A DNA stretch of 56,467 nucleotides from Candidatus Poseidoniaceae archaeon (lineage in GTDB: Archaea > Thermoplasmatota > Poseidoniia > Poseidoniales > Poseidoniaceae), in assembly GCA_049598575.1 (NCBI GenBank), contig JBMYNT010000005.1:1-56467 (forward strand), in the 5' to 3' direction. The notes beneath the pieces were generated by a model. It did not search any database and was not told the DNA's origin. It was given only the letters and a program-made list of their open reading frames with translations. Positions 1 to 56,467 of the stretch are shown piece after piece. The position numbers and the translations under genes were made by a program. Every line of letters starts with the position of its first letter. Position 1 is the first letter of the stretch.

Positions 1-210
1 ATTGCCGAGTGTCCGGACTTCATCGATACCAGGATGTGCTTCCAATGCAAGTTGTACATCATCGGTCGCTGAGAGCGTTGCCGTCCCTCGTCCTTTGCCA
101 AGAGGCATCGTTTCTTCGATACGTAGAACGAGCGAAGGTAGTGAACGTGAGACATCACCCGACCAATGTCCTTCTGGAAGACGAACTTGGATGCGGACGT
201 GTTGAGACAT
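1..210 (-). CDS. 5' part of a gene truncated by the window edge; possibly an HTH_10/Bat-like regulator N-terminal domain
   Basis: Not in the ORF track. ATG at 210, 4 nt after the glpX stop; reads open to base 1 (MSQHVRIQVRLPEGHWSGDVSRSLPSLVLRIEETMPLG...). The family guess is weak. Confidence 0.55.
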   Translation of the reverse strand, partial: MSQHVRIQVRLPEGHWSGDVSRSLPSLVLRIEETMPLGKGRGTATLSATDDVQLALEAHPGIDEVRTLGN

Positions 211-214
211 ACAA

Positions 215-1168
215 TCACAATGGTCGTCGAGTCGAGAACTGTTCAACAGTTTTTGCTTGAACGTCAATAATTTCACTGTGAGCAATTCCAAAACCATCGC
301 CAAGTTCTGCAGCAGGCAGGTATCCATCACAGACGCCGGAGGCTGCAAAGATTGCATCTTCGGATTGGCAGAGGTCATGTGCCTTCCAGAGACGGGTAAG
401 GTCATCATCGATCATGTCACCAGCACGAGCTTCTTCTTCGGGCGAGCGGAAGACAAGCGTTCCTTCGAAGACGCCGCCAAGGCCACGAATGGCTGTTGCG
501 GAAATCACGCCTTCAGGTGCAGCACCTATGCCCATGAGAAGGTCGAACGGTCCGTCATCCTTTGCAGCCCAGATGGCTCCGGATACGTCACCATCGCCGA
601 GCAATTCGAGTTGAGCACCAGCGCCTCGAATTTCTTTGAACAGGTCTGCATGACGCTCACGATCGAGTGCAACGACCTTGACTTCGCTGATGGGCTTGTC
701 AAGTGCATGTGCGGCCTGCTCGAGATTGTACGTCACCGTTCCTTCGAGAGAAATGTGTCCAGCAAGTTGTGGTCCTGCTGCGATTTTGTTCATGTAGCAA
801 TCAGGCGCATGGAGTAATGTTCCACGAGGTGCTGCTGCCAGGACAGCGATGGAATTCGGTTTGTCGTATGCACAATTGTTGGTGCATTCGAGGGGATCAA
901 CGGCGATATCGATGCATGGAACGCCCTCGACGCCAACCGCACTCCCCAATTCTTCACCAATGTAGAGCATGGGTGCTTCGTCTCGCTCGCCTTCGCCAAT
1001 AGCAACACGACCGTCGAATGGGACAGCGTCAAAGGTACGACGCATGGCTTCAACGGCAGCATCATCTGCGGCGTTCTTGTCGCCTTTACCTCGCCATGCG
1101 GCACTGGCAATTGCAGCATTGTCAACGGCTTCGAGGAAGTGCTTGGTGAGGTCTGCTGTGCTGCTCAT
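215..1168 (-). CDS. glpX: Class II fructose-1,6-bisphosphatase
   Basis: GlpX motifs GKGDKNAADDAAVEAMR, IGEGERDEAPMLYIGE, DIAVDPLE, GDGDV, GIGAAPEGV. Confidence 0.93.
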   Translation of the reverse strand: MSSTADLTKHFLEAVDNAAIASAAWRGKGDKNAADDAAVEAMRRTFDAVPFDGRVAIGEGERDEAPMLYIGEELGSAVGVEGVPCIDIAVDPLECTNNCAYDKPNSIAVLAAAPRGTLLHAPDCYMNKIAAGPQLAGHISLEGTVTYNLEQAAHALDKPISEVKVVALDRERHADLFKEIRGAGAQLELLGDGDVSGAIWAAKDDGPFDLLMGIGAAPEGVISATAIRGLGGVFEGTLVFRSPEEEARAGDMIDDDLTRLWKAHDLCQSEDAIFAASGVCDGYLPAAELGDGFGIAHSEIIDVQAKTVEQFSTRRPL

Positions 1169-1218
1169 GTATCGTCCAATTCAAGAGCGAACATATGCCT
1201 TTTCGCTTGTTTCGTTGC

Positions 1219-2904
1219 TCAGCGTCGGCGGTTTGGGCGCCCAGAACGACCTTTGCCTCGCGAGTTGTGTCGTCCACCTGGGCCTTTTCTGCCACCGCCC
1301 TGTCGGCCTCCGCCACCATGACGGCGTTGGCTTGGATGACGTCCTTCCGGTTGGAAGGTCCAGTCATCGCTTCGGCGAGGTCGAACGTATCGGCTTCCAA
1401 CACGTTCCTGATCCAAATCTTCGACGAGTTGATCGATGAATTGCTCCGGTAATTCTACAGCAGTAATTTTGTCGAGCATTTCGATGCGGCCAACCGAACC
1501 GTCAGGTAGGTTGCCGACTCGGTAAACCATTCCAGTGATGGCACCTCGATCGATTCCGTCCATCGCTCCTAGCCCAAGAACCAGTGCTGCCTTCGGTCCA
1601 TTGTCGCTCTTGTTGAGTTGAGGGGTGTTTGTTGTATCCTGTTCAGGCGATGAACCTAGGAGTTTCGATAGGGCTGCAACTGCAATCTTTTCGGCACTCA
1701 TTCCAGATTCTCTTGCAGCGTTGAAGGCGTCAAATGCGTTTTGATGCGGTTCGATCTCACTGAATTCTTCAACCAGTTGCAAGCGTTGAAGATCATCGAT
1801 GTCTTGTTGGGTGGGGATTTCCATTCGCTCAAGTTCACCTGCTTTCTTTTCGATGCGCTTGATGTGGCGTACTGCTCGGTTTCCGACCATGAGGACACTA
1901 CGTCCAGTTCGCCCTGCACGACCGGTTCGGCCAACTCGATGGATGTAGGTATCATCGTCGGTAGGCAGGTCATCTTGCAGGACCAAGTCGACTCGGTCCA
2001 CATCGATGCCTCGAGCAGCAACGTCCGTTGCGACCAAGACGTTGGTACGTCCTTCACGGAAACGGTTCATGACACGGGTTCGCTCTGCTTGAGACATACC
2101 GCCATGCAATGCTTCAGCACCTTTTGGTCGCAGGATGTCTGCAACCGTTTCGACTCTGTTTCGAGTCTTACAGAAAATGATGGCCGCACTCGGTTGCCAT
2201 GCAAGAAGGAGTTTCTCAATCGCATCAACACGTTGTCGGAGTGTACAAATCATGACGTATTGTTTGACAAGGCTCGGAGGTCGTTCCTCCTTCCCAGAGG
2301 CACGGATTTGTTCAGGGTCCTCGAGAATCTTGTTTGCAAGTTTCTGAACGTGTTTTGGCATTGTTGCTGAGAAGAGAAGCGTTTGGTGGTCGGGATTCAT
2401 CTGGTCGACGATGTATTCAAGATCGTCTGCAAAACCCATGCTCAGCATTTCATCAGCTTCATCCAGAACGAGAACATCATATTGATTGAGGTCAACATTG
2501 CCTCGCTCCATGTGATCGCAAATACGACCTGGTGTCGCAACGAGAATGGCATCTGGCCATTCAGTCAACTGTTGAATTTGCTTTTTCATCGAGGCTCCAC
2601 CAATGAGTGCAGTAGCGATGTTGTCGAGTCCACTCAATCGCTCGATTTCATTCACGACTTGCAGGGCTAACTCTCGAGTTGGGCAGATAATGACGCCCGG
2701 TTTGTGTGTTTGTAGAATGGGGAGAACGAAGGCTGCGGTCTTTCCAGTTCCTGTGCGTGCAGTGGCGAGAACGTCTCGTCCTGCAATCGCTGGCGGTATT
2801 GCCATGGCTTGAACGGGTGTTGCAAATTCATACCCGAGGGCATCCAATCGGTCGAGGAGGTGAGCCTCAAGTTCGAGGCTCTCAAAAGTGGTTGATTCGG
2901 ACAT
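1219..2904 (-). CDS. DEAD-box RNA helicase (DeaD/CsdA-like) with DbpA-type C-terminal RNA-binding domain and basic Gly/Arg tail
   Basis: TPVQ Q-motif, TGTGKT, PTRELA, LDEAD, SAT, ARGID, HRVGRTGR; start placed at ATG 2904. Confidence 0.93.
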   Translation of the reverse strand: MSESTTFESLELEAHLLDRLDALGYEFATPVQAMAIPPAIAGRDVLATARTGTGKTAAFVLPILQTHKPGVIICPTRELALQVVNEIERLSGLDNIATALIGGASMKKQIQQLTEWPDAILVATPGRICDHMERGNVDLNQYDVLVLDEADEMLSMGFADDLEYIVDQMNPDHQTLLFSATMPKHVQKLANKILEDPEQIRASGKEERPPSLVKQYVMICTLRQRVDAIEKLLLAWQPSAAIIFCKTRNRVETVADILRPKGAEALHGGMSQAERTRVMNRFREGRTNVLVATDVAARGIDVDRVDLVLQDDLPTDDDTYIHRVGRTGRAGRTGRSVLMVGNRAVRHIKRIEKKAGELERMEIPTQQDIDDLQRLQLVEEFSEIEPHQNAFDAFNAARESGMSAEKIAVAALSKLLGSSPEQDTTNTPQLNKSDNGPKAALVLGLGAMDGIDRGAITGMVYRVGNLPDGSVGRIEMLDKITAVELPEQFIDQLVEDLDQERVGSRYVRPRRSDDWTFQPEGRHPSQRRHGGGGRQGGGRKGPGGRHNSRGKGRSGRPNRRR

Positions 2905-3005
2905 TTTGCACACCGCTAGGCGTGCCCCAGCAATTTGCCCTGCTGGCCTCCCTCGTTTAAGCGCGCCCTATGGATTGAGGCTTTGTGCTGTATTTGAGGC
3001 GATTG

Positions 3006-3458
3006 TCATCCTTTCCGTTTCTCGACGATGTGAAGATCGGTTATTTTGGCGTTCGGATATTGACCATCCTCGTCCTTCTCGAAGGATTTGATCATGTCAA
3101 GAACGCACAGTAGACCTGCGCTGACACCAGTGATGGCTTCCATCTCGATTCCTGTTTTGTAATGCGCTGAGACATGAACTGTGCAACGAAGTGAGGTTCC
3201 TTCCCATGCCCAATCAACCTTGCACCCTTCCAACGGTATAGGGTGGCAGTGAGGGATAATTCGAGGTGTTTCCTTGACGGCTTGAATAGCAGCGATGGTT
3301 GAAGCTTCGAGAACATCTCCTTTCTTGACCAACTTATCGACAATGGCTTGTTTGGTTGCTGCTTGAAGATGCAGGAGTCCAGTAGCGGTTGCTTTTCGCT
3401 CAACAATTGGTTTTGTTCCGATCTCGACGATGCCTTGTATTTCCTTATCCATGTTCAT
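3006..3458 (-). CDS. moaC: Cyclic pyranopterin monophosphate synthase
   Basis: KKGDVLE, IIPHCHPI, KTGIEMEA, DMIKS motifs; ATGA overlap with the moaE stop. Confidence 0.92.
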   Translation of the reverse strand: MNMDKEIQGIVEIGTKPIVERKATATGLLHLQAATKQAIVDKLVKKGDVLEASTIAAIQAVKETPRIIPHCHPIPLEGCKVDWAWEGTSLRCTVHVSAHYKTGIEMEAITGVSAGLLCVLDMIKSFEKDEDGQYPNAKITDLHIVEKRKG

Positions 3459-3880
3459 CCCAATCCTGCTTTCCAAGTCGATCCTTGAGAGGTTACTTCA
3501 CGCTTCCACAATGGAGCCTGTTTCTTGAGTTCATCGATGAGCCATTCACACGCTCGAAACGCTTCCTTGCGGTGAGGGCTTGCAACGTGTATGCTAACGA
3601 TCGATTCTTGTGGCTCGACACGTCCCGTTCGATGCGCCATGGCTACCGATAAGGTTCCGAATGTGTCGCAAGCTTGGTTGGCTAAATCCCGAAGCACTGG
3701 TCCGAGCTTCTCTTGCCATGCATCGAACTCAAGAGCATAGACCTCAGCATCGCCTTCCGTCCCTCGAGTGATGCCGAGGAAAGAGACGATAGCGCCACAT
3801 CCTTTGGTCTCAAGTTGTTCTCTTAACGCTGCATGATCGAGAGCATCAGGGGCTTCTTCGATGATGATATGGCGCCCCAT
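3455..3880 (-). CDS. moaE: Molybdopterin synthase catalytic subunit
   Basis: CGAIVSFLGITR, HRTG, SPHRKEAF, IDELKKQAPLWKRE. Confidence 0.92.
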   Translation of the reverse strand: MGRHIIIEEAPDALDHAALREQLETKGCGAIVSFLGITRGTEGDAEVYALEFDAWQEKLGPVLRDLANQACDTFGTLSVAMAHRTGRVEPQESIVSIHVASPHRKEAFRACEWLIDELKKQAPLWKREVTSQGSTWKAGLG

Positions 3881-3931
3881 GGTGATGCGAAGGAAGCGCA
3901 TGATTCAAGGGTAACGGCTCGATGGGCCAAC

Positions 3932-5197
3932 ATGGCCGATAGCGCTGACTCGACCAAACCCATTCACATCATGGGTGCTGGATTGTCAGGTCTGGCTGCA
4001 GCAACCATTCTTGCGAAAGCGGGAAAGGAGGTTCATGTCCACGATGTTCGCAGTGACTCTGGAGCACGTTTTGATGGAGATTTCCAAGCTCTTGAGAACT
4101 GGTCCATGGATGTAGACTTCTTTGACCAATTGAAGGAGTGGGGTTTCGACGCATCAGAATTTCAAGCAACGGAATTTCAGGTTGTTGATTTGATTCATCC
4201 AGATGATGTCATCACGCAGCCAAAGAGCGAACGTGTTGCCTACCGAATCGTTGAGCGTGGAACCTCTGACCACACCATCGACCAAGGGATGAAGCGTCAA
4301 GCCATGGCTGCTGGGGCAACCATTCACTACAAATCCCGTGTGAAAGAAGAGGATTGCACCATCATCGCTTGTGGCCCGAAAGGAACCTCTGCAGTAGCAT
4401 ATGGTGAGATTTTCAAAACCTCGCATCCCAATCACATCGCCTTTCAATTGAACGATAAACTTGCACCAGGAGCGTATTCCTACCTCATCATTGTTGATGG
4501 CGTTGGCCTCATCTGTACGTGTTTATGGAGAAAGCAATCCAAGAACGAACGCTTCCTCAATGAGACCATCGCCTGGTACGAAAAGCACTATCCAAACCTT
4601 GACCGAACACCCATTAAGCGCGTTGGTGGAAAAGGGGATTTCACCATCAATCAGCGTTACAAGCAAGATGGTCGATACTATGTTGGAGAGTCTGGTGGAC
4701 TCCAGGATTTCATGTGGGGATTCGGCATGCGTATGGCCGTTTGGTCTGGCGTTTTAGCGGCGAAGGATTTGCTTGGTGAGTGCGATTATGAAACCGAGGT
4801 TCGTAAGCAATTGCTGCCGTATGTCCGCACCAGCGTTGCCAATCGATGGCTGATGAACCGTGTTGGTGATGGCATGTTCAAGCGAATGTGTCGTGCTTGG
4901 ATGAAGGATCAAAAGAAGCGAGGTGATGGCCTTGTTTGGATTGGAAAGTTGTTCCGGCCTCGTTGGTACAAGACGCTCCTGTATCATCTTGTTACACCCT
5001 TCATGCTGACCAAAGATCCGAAGGCGATGGGCCGTGGTGTTCGACGCATGCCGTTCCGAAAAGCTAAGGCGAGAGATGTGTGGGAACAGTCTCCTGAAGC
5101 TGCCTTAATCGGTGAGCAGTGGAATGAAGTTCGACGAGGTGGAGGCAAGGTTTCGTTTGCCAACGACTCGGATGAGGCGAGCATCTCCAGCGAGTAG
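3932..5197 (+). CDS. FAD-dependent oxidoreductase, geranylgeranyl-reductase-like
   Basis: N-terminal GAGLSG Rossmann motif, APGAYSY, VGESGG...GFGM; start moved to ATG 3932 to avoid overlapping moaE. Confidence 0.75.
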   Translation: MADSADSTKPIHIMGAGLSGLAAATILAKAGKEVHVHDVRSDSGARFDGDFQALENWSMDVDFFDQLKEWGFDASEFQATEFQVVDLIHPDDVITQPKSERVAYRIVERGTSDHTIDQGMKRQAMAAGATIHYKSRVKEEDCTIIACGPKGTSAVAYGEIFKTSHPNHIAFQLNDKLAPGAYSYLIIVDGVGLICTCLWRKQSKNERFLNETIAWYEKHYPNLDRTPIKRVGGKGDFTINQRYKQDGRYYVGESGGLQDFMWGFGMRMAVWSGVLAAKDLLGECDYETEVRKQLLPYVRTSVANRWLMNRVGDGMFKRMCRAWMKDQKKRGDGLVWIGKLFRPRWYKTLLYHLVTPFMLTKDPKAMGRGVRRMPFRKAKARDVWEQSPEAALIGEQWNEVRRGGGKVSFANDSDEASISSE

Positions 5198-5239
5198 ACG
5201 CGACGATTCGTTCATAATGCGAATCGTTTTCGGGCAAAT

Positions 5240-6094
5240 ATGAGCGACCTCAATTTCGAAGCCATGCCCAACAAACTCGTGAACTATGCAACTCTCGATG
5301 GTATTGCCGTCATCGAATTGGCAAGTGATGCTGCAGGAGCACCACTGACCGAAACCAACGATCGTTCACCGAACACGTACACACACGGAATGATGAGCGA
5401 TCTTGATGATGCCATCATCAAGGCTCGATTCGATGATGACGTTTCTTGCATTGTTCTGACTGGAAACGGGTCCTCCTTCTTCTCTGCAGGTGCATCGATT
5501 CAAATGCTGAACAGTGTTTCTCCTGGATTCAAGTACAACTTCTGTCTTCACGCCAATGAAACACTCTCTCGTCTTGAACAGACACCTAAGTTGGTCGTTT
5601 GTGCTATCAACGGTCACGCAGTCGGTGGCGGTCTTGAAATCGCTATGGCAGCTGACATTCGCATTGCTCGCAAGAACTCTGGAAAGGTCGGTCTGCCTGA
5701 GATCAATCTCGGTGTTCTCGCAGGTACTGGTGGAACCGCTCGACTGACTCGACTCATTGGAAAGGCCAAGGCCCTTGAGATGATGGTTACGGGTGAACTC
5801 ATGTCCTTCGAGGATGCACATGCACACAACCTCATCAACCACATTTGGGAAGGCGACGCTGCTGATTTCCGCCGAGACATTCTCGACTGGTGCAGCCAGT
5901 TCACACTACCAAACAAGGCGACCAAGGCTGTTGGAAACATCAAGCGTTCCTGCCAGACTGGTCCTGAAATCCCATTCGAGTACCATCTTGCTCTTGAGCG
6001 AGAGTTGCAAGCTGCACTCTTCAACTCAAGCGATGCAAAGGAAGGAATTGCAGCATATGTCGAAAAGCGTGTTGCAAACTTCACCGGTGAATGA
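5240..6094 (+). CDS. Enoyl-CoA hydratase/isomerase (crotonase family)
   Basis: FFSAGA, AINGHAVGGGLEIAMAADIR, GLPEINLG, GTGGTARL. Confidence 0.9.
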   Translation: MSDLNFEAMPNKLVNYATLDGIAVIELASDAAGAPLTETNDRSPNTYTHGMMSDLDDAIIKARFDDDVSCIVLTGNGSSFFSAGASIQMLNSVSPGFKYNFCLHANETLSRLEQTPKLVVCAINGHAVGGGLEIAMAADIRIARKNSGKVGLPEINLGVLAGTGGTARLTRLIGKAKALEMMVTGELMSFEDAHAHNLINHIWEGDAADFRRDILDWCSQFTLPNKATKAVGNIKRSCQTGPEIPFEYHLALERELQAALFNSSDAKEGIAAYVEKRVANFTGE

Positions 6095-7032
6095 GCGTGA
6101 ATGGAATGTCCGATTATCACATTCCTGCTGACGTTCCTGATGACCTTGCAGACACCTATCTCGAGAACCTGATGGCTGCTACATGCGGTACTGGTTCGAT
6201 GAATTTGTTTGCGTGCGACCAAAAAATCGAGCATTTGAACGACGACTTCTACGATGGTGGAGATTCAATCCCACTTTCATCCAACGACCCTGGTCATCTC
6301 TTCGAAATTGGAGCACAAGCCCATCGAGAAGGTACCGTTGGTGTTCTTGCAGCACAAGGTGGACTCATCTCATTGTACGGTCGTGACCATCCTGATGTTC
6401 CTTACTTGGTGAAATTGAACTCCAAGTCGCATTTGGTTAAGACCACGCAACGCGATCCAATCAGTCTCGCAATGTGGGACATGGACGATGTTATGTCGCT
6501 CGTTTCCAACGGTCTAAACGTTGTCGGAATCGGTTACACCGTCTACATCGGTAGCGAATACGAGCATGAAATGATGACAGAAGCTGCGCATTTCATTCGT
6601 CAAGCCCACGAAGAAGGTATGATTGCTGTCGTTTGGATGTATCCACGAGGCAAGGCTGTTGAAGATGAGAAAGATCCGCAATTGATTTCTGGTGCTGCAG
6701 GCGTTGCAGCGTGCATTGGTGCTGACTTTGCAAAGGTCAACTACCCTCGTGCATGGGACGGAATGACGCAACCAGAATCACTGAAGGTTGCAGTTGAGGC
6801 TGCTGGTCGATGTGGAATCATTTGCTCAGGAGGCGGTTCGCTCCCTGCCCGTGATTTCTTGCAACGTCTTTGGGATCAAATCAACGTCAGTGGTTGCAAA
6901 GGTGCAGCAACTGGACGTAACATTCACCAAAAGTCGACCGATGAAGCGGTTCGAATGACGGCGGCCTGCCACGCCATCATTTCAGAAGGTGCAAGTGTTG
7001 ACGAAGCCATGGATATCTTCCAAGGCAACTGA
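6091..7032 (+). CDS. Class I fructose-bisphosphate aldolase (DhnA/FbaB-type)
   Basis: DQKIEH, YLVKLNSK, WMYPRG, Schiff-base Lys in ADFAKVNYP, GRNIHQ. Confidence 0.85.
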   Translation: MSVNGMSDYHIPADVPDDLADTYLENLMAATCGTGSMNLFACDQKIEHLNDDFYDGGDSIPLSSNDPGHLFEIGAQAHREGTVGVLAAQGGLISLYGRDHPDVPYLVKLNSKSHLVKTTQRDPISLAMWDMDDVMSLVSNGLNVVGIGYTVYIGSEYEHEMMTEAAHFIRQAHEEGMIAVVWMYPRGKAVEDEKDPQLISGAAGVAACIGADFAKVNYPRAWDGMTQPESLKVAVEAAGRCGIICSGGGSLPARDFLQRLWDQINVSGCKGAATGRNIHQKSTDEAVRMTAACHAIISEGASVDEAMDIFQGN

Positions 7033-7093
7033 AGTGAATCTGTTCCACGTAGGTTGAACAAGGTTTTATTTTCGAAGTCACGATTTTTCTACC

Positions 7094-7330
7094 ATGAAAA
7101 ACGTTGGTGGTGCTGAGCGATTAGCCCGTGCATTGTTTGGATCGAGTTTCGTTTTGTTGGATTTTTTTGCAACCATTCAACTCGAACTCATCTTCCTCAT
7201 TATCGGATTGTGGGGGGTGCTGACATCTGCCTTCGGCTACTGTCCATTCAATGGCCTCATGGGGAGAAACACATGTGCCATCCAGTACAATGACGCATCA
7301 TCTGAAGAAGTGGCTGTTGAAACAGCTTAG
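7094..7330 (+). CDS. DUF2892/YgaP-like small membrane protein
   Basis: MKNVGxxER..R start, two TM segments, GYCP...GRNTC motif. Confidence 0.8.
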   Translation: MKNVGGAERLARALFGSSFVLLDFFATIQLELIFLIIGLWGVLTSAFGYCPFNGLMGRNTCAIQYNDASSEEVAVETA

Positions 7331-7653
7331 TTCTTCTTCATATCATCGCCCATGGTAATGTTACCTTCTTGGTCGATGATGATTGGCGTTCCTTCCTTCC
7401 ATCCTGGGCAGTTGTCTTCAACCCAGATTCGAGTGGCCCACTCGCAGATATCGTATCCGCCAGAGAGAATGCCGGATCGCTTGATGTATCCGACCTTGAC
7501 GATGTCCTTGTCTTTGGAGAGAACGTTGCCAAGTTGTTGGCTTGTCGTACCGTGACGCATGGTGCTGTTGATGTGTTCTAGGATTTCTGCAGTGTTGCGT
7601 GGTCGATCGCCTAGGAATTTCTTGATTTTTTCTCGTATGCGTACAGTTTTCAT
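7327..7653 (-). CDS. Small basic winged-helix putative nucleic-acid-binding protein (DUF3860-like)
   Basis: IKKFLGDRPRNTAEI...LGNVLSKDKDIVKVG...EWA pattern; strong AAAGGAGG SD before ATG 7653. Confidence 0.7.
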   Translation of the reverse strand: MKTVRIREKIKKFLGDRPRNTAEILEHINSTMRHGTTSQQLGNVLSKDKDIVKVGYIKRSGILSGGYDICEWATRIWVEDNCPGWKEGTPIIIDQEGNITMGDDMKKN

Positions 7654-7754
7654 GTTCTTGTCCTCCTTTGAATTTCGCTTTTCGCTCTTAGGCGATGTCG
7701 CTGTACCAAAGGAGCGAGGCCACTCATATAACCGTTCCTCCAACAAACGACGAG

Positions 7755-7914
7755 TTTGTTACCGTTACTGACCATAATTGGTGTAATTTTTACACGATGT
7801 GCAATGATATGTAAGTGAAATCTCACAATTCCAGTAGAAACTAGTAACTAAATGTAAGTAAATAAATTCTTTAGAGGTAACAAATAAAAAGGAGCCCCTT
7901 TAGAGCGTAACAAA
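7755..7914. promoter_or_regulatory. AT-rich intergenic region with ORB-like repeats; candidate replication origin
   Basis: TTCCAGTAGAAAC at 7829-7841; direct repeats CTTTAGAG(C)GTAACAAA at 7869-7884 and 7898-7914; inverted GGTAACAAA at 7755-7763. Confidence 0.45.
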
Positions 7915-7925
7915 AGTGACTCATC

Positions 7926-10445
7926 ATGCCAAAGAAGACCATTCGCAGCAGGTATCAACGCCGCATTCTCGATTGGTTGCTTGATGGCGGTGGAACGGTA
8001 TCCCAAGCTTCCGACGTTCTTGGCATTGCTATGCCTCACGCTTCGCTTGCAATGCGCCAATTGCGGGAATTGGGGGAGGTCCAACGTGACGATGGTGCAT
8101 CCATCCGTGGAGCAATCCATCGATTAACGCCAAAAGGAGCCGAGCATCTCCTGGTGGATTTGGTTGAACGTGTTCGTCAACAGGTAAGTACGATTCCGGA
8201 TGGAATGAACGCTGTCGTTCTTTCCAACGATCGTTCGAGTATTGTTCTCGGCGTACTTTCAGAGCCCTCCTCGAGATTGATTTCACTCCCTCGTCGAGTT
8301 GAATTGCTGGAACAAGATCACGAATATTCCTCCAGTGGAAAAGGAGGGGGGCTTTGGGCTGTTCAACGCGGGTCTTCGATTCCTTGGTATTCACTTGGTA
8401 CGATGGAACCTTCAACAGCACCAAGCGTACCGGTTGAGGGGACATTGACGGCATTTGCGACGCAATCGGACCGAATTGGGATTCTCCGTCTTCGTTTGCT
8501 TGAATCAACTGTGACTTGGGGCGTTGCAAACGGTACCTGGCTTCGATTGGAATCAAAAGAGATGGAAGGCCCATCCCAACTTCACATCGGAGAACATTCC
8601 ATTGGTCAGGTTGTAGGAACGCCTTTTGCGGTTCGTCCGGATAATGGTTTGTATGCACATTTGCCCTCGTCCGTCGACCGAACCTTGCTTGTATCATCGC
8701 TCGGCAATCATGCACAATTGATGACAGAATCATTGTCGTTCTCCAATCATCGTTCACTTCCGATCGATATCTTGGGGCCATGGATGAGGAAGCGACACCC
8801 ACGACTATCGACTGCGAAACGGAAAGCACGTCTCCGATCGTTGACTCGATGGCTCTTGACGGGACGTGGTAAACAACCACATCTGAACCTCCGGCGTGCA
8901 TTACTGGCAGACTTTGGGGAACGAACGTGGGTGGAACATTCCAACGCCATTGATGTTGTTCTTCTCGAGGGAATATCACAACATGGGGCCATATGCATCG
9001 TCGAATGGATGTTGGAATCAACCTCGTTTGACGTGGTTATCGAGTGGCCGTGGGCTGAAGTTGATGATGTTCCGTTAATGGAACGGCTGCTCGCCTCAGG
9101 ACGATGCAGATGTCTCATTACCTCTCGTGGTGAAGCGAAGGAATTTTCCGGTAAATCCGCTACATTGCTTCCAACTGATCAACTCGCAACCGTATCCTAT
9201 CGCCCACAGGAATCCTACGAGTTTCGTGTTGAATTACAGCGCACTGCAACACGTTCCGAGCCGGAAGCGACGCGAGAAGGCATCCCTTCATCTGCAAAGG
9301 AACTCATGCTGTGGTTCCAGTCTGGAGGTCTGGACGAATCGGTCTTATCAGGTGATGCTGCATCATCGAAGGACGTTCAACAAGACATCCGCAAAGCAAT
9401 GCGTTTGTTCCCGCAAGGAGATTCTGATTTTGCAAACAGTGTTGAACGACAATCGCCCCTGGCTGCATGGATTGCAAGTCCGGATGAAGAGCGGCCAACT
9501 CGATGGAAACGGATCGCTGACGTAGTTCCATTTGGCTGGATTGATCTTGTGAATGTTGGTCAGTTGGATGCCGTTGAACTTGTTCAAGCCATGCAACGAA
9601 CCGATACGGTCTGGAAACAACAAGCTGTTCGACAAGTTGTCGATGATTGTCAGGCTGATTCATCTCTTCTTATCGATCTTGTACCCCTCTTGAACGTGGA
9701 AGCGACCAAAGCAATGGCTGCTCATGTCCTCCTTCTCCTGAGTCGGACGTATCGTTCGGAACTTGAATCCATTCTTCCAAAGGCAGCAACGATTTGGTTG
9801 GATGCACCATTCGAGGAGGAACAGATCTTGAATGTCCTCTTTGGAACCAACTCGGGAACAACCTTCGATGATGAATTGCTTCTGCGTTTCCTCAGAGGTG
9901 CTCTTGTGCATCCACGAGGTTCACTGTTGCGAGTCTGGGCGCAAATGATTGATCTTTTCGAACAACGTGCACCGATTTCACTGGATGTGATGCGCACATG
10001 CATGAATGTCCTGCCAGAACAGTGGTGGTCGACGTGGGCGTTGGACTGGCTCGATGCACAGTTGTCAACAGCGGGTGGTCGCGAATGGCTCGCTCATCAT
10101 CCGAAGAATTGGCCAGCATTCATCTTTCGACCAAAAGGAGAGCAAATCGGTTTGCCAGGTTATCCACGGCAACACCAAGGTTATGTCGATCGTCCAGCAT
10201 TGAAACTCAACATATTGATGCTTCCTGAAGGTGAGGGGACGGCTGCGCTCATGGATGTACATGATATGATTCAACGAATGGAAAACAATGGTTCAGTTCA
10301 CGTTGGAAGAATTCACCCATTGGTCGGTTGGTTGGCATGTGATGTTGAGACATGGCCTGATTTTAGTATGGAAGAACTCCTTGATGGGAGCCAAGAAGTT
10401 GCGAAACTTCTGATTGGACGGGCGATGCTGCACCGAATGTCTTGA
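7926..10445 (+). CDS. Large hypothetical protein with N-terminal winged helix-turn-helix
   Basis: 839-aa ORF; ILDWLLDGGGTVSQASDVLGIAMPHASLAMRQLRELGEV...HRLTPKG resembles an ArsR/MarR wHTH; remainder not recognised. Confidence 0.75.
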   Translation: MPKKTIRSRYQRRILDWLLDGGGTVSQASDVLGIAMPHASLAMRQLRELGEVQRDDGASIRGAIHRLTPKGAEHLLVDLVERVRQQVSTIPDGMNAVVLSNDRSSIVLGVLSEPSSRLISLPRRVELLEQDHEYSSSGKGGGLWAVQRGSSIPWYSLGTMEPSTAPSVPVEGTLTAFATQSDRIGILRLRLLESTVTWGVANGTWLRLESKEMEGPSQLHIGEHSIGQVVGTPFAVRPDNGLYAHLPSSVDRTLLVSSLGNHAQLMTESLSFSNHRSLPIDILGPWMRKRHPRLSTAKRKARLRSLTRWLLTGRGKQPHLNLRRALLADFGERTWVEHSNAIDVVLLEGISQHGAICIVEWMLESTSFDVVIEWPWAEVDDVPLMERLLASGRCRCLITSRGEAKEFSGKSATLLPTDQLATVSYRPQESYEFRVELQRTATRSEPEATREGIPSSAKELMLWFQSGGLDESVLSGDAASSKDVQQDIRKAMRLFPQGDSDFANSVERQSPLAAWIASPDEERPTRWKRIADVVPFGWIDLVNVGQLDAVELVQAMQRTDTVWKQQAVRQVVDDCQADSSLLIDLVPLLNVEATKAMAAHVLLLLSRTYRSELESILPKAATIWLDAPFEEEQILNVLFGTNSGTTFDDELLLRFLRGALVHPRGSLLRVWAQMIDLFEQRAPISLDVMRTCMNVLPEQWWSTWALDWLDAQLSTAGGREWLAHHPKNWPAFIFRPKGEQIGLPGYPRQHQGYVDRPALKLNILMLPEGEGTAALMDVHDMIQRMENNGSVHVGRIHPLVGWLACDVETWPDFSMEELLDGSQEVAKLLIGRAMLHRMS

Positions 10446-10549
10446 TGGCCGATGTATTGAAATGCAACGTGTTTGAGCGCAAGTCGCCGTACGTGCAACA
10501 TCAGCCTGAGCTACTGTGAAATTGCAATGACGTCTGATACCAACGATAC

Positions 10550-10752
10550 GGTCCGCTATCGAAGACTGGGAGGACCCCTCGGGGAGTGAATTCCGGTGCA
10601 AAAGCGGAAACCCGGGCTGGACTATGGGTCCTCGATCGACTTCGGGATGAAATCGAGACAACCAACCGGCTCTACAGTACGCCCTGATACCGAGGGTCAG
10701 GCCTTCGAGGAAACAATGAACAAGGCCGTTAGGTATCAGGGCACAGCTTTTT
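10550..10752 (+). ncRNA. Three-hairpin archaeal H/ACA pseudouridylation guide RNA
   Basis: Three hairpins, each with lower stem, internal pocket, upper stem and K-turn (GA...3-nt bulge-GA); ACA boxes at 10674-10676 and 10743-10745; 3' T-run; pockets complementary to conserved 23S rRNA sequences. Confidence 0.8.
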
Positions 10753-10811
10753 GCTACATTCATTCGATTTGAAGCGATGTTCTCAAAGGCCGTATGCTTC
10801 AGCCAAGCCTC

Positions 10812-11834
10812 ATGGAAGTGGACCGTTCCTTTCGTCGATGTCTCATCGGTGGAACGTTTGACAGATTCCATTCAGGTCATCAACTCCTCATCCAAACAGC
10901 ATTGCGTCAAGCAGATTTCATTGAAGTTCATGTTGTCAACGATGAAATGGCTCAAGCAAAAGGTGATTGGATTCAATCCTTGGACGATCGAATGGAAACA
11001 TTACTCAATTGGCTGAGCGATACAGCGCATTTGCGATACGAAGTACACGTCCTCAACGATCCGCATGGGCCTGCACCAACGCATCGAACGGCAGACTGTA
11101 TTGTTGCTACGGTTGAGACCATTCCTCGATGTCATCAAATCAACGAGCGAAGATATGAGAACGGGCTTCCTCCACTCTCAATTCTTGAAGCTCCACACTT
11201 GAGCGACGAACTTGGGGGAATCTTGTCATCGAGTCGTATCCGTCTCGGTCTTATTGATCAAGAAGGGCATCCATGGATTCCACCTTCGTACGAAGGAAAG
11301 ATTCTGCGTATGCCTGCAGTTCTCGATGATGAGTTCAAGACGCCAATGGGTGAATTGTTTGAAGGACCAGAAGATGCTCCTGAGGTGGCCTTATCCGCCA
11401 TGCTGGAGGCTCTACCAGAAAATCACGGTACGCTCGTCGCAGTAGGTGATGTGACCGTGAAGGGTCTGATGGACATGGGTGTTCTGCCAGACATTGCGTT
11501 CATTGATGGCCAAACCAAGCGAGAAGCATTGGACGCTTCGTTGCTCGTTCGAGGAGATGCATACGCACTACAGAGAAGCGTTGTTAATCCACCTGGTCAA
11601 TTAACGCCCGAACTGTTGGATGTTGTTCGTTGGGCTTTGGAACAGGACGATTCCGTTCTTGTCGAAGTTGATGGTGAGGAAGATCTAGCACCAATGTTTG
11701 TGCTTGCAACAGCTCCACTCGGTACGATTGTTGTCTATGGGCAACCTCGGCAAGGCGTTGTTATGCGTATTTTGGATATGGAAGCAAAACATCGTGCAAG
11801 GAACCTTCTTGTTCATTTTGAGGCAGAAGAATGA
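10812..11834 (+). CDS. coaD: Bifunctional phosphopantetheine adenylyltransferase / GTP-dependent dephospho-CoA kinase (DUF359)
   Basis: GGTFDRFHSGH (HxGH) and LSSSRIR in the N-half; VGDVT, DGQTKRE, NPPGQLT, DGEEDLA, YGQP in the C-half; start could be 10794. Confidence 0.87.
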   Translation: MEVDRSFRRCLIGGTFDRFHSGHQLLIQTALRQADFIEVHVVNDEMAQAKGDWIQSLDDRMETLLNWLSDTAHLRYEVHVLNDPHGPAPTHRTADCIVATVETIPRCHQINERRYENGLPPLSILEAPHLSDELGGILSSSRIRLGLIDQEGHPWIPPSYEGKILRMPAVLDDEFKTPMGELFEGPEDAPEVALSAMLEALPENHGTLVAVGDVTVKGLMDMGVLPDIAFIDGQTKREALDASLLVRGDAYALQRSVVNPPGQLTPELLDVVRWALEQDDSVLVEVDGEEDLAPMFVLATAPLGTIVVYGQPRQGVVMRILDMEAKHRARNLLVHFEAEE

Positions 11835-12934
11835 GCGACAAACCTCTCGTAACGGTAACGGTATGCGCTCGTAATGGAGCGCATTGGGTTGAAGATTGTC
11901 TTAACGCAATCCACGCTCAGACACATCGTCCATTGGAAATCATTGCTGTCAACGATGGTTCAACGGATTCGACTGGGCCGTTAATGGATGCTTGGATGGA
12001 ATCGAACGGTGATTCCGATGTGTCCATTTCCGTCCTTCATCAGGATGCGATTGGTTTGTCGGCTGGTCGAATGGCTGCATTGAATCATGCTCAAGGTGAA
12101 TGGGTCGCCATCACAGACATCGATGTCCGACCAGAACAAGATTGGATTGAACAATTGTTGCTGGCCAATGTTCCAGTTGGAGAAGAAACCATCGTTGCCG
12201 TCACAGGTCGAACCATCTTCCAAACACATACCGACTTAGTGAGCCGCTTTCGTGCTGTCGAAATCGCATCAAAGTATCGAAGTCGTCCACGAAGAACCTC
12301 GCTGGCCAACGGACCATGTTCGATGTTCAAGCGACAAGCTCTCCTCGATGTCGGAGGCTTCGATCCTGACTGGTATCATGCTGAAGATATGGAAGTCAGT
12401 CTTCGATTGTTGAATGCAGGGGGGAGCATCGTCTATGCTCCAGACGCTCTTGTTGCACACGTACCTGAAGTAGGTGTCCGACGGTTCCTGCACAAACGTC
12501 GTCGGGATGCTCGTGCTCACGTTCGTATTGTTCGACATTATCCTTCTCGTCAACGTTCTGGGCCAGGTTTTGATTTCATTGGGAGTGCGAGCATCGCCTT
12601 GTCCATTTTCCCGATCACCTTGTTGATGTTGCTGAGCATCGTACCTTTGCTGATGACCTATCCATTTGAGCAATCATGGACAGAGATGTGGCAAACCCAA
12701 CTTGCCTTGGGTGGGTTCATGCTTGGCGCTCTTGTTGAATTGATGTTCTGGAGAGGTCCATTGGGCGTTATCACGAGAAGCATGAAGAGCGATGCAGGGA
12801 AAAGCAGTATCGTGCTTGCCATCTCAGTACGAATCCTGATTTTGCGTTGGTCAATAGCCCTTTGGCAAGGCTTGTTGCTCGGTTGCTTGGATGCAATGTT
12901 TGCTCGAAACGGTCACAAGCGATTGTTTCGCTGA
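11831..12934 (+). CDS. Family 2 glycosyltransferase with C-terminal TM helices
   Basis: VNDGSTD, TDID (DxD), GGFD...AEDME, hydrophobic C-terminus. Confidence 0.88.
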   Translation: MSDKPLVTVTVCARNGAHWVEDCLNAIHAQTHRPLEIIAVNDGSTDSTGPLMDAWMESNGDSDVSISVLHQDAIGLSAGRMAALNHAQGEWVAITDIDVRPEQDWIEQLLLANVPVGEETIVAVTGRTIFQTHTDLVSRFRAVEIASKYRSRPRRTSLANGPCSMFKRQALLDVGGFDPDWYHAEDMEVSLRLLNAGGSIVYAPDALVAHVPEVGVRRFLHKRRRDARAHVRIVRHYPSRQRSGPGFDFIGSASIALSIFPITLLMLLSIVPLLMTYPFEQSWTEMWQTQLALGGFMLGALVELMFWRGPLGVITRSMKSDAGKSSIVLAISVRILILRWSIALWQGLLLGCLDAMFARNGHKRLFR

Positions 12935-13519
12935 TCACATGACGGTTTCGTCACCTGGTGGTGCTCGGCTTACTGCGTTGAGAGCGAAACCAAAGGCGAC
13001 CAAGGTGATGGATACGGAGTAGACACCAAGGTCAATCCAGGTCATGTACATGACACTGTATCCGATGTAGAATCCAAATCCGAGGAGGAGGCACCATGCT
13101 CCAACGGCTCGCATGAGGCCGCCTTCTGCACCAACAAGTGCAGGCCACGTATCGTTCATGACGAGCGATTGTGCAAAACCTGCGACGCCGCCTTCGACCT
13201 TTTCATTGATTGAATTGAGTCCGAGGCCGAGAAGAGCAAGACATGCTACAATGAACACGAGGTCGCCAATGACAAACATCGGAGCGCCGTCTTTGTGGCC
13301 GAATGCATCGGCGAATGCTTCGAAGGTGAGGAGTCCACCCCAAGAGACTCGATACGTTGGGTGAATGTAGCCCAGTGAGTTGAGAATGGCTAGGGTAAGG
13401 CCCCATACACCGATGGCAATGTACCACTTGGAGAGGGTGACTGAAGGCTTGATGAAGATGTCTGCCAATCCGCCAGACGCTGCTTTCTCTTCACTGCTCA
13501 TGGACTTGCCGACCCCCAT
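12935..13519 (-). CDS. Hypothetical multi-pass membrane protein
   Basis: 194-aa ORF with about 4 hydrophobic segments, directly downstream of cdc6. Confidence 0.7.
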   Translation of the reverse strand: MGVGKSMSSEEKAASGGLADIFIKPSVTLSKWYIAIGVWGLTLAILNSLGYIHPTYRVSWGGLLTFEAFADAFGHKDGAPMFVIGDLVFIVACLALLGLGLNSINEKVEGGVAGFAQSLVMNDTWPALVGAEGGLMRAVGAWCLLLGFGFYIGYSVMYMTWIDLGVYSVSITLVAFGFALNAVSRAPPGDETVM

Positions 13520-13540
13520 TTGCCATATAAGAACAACGAA

Positions 13541-14782
13541 TCAGAGCGGGCGTTGTTGTCGATAGCGATTGTTGAACACAGTTCGCATGTTTTCATCCGC
13601 ATTCATCAAGATCTCTTGCGTCTCAACGTTGCTTGGGATGCATGAATTGATTTCCTTGGAACGACCGTATCGTCCACGGCTTCGAGTTCGAGCAGTGATG
13701 AGGCCGAGCATGTCGAGGTTGGCAATGATTCCTGAAATGCGTCGTTGTGTTAACGAAGGGAGATTGAGGTAGGAGCATGCCTGATCGTAGACATCGTACA
13801 ACTGACCAGTTTGGATGTTCTTCAATCCGTTGCGCTCGTTGATGAGAACAGCGGCAAGTACGAGTTTCTGTTGCGTTGGTAGACCTGCGATTACGGGTTC
13901 GATTTGATCAGCCTCAATTTGATGCTGAGCCATTCGGACGTGATGTTGCTCGACTTTTGCATCGCCAAGTTGTTCCGCTTTCTCGGTTGAAACACGAAGC
14001 AAGTCGAGAGCGCATCGAGCATCACCGTGCTCTTGAGCTGCAAAAGCAGAGCAAAGTGCGATAACACCTTCTGAGACAACATCAGGCGCAATCGATTCAT
14101 CGGAGCGCTGGCGTAGAATGTCTTTGAGTTGCTCAGCATCGTACGGTGAGAACAGAATGTCTTGTTGTCCCAGACGTGAGCGAACACGTGGGTCGAGGAA
14201 TTCCGTAAATTTGAGATCGTTCGAGATTCCGATGACACAAGCACGGGCATCGTCAAGGAACGAATTAAGGTTGGTCAGATTGTACAACAAGTCGTCACCG
14301 GCCTTCCGGACGAGATGGTCAATTTCGTCGAGAACAATAACGTACACGCCCTTCCTTGAATCCATGCGTCGAACGAGTTCTTTGAAGACTCGGTCGGTTG
14401 GCCAACCTGTGAATGGAATTTCATCGATTTCATGCTCCTCAAGAAGACTGTTCCCAATGTGAGAAAGGACTCGATACTGTGTGTCGATTTGACGACAGTT
14501 GACAATAACTGGCGTAATGTCACGACGCATTTGTTGGCCCTTTTCTTTGAGAAGATTTGTCACGTGAAGTGTCACTGCCGTCTTTCCTGCACCAGTCACT
14601 CCGTAGAGAATCATGTTGGATGGAATTTGACCGTTCAAAGCCTCGACAAGGTTGAACGCAATACGCTCAATTTCCTTCTCTCGGTGAGGCATGACTGCTG
14701 GTCGATGGCTGTGGTGAAGGATTTCTTTGTTTGTGAACAAACTCTGTCTGGAGAGCAATGTATCGAAGATGTTTTTCTTCAA
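13541..14782 (-). CDS. cdc6: Orc1/Cdc6 replication initiator
   Basis: YGVTGAGKT Walker A, VLDEID Walker B, LDPRVRSRL, HGDAR, C-terminal wHTH RGRYGR; TTG start at 14782 preceded by GGAGGT SD (14789-14794). Confidence 0.95.
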   Translation of the reverse strand: MKKNIFDTLLSRQSLFTNKEILHHSHRPAVMPHREKEIERIAFNLVEALNGQIPSNMILYGVTGAGKTAVTLHVTNLLKEKGQQMRRDITPVIVNCRQIDTQYRVLSHIGNSLLEEHEIDEIPFTGWPTDRVFKELVRRMDSRKGVYVIVLDEIDHLVRKAGDDLLYNLTNLNSFLDDARACVIGISNDLKFTEFLDPRVRSRLGQQDILFSPYDAEQLKDILRQRSDESIAPDVVSEGVIALCSAFAAQEHGDARCALDLLRVSTEKAEQLGDAKVEQHHVRMAQHQIEADQIEPVIAGLPTQQKLVLAAVLINERNGLKNIQTGQLYDVYDQACSYLNLPSLTQRRISGIIANLDMLGLITARTRSRGRYGRSKEINSCIPSNVETQEILMNADENMRTVFNNRYRQQRPL

Positions 14783-14974
14783 AGTTTGACCTCCATTAAA
14801 TACCCCAAGTTTGGGAGGCTCTCCTCCCGCATTGGGATAGTTTCCCTGAGTCCGAGTCCCCCTCATAAGGATGTCCGTTGAAATTTTTTGGAGGCCTTTA
14901 TTATAGGACAAAAAAGGATTTTATTTCTGTGCAATGGTTTCAGGAAATTCGCTTATTATTGAACAAAAAATATC

Positions 14975-15769
14975 TCAGTTTTTGATGGGAACCCATTCCG
15001 AATTCTGGAAATTCCAGACATCTCCATCTTCCAAATGATGAACATTTTCTGGATGGTCCGGAGGTTTGTCCGTCAGGATTGGCTCAAACCCAGATTGAGG
15101 CGTATCAACGAAGGTGTGGGTGATGAGGAGTTTGACATGTGATTGTCGTTCAGCTAGAGATTGTATGTCGTCTGGTTTGTGGTGGTGATCGGATGGAACC
15201 CATTGTGGGAACCCCATTTCGACAACAGCAAGTTGGGACCGTTCGATCGCATGTTCAAGATTTTCACAAGGTCCGGAATCTCCTGAATGAACAAACGAGC
15301 ATCCATCAGCATGCTCAAAGCGATAGCCGAATGGATCGACAGCATCATCGTGGTGGACTCGGAAGCGTTCCCAGTTCCATCCATCGATTGTTCCAGAGTC
15401 TGTTTCGATAAATGTGACATTGTCAAGAGCATCATCCAAACTTCCAGGAAAGGCGAGGCTGCACAGCGTCTTCAATCGCGCCTTGACTCCACTTGAACCA
15501 ACAATGGTGAGATGGGCATTGCCTTCTCGGTCGGAGATGTATTTCTTCTCAAGGAGGAGGAAGGGCAAACCAAACACGTGGTCACCGTGAAGATGTGTGA
15601 TGAAGATGGTTTCAATCTCAGCGGGTGAGATGCCAGCACGACGTAAGCTCAGCAGGGCAGTAGGTGGCGCATCGATGATGTGTTTTCCGTCAAAGATGAG
15701 AAAGGAATGATGACGCTGATGCGGTAAGAATGCGTTTCCAGTACCGAGCATTCGAATCGCGTGGGTCAT
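14975..15769 (-). CDS. Metallo-beta-lactamase fold hydrolase, RNase Z-like
   Basis: LGTG, THLHGDHVFGL (HxHxDH), HSGDSGP, ITH. Confidence 0.85.
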   Translation of the reverse strand: MTHAIRMLGTGNAFLPHQRHHSFLIFDGKHIIDAPPTALLSLRRAGISPAEIETIFITHLHGDHVFGLPFLLLEKKYISDREGNAHLTIVGSSGVKARLKTLCSLAFPGSLDDALDNVTFIETDSGTIDGWNWERFRVHHDDAVDPFGYRFEHADGCSFVHSGDSGPCENLEHAIERSQLAVVEMGFPQWVPSDHHHKPDDIQSLAERQSHVKLLITHTFVDTPQSGFEPILTDKPPDHPENVHHLEDGDVWNFQNSEWVPIKN

Positions 15770-15885
15770 GATTCGTGCTGACTTGTCGACTCTTTCAACC
15801 CTATGATGCAAGACTATGGACGTTAGAGAATGATGATAAGTAGCCCACAATTGGAAAAAATTGTCGCGACATATGAGGTGTAACC

Positions 15886-17136
15886 ATGAGCAACTGGTCC
15901 GCAAAAAACCCATACAATTCGAAGATTACAGAAAACTACGTTCTCAATGGAGAAGGTTCTCGAAAGGAAACGCGCCACATCGTCTTTGACTTGGGCGATT
16001 CAGGCCTTGATTACAAAGTTGGAGACGCTCTCGGCGTCCTCCCTGAAAACCCTCCACACATCGTTGAGGAACTGATTGAAGTCCAAGGATGGGACCGTGA
16101 TCAAACCGTTGCTTCCCACAAAGGTGAGAAAGACCTCTACACGGCGCTCAAGAAAGACTACGAAGTCCACATGGCCAACAAGAAATTCGTTCAATCACTC
16201 ACGGATAAAATCGTATCCTCAGGTATGTCCATTTCCATGAACATCGTCAAGCGAAGCCGTGACAACATGGACTGGTCAAGTACCTCTGAAGGCGATTTGC
16301 CACCCGGCTTGAACTCCAGTCTTCCATCCGATGACCCTGCCTCAAAGGTCAAGGCCATCGTCGCTGATGCAAAGGCCATTGAAGATTACCTTTGGACACG
16401 TGACTATGTTGACATCATGCGTGAATTCAATGTCAAGTACTCGCCAGAAGAATTCCTTGAACTTGCAGATCGACTCAAGCCACGTCTCTACTCCATCGCT
16501 TCATCGCACGATGCGCATCCAGGATTTGTCGAATTGACCGTCGGTATTGTTCGCTTCAATTACCATGACCGCCAGCGTGGTGGATTGTGCACGCAATACA
16601 TGGCTGACGAGGTCGTCATGAACAAGACCGATGTTGGCGTCTTCATGTCTCCAACCAAGTCGTTCATTCTCCCAGAAGACCCGAACACGGACATCATCAT
16701 GGTTGGTCCTGGAACGGGTATCGCACCATTCCGTGCTTTCATGGAACAGCGTGTCCATGACAAAGCACCAGGTCGAAACTGGTTGTTCTTTGGCGACCAA
16801 TCGGAAAAGACAGAGTACTACTACAAGGATGAAATCGAAGGGTGGCTTGATGGTGGCCACATGTACAAGTTTACCACAGCATGGTCTCGTGACCAAGAGG
16901 AGAAAATCTACGTTCAACATCGTCTGAAAGAACACGGTGCTGAAGTATGGGAGTGGTTTGAAAATGGAGCCTACTTCTACATCTGTGGTGACAAGCAATA
17001 CATGGCAAAGGACGTTCATCGAGCCCTCATCGAAATCGCTATTGAGCACGGTGGAATGTCTGAGGCAGATGCTACACACTTCATCGAGAAGACCATGATG
17101 AAGGAACAGAAGCGATATTTGCGTGACGTCTACTGA
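15886..17136 (+). CDS. FAD/NADPH reductase like the sulfite reductase flavoprotein (CysJ) C-terminal part; no flavodoxin domain
   Basis: PRLYSIASS, GLCT, MVGPGTGIAPFR, LFFG, WSRDQ..KIYVQ, YICGD, C-terminal RYLRDVY; GAGGTG SD. Confidence 0.85.
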   Translation: MSNWSAKNPYNSKITENYVLNGEGSRKETRHIVFDLGDSGLDYKVGDALGVLPENPPHIVEELIEVQGWDRDQTVASHKGEKDLYTALKKDYEVHMANKKFVQSLTDKIVSSGMSISMNIVKRSRDNMDWSSTSEGDLPPGLNSSLPSDDPASKVKAIVADAKAIEDYLWTRDYVDIMREFNVKYSPEEFLELADRLKPRLYSIASSHDAHPGFVELTVGIVRFNYHDRQRGGLCTQYMADEVVMNKTDVGVFMSPTKSFILPEDPNTDIIMVGPGTGIAPFRAFMEQRVHDKAPGRNWLFFGDQSEKTEYYYKDEIEGWLDGGHMYKFTTAWSRDQEEKIYVQHRLKEHGAEVWEWFENGAYFYICGDKQYMAKDVHRALIEIAIEHGGMSEADATHFIEKTMMKEQKRYLRDVY

Positions 17137-17388
17137 TTATTCTTCATCAATTTGGAACGCCCAAATCGACTGTTGTTGGCCATCGACAACGATTTTGTCA
17201 ATGCAGGTTACAAACGGTGACTTTCGCAAGGCTCGAGATAGAATATGGGCTTGAACTGGTCTTCCTTCTGCAGACAAGGCTGCGATGATTTCACGTGTTG
17301 TCATGGGCCCATGCACTCTCAAATGCCCAACGATCCAATCAGCGTGTTCTCGCTGCATGCGACGCTCCTCAGTCCATCGCTTGCGCAT
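17137..17388 (-). CDS. Small winged-helix-like hypothetical protein
   Basis: 83-aa ORF, GPMTTREIIAAL...LSRALRKSPF..W pattern; TATA-like box 23 nt upstream. Confidence 0.6.
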   Translation of the reverse strand: MRKRWTEERRMQREHADWIVGHLRVHGPMTTREIIAALSAEGRPVQAHILSRALRKSPFVTCIDKIVVDGQQQSIWAFQIDEE

Positions 17389-17409
17389 ACCACTTGAAAC
17401 GCAAACATC

Positions 17410-17419
17410 TGTTTAAACA
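17410..17419. promoter_or_regulatory. Palindromic TATA box shared by divergent genes
   Basis: TGTTTAAACA; the TTTAAA core lies exactly 23 nt from both ATGs (17388 on - and 17441 on +). Confidence 0.55.
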
Positions 17420-17440
17420 CATGTGATTGAACTTTGAATC

Positions 17441-18259
17441 ATGCCCGAAGGTCCAGAGATTCATCGGGCTGCGAGCACAATCCGCAGGGCGCTTGAAGGA
17501 CAAATCATCACGCATGTTGAATGCCCATACACAACCATTCGGGGACAAGAACACCGATTCCTCGGAAAAGAAGTTCTTCGAGTCAAAGCTCGATCGAAAG
17601 CCATGCTCATACATGTTGGAGATGATGTTCTGTACAGTCATAATCAACTCTATGGACGATGGACCGTTCAGAAAAAGTCCAGTAAAGAGCGTAAAACGAA
17701 TCGATCCTTGCGAATAAAGCTCGAAACTGAAACACACGTTGCATGTCTTTGGTCTGCGACGGACATCGAACTTCTCGAACCATGGGAGGTTGAACAACAT
17801 CCCTACATCGCAAGGCTTGGACCTGATGTAGCAGATGAAGAGATTGAATACAAACCCGTGCTTGAACAGATTCAGAACAAGAAATTTGGGGGCCGACAAT
17901 TGTGCCACCTTCTCCTCGATCAATCCTTTCTTGCCGGCGTAGGGAATTATCTGCGAAGTGAAATCCTGTTCAATGCTGGCCTCCAACCTTCTCGTAAACT
18001 CAACTCCCTGACGGCAGAGGAACAAGAGCATCTTGCGGAATCTGCGATTTCAACCACACAATTGGCTTACAAACAAAAGGGCGTAACCGTCGATAAAGAC
18101 CTCTACGATCTTCTTCGACAACAAGGTATGTCCCGACGGCAAGCACGGCATTACGTCTTCACGCGAGACGGACTGAATTGTCATACATGTCAAGGAATCA
18201 TCACGCACACTCGTCTAAGTGGACGTCGGTTGGATTACTGCAGTTCTTGCCAAGTCTAA
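17441..18259 (+). CDS. nei: Endonuclease VIII / Fpg-Nei DNA glycosylase
   Basis: N-terminal MPEGPE, HNQLYGRW, H2TH LLDQSFLAGVGNYLRSE, C-terminal CxxC...CxxCQ zinc finger. Confidence 0.9.
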   Translation: MPEGPEIHRAASTIRRALEGQIITHVECPYTTIRGQEHRFLGKEVLRVKARSKAMLIHVGDDVLYSHNQLYGRWTVQKKSSKERKTNRSLRIKLETETHVACLWSATDIELLEPWEVEQHPYIARLGPDVADEEIEYKPVLEQIQNKKFGGRQLCHLLLDQSFLAGVGNYLRSEILFNAGLQPSRKLNSLTAEEQEHLAESAISTTQLAYKQKGVTVDKDLYDLLRQQGMSRRQARHYVFTRDGLNCHTCQGIITHTRLSGRRLDYCSSCQV

Positions 18260-18573
18260 TCCTCATCAACAAATATTTCGATTGTGAAGGATTCATTGTT
18301 GTGGCCCCAATGGCACACACCGGGTTCTTCATCTCGGATCAGGAAATATTTCGTTTGAAATCCTGGTCCTAATGCATCATGGGGGCTTTCGAAATCTATT
18401 CGAATTCGCTCACTGTAACCTCCAAACGCATCGATTCCTGCCATGGCAGGGATACCGTCAACAAGGACAGGATGCAGTTCGTATGGAGTCCCATCACCAG
18501 GGTTCATGGCGTGGTTTCCGTTTCGTACAATCAAATCTTTTTCTTTTGCTGGGCGTGTTTTTCTTTGTGACAT
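18256..18573 (-). CDS. Hypothetical protein
   Basis: 105-aa ORF filling the gap; GGTGAGA SD-like sequence before ATG. Confidence 0.6.
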   Translation of the reverse strand: MSQRKTRPAKEKDLIVRNGNHAMNPGDGTPYELHPVLVDGIPAMAGIDAFGGYSERIRIDFESPHDALGPGFQTKYFLIRDEEPGVCHWGHNNESFTIEIFVDED

Positions 18574-18694
18574 GTTCTCACCAGATTGGAATAGAGGGTG
18601 GACTACCTTAAAGTTTACTACTTATTAAAAAAAGAACAATAAACCACACAATACAACCGCTTTCCTCATAGGATGCCTTGAGTTACCAATCATC

Positions 18695-20035
18695 ATGGGT
18701 TTCAAGAAAGTGCTGATTGCTAATCGCGGCGAAATTGCTCTCCGAATCATGCGAACCTTGCGTGATATGGGCATTGAAGCAGCCATCATCTATGGAAAAG
18801 AGGACCGATTATCGCTTCCAGTTCAACTCGCTGATGATGCAACCTTCCGGGATGTAATCAATCCATTGGATGCTTATCTCGATATCGAAGCAGTGGTTCA
18901 AGCCGCCAAAGACATGGGCTGTGATGCGGTCCACCCGGGCTATGGTTTCCTTGCAGAAAATGCGGGTTTTGTGAAAAGGCTTGAGGAAGAAGGTATCACG
19001 TTCATCGGTCCAAGTGCGGATGTTATCACGCTCCTTGGCGATAAAATCGAGGCGAGAGCTGCCATGGAAGCTGCAGGCTTGCCAACAGCGAAAGGATCCT
19101 CTGAACCTATTTCCGAGGCATCCGTTGCGTCTGCACTTGCCGATGATATTGGTTATCCTGTCATCATCAAAGCCGCTGCCGGCGGTGGCGGAATCGGGAT
19201 GCAAATCGTCGAAAAGGAAAGCGAGTTTGAGAGTGCATTGAAACTCTGTCAATCTCGTGCAAAATCTGCCTTTGGTGACGATCGTGTGTTCGTTGAGAAA
19301 TACATCCAAGGAGCACAACACGTTGAATTCCAAGTTCTCGCTGATGGAACAAATGCCATTCACTTTGGTGAGCGATTCTGCTCCATTCAACGTCGTCACC
19401 AGAAACTCGTTGAAGAAGGGCCATGGCTTACGCCTGAAAAACGTCATGAAATTGGTTCACTGGTTTGCAAAGGCGCAGAATCGGTTGGGTACAAGGGTCT
19501 TGCAACGTTTGAATTCCTCCGAGATGCCAATGGTGATTTCTACTTCCTTGAAGTCAACCCACGTGTGCAAGTTGAACACACCGTTACCGAGTTGATTACG
19601 GGTCACAACCTCGTCGAACTCGGCGTTCGCGTCGCTCAAGGAGAAGCACTTCCACTCAAACAAGAAGACATTACTTGGCGAGGTCACAGCATTCAATGTC
19701 GGCTCAATGCAGAAGATCCTGCCGAGTTTATCCCAAGTCCTGGTCGCCTGTGGGAGTGTCATTTCCCGTCAGGATTCGGTGTTCGTGTCGATACGCATGC
19801 ACACCCCGGATACGAAATGCCAGGGTGTTTCGACTCCTTACTTGCGAAACTCCTCGTTTGGGGACGTGATCGAGAGGATGCTATCCGACGTATGCGTACC
19901 GCATTGGATGAAACGGTGATCACCGGCGTTGAGCACCTGATTCCGTTGCATCGCAGAATTATGGACGAAGAAGATTTCATGAACGGAGATATCACGATTC
20001 AGTACATCGATATGCATCAAGAGCTTCTCGGATAA
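18695..20035 (+). CDS. accC: Biotin carboxylase subunit of an acyl-CoA carboxylase
   Basis: KVLIANRGEIA, HPGYGFLAEN, KAAAGGGGIGM, CSIQRRHQK, EVNPRVQVEH, FDSLLAKL. Confidence 0.9.
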   Translation: MGFKKVLIANRGEIALRIMRTLRDMGIEAAIIYGKEDRLSLPVQLADDATFRDVINPLDAYLDIEAVVQAAKDMGCDAVHPGYGFLAENAGFVKRLEEEGITFIGPSADVITLLGDKIEARAAMEAAGLPTAKGSSEPISEASVASALADDIGYPVIIKAAAGGGGIGMQIVEKESEFESALKLCQSRAKSAFGDDRVFVEKYIQGAQHVEFQVLADGTNAIHFGERFCSIQRRHQKLVEEGPWLTPEKRHEIGSLVCKGAESVGYKGLATFEFLRDANGDFYFLEVNPRVQVEHTVTELITGHNLVELGVRVAQGEALPLKQEDITWRGHSIQCRLNAEDPAEFIPSPGRLWECHFPSGFGVRVDTHAHPGYEMPGCFDSLLAKLLVWGRDREDAIRRMRTALDETVITGVEHLIPLHRRIMDEEDFMNGDITIQYIDMHQELLG

Positions 20036-20983
20036 GTGATGGCCATGGATGTCCTCATCGTCGGAAGCATAGCCTACGATAGCATCACTTCACCAAAAGG
20101 CTCTGCACCACATACACTCGGTGGGTCCGCAACCTACGCAGGGTTGGCCGCAGCATTCCATCAGAAACGTATGAATCTGCAATCTGTTGGCCTTGTTGGT
20201 GTTGTAGGAACCGATTTCAAAGAGGATGATTTTGCTACACTAACCAATGCAGGTTTGGACACAACTGGTATTGAAGTGTTGGAAGGTTCGACCTTCCATT
20301 GGGTCGGTTCGTACCATGGCAACATGGCGCAAGCTGAAACACATGAAACCCACTTGAACGTCTTCGAAACGTTCGAGCCAAAAGTACCTGAACACGGGAC
20401 TTCGTCCACGATCACGTTCTGTGCGAACCTTCATCCGTCGATTCAGTTGTCTGTCCTCGACCAATCCAGCCCGACCCGCGCATCGATTCTTGACTCGATG
20501 AATCTCTGGATCACCATTGCTAAGGAAGAATTGATTCAGGCTATGCAGCGTGTTGACATTGTCGTCATCAACGATGGGGAAGCGACCATGCTATCGGGCA
20601 GCGACAATCTCATTCAGGCTGCGAAGGATGTCCAAGCCATGGCTTCCATTCCAATTCTCATCATCAAGAAAGGTGAACATGGTGTCCTCGCCTTGCATGG
20701 TGACCAGATTGTTGCCCTGCCTGCTTTTCCGACCGATTTCGTGGTCGATCCAACAGGCTGTGGCGATACGTTTGCAGGAACATTAGCAACCTACCTCGCT
20801 GCTGGAAGGGGTCCAATAGAAATCGCTGAATTACGAAATGCGTTGATTCATGCAACCGTATCTGCAAGTTTCACCTTGCAAGGATTTGGTATCAAAGGGT
20901 TGCAATCCATGACGCCCGAATCGTATGAACAACGTTTGATCGAGTACACATCAATCTCAGGAACCTCAGTCGATACGACGTAG
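20036..20983 (+). CDS. PfkB-family sugar/nucleoside kinase
   Basis: LGGSA, KKGEHG, DPTGCGDTFAG. Confidence 0.88.
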   Translation: MMAMDVLIVGSIAYDSITSPKGSAPHTLGGSATYAGLAAAFHQKRMNLQSVGLVGVVGTDFKEDDFATLTNAGLDTTGIEVLEGSTFHWVGSYHGNMAQAETHETHLNVFETFEPKVPEHGTSSTITFCANLHPSIQLSVLDQSSPTRASILDSMNLWITIAKEELIQAMQRVDIVVINDGEATMLSGSDNLIQAAKDVQAMASIPILIIKKGEHGVLALHGDQIVALPAFPTDFVVDPTGCGDTFAGTLATYLAAGRGPIEIAELRNALIHATVSASFTLQGFGIKGLQSMTPESYEQRLIEYTSISGTSVDTT

Positions 20984-22402
20984 ACCCAACTGATTGTTTT
21001 GCGCTTGAGTAACCTCTTGAGATTCTGTGAGTGAACTGAAGGAAACGGGGACCTGCTCCTCTTCTTCCTCCTCAGAGATGTGTCCTGACATGTGTTCGAT
21101 GATTTCCTCGGGTATTCCTTCTTCGTGGAGATTGGAAATCGTTTCTCGTACTCTCGTCATCATTGAGGAGAAGATACGACCGGTTTCTTGTCCTACTTTC
21201 TTTCGTGATGAAACAATTCGTCGCTTTGGCTCGCTTCGAACTTGAAACCGCTTGCGTTGCCCTTTCGAATCCCGGCGAACAGTGGAAGCATTGTTCGTTG
21301 TTGCATTGGTGCTGGTTGAATGGCGAATGAGACCTTGCTCCACAAGTGAAAGAGCAGGTTCCTCTTCAATTAATTCAGCATCCAACAATGGGATGTCAGG
21401 TGAATTGAATTCGTCTGCAGCGGATGGAATATGAGCGCCATCAGGTCCAACATAACTCGGAAGGAAATCGTTCGGTAATGGCGTGAAGGTCAGTTCGTTT
21501 GCTTGCAATCTTTCGCCCGTCGCCTCTCGAATCATTCTCGATGAGCTCATCGGTTGTTGGTGCATCGGGATTCCAAGCGGAGCATCGCCTTGGAACTGCG
21601 TCGTCATGTTGTGAGATGGACTCGTGCCTGAGTGAATGTCAAGCGGACTGTTGATTCCACGTCGTGTACCGATGTTGGCCCGCCCACGTTCAATGATCCC
21701 ATGTTGTCTCGGTTCTAGTTCATCCATCGTCCGTGGGAGTTGGTTCATGTTGTCCTTTGCCCAACGGGGTAAATCCTCATCGATTTCGAATTCCCCGTCA
21801 TCGGCACTGACCTCGCCAAGGAAATTCGACAGACTACGTGAGGGTTCCAAATCCCGAACTGGAATGGGGAGAGCCTGTGCCGCATCGTTTGCAGCTTGCC
21901 TTGGAAATTCAGTGTCCTCGTTGAGAAGATCAACGCCGATTCGAGCCTCTTCAAGGGTCAGGCCATCGTTCATCCGCTGAATCATTGTTGAGAACTTGAG
22001 CAATCGTGAATCAATGGCATGAAGCACATGGCAATCACCAAGTTTGGTATCAAGCGTTAATGTTGGACGCTTTGTGAGAACCCACCCGGAAATCATGGCA
22101 AGACCGAGGACAAAAACGCCGAATCGAATGTTTGGAGGTGTGATGACCCGCCAAGAGGCATAGAACAAACAGAGTCCAACAAACCCGACCCATCCAGGCA
22201 CAAGCGTTGTGTTGTGATGTTGCATTCGAACAATTTGGTCGTAACGAATGTCAATGCAGTTCCCATTCTTGAATTCAATCGAAACTCTCGATTCTCCAAG
22301 GCTGGCTCTCGCTCGACCGCTTTCGCCAGCCACGCGCAGGCCGTGGAGAACCATTTTCTCCCCAGACTCCGCAAGGCGTTCGTTGCGCCCTCTCGTCTGC
22401 AT
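20966..22402 (-). CDS. Hypothetical membrane protein with long low-complexity C-terminus
   Basis: Two TM helices near the N-terminus; start moved to ATG 22402 (or 22354) to avoid overlapping the upstream gene. Confidence 0.65.
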   Translation of the reverse strand: MQTRGRNERLAESGEKMVLHGLRVAGESGRARASLGESRVSIEFKNGNCIDIRYDQIVRMQHHNTTLVPGWVGFVGLCLFYASWRVITPPNIRFGVFVLGLAMISGWVLTKRPTLTLDTKLGDCHVLHAIDSRLLKFSTMIQRMNDGLTLEEARIGVDLLNEDTEFPRQAANDAAQALPIPVRDLEPSRSLSNFLGEVSADDGEFEIDEDLPRWAKDNMNQLPRTMDELEPRQHGIIERGRANIGTRRGINSPLDIHSGTSPSHNMTTQFQGDAPLGIPMHQQPMSSSRMIREATGERLQANELTFTPLPNDFLPSYVGPDGAHIPSAADEFNSPDIPLLDAELIEEEPALSLVEQGLIRHSTSTNATTNNASTVRRDSKGQRKRFQVRSEPKRRIVSSRKKVGQETGRIFSSMMTRVRETISNLHEEGIPEEIIEHMSGHISEEEEEEQVPVSFSSLTESQEVTQAQNNQLGLRRID

Positions 22403-22493
22403 CCCATTGTGCAGTTTGAGCCACCTATTATCAATGCATCCCTCAGAATGCCCATGAAGACAATTGTTCGAGGTTGCACAAAACGACGCCGAT

Positions 22494-23516
22494 TTACTCG
22501 ATTTTGCTGAGTTTGGCGCTTCCCATAATCCGTGGCTTGGAATCAAGTTGAGCGATGAGGACGTCTGGAGCATCATCAATTCGTTGCAGGAGTGGTGTCT
22601 CCCATCGAACGACGCACGTTTCACCATCAACCGATTCGACTCGGCCTACGTTGAATTGCAAATCAATGGATGCATGGACGACATCGCCCACAGCAAGTTG
22701 TTTCCTTTGAAACGGTGAGACCTTGAGTTGCATCGAAGAGACGGAATGATTCTCCAAAGCAAGTGGACGGAACGTGTTTGTTTTCTTATCGTCAATTTCT
22801 GGATGGACGATGAGACATGTTCCAGAGAGACTCTCCTCCTTGGCATTTCGAAGAGCGATACCGACCCGATCGCCTGCACCCGCTCGATCCACATCATCGT
22901 CCATGACCTGAAGTGACTTCACAGAACCTGTGCCGCCGTGGGGCAACATAGTCACTTCATCATGGACATTGACGACTCCAGATTGGACGTATCCAATGGC
23001 GACCAAACCAATGCCTTTGACGTTGAAATGTTGATCGATTGGAACGACGAGAGGTTGCTCTTCGATGGATGACAAGAGGTCTGAAACTGCATCCATAATC
23101 CCAAAGAAAGCATTGCGCAACTCGATTCCATCGGCTTTCTCGAACGTCCAACCGGACAAACCAGCTTGCTTGAACAAGGCTTTGACCATGTCCTCATCGA
23201 TCCATTCTCCTTGAGGTGGAGCCAACACAGCAACACCGTGTTCGATACCAGCGCTCGCAAAAGCAACCAAGGCTTCTCCGAGTGTTGCATCAACTGCGGT
23301 GACTTCGATAAGTCCCGCTCGTGCTGCAGACAATGCATTGAGCAAGGGGCGTAGGCGTTCTGGATACTTTGCAGGGCGAATCAAAGAAAGGATACGTGCT
23401 TGGCCATCGACCGTTTCTTTGTGGACGTAGGTATGGACGTCTCGCTGGTCGGTCGGTTTTGCAAGTTCTCTAGCAAGGTCATCGCTACCGACCATTGCAA
23501 TGTTCAGAACGGGCAT
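22494..23516 (-). CDS. Archaeal SelB-like protein (aSelBL-type): EF-Tu domain II with degenerate G domain
   Basis: IDQHFNVKGIGLVAIG, VKSLQVMD, AGDRVGIALRN; no GxxxxGKS/T P-loop. Confidence 0.8.
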   Translation of the reverse strand: MPVLNIAMVGSDDLARELAKPTDQRDVHTYVHKETVDGQARILSLIRPAKYPERLRPLLNALSAARAGLIEVTAVDATLGEALVAFASAGIEHGVAVLAPPQGEWIDEDMVKALFKQAGLSGWTFEKADGIELRNAFFGIMDAVSDLLSSIEEQPLVVPIDQHFNVKGIGLVAIGYVQSGVVNVHDEVTMLPHGGTGSVKSLQVMDDDVDRAGAGDRVGIALRNAKEESLSGTCLIVHPEIDDKKTNTFRPLALENHSVSSMQLKVSPFQRKQLAVGDVVHASIDLQFNVGRVESVDGETCVVRWETPLLQRIDDAPDVLIAQLDSKPRIMGSAKLSKIE

Positions 23517-23551
23517 GTTCGTGCCCACCAAGCATTCTTTCATCAATGCTC

Positions 23552-24016
23552 TTATGCGGATTTCCGTTTGGAAAGCATATTGTTGCGAATCTCCTCAGCG
23601 ATGGTCCATTCCTTCTTTTCCTCATCGCTCGCTGGCTCCAGTTGTGGAATCGGGATTGGGCGCATCATGGAATCGATGGCGACCATGAAGAAATAGCCCT
23701 CGCATATGACACGCGTTTCCCAATCGGATTTTGTCATGGCACAAGCGGTAACCTTGACACCTGCAGTGTGCGTACTCGTGAACACAACACGCCCAGTGAC
23801 TTCGATCAAATCGCCTTGCCGAGCCGGGGCCTTGAACGTCAGTGTGTCGATGGAAATGGTGACGAACTCACGATGTGCAAATTTGGAGCAAGCAATACCT
23901 GCTGCTTTGTCCATGACCGAGAGTAGACGTCCTCCAAACAGCGTATCGTAGGAATTTGTGTCTTGCGGAAACACTTCTTCAATCAGCGTAACGGGTTCGG
24001 TTGAGAATGGTTTCAT
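23552..24016 (-). CDS. Hotdog-fold acyl-CoA thioesterase (YciA-like)
   Basis: PQDTNSYDTLFGGRLLSVMDKAA, VTISID..F..P, MVAID..RP. Confidence 0.88.
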   Translation of the reverse strand: MKPFSTEPVTLIEEVFPQDTNSYDTLFGGRLLSVMDKAAGIACSKFAHREFVTISIDTLTFKAPARQGDLIEVTGRVVFTSTHTAGVKVTACAMTKSDWETRVICEGYFFMVAIDSMMRPIPIPQLEPASDEEKKEWTIAEEIRNNMLSKRKSA

Positions 24017-24163
24017 GGTCGTCGCACGTCTCCATATGATATGAACCCTTAGCGTCAAAAGGGGCAAGGTCGCTTATTTTTTGGCATTTGAACCTTGGAG
24101 AAGAAGGACGACAGAGCGACGAAGTTTTAGTCCAGTGTTGATACGCAAGGTCTAGGTGACACC

Positions 24164-27100
24164 ATGGCCAACGATAACCGACGAACAAAAATTGCGCTCT
24201 TCCTCGTATTGTTGATGGTTTTGACCCCTCTTGCAAGCGGGGCGAACATCTCCAATTTCAGCTCAGGTTCGAGTGAAGTGGATATTCTGCTCAACGATGC
24301 AACAACGTATTCTGACAACGTCGATGGATCCGTTGATTTGCCGCTTGGTGAATCGATTACGTCTGCAAGCATGGCGGTCAGATCAAATCCCGCTGTTCAT
24401 GGTGCTCATACCCGAATTGATGTTGATACGATGCCGCGTGTGTGGAATCCCGCATACAACGGCCAAATAACATCCTTCTCAAAGATTGACGAATTTTCGT
24501 TCGAAGACGGTTCTGTTTCGACTCCGGTATCGCTCAAGGCCGAAGGGATTCTAACAGATTTTGAAAACGATATGGCTGGCTTTATTGATGACACCAATCC
24601 CCCGCTATCATCAGGTTCACCATGGTCCCATGGTACCCTCGACGGAGGAAACGTTCTACCAGCAAACTGTGCCTCTGGCAGCGATTGTTGGGGGACCGGT
24701 CTTTACGACAACGATTACACGGATGACAATGGGTACGCCTCATTCAAAGAAGTACTCCTTTCACCAACACTCGATGTGACCAGCGGTAACATCCGAGACC
24801 CATCGGTATACTTTGACTCATTTCACCAGTTGATGACGTACCAATCGTCGTCCACTACGAACCCAATCTATCGTTATGCTGATTGCGCCTACATCGAGGT
24901 CCGTTCATCCCAGACAACCTTCTTTGACCCAGCGCTTTCACCATGGGAGCACATTGACATCGACATTCAGAATTCGACAGGACTTTCCTTCGGCTCTGGC
25001 TATCACCAAGTCGGCTACCAGAATTCAAACAACAAAATCGACGGACGATGCAATGGGGTATCATACGACGATTACGCACTCGGTGGCACCTCCATTTCCA
25101 ACTTCAATCCATCAGGATGGGCTAGCATCAAACTCGACCTTTCGAGCTACGGTGGCAGTTATGTCGAACTTCGCTTCGTCTTGGAATACAACGATGTCAG
25201 TCCAAGCGGAAGCTACACGATTTACAATGCAACCTCGATGCCTGGATGGTACATTGATAACTTCCGATATGGAAACACTCTACCTCCGTCAGGTTGGATG
25301 AGCGTCCGAGGGATTCTACCAAACGTTCAGGGTGGAGAAAACCATCCAAACGGCTACGGGCTTCTGACAATTGAAGCAGAGACAACCGCCACTGCCGTTC
25401 TGACCGTCGATGTGCTGGATTCTTTGACTGGACAGGTGGTCATGGACGACAATGGCAACAGTATGTCGGGTATGGATGGACTCATTCATGAACTATGGGG
25501 AATCAACTCCTCAACTTATCCCACAATTGATCTGCGGTTTAACTTCGACTCCGGCCCCGATAAACTCTCCACGCCGACTCTGCACGGATTTTCTATCGGA
25601 ACCAGAGTGGGTACTGGCTTCAATCAGACCACCTTCTCTCCGAATCCACCAGTGAATGGAGTATGGTATTCACAAGGCCTTGGTGATTTGATGATGTACG
25701 ATCCGCTAGTTTCAGACAATTCCTACTCTCCTGCTTTCGAACGATCTCACTTTAGTTACCCAATCGCGTCAATAACACCGTACATTCAGGATGCTTGTTT
25801 GGAATCTCCAGAGATTTTCGTCGTTATGAACGGCTACAATGTCCTGATGGAAAACGGTGTCAAATACACGTTGGGCGAATCGGCTGGTTTGCCTGACTCA
25901 GCATTCGGATTTTCGTCGGTTCTCTCGTATCAAAATTCATGCGATGTTGGAGGCATGTGGTTCGACCTTGAATTCGCACACCACGCAGAGCAAATTGAAA
26001 TTGACGTAGCCAATGATGGAGATATTGAATACGGGTTTACAGAGCCAGCCTTTGACATGTTTGGACGCCAAACCATGTTCATCGGCTCAAAGGATGCAAA
26101 CAACGTACACTATGGAGCAAAAACTCGCACCTTGACACTCGGCCTATCTGGGTCTGTCGACGGTGGAGAATTCATGCTTCCTGCAGGCTCAACCATCCTC
26201 GCTGCTGAAGTCGGATTCGACAACAACCAAATCATCTCAACAACCAACTCCAACGAAGGTTTCACTTGGAAACTTATGTCTGGTCTGGAAGAAGTTGACT
26301 TGGGAGAGGTAGGCAACGTAACTCGTGGTGCTCAGGAAATGTATCCTGAAGAGATGAATCTCACAGCTGCTCTCAACACGCTGATGCAGAGCACTCTTAC
26401 GCCAACGGCGCACATTGACGCAAATGGAAATGGATGGAAGAAATTCCGCTTCAGTATTGAAAGTCTGAATGCAAGCAGTGGCGCAACCATCGATTTGGTT
26501 GGACTTGACGTTGTCTACGATGTCACACATTACCTTTCAACAGGGAACGGCTTTGCTGAAGAACTGGCACAAGGCGTAGCCCTCTCAACATCAACAGTCG
26601 GATATGCAACGGTTCCAATTGCTCTTCGAGCAGCAAGTGGAGGTGGCGTGACGTTCTCGAGCCTCTCAGTGTCAACATCGCCTGGTTACACCACGACGGC
26701 ATCTTTGGTTGGTAACCCAACCGGATTGTATCCGAACGGAGAAATCTATGAGATTGTTTCGTCACATACAGTTTCTTCACTCACTGGTTCGAGTTTCCAA
26801 GAAGCATCGCTTGTGTTTGAATCGGGGACTGGGACAATCGAACTCTCTTACTCGGACTTGAACGGATTTACTGAAGTTGAGAATTCGAACGGCTACATCA
26901 CTCTACAAGCCTCATCGGCTGCAGACATTACTGAAGGAAAGGAAATTACATGGAGGTTTACGGTGAACAACAATTGGGAGGATACACAAGTTGTTCGAAT
27001 CTACGCTGGTCAGATAGCGGCCAATGGCATAAATGGTTTGCCAGATGCTATCGTCCTCGCTCCAGTAGGCGGGAACGCTGTTGAGAACGATGCTGGTGTT

Positions 27101-30058
27101 ACAGCATTCAATGTCATCAACGAAGAGGGTGTCTCTCAAGATCTTGATGCAGGAAACACAAACCGCTACGTTCGAATGACTGGAAGCGTACGACTCGAAG
27201 CACTCGATGTTGCTCCGGATCCATTGAGTTACTTCACTGTGGTCGAGGAGCGAAGCATCAACAGTTCTGGAGCGGAGCCTGTGTTCGAGTGGACTGAAAT
27301 CGACAACCAAACCGGTACAATCGGTGGCGATTTCGACTACACAATGGACTTGGGCCCAACCACTGCGGGTGAGCATTTCTATCGATTCCGAATGACAGGA
27401 TACGAGGGCGGCGACACCGTCTGTCCAACCAGCGTCTATCGCCCAGACAGCGATTGCGCTATCCCATTCAATCTCACCATCGATCAGTTCGCACCAGAGC
27501 TTGTCTCAGTGAAGGTTCTGAACGGCGAAGTTGATCCAAATTACGAATCCAATTGGCGCAGTCTTGTCGACGATACGTGGGTCATTCCATCCAACAATCA
27601 GTACGTCAAGGTTGGAGTGACGGATTTCCAAGACTTGCCAGCAACGATCAATCTCTACTACTGGGTCGAGTACCAACACGATGCAAACAGTGACGGTGTT
27701 GCGGATGAAAGCGAATACGCCATGGTTGCTTTGACCGGTGACGGTGAATACCCAACTGCAAACTACACGGGCAATTACAACGACTTGGCCAACCAAGAGA
27801 AAGACCCCGTAGGCCGTGTAAGCATGTATTTGGAAGGCTATGACCTTGCTGGAAACGCCATCGATGGAGGTTCATTCGGAATCTTCAACGATGAGGTCAC
27901 CTATGCATCCATGCCTTCCCGATCTCCAGAAATTCTCAAGTTCAACATCGAGAATTCTGCTGGACGACCATTGCTCAATTCAAACCACCCCTCCTACGAA
28001 GGTGACTGGAACCAAACCATGTATGCCGGAAACGAGTACCACCTCATCGTCGAGGCGGAGGACCGCAACGGTTGGAGAGACATCGACTACATTCAGGTCG
28101 ACTTGACCAACGACCGAGACGATCTCACACTCTATTACTTCCCACGAAATGAAACTGCATGGACGGACAGCCCGCACATCACCATCGTTCCTGAAGGAGA
28201 AGATTCGGATGGCCCTCAACTGTTGCGAATGGACGGCGACTATCTCGTCAATCCGTTCACGGATGAGTTCTATCTCGATCTCCCTATCCGCATTAATTGG
28301 GGAATTGTCGGATTGCAAAGCCTTGCATCCCCAGTCATTTCGATCGCTGATTTGGATGGAAACGACAAGCGCAAGATTGTCGGTTCAACCACTGAAATCA
28401 CACAATGGTACTATTCGGACGGTATTCGACTCGATGTCCGCACCGATGCCGTGAACGATTTGATGATCACGCCGTTCTTCAGTGACGTAAGCGAACCGTT
28501 CACATCCGATGTTCGTGAAGGATACGTCTACCCTGGCGACACAGTCGCATTCGAAGGACAATTTGCGTACATCGACGGGCTTCTCGACAGTGTCTACATC
28601 CTGCCTGAGATGGAACTCACATTGGAAGTCACCCGTCTTGAGGCTCAGTCAAGCAGTGCTGGCGGCGTTCAATACTTCGCTTACGGAGCAGGTGGTGCAG
28701 ATGGTACCAAGCAAGACGGTCAACCGACCTATCACACGTTCAAGGGTGGTGCGTTCAACATCAACATCACAGCACCAACATCGACGAACGAATACACGTA
28801 TCAATTCAAACTGGTCAATCTTCCTGATGGAGCCGTTGATACAACCGAAGCATTCTGTGCAACATCGACCTCGTTCGGTTGTGGTGAATTCGTTGTCAGG
28901 GTTGACGCCAACGCCCCGTCGGTCAAATCCAATACTTGGACTGCACGAGATGAGGCAGGCACGGTTCTCGAAGAATCCGTTTCCACCTCGAACTTCCGTT
29001 GCATCGACATCTCGCTGCAAATTGACGAAAAGGAAGCGTTGTTCCAAGGCGATGTATCCGTTGCATGGAAGTTCTACGTCGATCCGACCAACGATGTAAC
29101 GTGGCCATTCTACGGACAAATCCACGGAATCGATCCACTTACTGCACCACTTTCGTTGACGCCTGTTGCAGGTGGATACGCTGCGAGTGCAGAATGTGTT
29201 GACCTGTGGCCATCCATTGACCAAGAATTGCCAACACAAGAGCAAATCAACAACATCGAAGTTGTCTTCTGGGTTGTTGGCGCTGATTCAGCCGGTTCAC
29301 CAGTCCTCGGTGGCGGCCCAACCGGCGATGGGTCCGTTGCTCCAATCTATTCTGGTGAAGCTCGATACAATTCCCTCTACAACTTCATCTACGAAGAGGC
29401 GAGTTACTCAGTCAAGGAAATCGACCTCTTGCCACGTTCACCAGAAGTTGGTGATTCGATGACGTTGACCATCGAAGTGGTCAACACTGGTTCAAAGGCA
29501 GGCGAAGTGACCTTGCGAATTCAATCGGTCGTTGATGGTGGAATCCCTGTAACAGAAACAACGGTGACATCAACCCTCATTGAAATCGATGGTGAAGTCG
29601 ATGTCGAAGTGACGCTGGAGTCGTTCGTCAATCCAACCACTGGAATGTACTATCTCGTCTTTGATGATGTCACTGGAGAATTGTTGTACAACGGTTCGAG
29701 CAGTGGTGACAGCTTCAACGTTAAGATTGCCAGCGAAAGCGATGACTCGGGAATGTTGATGTTGATCATCGTCATTCTCATCGGCCTGATTCTTGTCATG
29801 GGTATCGTTGGATTGGTTGTCATGCGACGTGGCAACAACAACACGGACGACTACCTCTACGAGGATGAAGAGGATACGAAAGCATACGCTTCACTTCCTG
29901 GTCAATACGAACAACCTGCAGCACCACCAGCAGACGTCAGTCCTGAAATGGCAGAAGCCATGCAGAAGTTCCCGCAGTGGTCGCAAGAAGAGATTCAAGG
30001 CTACTTTGACCAAGGTTGGGACATCAACTCCTTGCAAGACTGGTTGAACAACCAGTGA
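24164..30058 (+). CDS. Very large secreted, C-terminally membrane-anchored acidic surface protein (beta-rich, CARDB-like domain near C-terminus)
   Basis: 1964 aa; signal peptide, D/N/S/T/G-rich body, PRSPEVGDSMTLTIEVVNTG, C-terminal TM followed by RRG and a cytoplasmic tail. Confidence 0.8.
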   Translation: MANDNRRTKIALFLVLLMVLTPLASGANISNFSSGSSEVDILLNDATTYSDNVDGSVDLPLGESITSASMAVRSNPAVHGAHTRIDVDTMPRVWNPAYNGQITSFSKIDEFSFEDGSVSTPVSLKAEGILTDFENDMAGFIDDTNPPLSSGSPWSHGTLDGGNVLPANCASGSDCWGTGLYDNDYTDDNGYASFKEVLLSPTLDVTSGNIRDPSVYFDSFHQLMTYQSSSTTNPIYRYADCAYIEVRSSQTTFFDPALSPWEHIDIDIQNSTGLSFGSGYHQVGYQNSNNKIDGRCNGVSYDDYALGGTSISNFNPSGWASIKLDLSSYGGSYVELRFVLEYNDVSPSGSYTIYNATSMPGWYIDNFRYGNTLPPSGWMSVRGILPNVQGGENHPNGYGLLTIEAETTATAVLTVDVLDSLTGQVVMDDNGNSMSGMDGLIHELWGINSSTYPTIDLRFNFDSGPDKLSTPTLHGFSIGTRVGTGFNQTTFSPNPPVNGVWYSQGLGDLMMYDPLVSDNSYSPAFERSHFSYPIASITPYIQDACLESPEIFVVMNGYNVLMENGVKYTLGESAGLPDSAFGFSSVLSYQNSCDVGGMWFDLEFAHHAEQIEIDVANDGDIEYGFTEPAFDMFGRQTMFIGSKDANNVHYGAKTRTLTLGLSGSVDGGEFMLPAGSTILAAEVGFDNNQIISTTNSNEGFTWKLMSGLEEVDLGEVGNVTRGAQEMYPEEMNLTAALNTLMQSTLTPTAHIDANGNGWKKFRFSIESLNASSGATIDLVGLDVVYDVTHYLSTGNGFAEELAQGVALSTSTVGYATVPIALRAASGGGVTFSSLSVSTSPGYTTTASLVGNPTGLYPNGEIYEIVSSHTVSSLTGSSFQEASLVFESGTGTIELSYSDLNGFTEVENSNGYITLQASSAADITEGKEITWRFTVNNNWEDTQVVRIYAGQIAANGINGLPDAIVLAPVGGNAVENDAGVTAFNVINEEGVSQDLDAGNTNRYVRMTGSVRLEALDVAPDPLSYFTVVEERSINSSGAEPVFEWTEIDNQTGTIGGDFDYTMDLGPTTAGEHFYRFRMTGYEGGDTVCPTSVYRPDSDCAIPFNLTIDQFAPELVSVKVLNGEVDPNYESNWRSLVDDTWVIPSNNQYVKVGVTDFQDLPATINLYYWVEYQHDANSDGVADESEYAMVALTGDGEYPTANYTGNYNDLANQEKDPVGRVSMYLEGYDLAGNAIDGGSFGIFNDEVTYASMPSRSPEILKFNIENSAGRPLLNSNHPSYEGDWNQTMYAGNEYHLIVEAEDRNGWRDIDYIQVDLTNDRDDLTLYYFPRNETAWTDSPHITIVPEGEDSDGPQLLRMDGDYLVNPFTDEFYLDLPIRINWGIVGLQSLASPVISIADLDGNDKRKIVGSTTEITQWYYSDGIRLDVRTDAVNDLMITPFFSDVSEPFTSDVREGYVYPGDTVAFEGQFAYIDGLLDSVYILPEMELTLEVTRLEAQSSSAGGVQYFAYGAGGADGTKQDGQPTYHTFKGGAFNINITAPTSTNEYTYQFKLVNLPDGAVDTTEAFCATSTSFGCGEFVVRVDANAPSVKSNTWTARDEAGTVLEESVSTSNFRCIDISLQIDEKEALFQGDVSVAWKFYVDPTNDVTWPFYGQIHGIDPLTAPLSLTPVAGGYAASAECVDLWPSIDQELPTQEQINNIEVVFWVVGADSAGSPVLGGGPTGDGSVAPIYSGEARYNSLYNFIYEEASYSVKEIDLLPRSPEVGDSMTLTIEVVNTGSKAGEVTLRIQSVVDGGIPVTETTVTSTLIEIDGEVDVEVTLESFVNPTTGMYYLVFDDVTGELLYNGSSSGDSFNVKIASESDDSGMLMLIIVILIGLILVMGIVGLVVMRRGNNNTDDYLYEDEEDTKAYASLPGQYEQPAAPPADVSPEMAEAMQKFPQWSQEEIQGYFDQGWDINSLQDWLNNQ

Positions 30059-30071
30059 AGGGCGTGACCAC

Positions 30072-30881
30072 TTGAGTGTGGATTTGTCCTGGGAAGACAT
30101 CGTCTGGGATGACCCAGATGGAGGCCGTATCGTTCTCCACGGAGTCCTTCCTACAACGGTTCATCCACAATCCCTCAGGCCCCGAATCGAATGGCATGCT
30201 CTGGCACTGCTCGAAGGTCCTGAAATTGAGGATGTTTGGCAGCTTGAAGAAGCATCAGAAAAGGAGTCGCCGGGTATCAATCTCGCTTCCGCACTCTTAG
30301 GTGGGGGCCTTGATTCGTGTCTGATTGAAGATTTGACGCAATTGGAAGAAATTCAAACTGGACGTTTCCCCGATCCTGAACCTCGACGATTGCATCGACT
30401 CGCCTTGCGCCATGAACGTCCAGTGTATTGCATCGAACCTACGCTTGACGATGAAGCGTGGGAAGAGCAGCGGACACAGGAAGCGAAGGTTTCGACACAT
30501 TGGAGAAAACTGCTTTCGATGGTCCGTATTGGAAAGAAATGGAGAAAAGCAGTCAAGCTACGCATTTTTGATGCGGTTCCACCTCCAAAGAATGTTCCAA
30601 AAGATATGGCAACCGCATCTGTTCTCTCGGCAGCATGGTGGGATCTGACTGAATCGCGAATCAATACCTCTCTCTCGAATGCAAGAGATGAGCGATTTGC
30701 GCAGCGACTACGGGGGGCTCTCGCTGCAGAGAGGGCAAAGCATGGCGATCAGGCAACCATTCTTCTACCAATGCACCAGACGTGGCGACCTTCCATCCTC
30801 GCAATGCTCAATTCAAATCCTCAACCAGAGGAGATTATTTCATCAACAGGCCCATCGGAACAACTGGAGGAGGAAGAATGA
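30072..30881 (+). CDS. Hypothetical protein
   Basis: 269-aa ORF with TTG start; ATGA-coupled to the next gene. Confidence 0.65.
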   Translation: MSVDLSWEDIVWDDPDGGRIVLHGVLPTTVHPQSLRPRIEWHALALLEGPEIEDVWQLEEASEKESPGINLASALLGGGLDSCLIEDLTQLEEIQTGRFPDPEPRRLHRLALRHERPVYCIEPTLDDEAWEEQRTQEAKVSTHWRKLLSMVRIGKKWRKAVKLRIFDAVPPPKNVPKDMATASVLSAAWWDLTESRINTSLSNARDERFAQRLRGALAAERAKHGDQATILLPMHQTWRPSILAMLNSNPQPEEIISSTGPSEQLEEEE

Positions 30882-31411
30882 GCGGCAACATCGACGTAAC
30901 GGTTGAGAACCAACTCGTTCGTTTTGTCGCCCCTGAACCCATTGATGGCGATGCTGTCGTTGAGCATCTCGATGGTCAGCGGGTCGGAAAGATGGTCATC
31001 AAAGCGCTTCGAAGACCTCGGGCCACACTCGTCATCGATCCTGAGGGCCGCATCACCGTCCACGGAACGCACCGTATCGAAGCAGCGAGAGATGCGGCAA
31101 AGGAACTCTTGCTCCGACTTGGTAAGGACGATACTGGGCTCAAGACAGAGTACGGGCCGATCATTGCCTCCTTCTACTTCAACACACCAATCAAGGTTCA
31201 ATCCATAACCGGAGCACTCGGAGCAGGAGAAGGTCGTTACGATGGCCGACTTGATTGTGGAATCATTCAAGACGAACGCCATGACCTTGTTCTCCACGTT
31301 TGGGAGAACGGCCGATGTGTCGTTACCGATGGACGCCATCCAAAGATGGTGGCCATGGCTGCCGTGTATTGGCAATCCAAATTCAAGGAATTAGGTATCT
31401 CCAGTTTCTGA
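30878..31411 (+). CDS. Divergent TATA-binding-protein-fold protein
   Basis: Two-repeat TBP pattern: VTVEN...PRATLVIDPEGRITVHG...AARDAA and IIAS...LVLHVWENGRCVVTDG...KFKELG; start at ATG 30878. Confidence 0.6.
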   Translation: MSGNIDVTVENQLVRFVAPEPIDGDAVVEHLDGQRVGKMVIKALRRPRATLVIDPEGRITVHGTHRIEAARDAAKELLLRLGKDDTGLKTEYGPIIASFYFNTPIKVQSITGALGAGEGRYDGRLDCGIIQDERHDLVLHVWENGRCVVTDGRHPKMVAMAAVYWQSKFKELGISSF

Positions 31412-31420
31412 GGAATTGGC

Positions 31421-32311
31421 ATGGTTGATGCTCAGCGGCTGTGGAAAGGACCAATTCTTGACAATCATTTCCACCTCAACCGTAACGGACGCTTCCTCGA
31501 TGCTGCTAAGGATTTCAAGAACGTTGGTGGCACGCATCTCGTTCTCGTTCATTGTCCCGATTTTGCTTCACCTCCGACCTCGTTGAGCGAGCACAGAGAA
31601 ACGTATGCTGACACCATTGCTATGGCGAATGAGGTTCGAAAAGAACATGATCTTCACGTTCGTGTTGTTCTCGGACCACACCCAGCAGCCTTTGCTCATC
31701 AATTCATCAAATGGATGGAAGAAGATGGAGACAAAGGAATCGAGCGTGCATGTGAAAACTATCGCGATAGCATTGATGCGGCGCTCGAATTCGTCCAGGA
31801 AGGTCAAGCCCATGCTATCGGTGAAGTCGGCCGACCTCACTGGGATGTATCGGATGAGGTTTGGGATCTTTCCAATCTGTTGCTTGAAGAAACGATGACC
31901 TTAGCGGCACGTGAAGGAATCCCTTTGCAACTCCATGTTGAGGGCGAATTGGAGTCGACCTATCGAGACCTGTCTGAAATGGCATCAAGAGCCAACCTGC
32001 CGACCCATCGTCTGATTCGACATTATTCACCACCTCAAATCGATGAATCCATTACGCGTGGGTTAACATCAAGCGTACTTGTCGGAAAAGGTGCTCTCGA
32101 TCCGTTGCTTGCAAGTTACGTGAACAACAGAACGGGCTTCATGCTTGAGACCGATTACATGGACGACCCTCGTCGTCCAGGAGCTGTTCTTGGGCCCAAG
32201 ACTGTCCCAAAGAGAACACAACAATTGATCGAAGCGGGCATGGATGAAGAGGTGCTTTGGAAATGTCATGTCGATGTGCCAAATGCGCTCTATGGTGACG
32301 CTGAAGATTGA
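31421..32311 (+). CDS. TatD-family metal-dependent hydrolase (archaeal type)
   Basis: DNHFH, GPHPA, AIGEVGRPH, QLHVE, METDYMDDPRRPGAVLGPKTVP. Confidence 0.87.
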   Translation: MVDAQRLWKGPILDNHFHLNRNGRFLDAAKDFKNVGGTHLVLVHCPDFASPPTSLSEHRETYADTIAMANEVRKEHDLHVRVVLGPHPAAFAHQFIKWMEEDGDKGIERACENYRDSIDAALEFVQEGQAHAIGEVGRPHWDVSDEVWDLSNLLLEETMTLAAREGIPLQLHVEGELESTYRDLSEMASRANLPTHRLIRHYSPPQIDESITRGLTSSVLVGKGALDPLLASYVNNRTGFMLETDYMDDPRRPGAVLGPKTVPKRTQQLIEAGMDEEVLWKCHVDVPNALYGDAED

Positions 32312-32369
32312 CTTTACTTGTTGAAGATTCATCCATCACATTCATGAAACTCTTCGACTTCGTATTGAC

Positions 32370-33464
32370 ATGGCAGGCAAGGGACGAGCGGTGGCTACGT
32401 TGTTTGGACTTCTGCTCCTTGTAAGCCTCTTACCAATGCCATCTGCGGCTCAAGGAGTTGTGGGAAGCATTTCACTTGAATGTGGAGATGACCCAGAACT
32501 ACAAGTGAAACCAGGCGAGTATGAAGATTCAGTCGTTGAATGCACAGTCACGAATGATGGAACGGTCCTCGCAGAAAATGTCCAGATCACTGAAGAGTGG
32601 GATGGCGTCTATGTGAATATGATGATTTCAGAGGATTCCTTTACCATTGAAGCTGGTGAATCTGAAACATTCACAGTTACGTTCTCCTGCGATGAACGAA
32701 CCGATGCGACAATCCAATACGAATTCACTCTCACTGCAACAGTCACTGCTTGGGGGCCGATACCTGTCGAAGGGACGCCGCTTTCTCAATTTGCAAATCA
32801 CACAGGTGATGTTACCATCAAGGAATACGGTTTTGTGACGCTTGATGTTCCTGACACGTCCTCACGAACCATGCAAACAAGTGAGGAGTTGTCCATTACC
32901 TTCCAAGTAGATAACGACGGCAATGCGGACGATACCATCGAGATTCGAATCACCAACGCTAACGAACTTGAACAACTCGGCTTCACATTGCAAAGCGGAG
33001 ACTTCGTTGTTGCACGAGATGTTCAATCGGGAGGCGTTTCCGAACAACTTGAGTTCATCATCCGTGCTCCGAGCGAGGCCGATGCAGAGATTCGAAACGT
33101 CATCACGATTGAAGCAACAAGCACACTTGATGATTCAAAAGACATGGTTGACTTTGACCTCATCGTCGAAGCACAGCAAGAATCTGGTGGTCTAGGGGCC
33201 GGGCTCTCCGAAGTGAGCACAGATGATCTCGCCCTGTATGGTGCCATCGGAGGGGGCATTCTCTTCCTCATCTTCCTTCTCGTGATCATTGGACGTGTTT
33301 CCAAGCGCTCCTCAAAAGGCAAAGTCGCTACAGACACTCCAACCGAGCTACCGATTGAAATTGATGACGATGACGAATTCGATCTTGACCTTGATTTTGA
33401 CATGGACTTGGACGATGACGAATTCCTCTCGGATGATTTCGATTCGATGCTTGACGATTTGTAA
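32370..33464 (+). CDS. Secreted Ig-like membrane-anchored protein with very acidic cytoplasmic tail
   Basis: Signal peptide; VTNDG and VDNDGNADD Ig-type motifs; C-terminal TM; Asp-rich tail. Confidence 0.72.
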   Translation: MAGKGRAVATLFGLLLLVSLLPMPSAAQGVVGSISLECGDDPELQVKPGEYEDSVVECTVTNDGTVLAENVQITEEWDGVYVNMMISEDSFTIEAGESETFTVTFSCDERTDATIQYEFTLTATVTAWGPIPVEGTPLSQFANHTGDVTIKEYGFVTLDVPDTSSRTMQTSEELSITFQVDNDGNADDTIEIRITNANELEQLGFTLQSGDFVVARDVQSGGVSEQLEFIIRAPSEADAEIRNVITIEATSTLDDSKDMVDFDLIVEAQQESGGLGAGLSEVSTDDLALYGAIGGGILFLIFLLVIIGRVSKRSSKGKVATDTPTELPIEIDDDDEFDLDLDFDMDLDDDEFLSDDFDSMLDDL

Positions 33465-33574
33465 CGCCGTCCGCTGGTTTTCAAACCTCTTGGAAGCCAT
33501 GTTTTTCCTTCAAAAGAAGGGGAATACTCAAAGACGTGGTGTGCCCGGTAACACCTGCGAAATGAGGGGTGCGG

Positions 33575-34369
33575 ATGCTAGGTCTACAAGGAAAAACCGC
33601 TGTCGTGTTCGGAGTTGCAAGCGAAGATTCGATTGCATGGGCCATTTGTCAACAACTCGCAGAGGCAGGTGCAGACCTGTTCTTAGGCTATCAAAAGCGC
33701 TTCATGTCTCGCGTTTTCCAACTCAAAGACAAACTTCCTGCGATCAAGGGATTCTATCCACTCGATGTTGCTCAAGACGATACGACTCGGGAGTTCTTCG
33801 ATGAGTTTTCCAAAGAGCATCCTGGAAGGACAATTGACGTTCTTGTTCATGCGATTGGCTTCGCCCCACGAAGTTGTTTCGATCGACCCATTCTGTTCGT
33901 CGAAGATGCTGACATCAATACGGCGATGACCATTTCTGCGAACTCTTTGCAACGCTGTCTGAAATTTGCCATGCCTCACCTCAGTGAAGGCTCCTCAACC
34001 ATTACACTCACGTACGCAGCTTCGACTCGATTTGTTCCATCGTACGGAATCATGTCGATGGCAAAAGCAGCGCTTGAGTGCTGGACGCGTGAACTTGCTT
34101 GTCATTTGGGGCCTCACGGGCATCGAGTCAACAGCATCTCGTCAGGACCTATTCGAACCATCGCAGCTTCAGGAATTCCGGGCTTCGACCGCATCCTTGA
34201 TCACGTTGAGGCCAACGCTCCATTGCGAAGGAACGTCAATCAAAACGACGTAGCAGGAACGACGTTGTGGCTTGCAAGCCCGCTCTCTGCAGGCGTAACT
34301 GGACAATGCATCCATGTCGATGCAGGCTATTCCATCACCATGGTGCCACAGAGCATCATGGACGTATGA
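33575..34369 (+). CDS. fabI: Enoyl-ACP reductase (FabI-type SDR)
   Basis: GVASEDSIAWAI, LVHAIGFAP, YGIMSMAKAALE, RVNSISSGPIRTIAASGI, HVDAG; GAGGGG SD at 33564-33569. Confidence 0.9.
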   Translation: MLGLQGKTAVVFGVASEDSIAWAICQQLAEAGADLFLGYQKRFMSRVFQLKDKLPAIKGFYPLDVAQDDTTREFFDEFSKEHPGRTIDVLVHAIGFAPRSCFDRPILFVEDADINTAMTISANSLQRCLKFAMPHLSEGSSTITLTYAASTRFVPSYGIMSMAKAALECWTRELACHLGPHGHRVNSISSGPIRTIAASGIPGFDRILDHVEANAPLRRNVNQNDVAGTTLWLASPLSAGVTGQCIHVDAGYSITMVPQSIMDV

Positions 34370-34378
34370 GGTGAACAC

Positions 34379-37300
34379 ATGACCATCACAACCGATGACG
34401 GAAAACCATGCGAAGGACTCGAACAGGGTCCGTTTGAACCCATTGCAGTCATCGGTGTTGCTGCGATGATGCCCGATGCAAACGATCTGGAAGCATTCTG
34501 GCAGAACATCATCGATTCGCATGTGAGCATCAAGGAAATCAAAGAAGGACGATGGCCTGGCCCAGTCGACCATTTCTGGACAGAAGGCAAACCAGGCGAT
34601 ATAGCACACGGATACACGTATGCAAAGATTGGAGCATTTGTTGAGGATTATGAATTCGATTGGCGTCGATGGCGTCAACCACCGGGAACAATCCCTCAAA
34701 TCGATCCGTGCCAATTGTGGGCTGTCTCGGTCTCAGCAAAAGCGATTGAACAAGCCGGTTATGGTGAAGGAGAGAAGGAATTCCCTCGCGAGCGAGCAGG
34801 TGTAGTTTTTGCCAACGCACTTGGAGGCGAGAACAGAAACATGTCCAACATTCGTGTTTGGTCAAACCACACCTCAGAACTTGCCAAACAACACGGAATG
34901 CCTGCCTCATCGAAAGAGGCCTTCATGGATGCCATGAACGAACACTCTCCGAAGGTCGATGAGGACACCATGCCGGGTGAACTTGCAAACGTTGTATCTG
35001 GACGTGTTGCAAACTTGTTGGATCTGCAAGGGCCAAACCATGCAATGGATGCAGCATGTGCGTCCTCAATGGCAGCAGTCATGGATGCATGTCGCCTCCT
35101 GCAAACACGACAAGCCGATGTTATGCTTGCTGGAGCAACCGATCGGACAATGGATCCAGCAACCTATGCGAAGTTCAGTGCTATTGGCGCCTTATCACCG
35201 ACACATTCGACGCCATTTGATGCTCGTGCAAATGGGTTCGTCATGGGTGAAGGCGCTGGGGTCATGGTGCTCAAGCGCCTCAGTGATGCTATCGCTGATG
35301 ACGATACCATCCATGCCGTCATTCGTGGTATAGGGGGTTCAAGCGACGGCCGTGGTAAAGGCATCACAGCACCAAGCCAACGTGGCCAGATACAAGCCAT
35401 TGCTCGCGCCTACAATCAAGCAGGTTACCCAGCATCTTCGGTCGAATTAGTTGAAGCACATGGAACCTCCACAAAGGTGGGCGATGCTACAGAACTGTCC
35501 ACCTTGACTCGACTATGGACCGATGTTGCATCTGGCGACAACGTAGCCGTTGGCTCAATCAAGTCGCAAATAGGTCACTTGAAAGCCGCAGCAGGGATTG
35601 CAGGAATCATCAAATCGGTCATGGCACTTCATCACCGTACCATTCCTCCTTCAGCAGGATTCGAAACACCAAATCCAACGGTTGACTGGGCAAACATTCC
35701 ATTCTTTGTACCAACTTCACCGTTAGAATGGCCTGAGCCTGAATCGCATCCCCGTCGAGCTGGAGTATCTGCCTTCGGATTCGGTGGGACAAACTTCCAC
35801 ATTGCTTTGGAAGGATACAAACCGGACTATCACCGAAGCATGGCGGAAGATTGGCAACAACGATGGAAAGCTTACGCAAAGTCACCATCTGTTTCAGCGC
35901 CGTCCATCCTTGATGCATCCGCAACGGCAACCATGACGCACGAGCAACTCAAGGCCATTGAAGGCGGCGTACTGCTTCTCTCAGGTTCTTCCATCGAAGC
36001 CTTGGCCACATCTCTCGAATCAACATCCTTCAATGGACCAACCTTTGATGACGACCCACGAGGTCTTCGTCTTTCCATGGCACTTCAATCAGCAAGTGCT
36101 TCCTATGATTCAAGCGATGCATGCCGATTGGCACTTGTTGCAACCTCTTGGGCTGAATTTGAGAAGCGTAAGGCATTGGCGATTTCGTCGCTTGCTGATT
36201 CAGGAAAGTGGGGCTTTTTGCAAGCGCAAGGCGTCCTTGTCAGCGATCAGCCGGCAATACCAGAAGGTGCCAAGGTCGCCCACATGTATCCTGGCCAAGG
36301 TTCGCAATATGTTGGAATGACGCATGACCTGCATGAGCGATACACGCCTGTGCAAGACGTTTGGAATGCCTCAGATTCAACGATGGTCGAAGTTCTCGAT
36401 GGTGAAACACTCTCCTCATTCGTGCTTCGCAGTGGTCTGAGCGATGATGAACGCAAGGCTGCTGAGCACAAACTCAAGCAAACTGAATACACTCAACCGG
36501 CCATGCTTACGGCAGATTTGGCCATTGAACATGCACTCAACGCATATGGGCACGAACCGGATATGGTTGCTGGACATTCACTTGGCGAGTATGCTGCGCT
36601 CATGGCTTCAGGAATTCTCAACATGGACGGGGCTCTACGGGCTGCAGCAGCACGTGGAACTGAGATGGGCTCCGTGGAAATCGATGACAAGGGCTTGATG
36701 GCCAGTGTTACCGCCCCATACGATGCTGTCGAGCGCATCCTTGATGCCGCAGAAGGTTACGTCATTGCCGCCAACAAGAACTCTCCGAAGATGACCGTTA
36801 TTGCAGGTGCTACACAAGCTGTTCAGGCTGTCATGAAAACCTTCGAATCTGAAGGATTCAATTGTGTCCCCTTGGCAACAAGCCACGCTTTCCATTCGAG
36901 CATCGTCGCTCCTGCGAATGAACCGTTGCGAAGGTTCCTCTCCTCTCTTGAAATCAACTGGCCGAAGATTCCGATCACGGCGAACGTGGATGGAACATTC
37001 TATCCGAATGACGGAACAGATGCAAAGGAAGGCATTCTTTCCAAACTTGCTCCACAAATGGCCTCATCGGTCGAGTGGACGTCTCAAATCAACACGATGT
37101 ACGAGGCAGGTGCCCGTATCTTTGTCGAAGTAGGGCCAAAGCGGGCTCTGACGATGTTTGCGACTCAAATCCTCGAGGATCGTCCTCACCTTGCAGTAAT
37201 GACCAATCATCCCAAACAAGGCGGCATAGCTTCGTTCCTCACAGCCATTGGTGCACTAGCCCTTGCAGGAAGGCCTCCGAAGACCATTGAAGGTACCTCC

Positions 37301-46034: not shown

Positions 46035-47459
46035 TCAAGCATTGACGTTGCGAATTTCAGGAGTCTGATCTGCAATCATAAACTCGAGCATGGCTGCCCA
46101 CATGACGAATTCCATGCTCTTCTCCAGTTCTTCAACGCCTCCAACAACATCGATCATGTTGTCGAGTGTGTCGGAAGGAGAGTGGTATGCACTGTAGTCG
46201 GCGTCGTATGCGCCGAGATGGAAGATGGTTTGGGCACCAAGGTCACGGAACGTGACGTGATCTGATCGACCGAAGGTGTCTTCATGTACATCGAGGACAA
46301 GGTCTTCGTGATCGTCCCAATGCTGGTCACAACCTGCACCATACGTTCCGTCGATTCTCAAGTCCATTGGTGCACCGAGAATATCTCTGTGGACGTGATC
46401 AAGGACTGTTGTGATTTCAACGTCCTGAACTTCAGGGTCAAAATCAGGTCCAGACCAAGCATGGTAAGGGTATGGTTCGCCAGTTGGTTTGAGCGCAGGA
46501 TAGGAGATTCCCATCATGTCCATGTTAATGTAGAATCGAAGTTCTTTGTCGGATGGGAGACAGTAATCGCACTCGTTGTTTGCAAAGGCATTGGAGCCTC
46601 GAAGACCTTCTTCTTCCGAGGACCAAAGAGCAAGGAACGTATCGCATTGCACTTCGATGTCAACGAAGGCTCGTGCAAACAACATCATGCTGACCGTTCC
46701 TGCTGTATTGTCGTACGCACCTTCGTAGGTTCCACCGCCTGGCGGTCCACCAGGAGGTGCGATGTCCATGTGTGCGCCCATGCCTTGGACGCACGAGTCA
46801 TCTCGACCCTCTTTCCATGCGATTACATTCAGACTCTCCGGTTCCAGTGGGTTTCCGTGATCGAGAACACGCAGGATGTGTGTTTCATATCCGAGTCCTT
46901 CGAAGTGACCTTGGAAGAACGAAGCAGCTCGTTCAAAGGCAGGGTTTGGTGAACCCATCCATCGATTGACATAGCCGCCACACTCGGTTGAATCAGCACA
47001 AACACTCGTGATAAATTCCATCTTTTGCATCCAATCTTGACCGTTGACGATTGGTGTGCCTTCAGTAACTTGCATCTCAAACGAATCGCCAGTACCATCT
47101 GGGTGAACGATGGTCAACTTGACCTCCTTGACATAGGGCGTGAGCAGAATCTTCCCAACGAGTTGTTCGCCTTCAACGGTTGCGTAGCCATTCGGTAGGA
47201 CGGATCCGTTGACAAACAACATCACATCGGTCGGTACAGACAGCGACCTACCCTCTCCTTTGAGTACGAATTCATGCCATTCACCAGTTCTCAGTTCAAC
47301 GCTATCCGGAGATGAGTAATCAATCTGGAAGACAGAATCAACAGGAACTTGTTCGACTTTAGCCTCACCAAAACATCCTGACAAGGATGCTAGCATCATC
47401 AAGAGAACGAGGAACAAACCCTTCGAAGCACGAGCAGCCTGCATGATTTGCCCTGACAT
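46035..47459 (-). CDS. M28-family metallopeptidase, lipoprotein-like
   Basis: LSGC lipobox-like motif; GAHMD, GAYDNTAG, EEEGLRGS, INMDM, RSDH, YHSPSD. Confidence 0.88.
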   Translation of the reverse strand: MSGQIMQAARASKGLFLVLLMMLASLSGCFGEAKVEQVPVDSVFQIDYSSPDSVELRTGEWHEFVLKGEGRSLSVPTDVMLFVNGSVLPNGYATVEGEQLVGKILLTPYVKEVKLTIVHPDGTGDSFEMQVTEGTPIVNGQDWMQKMEFITSVCADSTECGGYVNRWMGSPNPAFERAASFFQGHFEGLGYETHILRVLDHGNPLEPESLNVIAWKEGRDDSCVQGMGAHMDIAPPGGPPGGGTYEGAYDNTAGTVSMMLFARAFVDIEVQCDTFLALWSSEEEGLRGSNAFANNECDYCLPSDKELRFYINMDMMGISYPALKPTGEPYPYHAWSGPDFDPEVQDVEITTVLDHVHRDILGAPMDLRIDGTYGAGCDQHWDDHEDLVLDVHEDTFGRSDHVTFRDLGAQTIFHLGAYDADYSAYHSPSDTLDNMIDVVGGVEELEKSMEFVMWAAMLEFMIADQTPEIRNVNA

Positions 47460-47488
47460 CGTCCACTCATAGGTTTTGTTGGTGGAGG

Positions 47489-47560
47489 TGCGGATAGCGG
47501 GAGTCGAACCCACGACATAAGGTTGGAAACCTCAGATGATAACCACTTCACCATATCCGC
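47489..47560 (-). tRNA. tRNA-Gly (TCC)
   Basis: GCGGATA/TATCCGC acceptor stem, TGAGG-TTTCCAA-CCTTA anticodon arm, GTTCGAC T-loop; CCA not fully encoded. Confidence 0.95.
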
Positions 47561-47616
47561 ACGGTGGTAATCTCTCCGAACAAGCACCCTTTTTTGAGCG
47601 CATCGGTCAAAATCCA

Positions 47617-50600
47617 TCAATTCAAACCAGGGGGTGGTGGTACGGCATCGTATCCCAGTTCAACTCGGCGTCGTTGTACAACATCTCGATCGGACATCAT
47701 TCGATTGTAGAGGACCTGTGCTGCTTGCGCCTTGCGCTCATCGTTGTCCTTCATGCGCCGGCTCTTACCACGAATGATCAACATTCCAAACAGGAACGTG
47801 AGAAGAATTCCCGCTGCTCCTGCTTGGAACAATGGCATCTCGAAGACATTCTCCCATTCAAAGGAGTCGTCATTACTTGCTGATTTCGAACTGTTGTATA
47901 CGTTCAAGCGAATGGTGTAGGTGTCCATTGGAATCTCAGCACCGGGTTCTGTGACCGTTACGACGAGATTGAAATTACCCACACTGTCTGCAGTGCCAGT
48001 GAAAATCTTCGATTGTGTGTTCCCGCTGGCGGATGAGAATATCATCGTATGAGAGCCCGTTTCGACTTGGATGTTCGTGGACGATTGCCAATCCACTCGG
48101 ACCGTGAACCCATCTCCCATGTCCGTCGAGACAGAACAGGAGAATTGGATGCTGCCACCCGTGACTGTGTCCGTGGAGAGTTTGCTTGGAAGACACGTGA
48201 GCGATGCCTCACCAGCATTTCGGGTTGGATCGTTTGGCCAATGGTCCGGTTTGTGAGCACCTGAGGTTTCGTTATCACCCCATCCATCTCCATCGGAATC
48301 GAGATGTTGCGAGTCATGGAACGGGAATGCATCCTCATCGTCAGCATAGCCATCCCCATCCGTATCTGGGCAACCGATGAGTGTCCCTCTGAAGGCCGTA
48401 CCGTATTCATCAGGACATTGGTCCGGATCGGTACCTGAATTTTCATCTCCAAAGCCATCCATGTCAGCATCGTACCATTGTGTGCTATCGTTCGGCCACA
48501 CATCGTTCAAATCGGAGTATCCGTCACCATCCGAATCTATGCATCCATAGATGTCATTGGTTGAAGTTCCAGCTTCCTCAGGACATGCGTCGCCTTGTGT
48601 ACCATTGATTTCGTCACCATATCCATCCGAATCCGTATCGTTCCATTGCGATGCATCGCCAAGGAACACGTCGTTGGTGTCTGACATGCCATCGACATCT
48701 TCATCATCACAACCGAAGACATCACGGAACGATGTTCCTGATGTTGTAGGACAATCGTCTCCCTCGAAACCGGTTGGATTATCTCCGAAACCATCGCCAT
48801 CTTGGTCTGCATGTTGTGTAGCTTCATCCGGGAAGGCATCGGAACCGTTGATGAGTGTCCATTGTGCATCACCATCGGAATAGCCGTCACCGTCTGAATC
48901 GGTGCATCCCAAACGGTCTTGTGTTGAATTACCAGCGATCAGCATACACCCATCTTCGAGGTCATCGTAGCCGTCACCATCAACATCGCTCGCACGAGTT
49001 GGGTCGGATGGGAATGCATCATTGTCATCCGAAATTCCGTCACCATCACTGTCAACACATCCGTAGCGATCAATGGTTGAAGTTCCTGGAACGCCAGGGC
49101 AGGCATCAGGTTCTGGTCCAGTCGCATTGTCCCCATATCCGTCAGCATCCTGATCGAGCCATTGATGTTTCACGTCCGGGAGTTCATCGATGACATCATC
49201 CCATCCATCGCCATCCGTGTCAAGACATCCGTATCGGTTGCCAAGTGTCGAGTTTCCATTTGTTCCTGGGCATGCATCAGGTGTCGTACCACCAGGGTTG
49301 TCACCGTATCCGTCTCCGTCAATGTCCGACCATTGCGTGATGTCGTCAGGGTGTGTGTCTTGGACATCAGCCCAACCATCTTGATCGCTATCAGGGCATC
49401 CAAGCGTTCCATTCTGCCATGAATCACCGAACTCAGTTGGACATGCATCTGGATAGTTTCCGCTTGCATTGTCGCCATAACCGTCACCATCTTGATCTTG
49501 CGATTGGGTCGCATCGTAACGGAAGGCATCGGCTCCTTGCGAGACATTCCACAATCCATCAGCATCTGAAATTCCATCGCCGTCTGAGTCTGGACAACCG
49601 ATGCGATCAATCGTTGAATCACCAAATTGCGTTGGACATCCATCAGGATTCGTTCCGCTTGCATTGTCGCCGAACCCATCACCGTCGGTGTCAGACGATT
49701 GCGTAGGATCGCTTGGGAAGGCATCCGCTCCATTGAGGACAGTCCATAAGGCATCTGGGTCGGAAAAACCGTCGTTGTCTGAATCAAGGCACCCATTCCG
49801 GTCGACGCTCGATGTTCCAAACTGGGCAGGACAAGCATCACCGTTTGTACCTGAAGGATTGTCGCCGAAGCCATCTCCATCTGTATCGGATTGTTGCGAC
49901 GCATCGTTGGGCAGAATGTCTGCGCCATCGGCAATGGTCCACACAGGTCCATTGGTGCCACTAAGATCCTCGTCCGAAGCACCATCCGAATCACTATCAG
50001 GGCATCCGAATCTGTCGAGTGTCGATGTTCCAGCAACGGTGGGACAAGCATCTGGGTTTGTCCCGGTACTCTCGTCTCCATAGCCATCTGCGTCGGTATC
50101 ATTCCATTGTGTAGAATCCGTAGGGAAGGCATCGTCCGAGTCAGCATATCCATCGCTGTCTAAGTCGCTGCATCCGAGATTGCCAAGTTCTGTTGAAGTT
50201 CCGAATGTAGTTGGACAATTGTCCGCATCCACGCCACTGGCATTGTCACCGTATCCATCACCGTCTTGGTCGGACCATTGACTTGGTTCGTTCGGGAATG
50301 CATCTGCACCCTGAGCTGCGGTCCACGTTGCATCACCATCGGAGTACCCATCTCCGTCGGTATCAACGCATCCGAATCGGTCCTGATAGGATGTTCCGAG
50401 TGTCGTGTTGCAGGCATCACCTTCTGTGGCTGGAGGTGGGTTATCACCGTATCCATCACCGTCTTGGTCGGACCATTGCGTTGCATCGCCAAGGAAGGCA
50501 TCAGCGCCATCGGTCACGGTCCACATCGAGCCATTGATTCCAGTAGGGTCGGGGTCGCTCGCACCATCTCCATCCTCGTCTGGACATCCATTTCGGTCGA

Positions 50601-53229
50601 TGTGTGAGTATGCTTTGACGGAATTGCATGCATCAGCACCATTGCCGACGAGCCAGGTTGCATCGTTGTTTGAATATCCGTCTCCATCGTCATCCAAACA
50701 TCCGAATCGGTCAGTTGTTGAATTACCGAGGACGGTTACACACGCATCCGCTTCGAAACCAGCAGCATTGTCGCCGTATCCGTCAAAGTCTTGGTCGGCC
50801 CATTGTGTGCTCTCTGACGGGAAGGCATCTGCACCGTTGTTGACAGTCCAGGTGGCATCTGGATTGGAATAACCATCCCCGTCGCTGTCTGGACATCCTT
50901 CACGATCGTTTGTTGAGGTACCATATGTGTTTGGACAATCATCATCATCGTCTTCAACACCATCAAAATCAGCATCCTCAGTAAGATTGACCAATGTTGT
51001 TTCTTGATTGACTGCAAGTGAGAAGAATTGCGGTCCAACAGGGACGTTCGTACCGTTGATGTGGACTTCCCACGTTCCTTGAGCAGGATTGGCGAACTTC
51101 AAAATTCGAACCGTATCGACGTTGTTTGAAAGTTCAGTCCACGTTCCTGAGGGGTCTTTGATCGCAAGATCAAGATCGTTGACGAGATTGGTTCCTGCAG
51201 AAGGGGTTGATTCCTTATCGGTCCATGCAACAGCAATGTTGAGGTCTGGGGCACTGGATGGGATGTTGAAACTCCAGCCACGGTTGACACCTGTAGTGAG
51301 ACTTTCATTGTCAATCCACGTCGTATTGAGAGCACTTCGCATATCGACTCGACCCCAACCTTCGTGGTTGTTGGGAGCCGTCTCGCCAGCCCCATTGGTT
51401 GCGGAGCTGTATTGTCCTACCATATCGGTTGCACTTGCTGCAAAGATGGCTTTGACGAGCGATGAGTTAGGGTCTTCATGACCCATGTTGTCAATGAGGT
51501 GCTCAAGCAGAAGTGCGGTGGCGCCTGCGGTAAGTGGCGTTGCCATACTTGTGCCTCCCATGTACACATAGTCCGCACTGTGGGGAGCCCAACCGACTGT
51601 CTTGGTATTGTATCTCGTAAGGGCTGAGAGAACGAATGTACCTGGTGCAACAACCTCTGGTTTGACACGATTGTCATCGGTTGGTCCACGACTTGAGAAC
51701 GCAGCCAATCCGGAGATGTTGTCAGCATAGCGGTCGGTTGAGATCGGTGAGCCGTAGCTGTTTCCATACACCGAGTTGATTGTTGGGCGGTCGTTCTCAC
51801 TCGCACCAACGGTCAAGACGCTCTTTGCCGTTGCAGGAGCGCCGATTGAATCAAGATCGACTTCTCCGTCTCCGTTGTTGTCGACGCCACTGTTACCAGC
51901 GGCAAAGAGGATGGTCATGTTTTGATAATCACGAGCTGCGATATCAGCCTGCATGGAAGACGTCGTGTAGACTCCGGCAACAGACGACCCCCAAGAGTTG
52001 GTGTGGACACGTGATCCATTGTCAGCACCTGCTTTGAACAGCTCAGTCAGGTTGGACGGTAGTCCGTTGAGAGAATACCGATAATCACTCGGAGATGTTG
52101 CTGCATTTGCACACCAGACGCCGATGGCTTGGAAGTAGAGTTGGGCCTCTGGTGCCATCCCCTTGATGTTGCCTGAAGAGTTGGTTCCATCTCCAAGCAC
52201 CGATCCTGCGACGTGTGTACCGTGGCCATCAATATCCGATGCACCGTCATCTGCTTGGGAGCCACACGATGATGCCTCAGATGCAGTCATGCCCCACGAA
52301 ACGATGTCGAGGATGTGGTCCGCAAAGTCAGCGTGCATGGTCGAATCGTTCACACCACTGTCAAGACCTGAATCAGCGACAGTAACGACGATGCCACTCC
52401 CATCAACACCGTTCCAGGAGGAGTTTATCCCGTTCATGGTGGACTGAGACCAAAGGTCAGGTGCTTTGAGGACAGAATCTGCAACGTCGTTTGCTGTAAA
52501 GGCCCAGAGTTTTTCTTCAAGCCATTCGATTTCTCCTTGAGCAACAAGCCAAGACAGTGCGTTTGTGGTTCGATCAACATCAAACGTCGCGAAACGACCA
52601 ACGTGGTACGTTACGCGGATATCATCTCGTTCATGGATTCCATCGGGCAGGGACTTGCCAGTCAGAACTCCGTGTACAGGTACGAAATCAGACTGGTAGA
52701 ACAAGGATGCAGGGCCGATGTTTTCACCGAGCATGGCTTTGACCAATCTCGTTCTTACCTTGTCTGTTGGGTCGATTTGCAAAACGCCCTCAACATCGAG
52801 TTGAGCAAGCTCATCGATCGATTTTTCTTGAACTTCACAATGGAATCCTGTCACAGGTAAAAACGAGAAACAATCGATACCTGCTTCTTCTAAATCGTGA
52901 AGCCAGTCGCTCGGAACCGGATAGGTGTGCGTAAGCACGTAATTGCCGTTCAATACCTTCTCTTGAGTACGTTCTGGCCAGTCTTCGAGCGACGTGATGG
53001 TGGCTTGACGGTAAAGGAGTTCGATGCTTCCGATGCCTTCTGCCGGGTCGTACCATCCTTGAGCGTGTTCTTTGGTTGGCAGGATGCCTACTTGAGCAAG
53101 TAGGTCCAATTCGGCGTCGGTGTTGACGTCGATGGCTGGAAGAGGTTGGCTCATCGCAAATGGTGCCGCTAATTGAGCAAGCATCAAACAGACAAGGAAG
53201 GTCGAGACTCGTGCACGAAGAGCCGGCAT
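47617..53229 (-). CDS. Secreted S8 subtilase with long thrombospondin type-3-like Ca-binding repeat stalk and C-terminal membrane anchor
   Basis: Catalytic VADSG, HGTHVAG and GTSMATP; signal peptide; many DxDGDGxGD/DAFP/DxCP repeats; C-terminal TM. Confidence 0.92.
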   Translation of the reverse strand: MPALRARVSTFLVCLMLAQLAAPFAMSQPLPAIDVNTDAELDLLAQVGILPTKEHAQGWYDPAEGIGSIELLYRQATITSLEDWPERTQEKVLNGNYVLTHTYPVPSDWLHDLEEAGIDCFSFLPVTGFHCEVQEKSIDELAQLDVEGVLQIDPTDKVRTRLVKAMLGENIGPASLFYQSDFVPVHGVLTGKSLPDGIHERDDIRVTYHVGRFATFDVDRTTNALSWLVAQGEIEWLEEKLWAFTANDVADSVLKAPDLWSQSTMNGINSSWNGVDGSGIVVTVADSGLDSGVNDSTMHADFADHILDIVSWGMTASEASSCGSQADDGASDIDGHGTHVAGSVLGDGTNSSGNIKGMAPEAQLYFQAIGVWCANAATSPSDYRYSLNGLPSNLTELFKAGADNGSRVHTNSWGSSVAGVYTTSSMQADIAARDYQNMTILFAAGNSGVDNNGDGEVDLDSIGAPATAKSVLTVGASENDRPTINSVYGNSYGSPISTDRYADNISGLAAFSSRGPTDDNRVKPEVVAPGTFVLSALTRYNTKTVGWAPHSADYVYMGGTSMATPLTAGATALLLEHLIDNMGHEDPNSSLVKAIFAASATDMVGQYSSATNGAGETAPNNHEGWGRVDMRSALNTTWIDNESLTTGVNRGWSFNIPSSAPDLNIAVAWTDKESTPSAGTNLVNDLDLAIKDPSGTWTELSNNVDTVRILKFANPAQGTWEVHINGTNVPVGPQFFSLAVNQETTLVNLTEDADFDGVEDDDDDCPNTYGTSTNDREGCPDSDGDGYSNPDATWTVNNGADAFPSESTQWADQDFDGYGDNAAGFEADACVTVLGNSTTDRFGCLDDDGDGYSNNDATWLVGNGADACNSVKAYSHIDRNGCPDEDGDGASDPDPTGINGSMWTVTDGADAFLGDATQWSDQDGDGYGDNPPPATEGDACNTTLGTSYQDRFGCVDTDGDGYSDGDATWTAAQGADAFPNEPSQWSDQDGDGYGDNASGVDADNCPTTFGTSTELGNLGCSDLDSDGYADSDDAFPTDSTQWNDTDADGYGDESTGTNPDACPTVAGTSTLDRFGCPDSDSDGASDEDLSGTNGPVWTIADGADILPNDASQQSDTDGDGFGDNPSGTNGDACPAQFGTSSVDRNGCLDSDNDGFSDPDALWTVLNGADAFPSDPTQSSDTDGDGFGDNASGTNPDGCPTQFGDSTIDRIGCPDSDGDGISDADGLWNVSQGADAFRYDATQSQDQDGDGYGDNASGNYPDACPTEFGDSWQNGTLGCPDSDQDGWADVQDTHPDDITQWSDIDGDGYGDNPGGTTPDACPGTNGNSTLGNRYGCLDTDGDGWDDVIDELPDVKHQWLDQDADGYGDNATGPEPDACPGVPGTSTIDRYGCVDSDGDGISDDNDAFPSDPTRASDVDGDGYDDLEDGCMLIAGNSTQDRLGCTDSDGDGYSDGDAQWTLINGSDAFPDEATQHADQDGDGFGDNPTGFEGDDCPTTSGTSFRDVFGCDDEDVDGMSDTNDVFLGDASQWNDTDSDGYGDEINGTQGDACPEEAGTSTNDIYGCIDSDGDGYSDLNDVWPNDSTQWYDADMDGFGDENSGTDPDQCPDEYGTAFRGTLIGCPDTDGDGYADDEDAFPFHDSQHLDSDGDGWGDNETSGAHKPDHWPNDPTRNAGEASLTCLPSKLSTDTVTGGSIQFSCSVSTDMGDGFTVRVDWQSSTNIQVETGSHTMIFSSASGNTQSKIFTGTADSVGNFNLVVTVTEPGAEIPMDTYTIRLNVYNSSKSASNDDSFEWENVFEMPLFQAGAAGILLTFLFGMLIIRGKSRRMKDNDERKAQAAQVLYNRMMSDRDVVQRRRVELGYDAVPPPPGLN
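48218..50978 (-). repeat. Intragenic TSP3-like repeats (DAFPxDxTQWxDxDGDGYGDN...DACP...GxS..DRxGCxDxDGDG)
   Basis: Over a dozen degenerate peptide repeat units across about 920 aa. Confidence 0.88.
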
Positions 53230-53325
53230 GATTCACTCTTAGAACCGGTTACTCATCAATGATTTGCATTAATCACATTCAAATCGATAACGAGCATTGA
53301 AAGCAGGGTCTCGTTAGGATAAGTT

Positions 53326-55170
53326 ATGCGCGGGATGGGTTCAGGTGGTGGCGATGCTATGGAGCCATCCGACATTAACGAGAAGACGCAGATCGTTGGC
53401 CGTCAAATATGGCGTGTTGTACCCTACGCCAAGCGATACCCGGGGCGCGTCCTCGCGGGTATTTTTGGAAACGCAATGGCGCGTTTCTTCGATTTGATGC
53501 CGTTTGTTGCAATTGGTTTGGCTGTTGATTATTTCACGGGAGGGCTCGCAGGTCCTGACATCGTTCATGATTTTGTGACGTCCTTCGGCGGGGATCCTGC
53601 GGTTGGGTATGGTATACTCATATTCCTTGGTTTCTTTTTCCTAGCCATTTTCCAAGGAATTTCAGAATATTCATGGCAAACGCTGGGTTACAAAATTCAA
53701 CACGATTTGAGAATGGATGCAACGAAGTCACTTATTGCCATGGAGGCTTCTTACTACGATATGCGGCAAACAGGACAAATCATGGCTGTGCTATCAAGCG
53801 ATGTCAACCAATTGGAAGACGTTGTATCTGATTCTTCAACATCGATTATTCGTATCGTTGTCACCTTCATGACGGCCTTCCTCATCCTTGTCTTGATGTC
53901 TTGGAAACTGGCAATTGTGCTGTTTGGGCCAATCATTTTCATTGTACCAATCGTCTATTGGTTTTCAACCAGCGTTCAAAGGAAGTACCGGAAACAGCGC
54001 GAATCCACAGGTGATATTACTGCTGTGTTGGAAAATTTGATTTCCGGAATTTCCGTTGTACAAGCCTACAACGCAGAGGAGTGGGAAGCAGAGCGCGTCA
54101 ACCGGGAATCTGGAGCTTACCGTGACCAAGCCATGGGGGCGAGTCAAGATCGTAACCGATTCATCCCGATGATTTACGTCGTTGCTGGAATAGCATTCGG
54201 ACTTCTTGTTACCGCAGGTGGATGGCTGGCAAAAGAAGGAGAAATCACGACTGGACAGTTGGTCACATTCCTCCTTATCAGTACTCGAATGACGATGCCG
54301 ATGTTCATCTTCGGTATTCTTGTCAATCAGTTGCAACGTGGTGAAGCAGCAGCTCGTCGTGTCTTTGCAGCCATTGATTTGGAGCCAACCATCGTCGACA
54401 ACGATGATGCTGTTGAACTGCTGGGTCCAATCGAATCGGTTGAATTCAGGGATGTCCATTTCACCTATCCGAACACGACGACCAAGGTGCTGAGTGGCAT
54501 CTCATTCCGGGTTGCTGGTGGTCAATTCCTTGGCGTCATGGGCCACACCGGCGCAGGAAAGACCACGATTCTCAAGTTGCTCATGCGCTACTATGTTCCT
54601 GATTCAGGTGAAGTTCTCATCAATGGCAACAACATCAACACATTCACTCTAGCGAGCGTACGTGAAGCGATTGGCTTTGTAAGTCAGGACCCGTTCTTGT
54701 TCTACGGTTCCATTCGTGACAATGTCCAGTACAACATGGTCGCTGAAGAAAGCGATTTGCGAAGAGCATTGGAACTTGCTGGAGCACTTGAATTCGTAGA
54801 AGAACTGGAAGACGGCATCGAGACGATGGTTGGAGACCGAGGGGCGATGTTGAGTGGCGGGCAGCGAGCCCGTGTTTCCCTTGCTCGTGCATTGTTGAAG
54901 AAACCATCATTGCTCATTCTCGATGAGGCTTCAAGTGCACTTGATGCGGAGACAGAGCGTCGCATTCAGGAGAACTTGCTCAGTACCGGTTCAGGCCGAG
55001 CAACCATCGCGGTTGCTCACCGATTGAGTACCATTCGCAATGCCAATGAAATTCTAGCCATGGTCGATGGTGCTGTCGTCGAGCGTGGAAAGCACGACGA
55101 ATTGGTTGAGCACCAAGGTGTCTATGCGAGCCAGTGGACCATTCAAACGGGTGACATGGCTGGAATGTGA
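53326..55170 (+). CDS. ABC exporter, fused permease/ATPase (MsbA/MdlB-like)
   Basis: TM domain; GHTGAGKT, VSQD, LSGGQR, ILDEASSALD, AHRLST. Confidence 0.93.
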   Translation: MRGMGSGGGDAMEPSDINEKTQIVGRQIWRVVPYAKRYPGRVLAGIFGNAMARFFDLMPFVAIGLAVDYFTGGLAGPDIVHDFVTSFGGDPAVGYGILIFLGFFFLAIFQGISEYSWQTLGYKIQHDLRMDATKSLIAMEASYYDMRQTGQIMAVLSSDVNQLEDVVSDSSTSIIRIVVTFMTAFLILVLMSWKLAIVLFGPIIFIVPIVYWFSTSVQRKYRKQRESTGDITAVLENLISGISVVQAYNAEEWEAERVNRESGAYRDQAMGASQDRNRFIPMIYVVAGIAFGLLVTAGGWLAKEGEITTGQLVTFLLISTRMTMPMFIFGILVNQLQRGEAAARRVFAAIDLEPTIVDNDDAVELLGPIESVEFRDVHFTYPNTTTKVLSGISFRVAGGQFLGVMGHTGAGKTTILKLLMRYYVPDSGEVLINGNNINTFTLASVREAIGFVSQDPFLFYGSIRDNVQYNMVAEESDLRRALELAGALEFVEELEDGIETMVGDRGAMLSGGQRARVSLARALLKKPSLLILDEASSALDAETERRIQENLLSTGSGRATIAVAHRLSTIRNANEILAMVDGAVVERGKHDELVEHQGVYASQWTIQTGDMAGM

Positions 55171-55464
55171 TCACGTTCGTTCCAGAATCGGACGAAGAAT
55201 GGTTGAGACTTGTTCCTGCGTGCTGGCGGGGATGAACGCTTTGTTCCCCCAGAGAATGAGGACTGAAATAAAGAAGAACAGCGGGATGCCGACAATGAGT
55301 GACCAGATTGCAACGGTGAGGTCAAGGATGTAGTATTCCTCAAAGAATTCGGATACGATGATAGTGCCGAGAAGTACCGCTACTCGTGTGACAGTAAGAA
55401 CGGAACGTATGGTCAGCCAGATTTCTTCTTCATCAGAAATCTCACCAAGCGCTCGTTCAGCCAT
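55171..55464 (-). CDS. Small two-TM hypothetical membrane protein
   Basis: 97-aa ORF filling the gap, two hydrophobic helices. Confidence 0.62.
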   Translation of the reverse strand: MAERALGEISDEEEIWLTIRSVLTVTRVAVLLGTIIVSEFFEEYYILDLTVAIWSLIVGIPLFFFISVLILWGNKAFIPASTQEQVSTILRPILERT

Positions 55465-55513
55465 AGGATGTCTTGCTTTCGTTCATTGAAAGGCATTGCG
55501 TCGATTATGCGAC

Positions 55514-56467
55514 TCAAAGCGTTCGTTCACGGTCATCGATTTGACGGCCAACACCTGCTGCACCACCCGTTCTTCGAATCTCTCTCCATGCCTTGTTGAC
55601 ACCTTGTCCATAGGCCCAATGCGCAAGGAATACAAACAGTGGTGCAAGAGCGACCGTTCCAATGGATCGGTGCGGACTTGTTCCAATGGCAGCTCCAAGC
55701 CAAGAGAGGCCGATGTAGAATCCCATGAGGCCGAGTGTACCATGAACTGCGAGACGTGGCAACGTCCAATCTCCATCAATGGAGAACCATGGGTATTCGG
55801 TTGCTCCACCGGTTGCAACGCCTGCTACCAGTGTGAGAATGGCAGCAACCGTAAGCCACGGGAAGAACCCAATGGCAGTGTGTGACCATGTTGCAATCTC
55901 AGGCCATCGCTTGTTGGCAACCATGCGAGTGTAACCGTAGTTCCGCATCTGCTTCATGTACGGCTTAAACGGCCTTCGTCGACGATGTGGCATGACATTG
56001 GATGGATCGATGAACAGTTTGTGTCCTTCTCGCTGGATTTTTGCATCGAGAACAACATCTTCAGCACCAATGCATCCCGGTTCGAAGAAGTTGACTTGAC
56101 GAAGGTTTTCCATTCGATGAGCGCAGTTAACACCAGGGTTGTGCGTGATTGGAACCAATTCGCCACGAGGTTGTGCACCGTAACGCGTACCCGCCGTCAT
56201 GAATTTGGTACAGAAGGCAACATCAGCACACTTCGCTCCAAATGGGTCTTCGTCAGGGGCAAAATTTGGTCCACCTACGGCTCCAACTTCCGGGTCCTTG
56301 AACCATCGAATGAGCTTCTCAGCCCAGTCGAGAGGAGGAATGGTATCATCATCGGTGAAGAGAACGAGATCATGGTCCATTTGTTTCAATGCAAAATTGC
56401 ATGCATCGGCGCGATTTGTGGATGGGTCTTCAATCCACGTCGCTCCATATTTTTCACAGACGTCTTT
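55514..56467 (-). CDS. Family 2 glycosyltransferase (5' end outside the window)
   Basis: FTDDD, AVGGP, GAEDV, C-terminal TMs; frame stays open to the window edge. Confidence 0.85.
   Translation of the reverse strand, partial: KDVCEKYGATWIEDPSTNRADACNFALKQMDHDLVLFTDDDTIPPLDWAEKLIRWFKDPEVGAVGGPNFAPDEDPFGAKCADVAFCTKFMTAGTRYGAQPRGELVPITHNPGVNCAHRMENLRQVNFFEPGCIGAEDVVLDAKIQREGHKLFIDPSNVMPHRRRRPFKPYMKQMRNYGYTRMVANKRWPEIATWSHTAIGFFPWLTVAAILTLVAGVATGGATEYPWFSIDGDWTLPRLAVHGTLGLMGFYIGLSWLGAAIGTSPHRSIGTVALAPLFVFLAHWAYGQGVNKAWREIRRTGGAAGVGRQIDDRERTL

What the first reader, a model, noticed from the sequence alone, without database searches (positions are those of the whole stretch)
10550..10752. Unannotated triple-hairpin H/ACA guide RNA aimed at 23S rRNA functional centres
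Seen, hairpin 3: GCCCTGATACC(10681-91)/GGTATCAGGGC(10732-42), pocket GAGGGTCA + GTTA, upper stem GGCCTT/AAGGCC, ACA 15 nt after the pocket, then a T-run. Hairpin 2: GGGCTGG/CCGGCTC, pocket ACTATGGGTC + ACAACCAA, CTCGAT/ATCGAG, ACA at 10674. Hairpin 1: TCCGCT/AGCGGA, pocket ATCGAAG + GCAAA. Each is capped by a K-turn (GA, short stem-loop including cUUCGg or gGAAAc, 3-nt bulge, GA). Known: this is the L7Ae/Cbf5 guide architecture. Inference, from recalled archaeal 23S consensus: pocket 3 reads UAAC-[UA]-UGACCCUC (H69 U1915, E. coli numbering), pocket 1 reads UUUGC-[UA]-CUUCGAU (U2496), pocket 2 reads GGUUGU-[UC]-GCCCAU (A-loop U2554/2555).
Basis: partly seen in the sequence, partly recalled or inferred. 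Interest (0 to 1): 0.82.

Follow-up and report, generated by a model that had tools for sequence, protein, structure and literature searches.

The report
Four-hairpin H/ACA pseudouridylation guide RNA
This is a real small RNA gene of a marine Group II archaeon that most likely guides the enzyme Cbf5 to convert chosen uridines of the large ribosomal RNA into pseudouridine; it is a diverged relative of a known three-hairpin guide RNA that has gained a fourth hairpin.

Summary
The three targets it recalled are present in a same-genus 23S rRNA, at E. coli-equivalent positions 2496, 2555 (or 2554) and 1915.

- **A fourth hairpin.** The conserved unit starts at 10486, not 10550. A K-turn hairpin (H0, 10486-10552) has a pocket that fits position 2606.
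- **No ACA on two hairpins.** H0 and hairpin 1 have no ANA/ACA box at the canonical 14-15 nt.
- **A known family.** The RNA is a diverged homologue of HgcG/Pab40/Pf7/Afu-4 (Rfam RF00064). In that family motif 1 and motif 3 hit the same two sites.

A covariance model finds the full four-hairpin RNA in 73 of 74 same-family genomes (Poseidoniaceae) and 29 of 74 genomes of a second family. Of 64 base pairs, 54 show compensatory changes, while the guide bases stay nearly invariant. Contigs from three metatranscriptome studies cover only 10486/10494-10742. Cbf5, Nop10, L7Ae and a Gar1-fold protein are encoded.

Verdict: a genuine H/ACA guide RNA and a new variant of a known kind. Pseudouridines themselves were not tested.

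The parts
10449..10464 (+). Promoter-like element: a CGATG-type box followed by an A/T-rich TTGAAA-type box, about 22-37 nt upstream of the first base of H0
   Evidence: A similar motif (CGAYG..TTSAAA / GGATTCAAAA) stands at the same distance upstream of the RNA in most of the 48 loci printed. Its role as BRE/TATA is inferred, not tested.
10486..10750 (+). The whole small RNA gene, about 265 nt with four tandem hairpins
   Evidence: Conservation island. Covariance model R1 matches full length, 1-270, in 103 of 151 genomes of the order. RNA-library contigs of 249, 257 and 250 nt from three studies cover 10494-10742, 10486-10742 and 10494-10742.
10486..10552 (+). Lower stem 10487-94/10543-51 with bulged A10546; pocket strands 10495-99 and 10539-42; upper stem 10500-04/10534-38; K-turn GA 10508-09 and bulge+GA 10526-30; distal stem 10510-11/10524-25. 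No ANA box follows.
   Evidence: Alifold and compensatory changes within the genus. Helices 1-4 are 85-100% paired, and 13 of their 16 pairs change on both sides. Pocket bases are 0.90-0.98 conserved over 48 loci. GA/UGA are kept in 46 of 48. The pocket fits GGU-UU-GUUGC at the E. coli-2606 equivalent.
10552..10608 (+). Lower stem 10552-57/10603-08; pocket strands 10558-64 and 10598-602; upper stem 10565-71/10591-97; K-turn GA 10573-74 and bulge+GA 10585-89. No ANA at 14-15 nt.
   Evidence: The rRNA-pairing pocket bases 10560-64 and 10598-600 are invariant in 48 of 48 loci, and 10601 in 0.96. Target UUGC-UA-CUUCGAU lies at the E. coli-2496 equivalent. A weak Rfam HgcG motif-1 hit covers this hairpin.
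10614..10676 (+). Lower stem 10614-20/10666-72; pocket strands 10621-30 and 10658-65; upper stem 10631-36/10652-57; K-loop GA 10638-39, cUUCGg, bulge+GA 10646-50; ACA 10674-76.
   Evidence: A 15-nt 3' side plus one spacer and then ACA is found in 48 of 48 loci. Target GGUUGU-UC-GCCCAU gives U2555, or U2554 if read as UNN.
10681..10745 (+). Lower stem 10681-91/10732-42; pocket strands 10692-99 and 10728-31; upper stem 10700-05/10722-27; K-loop GA 10707-08, gGAAAc, bulge+GA 10715-19; ACA 10743-45.
   Evidence: A 15-nt 3' side occurs in 45 of 48 loci and ACA follows in 47 of 48. Target UAAC-UA-UGACCCUC has 12 of 12 pairs at the E. coli-1915 equivalent in helix 69. It aligns to motif 3 of Rfam HgcG in relatives.
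10748..10752 (+). T-run directly after the 3' ACA; likely archaeal terminator
   Evidence: T-rich sequence follows the ACA in most of the 48 loci printed. Its function is inferred.

Best explanation
Window 10486-10750 (+) encodes one small RNA of about 265 nt from a Poseidoniaceae (Marine Group IIa) archaeon. It is a box H/ACA guide RNA.

Each of its four hairpins carries a K-turn that should bind L7Ae, and an internal-loop 'pocket'. The two strands of each pocket base-pair with 23S rRNA on either side of an unpaired U-N. That presents the uridine to the pseudouridine synthase Cbf5, which works with Nop10 and Gar1.

Predicted sites, in E. coli numbering:
- H0: U2606 equivalent (helix 93)
- H1: U2496 equivalent (helix 89)
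- H2: U2555, or U2554 (A-loop, helix 92)
- H3: U1915 (helix 69 loop)

H1-H3 are the diverged counterpart of the three-motif HgcG/Pab40/Pf7/Afu-4 RNA. H0 is an addition seen in the order Poseidoniales.

Shown here: the structure, its covariation, invariant guide bases, rRNA complementarity, presence in RNA libraries, and genes for the four proteins.

Inferred: that pseudouridines are actually made, and that the two ACA-less hairpins (H0, H1) are active. They would be positioned by the K-turn/L7Ae-Nop10 side and their retained lower stems.
For: **Structure.** Over 47 distinct sequences from two families, 93.3% of pair cells are paired, against 70.3% in shuffles and 32-47% when partners are slid. 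Of 64 pairs, 54 change on both sides.

**Guide bases.** Bases that pair with rRNA are 0.96-1.00 conserved while stems average 0.58-0.76. K-turn GA/UGA are kept in 46-48 of 48 loci.

**Targets.** Each pocket's single best 23S match is at the named site. Shuffled pockets reach the observed score in 106, 12, 18 and 11 of 2000 trials for H0 to H3. Nothing better was found in the genome's own 16S or its 31 tRNAs. All four target strings are present in 7 of 8 23S loci of the order; the eighth is partial. E. coli numbering comes from alignment.

**Geometry.** H3 has 15 nt to ACA. H2 has 15 nt plus 1 to ACA, in 48 of 48 loci. Upper helices are 6 bp in H2 and H3. These fit the rules of Muller 2008 (PMC2377435, abstract and section 22).

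**Homology.**
- Rfam HgcG hits Poseidoniales relatives at 42.9, 22.6 and 20.2 bits, E 1e-9 to 0.01.
- Model R1 hits 26 of 30 HgcG-positive loci elsewhere in the phylum. One of them is L139, which passes Rfam's cut-off at 92.7 bits.
- Pab40/Pf7/Afu-4 motifs 1 and 3 target P. abyssi 2588 and 2016 (helix 69).

**Expression.** RNA-library contigs from three studies equal the RNA and nothing else.

**Proteins.** Cbf5 scores 323.6 bits and Nop10 40.4 bits. L7Ae-family proteins score 72 bits (the likely L7Ae) and 44 bits. A Gar1-fold protein matches 2ey4_C and 2hvy_B with target-normalised TM 0.85.
Against: - No pseudouridine mapping exists for this organism. Everything about activity is inference.
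- The window's own assembly lacks a 23S gene, so targets were checked in another species of the genus (G024).
- H0 and H1 have no ANA box at 14-15 nt. Their 3' sides are 13 nt (34 of 48 loci) and 10-13 nt (45 of 48), and the bases that follow are not conserved.
- In H. volcanii sR-h45 the internal ANA was needed for the 5' hairpin of a two-hairpin guide (PMC7075261, abstract and section 22).
- H0 pairs only 3+5 bases, and 5.3% of shuffled pockets do as well.
- H2's ACA is one base further out than Muller's 14-15 nt rule unless the UNN register is used. A guide base (C10630) is also unpaired.
- Single-sequence folding energy is not exceptional.
- Contigs show neither strand nor true ends. One RNA-library contig (X9) spans the whole 601-nt stretch.
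- The window's own sequence scores only 9.1 bits against RF00064.
Confidence: 0.88

Rival explanations
1. Only the two canonical hairpins (H2, H3) guide pseudouridylation. H0 and H1 are degenerate or have another role, such as extra L7Ae binding, RNP assembly or stability, or chaperoning 23S domain V folding by base-pairing without catalysis.
For: - H0 and H1 lack an ANA box at the required distance in all lineages of the order.
- H1 homologues outside the order keep ACA at 14-15 nt (my count on the three alignments shown), so Poseidoniales lost it.
- The internal ANA was required in sR-h45 (PMC7075261).
- H0 complementarity is short.
Against: - Pocket bases of H0 and H1 that face the rRNA are 0.96-1.00 conserved across two families while their stems turn over. 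That is the pattern expected of working guides; a pairing-only chaperone role would also give it.
- Their best matches fall on positions reported as pseudouridylated elsewhere: P. abyssi 2588, and the 2698 equivalent in eukaryotes.
- ACA is dispensable for typical single-hairpin guiding (PMC7075261 abstract). P. furiosus proteins accept ACA-less atypical guides (PMC11077068 discussion passage).
Confidence: 0.3
2. The region is not an RNA gene. The conservation reflects the 192-codon open frame on the minus strand (10293-10871) or a regulatory leader of the downstream gene.
For: An ATG-started 192-aa frame overlaps the region on the minus strand. The downstream gene starts at 10794 on the same strand.
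Against: - The 192-aa frame has no Pfam match.
- Conservation stops at 10486 and about 10745, inside that frame.
- Substitutions are compensatory in helices rather than codon-patterned.
- The unit keeps its own upstream promoter-like box and T-run in 48 loci.
- RNA contigs end at 10742, before the downstream gene.
Confidence: 0.02
3. It is a different K-turn RNA, such as a box C/D methylation guide or a composite of one.
For: Four L7Ae-type K-turns are present. One Pyrococcus H/ACA RNA (Pab21) exists with or without a C/D motif (PMC2377435 section 16).
Against: - Read directly, no hairpin has a C box (RUGAUGA) and D box (CUGA) pair flanking 10-12-nt guides. This motif definition is recalled, not taken from a call.
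- Rfam in E-value mode reports only the H/ACA family HgcG.
- Two hairpins end in ACA at the H/ACA distance.
Confidence: 0.02

Closest known systems
HgcG / Pab40 / Pf7 / Afu-4 (Rfam RF00064), the three-motif archaeal H/ACA sRNA
   Same: Tandem K-turn hairpins in the same order. Motif 3 guides the helix-69 loop uridine (P. abyssi 2016). Motif 1 guides P. abyssi 2588, which I equate with E. coli 2496. The position first proposed for Afu-4 motif 2 (A. fulgidus 2601 = P. abyssi 2647) equals E. coli 2555 by the same offset (PMC2377435 sections 18, 26, 27). Profile links run in both directions.
   Different: - It has an extra 5' hairpin (H0). Rfam model positions 1-57 are unstructured.
- Hairpin 1 has lost its ACA and has a shortened 3' side.
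- The window scores 9.1 bits against a cut-off of 77.
- Muller et al. rejected the 2647 assignment for Afu-4 and Pf7 motif 2 on their structural rules, and Pab40 motif 2 acts at position 1932.
- The offset of 92 rests on that paper's RluE/RluB/RluC statement plus E. coli positions that I recalled.
Haloferax volcanii sR-h45 (two-hairpin H/ACA sRNA)
   Same: A multi-hairpin guide for a very small set of 23S pseudouridines. Its 3' hairpin targets the helix-69 loop (1940/1942 in H. volcanii numbering) (PMC7075261 abstract).
   Different: It has two hairpins. Its helix-69 pocket leaves UNUN unpaired and makes two pseudouridines, whereas here only UA is unpaired. Its 5' hairpin targets another site (2605 in H. 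volcanii numbering) and needs its ANA box.
Atypical 'H/ACA-like' guides of Pyrobaculum and Sulfolobus
   Same: They work without an ACA box and are positioned from the K-turn side (PMC4652768 introduction; PMC11077068 discussion).
   Different: Those are single hairpins that also lack the lower stem. H0 and H1 keep lower stems of 8-9 and 6 bp and sit inside a multi-hairpin RNA.
Eukaryotic snoRNAs for the same rRNA positions
   Same: The same four ribosomal positions are pseudouridylated by H/ACA snoRNPs in eukaryotes. Muller 2008 states that P. abyssi 2016 and 2588 are highly conserved in eukaryal rRNA, and that 2698 corresponds to a frequently modified eukaryal position. The yeast guide names (snR191, snR46, snR10, snR42) are recalled, not from a call.
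   Different: Eukaryotes use separate two-hairpin snoRNAs with H and ACA boxes and Nhp2 instead of L7Ae/K-turn.

Membership tests
Archaeal box H/ACA guide sRNA | Hairpin of lower stem, internal-loop pocket and upper stem | tested here: met
   Four such hairpins. 54 of 64 pairs covary, with 93.3% paired. Within the genus 99.4% are paired.
Archaeal box H/ACA guide sRNA | K-turn or K-loop (tandem G.A pairs, 3-nt bulge) in the upper part, at a 'GA stem' of 8-11 layers | tested here: met
   GA and UGA are kept in 46-48 of 48 loci for all four hairpins. My count gives GA stems of 10, 10, 9 and 9 layers for H0 to H3. The range comes from the PMC4652768 introduction.
Archaeal box H/ACA guide sRNA | ANA (usually ACA) box 14-15 (to 16) nt 3' of the upper stem | tested here: inconclusive
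   Met for H3 (15 nt, ACA in 47 of 48 loci). Met for H2 (15 nt plus 1 spacer, ACA in 48 of 48). Not met for H0 (mostly 13 nt, no conserved ANA) or H1 (10-13 nt, no conserved ANA).
Archaeal box H/ACA guide sRNA | Bipartite complementarity of the pocket to rRNA around an unpaired UN | tested here: met
   Pairs on the 3'-guide plus 5'-guide sides are 4+8, 6+6, 4+7 and 3+5 for H3, H2, H1 and H0, in a same-genus 23S. The genome's own 23S was not available.
Archaeal box H/ACA guide sRNA | Cbf5, Nop10, L7Ae and Gar1 encoded by the organism | tested here: met
   Cbf5 matches TIGR00425 at 323.6 bits. Nop10 scores 40.4 bits. L7Ae-family proteins score 72.1 and 44.5 bits. Gar1 is only 15-18 bits by Pfam, but the predicted fold (pLDDT 83) matches Gar1 chains 2ey4_C and 2hvy_B first.
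Archaeal box H/ACA guide sRNA | Pseudouridine actually present at the predicted rRNA positions | not testable with these tools
   Needs chemical or direct-RNA mapping.
Rfam RF00064 (HgcG/Pab40) | Score at or above the gathering threshold (77 bits) | tested here: not met
   The window scores 9.1 bits. Poseidoniales relatives score 20-43 bits. In the phylum, 47 of 151 genomes match at E<=0.001 but only 1 passes the cut-off.
Rfam RF00064 (HgcG/Pab40) | Homology shown by profile links and shared guide sequences and targets | tested here: met
   R1 hits 26 of 30 RF00064-positive loci, including L139 at 60.3 bits, E 9e-19. The aligned pockets share the GGGUCC..ACAACC and GGGUCA..GUUA motifs.
Atypical H/ACA-like guides (Pyrobaculum type) | Truncated or absent lower stem together with absent ACA | tested here: not met
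   H0 and H1 lack ACA but keep covarying lower stems (helices 1-2 and 5-6).

The most novel reading that the evidence does not exclude
Poseidoniales pack what may be their whole Cbf5 guide repertoire into one four-module transcript. That is one module more than the '1-3 hairpins' stated for archaeal H/ACA RNAs.

Two of the modules work without any ACA/ANA box while keeping a lower stem. That would make them a missing intermediate between canonical guides and the 'atypical' ACA-less guides of Crenarchaeota.

The added module moves the helix-93 modification to the position used by eukaryotes (E. coli 2606 equivalent) rather than the 2605 equivalent used in Pyrococcus. The same lineage also has a Gar1 with zinc ribbons and an RGG-rich tail reminiscent of eukaryotic GAR domains.
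Probability: 0.4. Interest if true: 0.62.

Novelty: new variant of a known kind. Interest (0 to 1): 0.5.

Why it matters
Marine Group II archaea are abundant and uncultured, and nothing about their RNA modification came up in my searches. No paper in the searchable library combines Poseidoniales or Marine Group II with Cbf5. One unrelated paper mentions pseudouridine once.

This locus gives four concrete, testable predictions of pseudouridines at ribosomal functional centres: helix 69, the A-loop, helix 89 and helix 93. It also supplies a covariance model that annotates the gene across the order.

For the H/ACA field it offers a natural case of a four-hairpin archaeal guide. Reviews and recent papers say 1-3 hairpins. 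It also shows ACA-less modules that retain lower stems, which bears on how strictly Cbf5 needs the ACA anchor.

It does not change what H/ACA RNAs are understood to do.

Tried and rejected
- **Rfam at gathering thresholds.** On the whole window it reported only a tRNA at 47489-47560.
- **Single-sequence folding.** It did not separate the strands or beat shuffles convincingly, so I relied on covariation.
- **Plain blastn.** It found the RNA only within the genus (32 of 36 genomes; 0 of 24 in other families). The covariance model was needed to reach further.
- **Class-level search with R1.** It found nothing in the sister order (0 of 43 and 0 of 2 genomes, strict filters). With filters off, the one sister-order locus fetched (L172) does match at 61.5 bits. 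It is a three-hairpin RNA, with a TATA-like ATTATAT where H0 would be.
- **Misses in the second family.** These are partly filter losses. The complete genome G039 was missed but found at E 3e-24 with laxer filters. G036, G037 and G025 still gave nothing significant.
- **Other targets.** The own 16S and 31 tRNAs gave nothing as good as the 23S sites. The best was 3+7 pairs of H3 near a tRNA-His.
- **Search for further H/ACA hairpins.** A home-made descriptor (K-turn, 5-6 bp upper stem, ACA at 14-16 nt) gave 33 hits in the genome against 6 in a simple shuffle, and it included H2 and H3. The two others with the best rRNA complementarity lie inside 422- and 312-codon open frames, so I do not claim them. 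The descriptor is strict and the genome is 90% complete, so 'sole H/ACA RNA' is not established.
- **Gar1.** It was missed at E<=0.001 and by PDB sequence search. Only the fold search identified it.
- **RNA contigs.** They say nothing about parts without cover, strand or abundance. The X9 contig spanning the whole stretch may be DNA carry-over or read-through.
- **Papers and supplements.** Hansen et al. 2002 on archaeal A-loop modifications is not held. Supplementary figure S1 of Muller 2008, which shows the Afu-4/Pf7 motif 2 pairings, could not be seen. Both bear on whether an A-loop pseudouridine is known in Archaea.
- **Papers read.**
  - PMC2377435: abstract, passages, and sections 18, 26 and 27.
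  - PMC7075261: abstract, outline and section 22.
  - PMC4652768: abstract and introduction.
  - PMC7991803 and PMC11077068: passages only.
  - PMC9458449 and PMC10877094: search listing only.
Full report
**What is in the sequence.** Rfam at its gathering thresholds reports nothing here. In E-value mode the only hit is a 9.1-bit match of hairpin 1 to HgcG/Pab40, an archaeal H/ACA family. Single-sequence folding recovers the three lower stems and the upper stems of hairpins 1 and 2, but its energy is not exceptional on either strand.

**The unit is larger than reported.** I aligned 27 same-genus loci with 400-nt flanks. Identity to the window is 0.91-0.98 per 20-nt bin for 10500-10739, and the detailed view puts the left edge of the island at about 10486. 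The flanks are at 0.56-0.90, mostly 0.65-0.86.

The extra 65 nt fold into a fourth hairpin, H0:
- a lower stem of 8-9 pairs with one bulge
- a 5+4-nt internal loop
- a 5-bp upper stem
- a K-turn (GA at 10508-09, bulge plus GA at 10526-30)

A compensatory A-U to G-C change in its lower stem appears already within the genus.

**Organism and machinery.** The window is contig C5 of a 1.84-Mb, 90%-complete assembly. Close relatives of its Cbf5 carry record titles such as Candidatus Poseidoniaceae or Poseidoniales archaeon, that is, Marine Group IIa.

The genome encodes:
- Cbf5 (323.6 bits to TIGR00425)
- Nop10
- two L7Ae-family proteins, of which the 138-aa one looks like L7Ae
- a 342-aa protein whose first ~80 residues are only weakly Gar1-like by Pfam (15.4 bits)

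For that last protein, the AlphaFold model of the N-terminal domain (pLDDT 83) matches Gar1 chains of the archaeal Cbf5-Nop10-Gar1 complex and the P. furiosus H/ACA RNP before anything else. The target-normalised TM-score is 0.85 at 1.6-1.9 A rmsd.

**Targets.** The assembly has no 23S gene, so I used the full-length 23S of another species of the genus (G024, locus L006). The best bipartite match of each pocket around an unpaired U-N is unique:

| Hairpin | Match in 23S | Pairs | E. coli equivalent |
|---|---|---|---|
| H3 | UAAC-UA-UGACCCUC | 12 of 12 | U1915 |
| H2 | GGUUGU-UC-GCCCAU | 6+6, guide C10630 unpaired | U2555 |
| H1 | UUGC-UA-CUUCGAU | 4+7 | 2496 (a C in E. coli, a U here) |
| H0 | GGU-UU-GUUGC | 3+5 | 2606 |

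The matches come, and the numbering from a MAFFT alignment to E. coli rrlH.

H2 can also be read as U2554 with three unpaired bases. That register would bring its ACA distance to 15 nt.

Shuffling the pocket strands reaches the observed score in 11 (H3), 18 (H2), 12 (H1) and 106 (H0) of 2000 trials. The genome's own 16S and its 31 tRNAs offer nothing as good. All four target strings occur in 7 of the 8 23S loci fetched from the order. The eighth is a partial gene that holds two of them.

**Conservation and covariation.** A covariance model of the four-hairpin unit (R1) finds a full-length match in 103 of 151 genomes of the order:
- 73 of 74 in the window's family
- 29 of 74 in a second family
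- 0 of 2 in a third

Some misses are filter losses. The complete genome G039 scores E 3e-24 with laxer filters, and its sequence shows all four hairpins.

I aligned 48 loci to the model:
- 93.3% of pair cells are paired, against 70.3% in shuffles and 32-47% with slid partners. The alignment was fitted to the model, which favours the structure, so the slid controls are the fairer comparison.
- 54 of 64 pairs change on both sides.
- The pocket bases that face the rRNA are 0.96-1.00 conserved, while stems average 0.58-0.76.
- The K-turn GA and UGA are kept in 46-48 of 48 loci.

A promoter-like box sits 22-37 nt upstream of H0, and T-rich sequence follows the last ACA, in most loci.

**Transcription.** Ten runs on record as RNA hold part of the stretch. 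I laid four of them, from four studies. In three, a whole contig of 249, 257 or 250 nt covers 10494-10742, 10486-10742 and 10494-10742 and nothing else. A fourth run has a contig across the whole 601 nt. Contigs cannot give strand or exact ends, so this is a hint, not proof. Still, it matches the conserved unit and includes H0.

**How it compares with the rules.** Muller et al. 2008 (PMC2377435; abstract, sections 18, 22, 26, 27) found that active Pyrococcus motifs have an upper helix of 5-6 bp and 14-15 nt between the ANA box and the target.
- H3 fits: 6 bp, 15 nt, ACA in 47 of 48 loci.
- H2 fits, with one extra spacer base before ACA in 48 of 48 loci.
- H0 and H1 do not fit. Their 3' sides are mostly 13 nt and 10-13 nt, and no ANA follows.

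The same hairpin 1 in three Thermoplasmatota homologues outside the order does end in ACA after 14-15 nt (my count on the alignments). So the box was lost in Poseidoniales while the guide bases stayed fixed.

The literature is divided on whether such modules can work:
- ACA is dispensable for typical single-hairpin guiding, but the internal ANA of the two-hairpin sR-h45 is required (PMC7075261).
- ACA-less atypical guides are active with Pyrococcus proteins (PMC11077068 passage).

**Family.** Rfam HgcG/Pab40 matches Poseidoniales relatives below threshold but significantly: L109 at 42.9 bits over model positions 58-276, which are the three hairpins. The first 57 model positions are unstructured flank, so the known family has three hairpins and H0 is extra.

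RF00064 matches 47 of 151 genomes of the phylum at E<=0.001, with only one above the cut-off. R1 in turn hits 26 of those 30 loci. I inspected four homologues outside the order. In three the H0 stretch is missing: 3 and 7 nt stand in its place in L139 and L164, and 37 nt holding a TATA-like box in L172. In the fourth, L148, a weakly aligned stretch lacks both pocket strands.

Muller et al. report that motifs 1 and 3 of Pab40, Pf7 and Afu-4 guide P. abyssi 2588 and 2016 (helix 69). They also report that Afu-4 motif 2 was first assigned to the equivalent of P. abyssi 2647.

I derive a domain-V offset of 92 as follows. The paper states that Pab35 makes the pseudouridines that RluE, RluB and RluC make in E. 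coli. I combine that with the E. coli positions, which I recalled. With this offset, 2588, 2647 and 2698 become E. coli 2496, 2555 and 2606. P. abyssi modifies 2697, not 2698, and the paper calls 2698 a position frequently modified in eukaryotes.

**Novelty.** A 2008 paper, a 2021 review and a 2024 paper each state that archaeal H/ACA RNAs have one to three hairpins. A search for four-hairpin wording together with Cbf5 returned only eukaryotic cases. Searches combining Poseidoniales or Marine Group II with pseudouridine or Cbf5 returned one unrelated paper and none.

I therefore rate this a new variant of a known kind. It is certain as an H/ACA-type guide RNA gene, probable as a working guide for helix 69 and the A-loop, and open for the two ACA-less modules.

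Noticed in passing
Own genome, contig C2:57469-58497 (+) (locus L176 670-1698): The likely Gar1 is a 342-aa protein. It has an N-terminal Gar1-fold barrel (top fold hits are Gar1 chains 2ey4_C and 2hvy_B), then two RanBP2-type zinc ribbons (PF00641, 50 bits) and a long RGG/RD-rich tail. Archaeal Gar1 proteins are usually the bare barrel (recalled), and the tail recalls eukaryotic GAR domains. The same weak Gar1 signal inside long open frames appears in 22 of 41 Poseidoniaceae genomes.
   Followed up: partly
window 10449-10464 and equivalent places in 48 loci: A conserved upstream box (CGAYG followed by TTSAAA or GGATTCAAAA) stands about 22-37 nt before the RNA. It could serve as a promoter consensus for Poseidoniales small-RNA genes.
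   Followed up: no
Loci L100, L101, L103, L104, L106, L108, L110, L098 (second family of the order): The 3' guide of H2 reads ACUACC instead of ACAACC. That puts a U opposite the U2552 equivalent, although the A-loop target string is identical in all seven full 23S genes seen. H2 may be weakened or retargeted in these lineages.
   Followed up: no
window 7926-10445 (+): The 839-aa open reading frame just upstream of the RNA gene has no Pfam match at E<=0.001.
   Followed up: no
window 10794-11834 (+): The downstream gene combines a cytidylyltransferase-like N-terminus with a DUF359 domain. It is unrelated to the RNA as far as can be seen.
   Followed up: no
Own genome C6:33054-33159 (+) and C9:16666-16763 (-): These H/ACA-like descriptor hits have 13 and 12 pairs to 16S and 23S respectively, but they lie inside 422- and 312-codon open frames and are probably chance.
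   Followed up: partly
Own genome and relatives: 16S and 23S genes lie on different contigs (own 16S on C19; in G024 the 23S is on C2 and the 16S on C9). 23S is missing from most assemblies of the genus: 3 of 24 had it.
   Followed up: no
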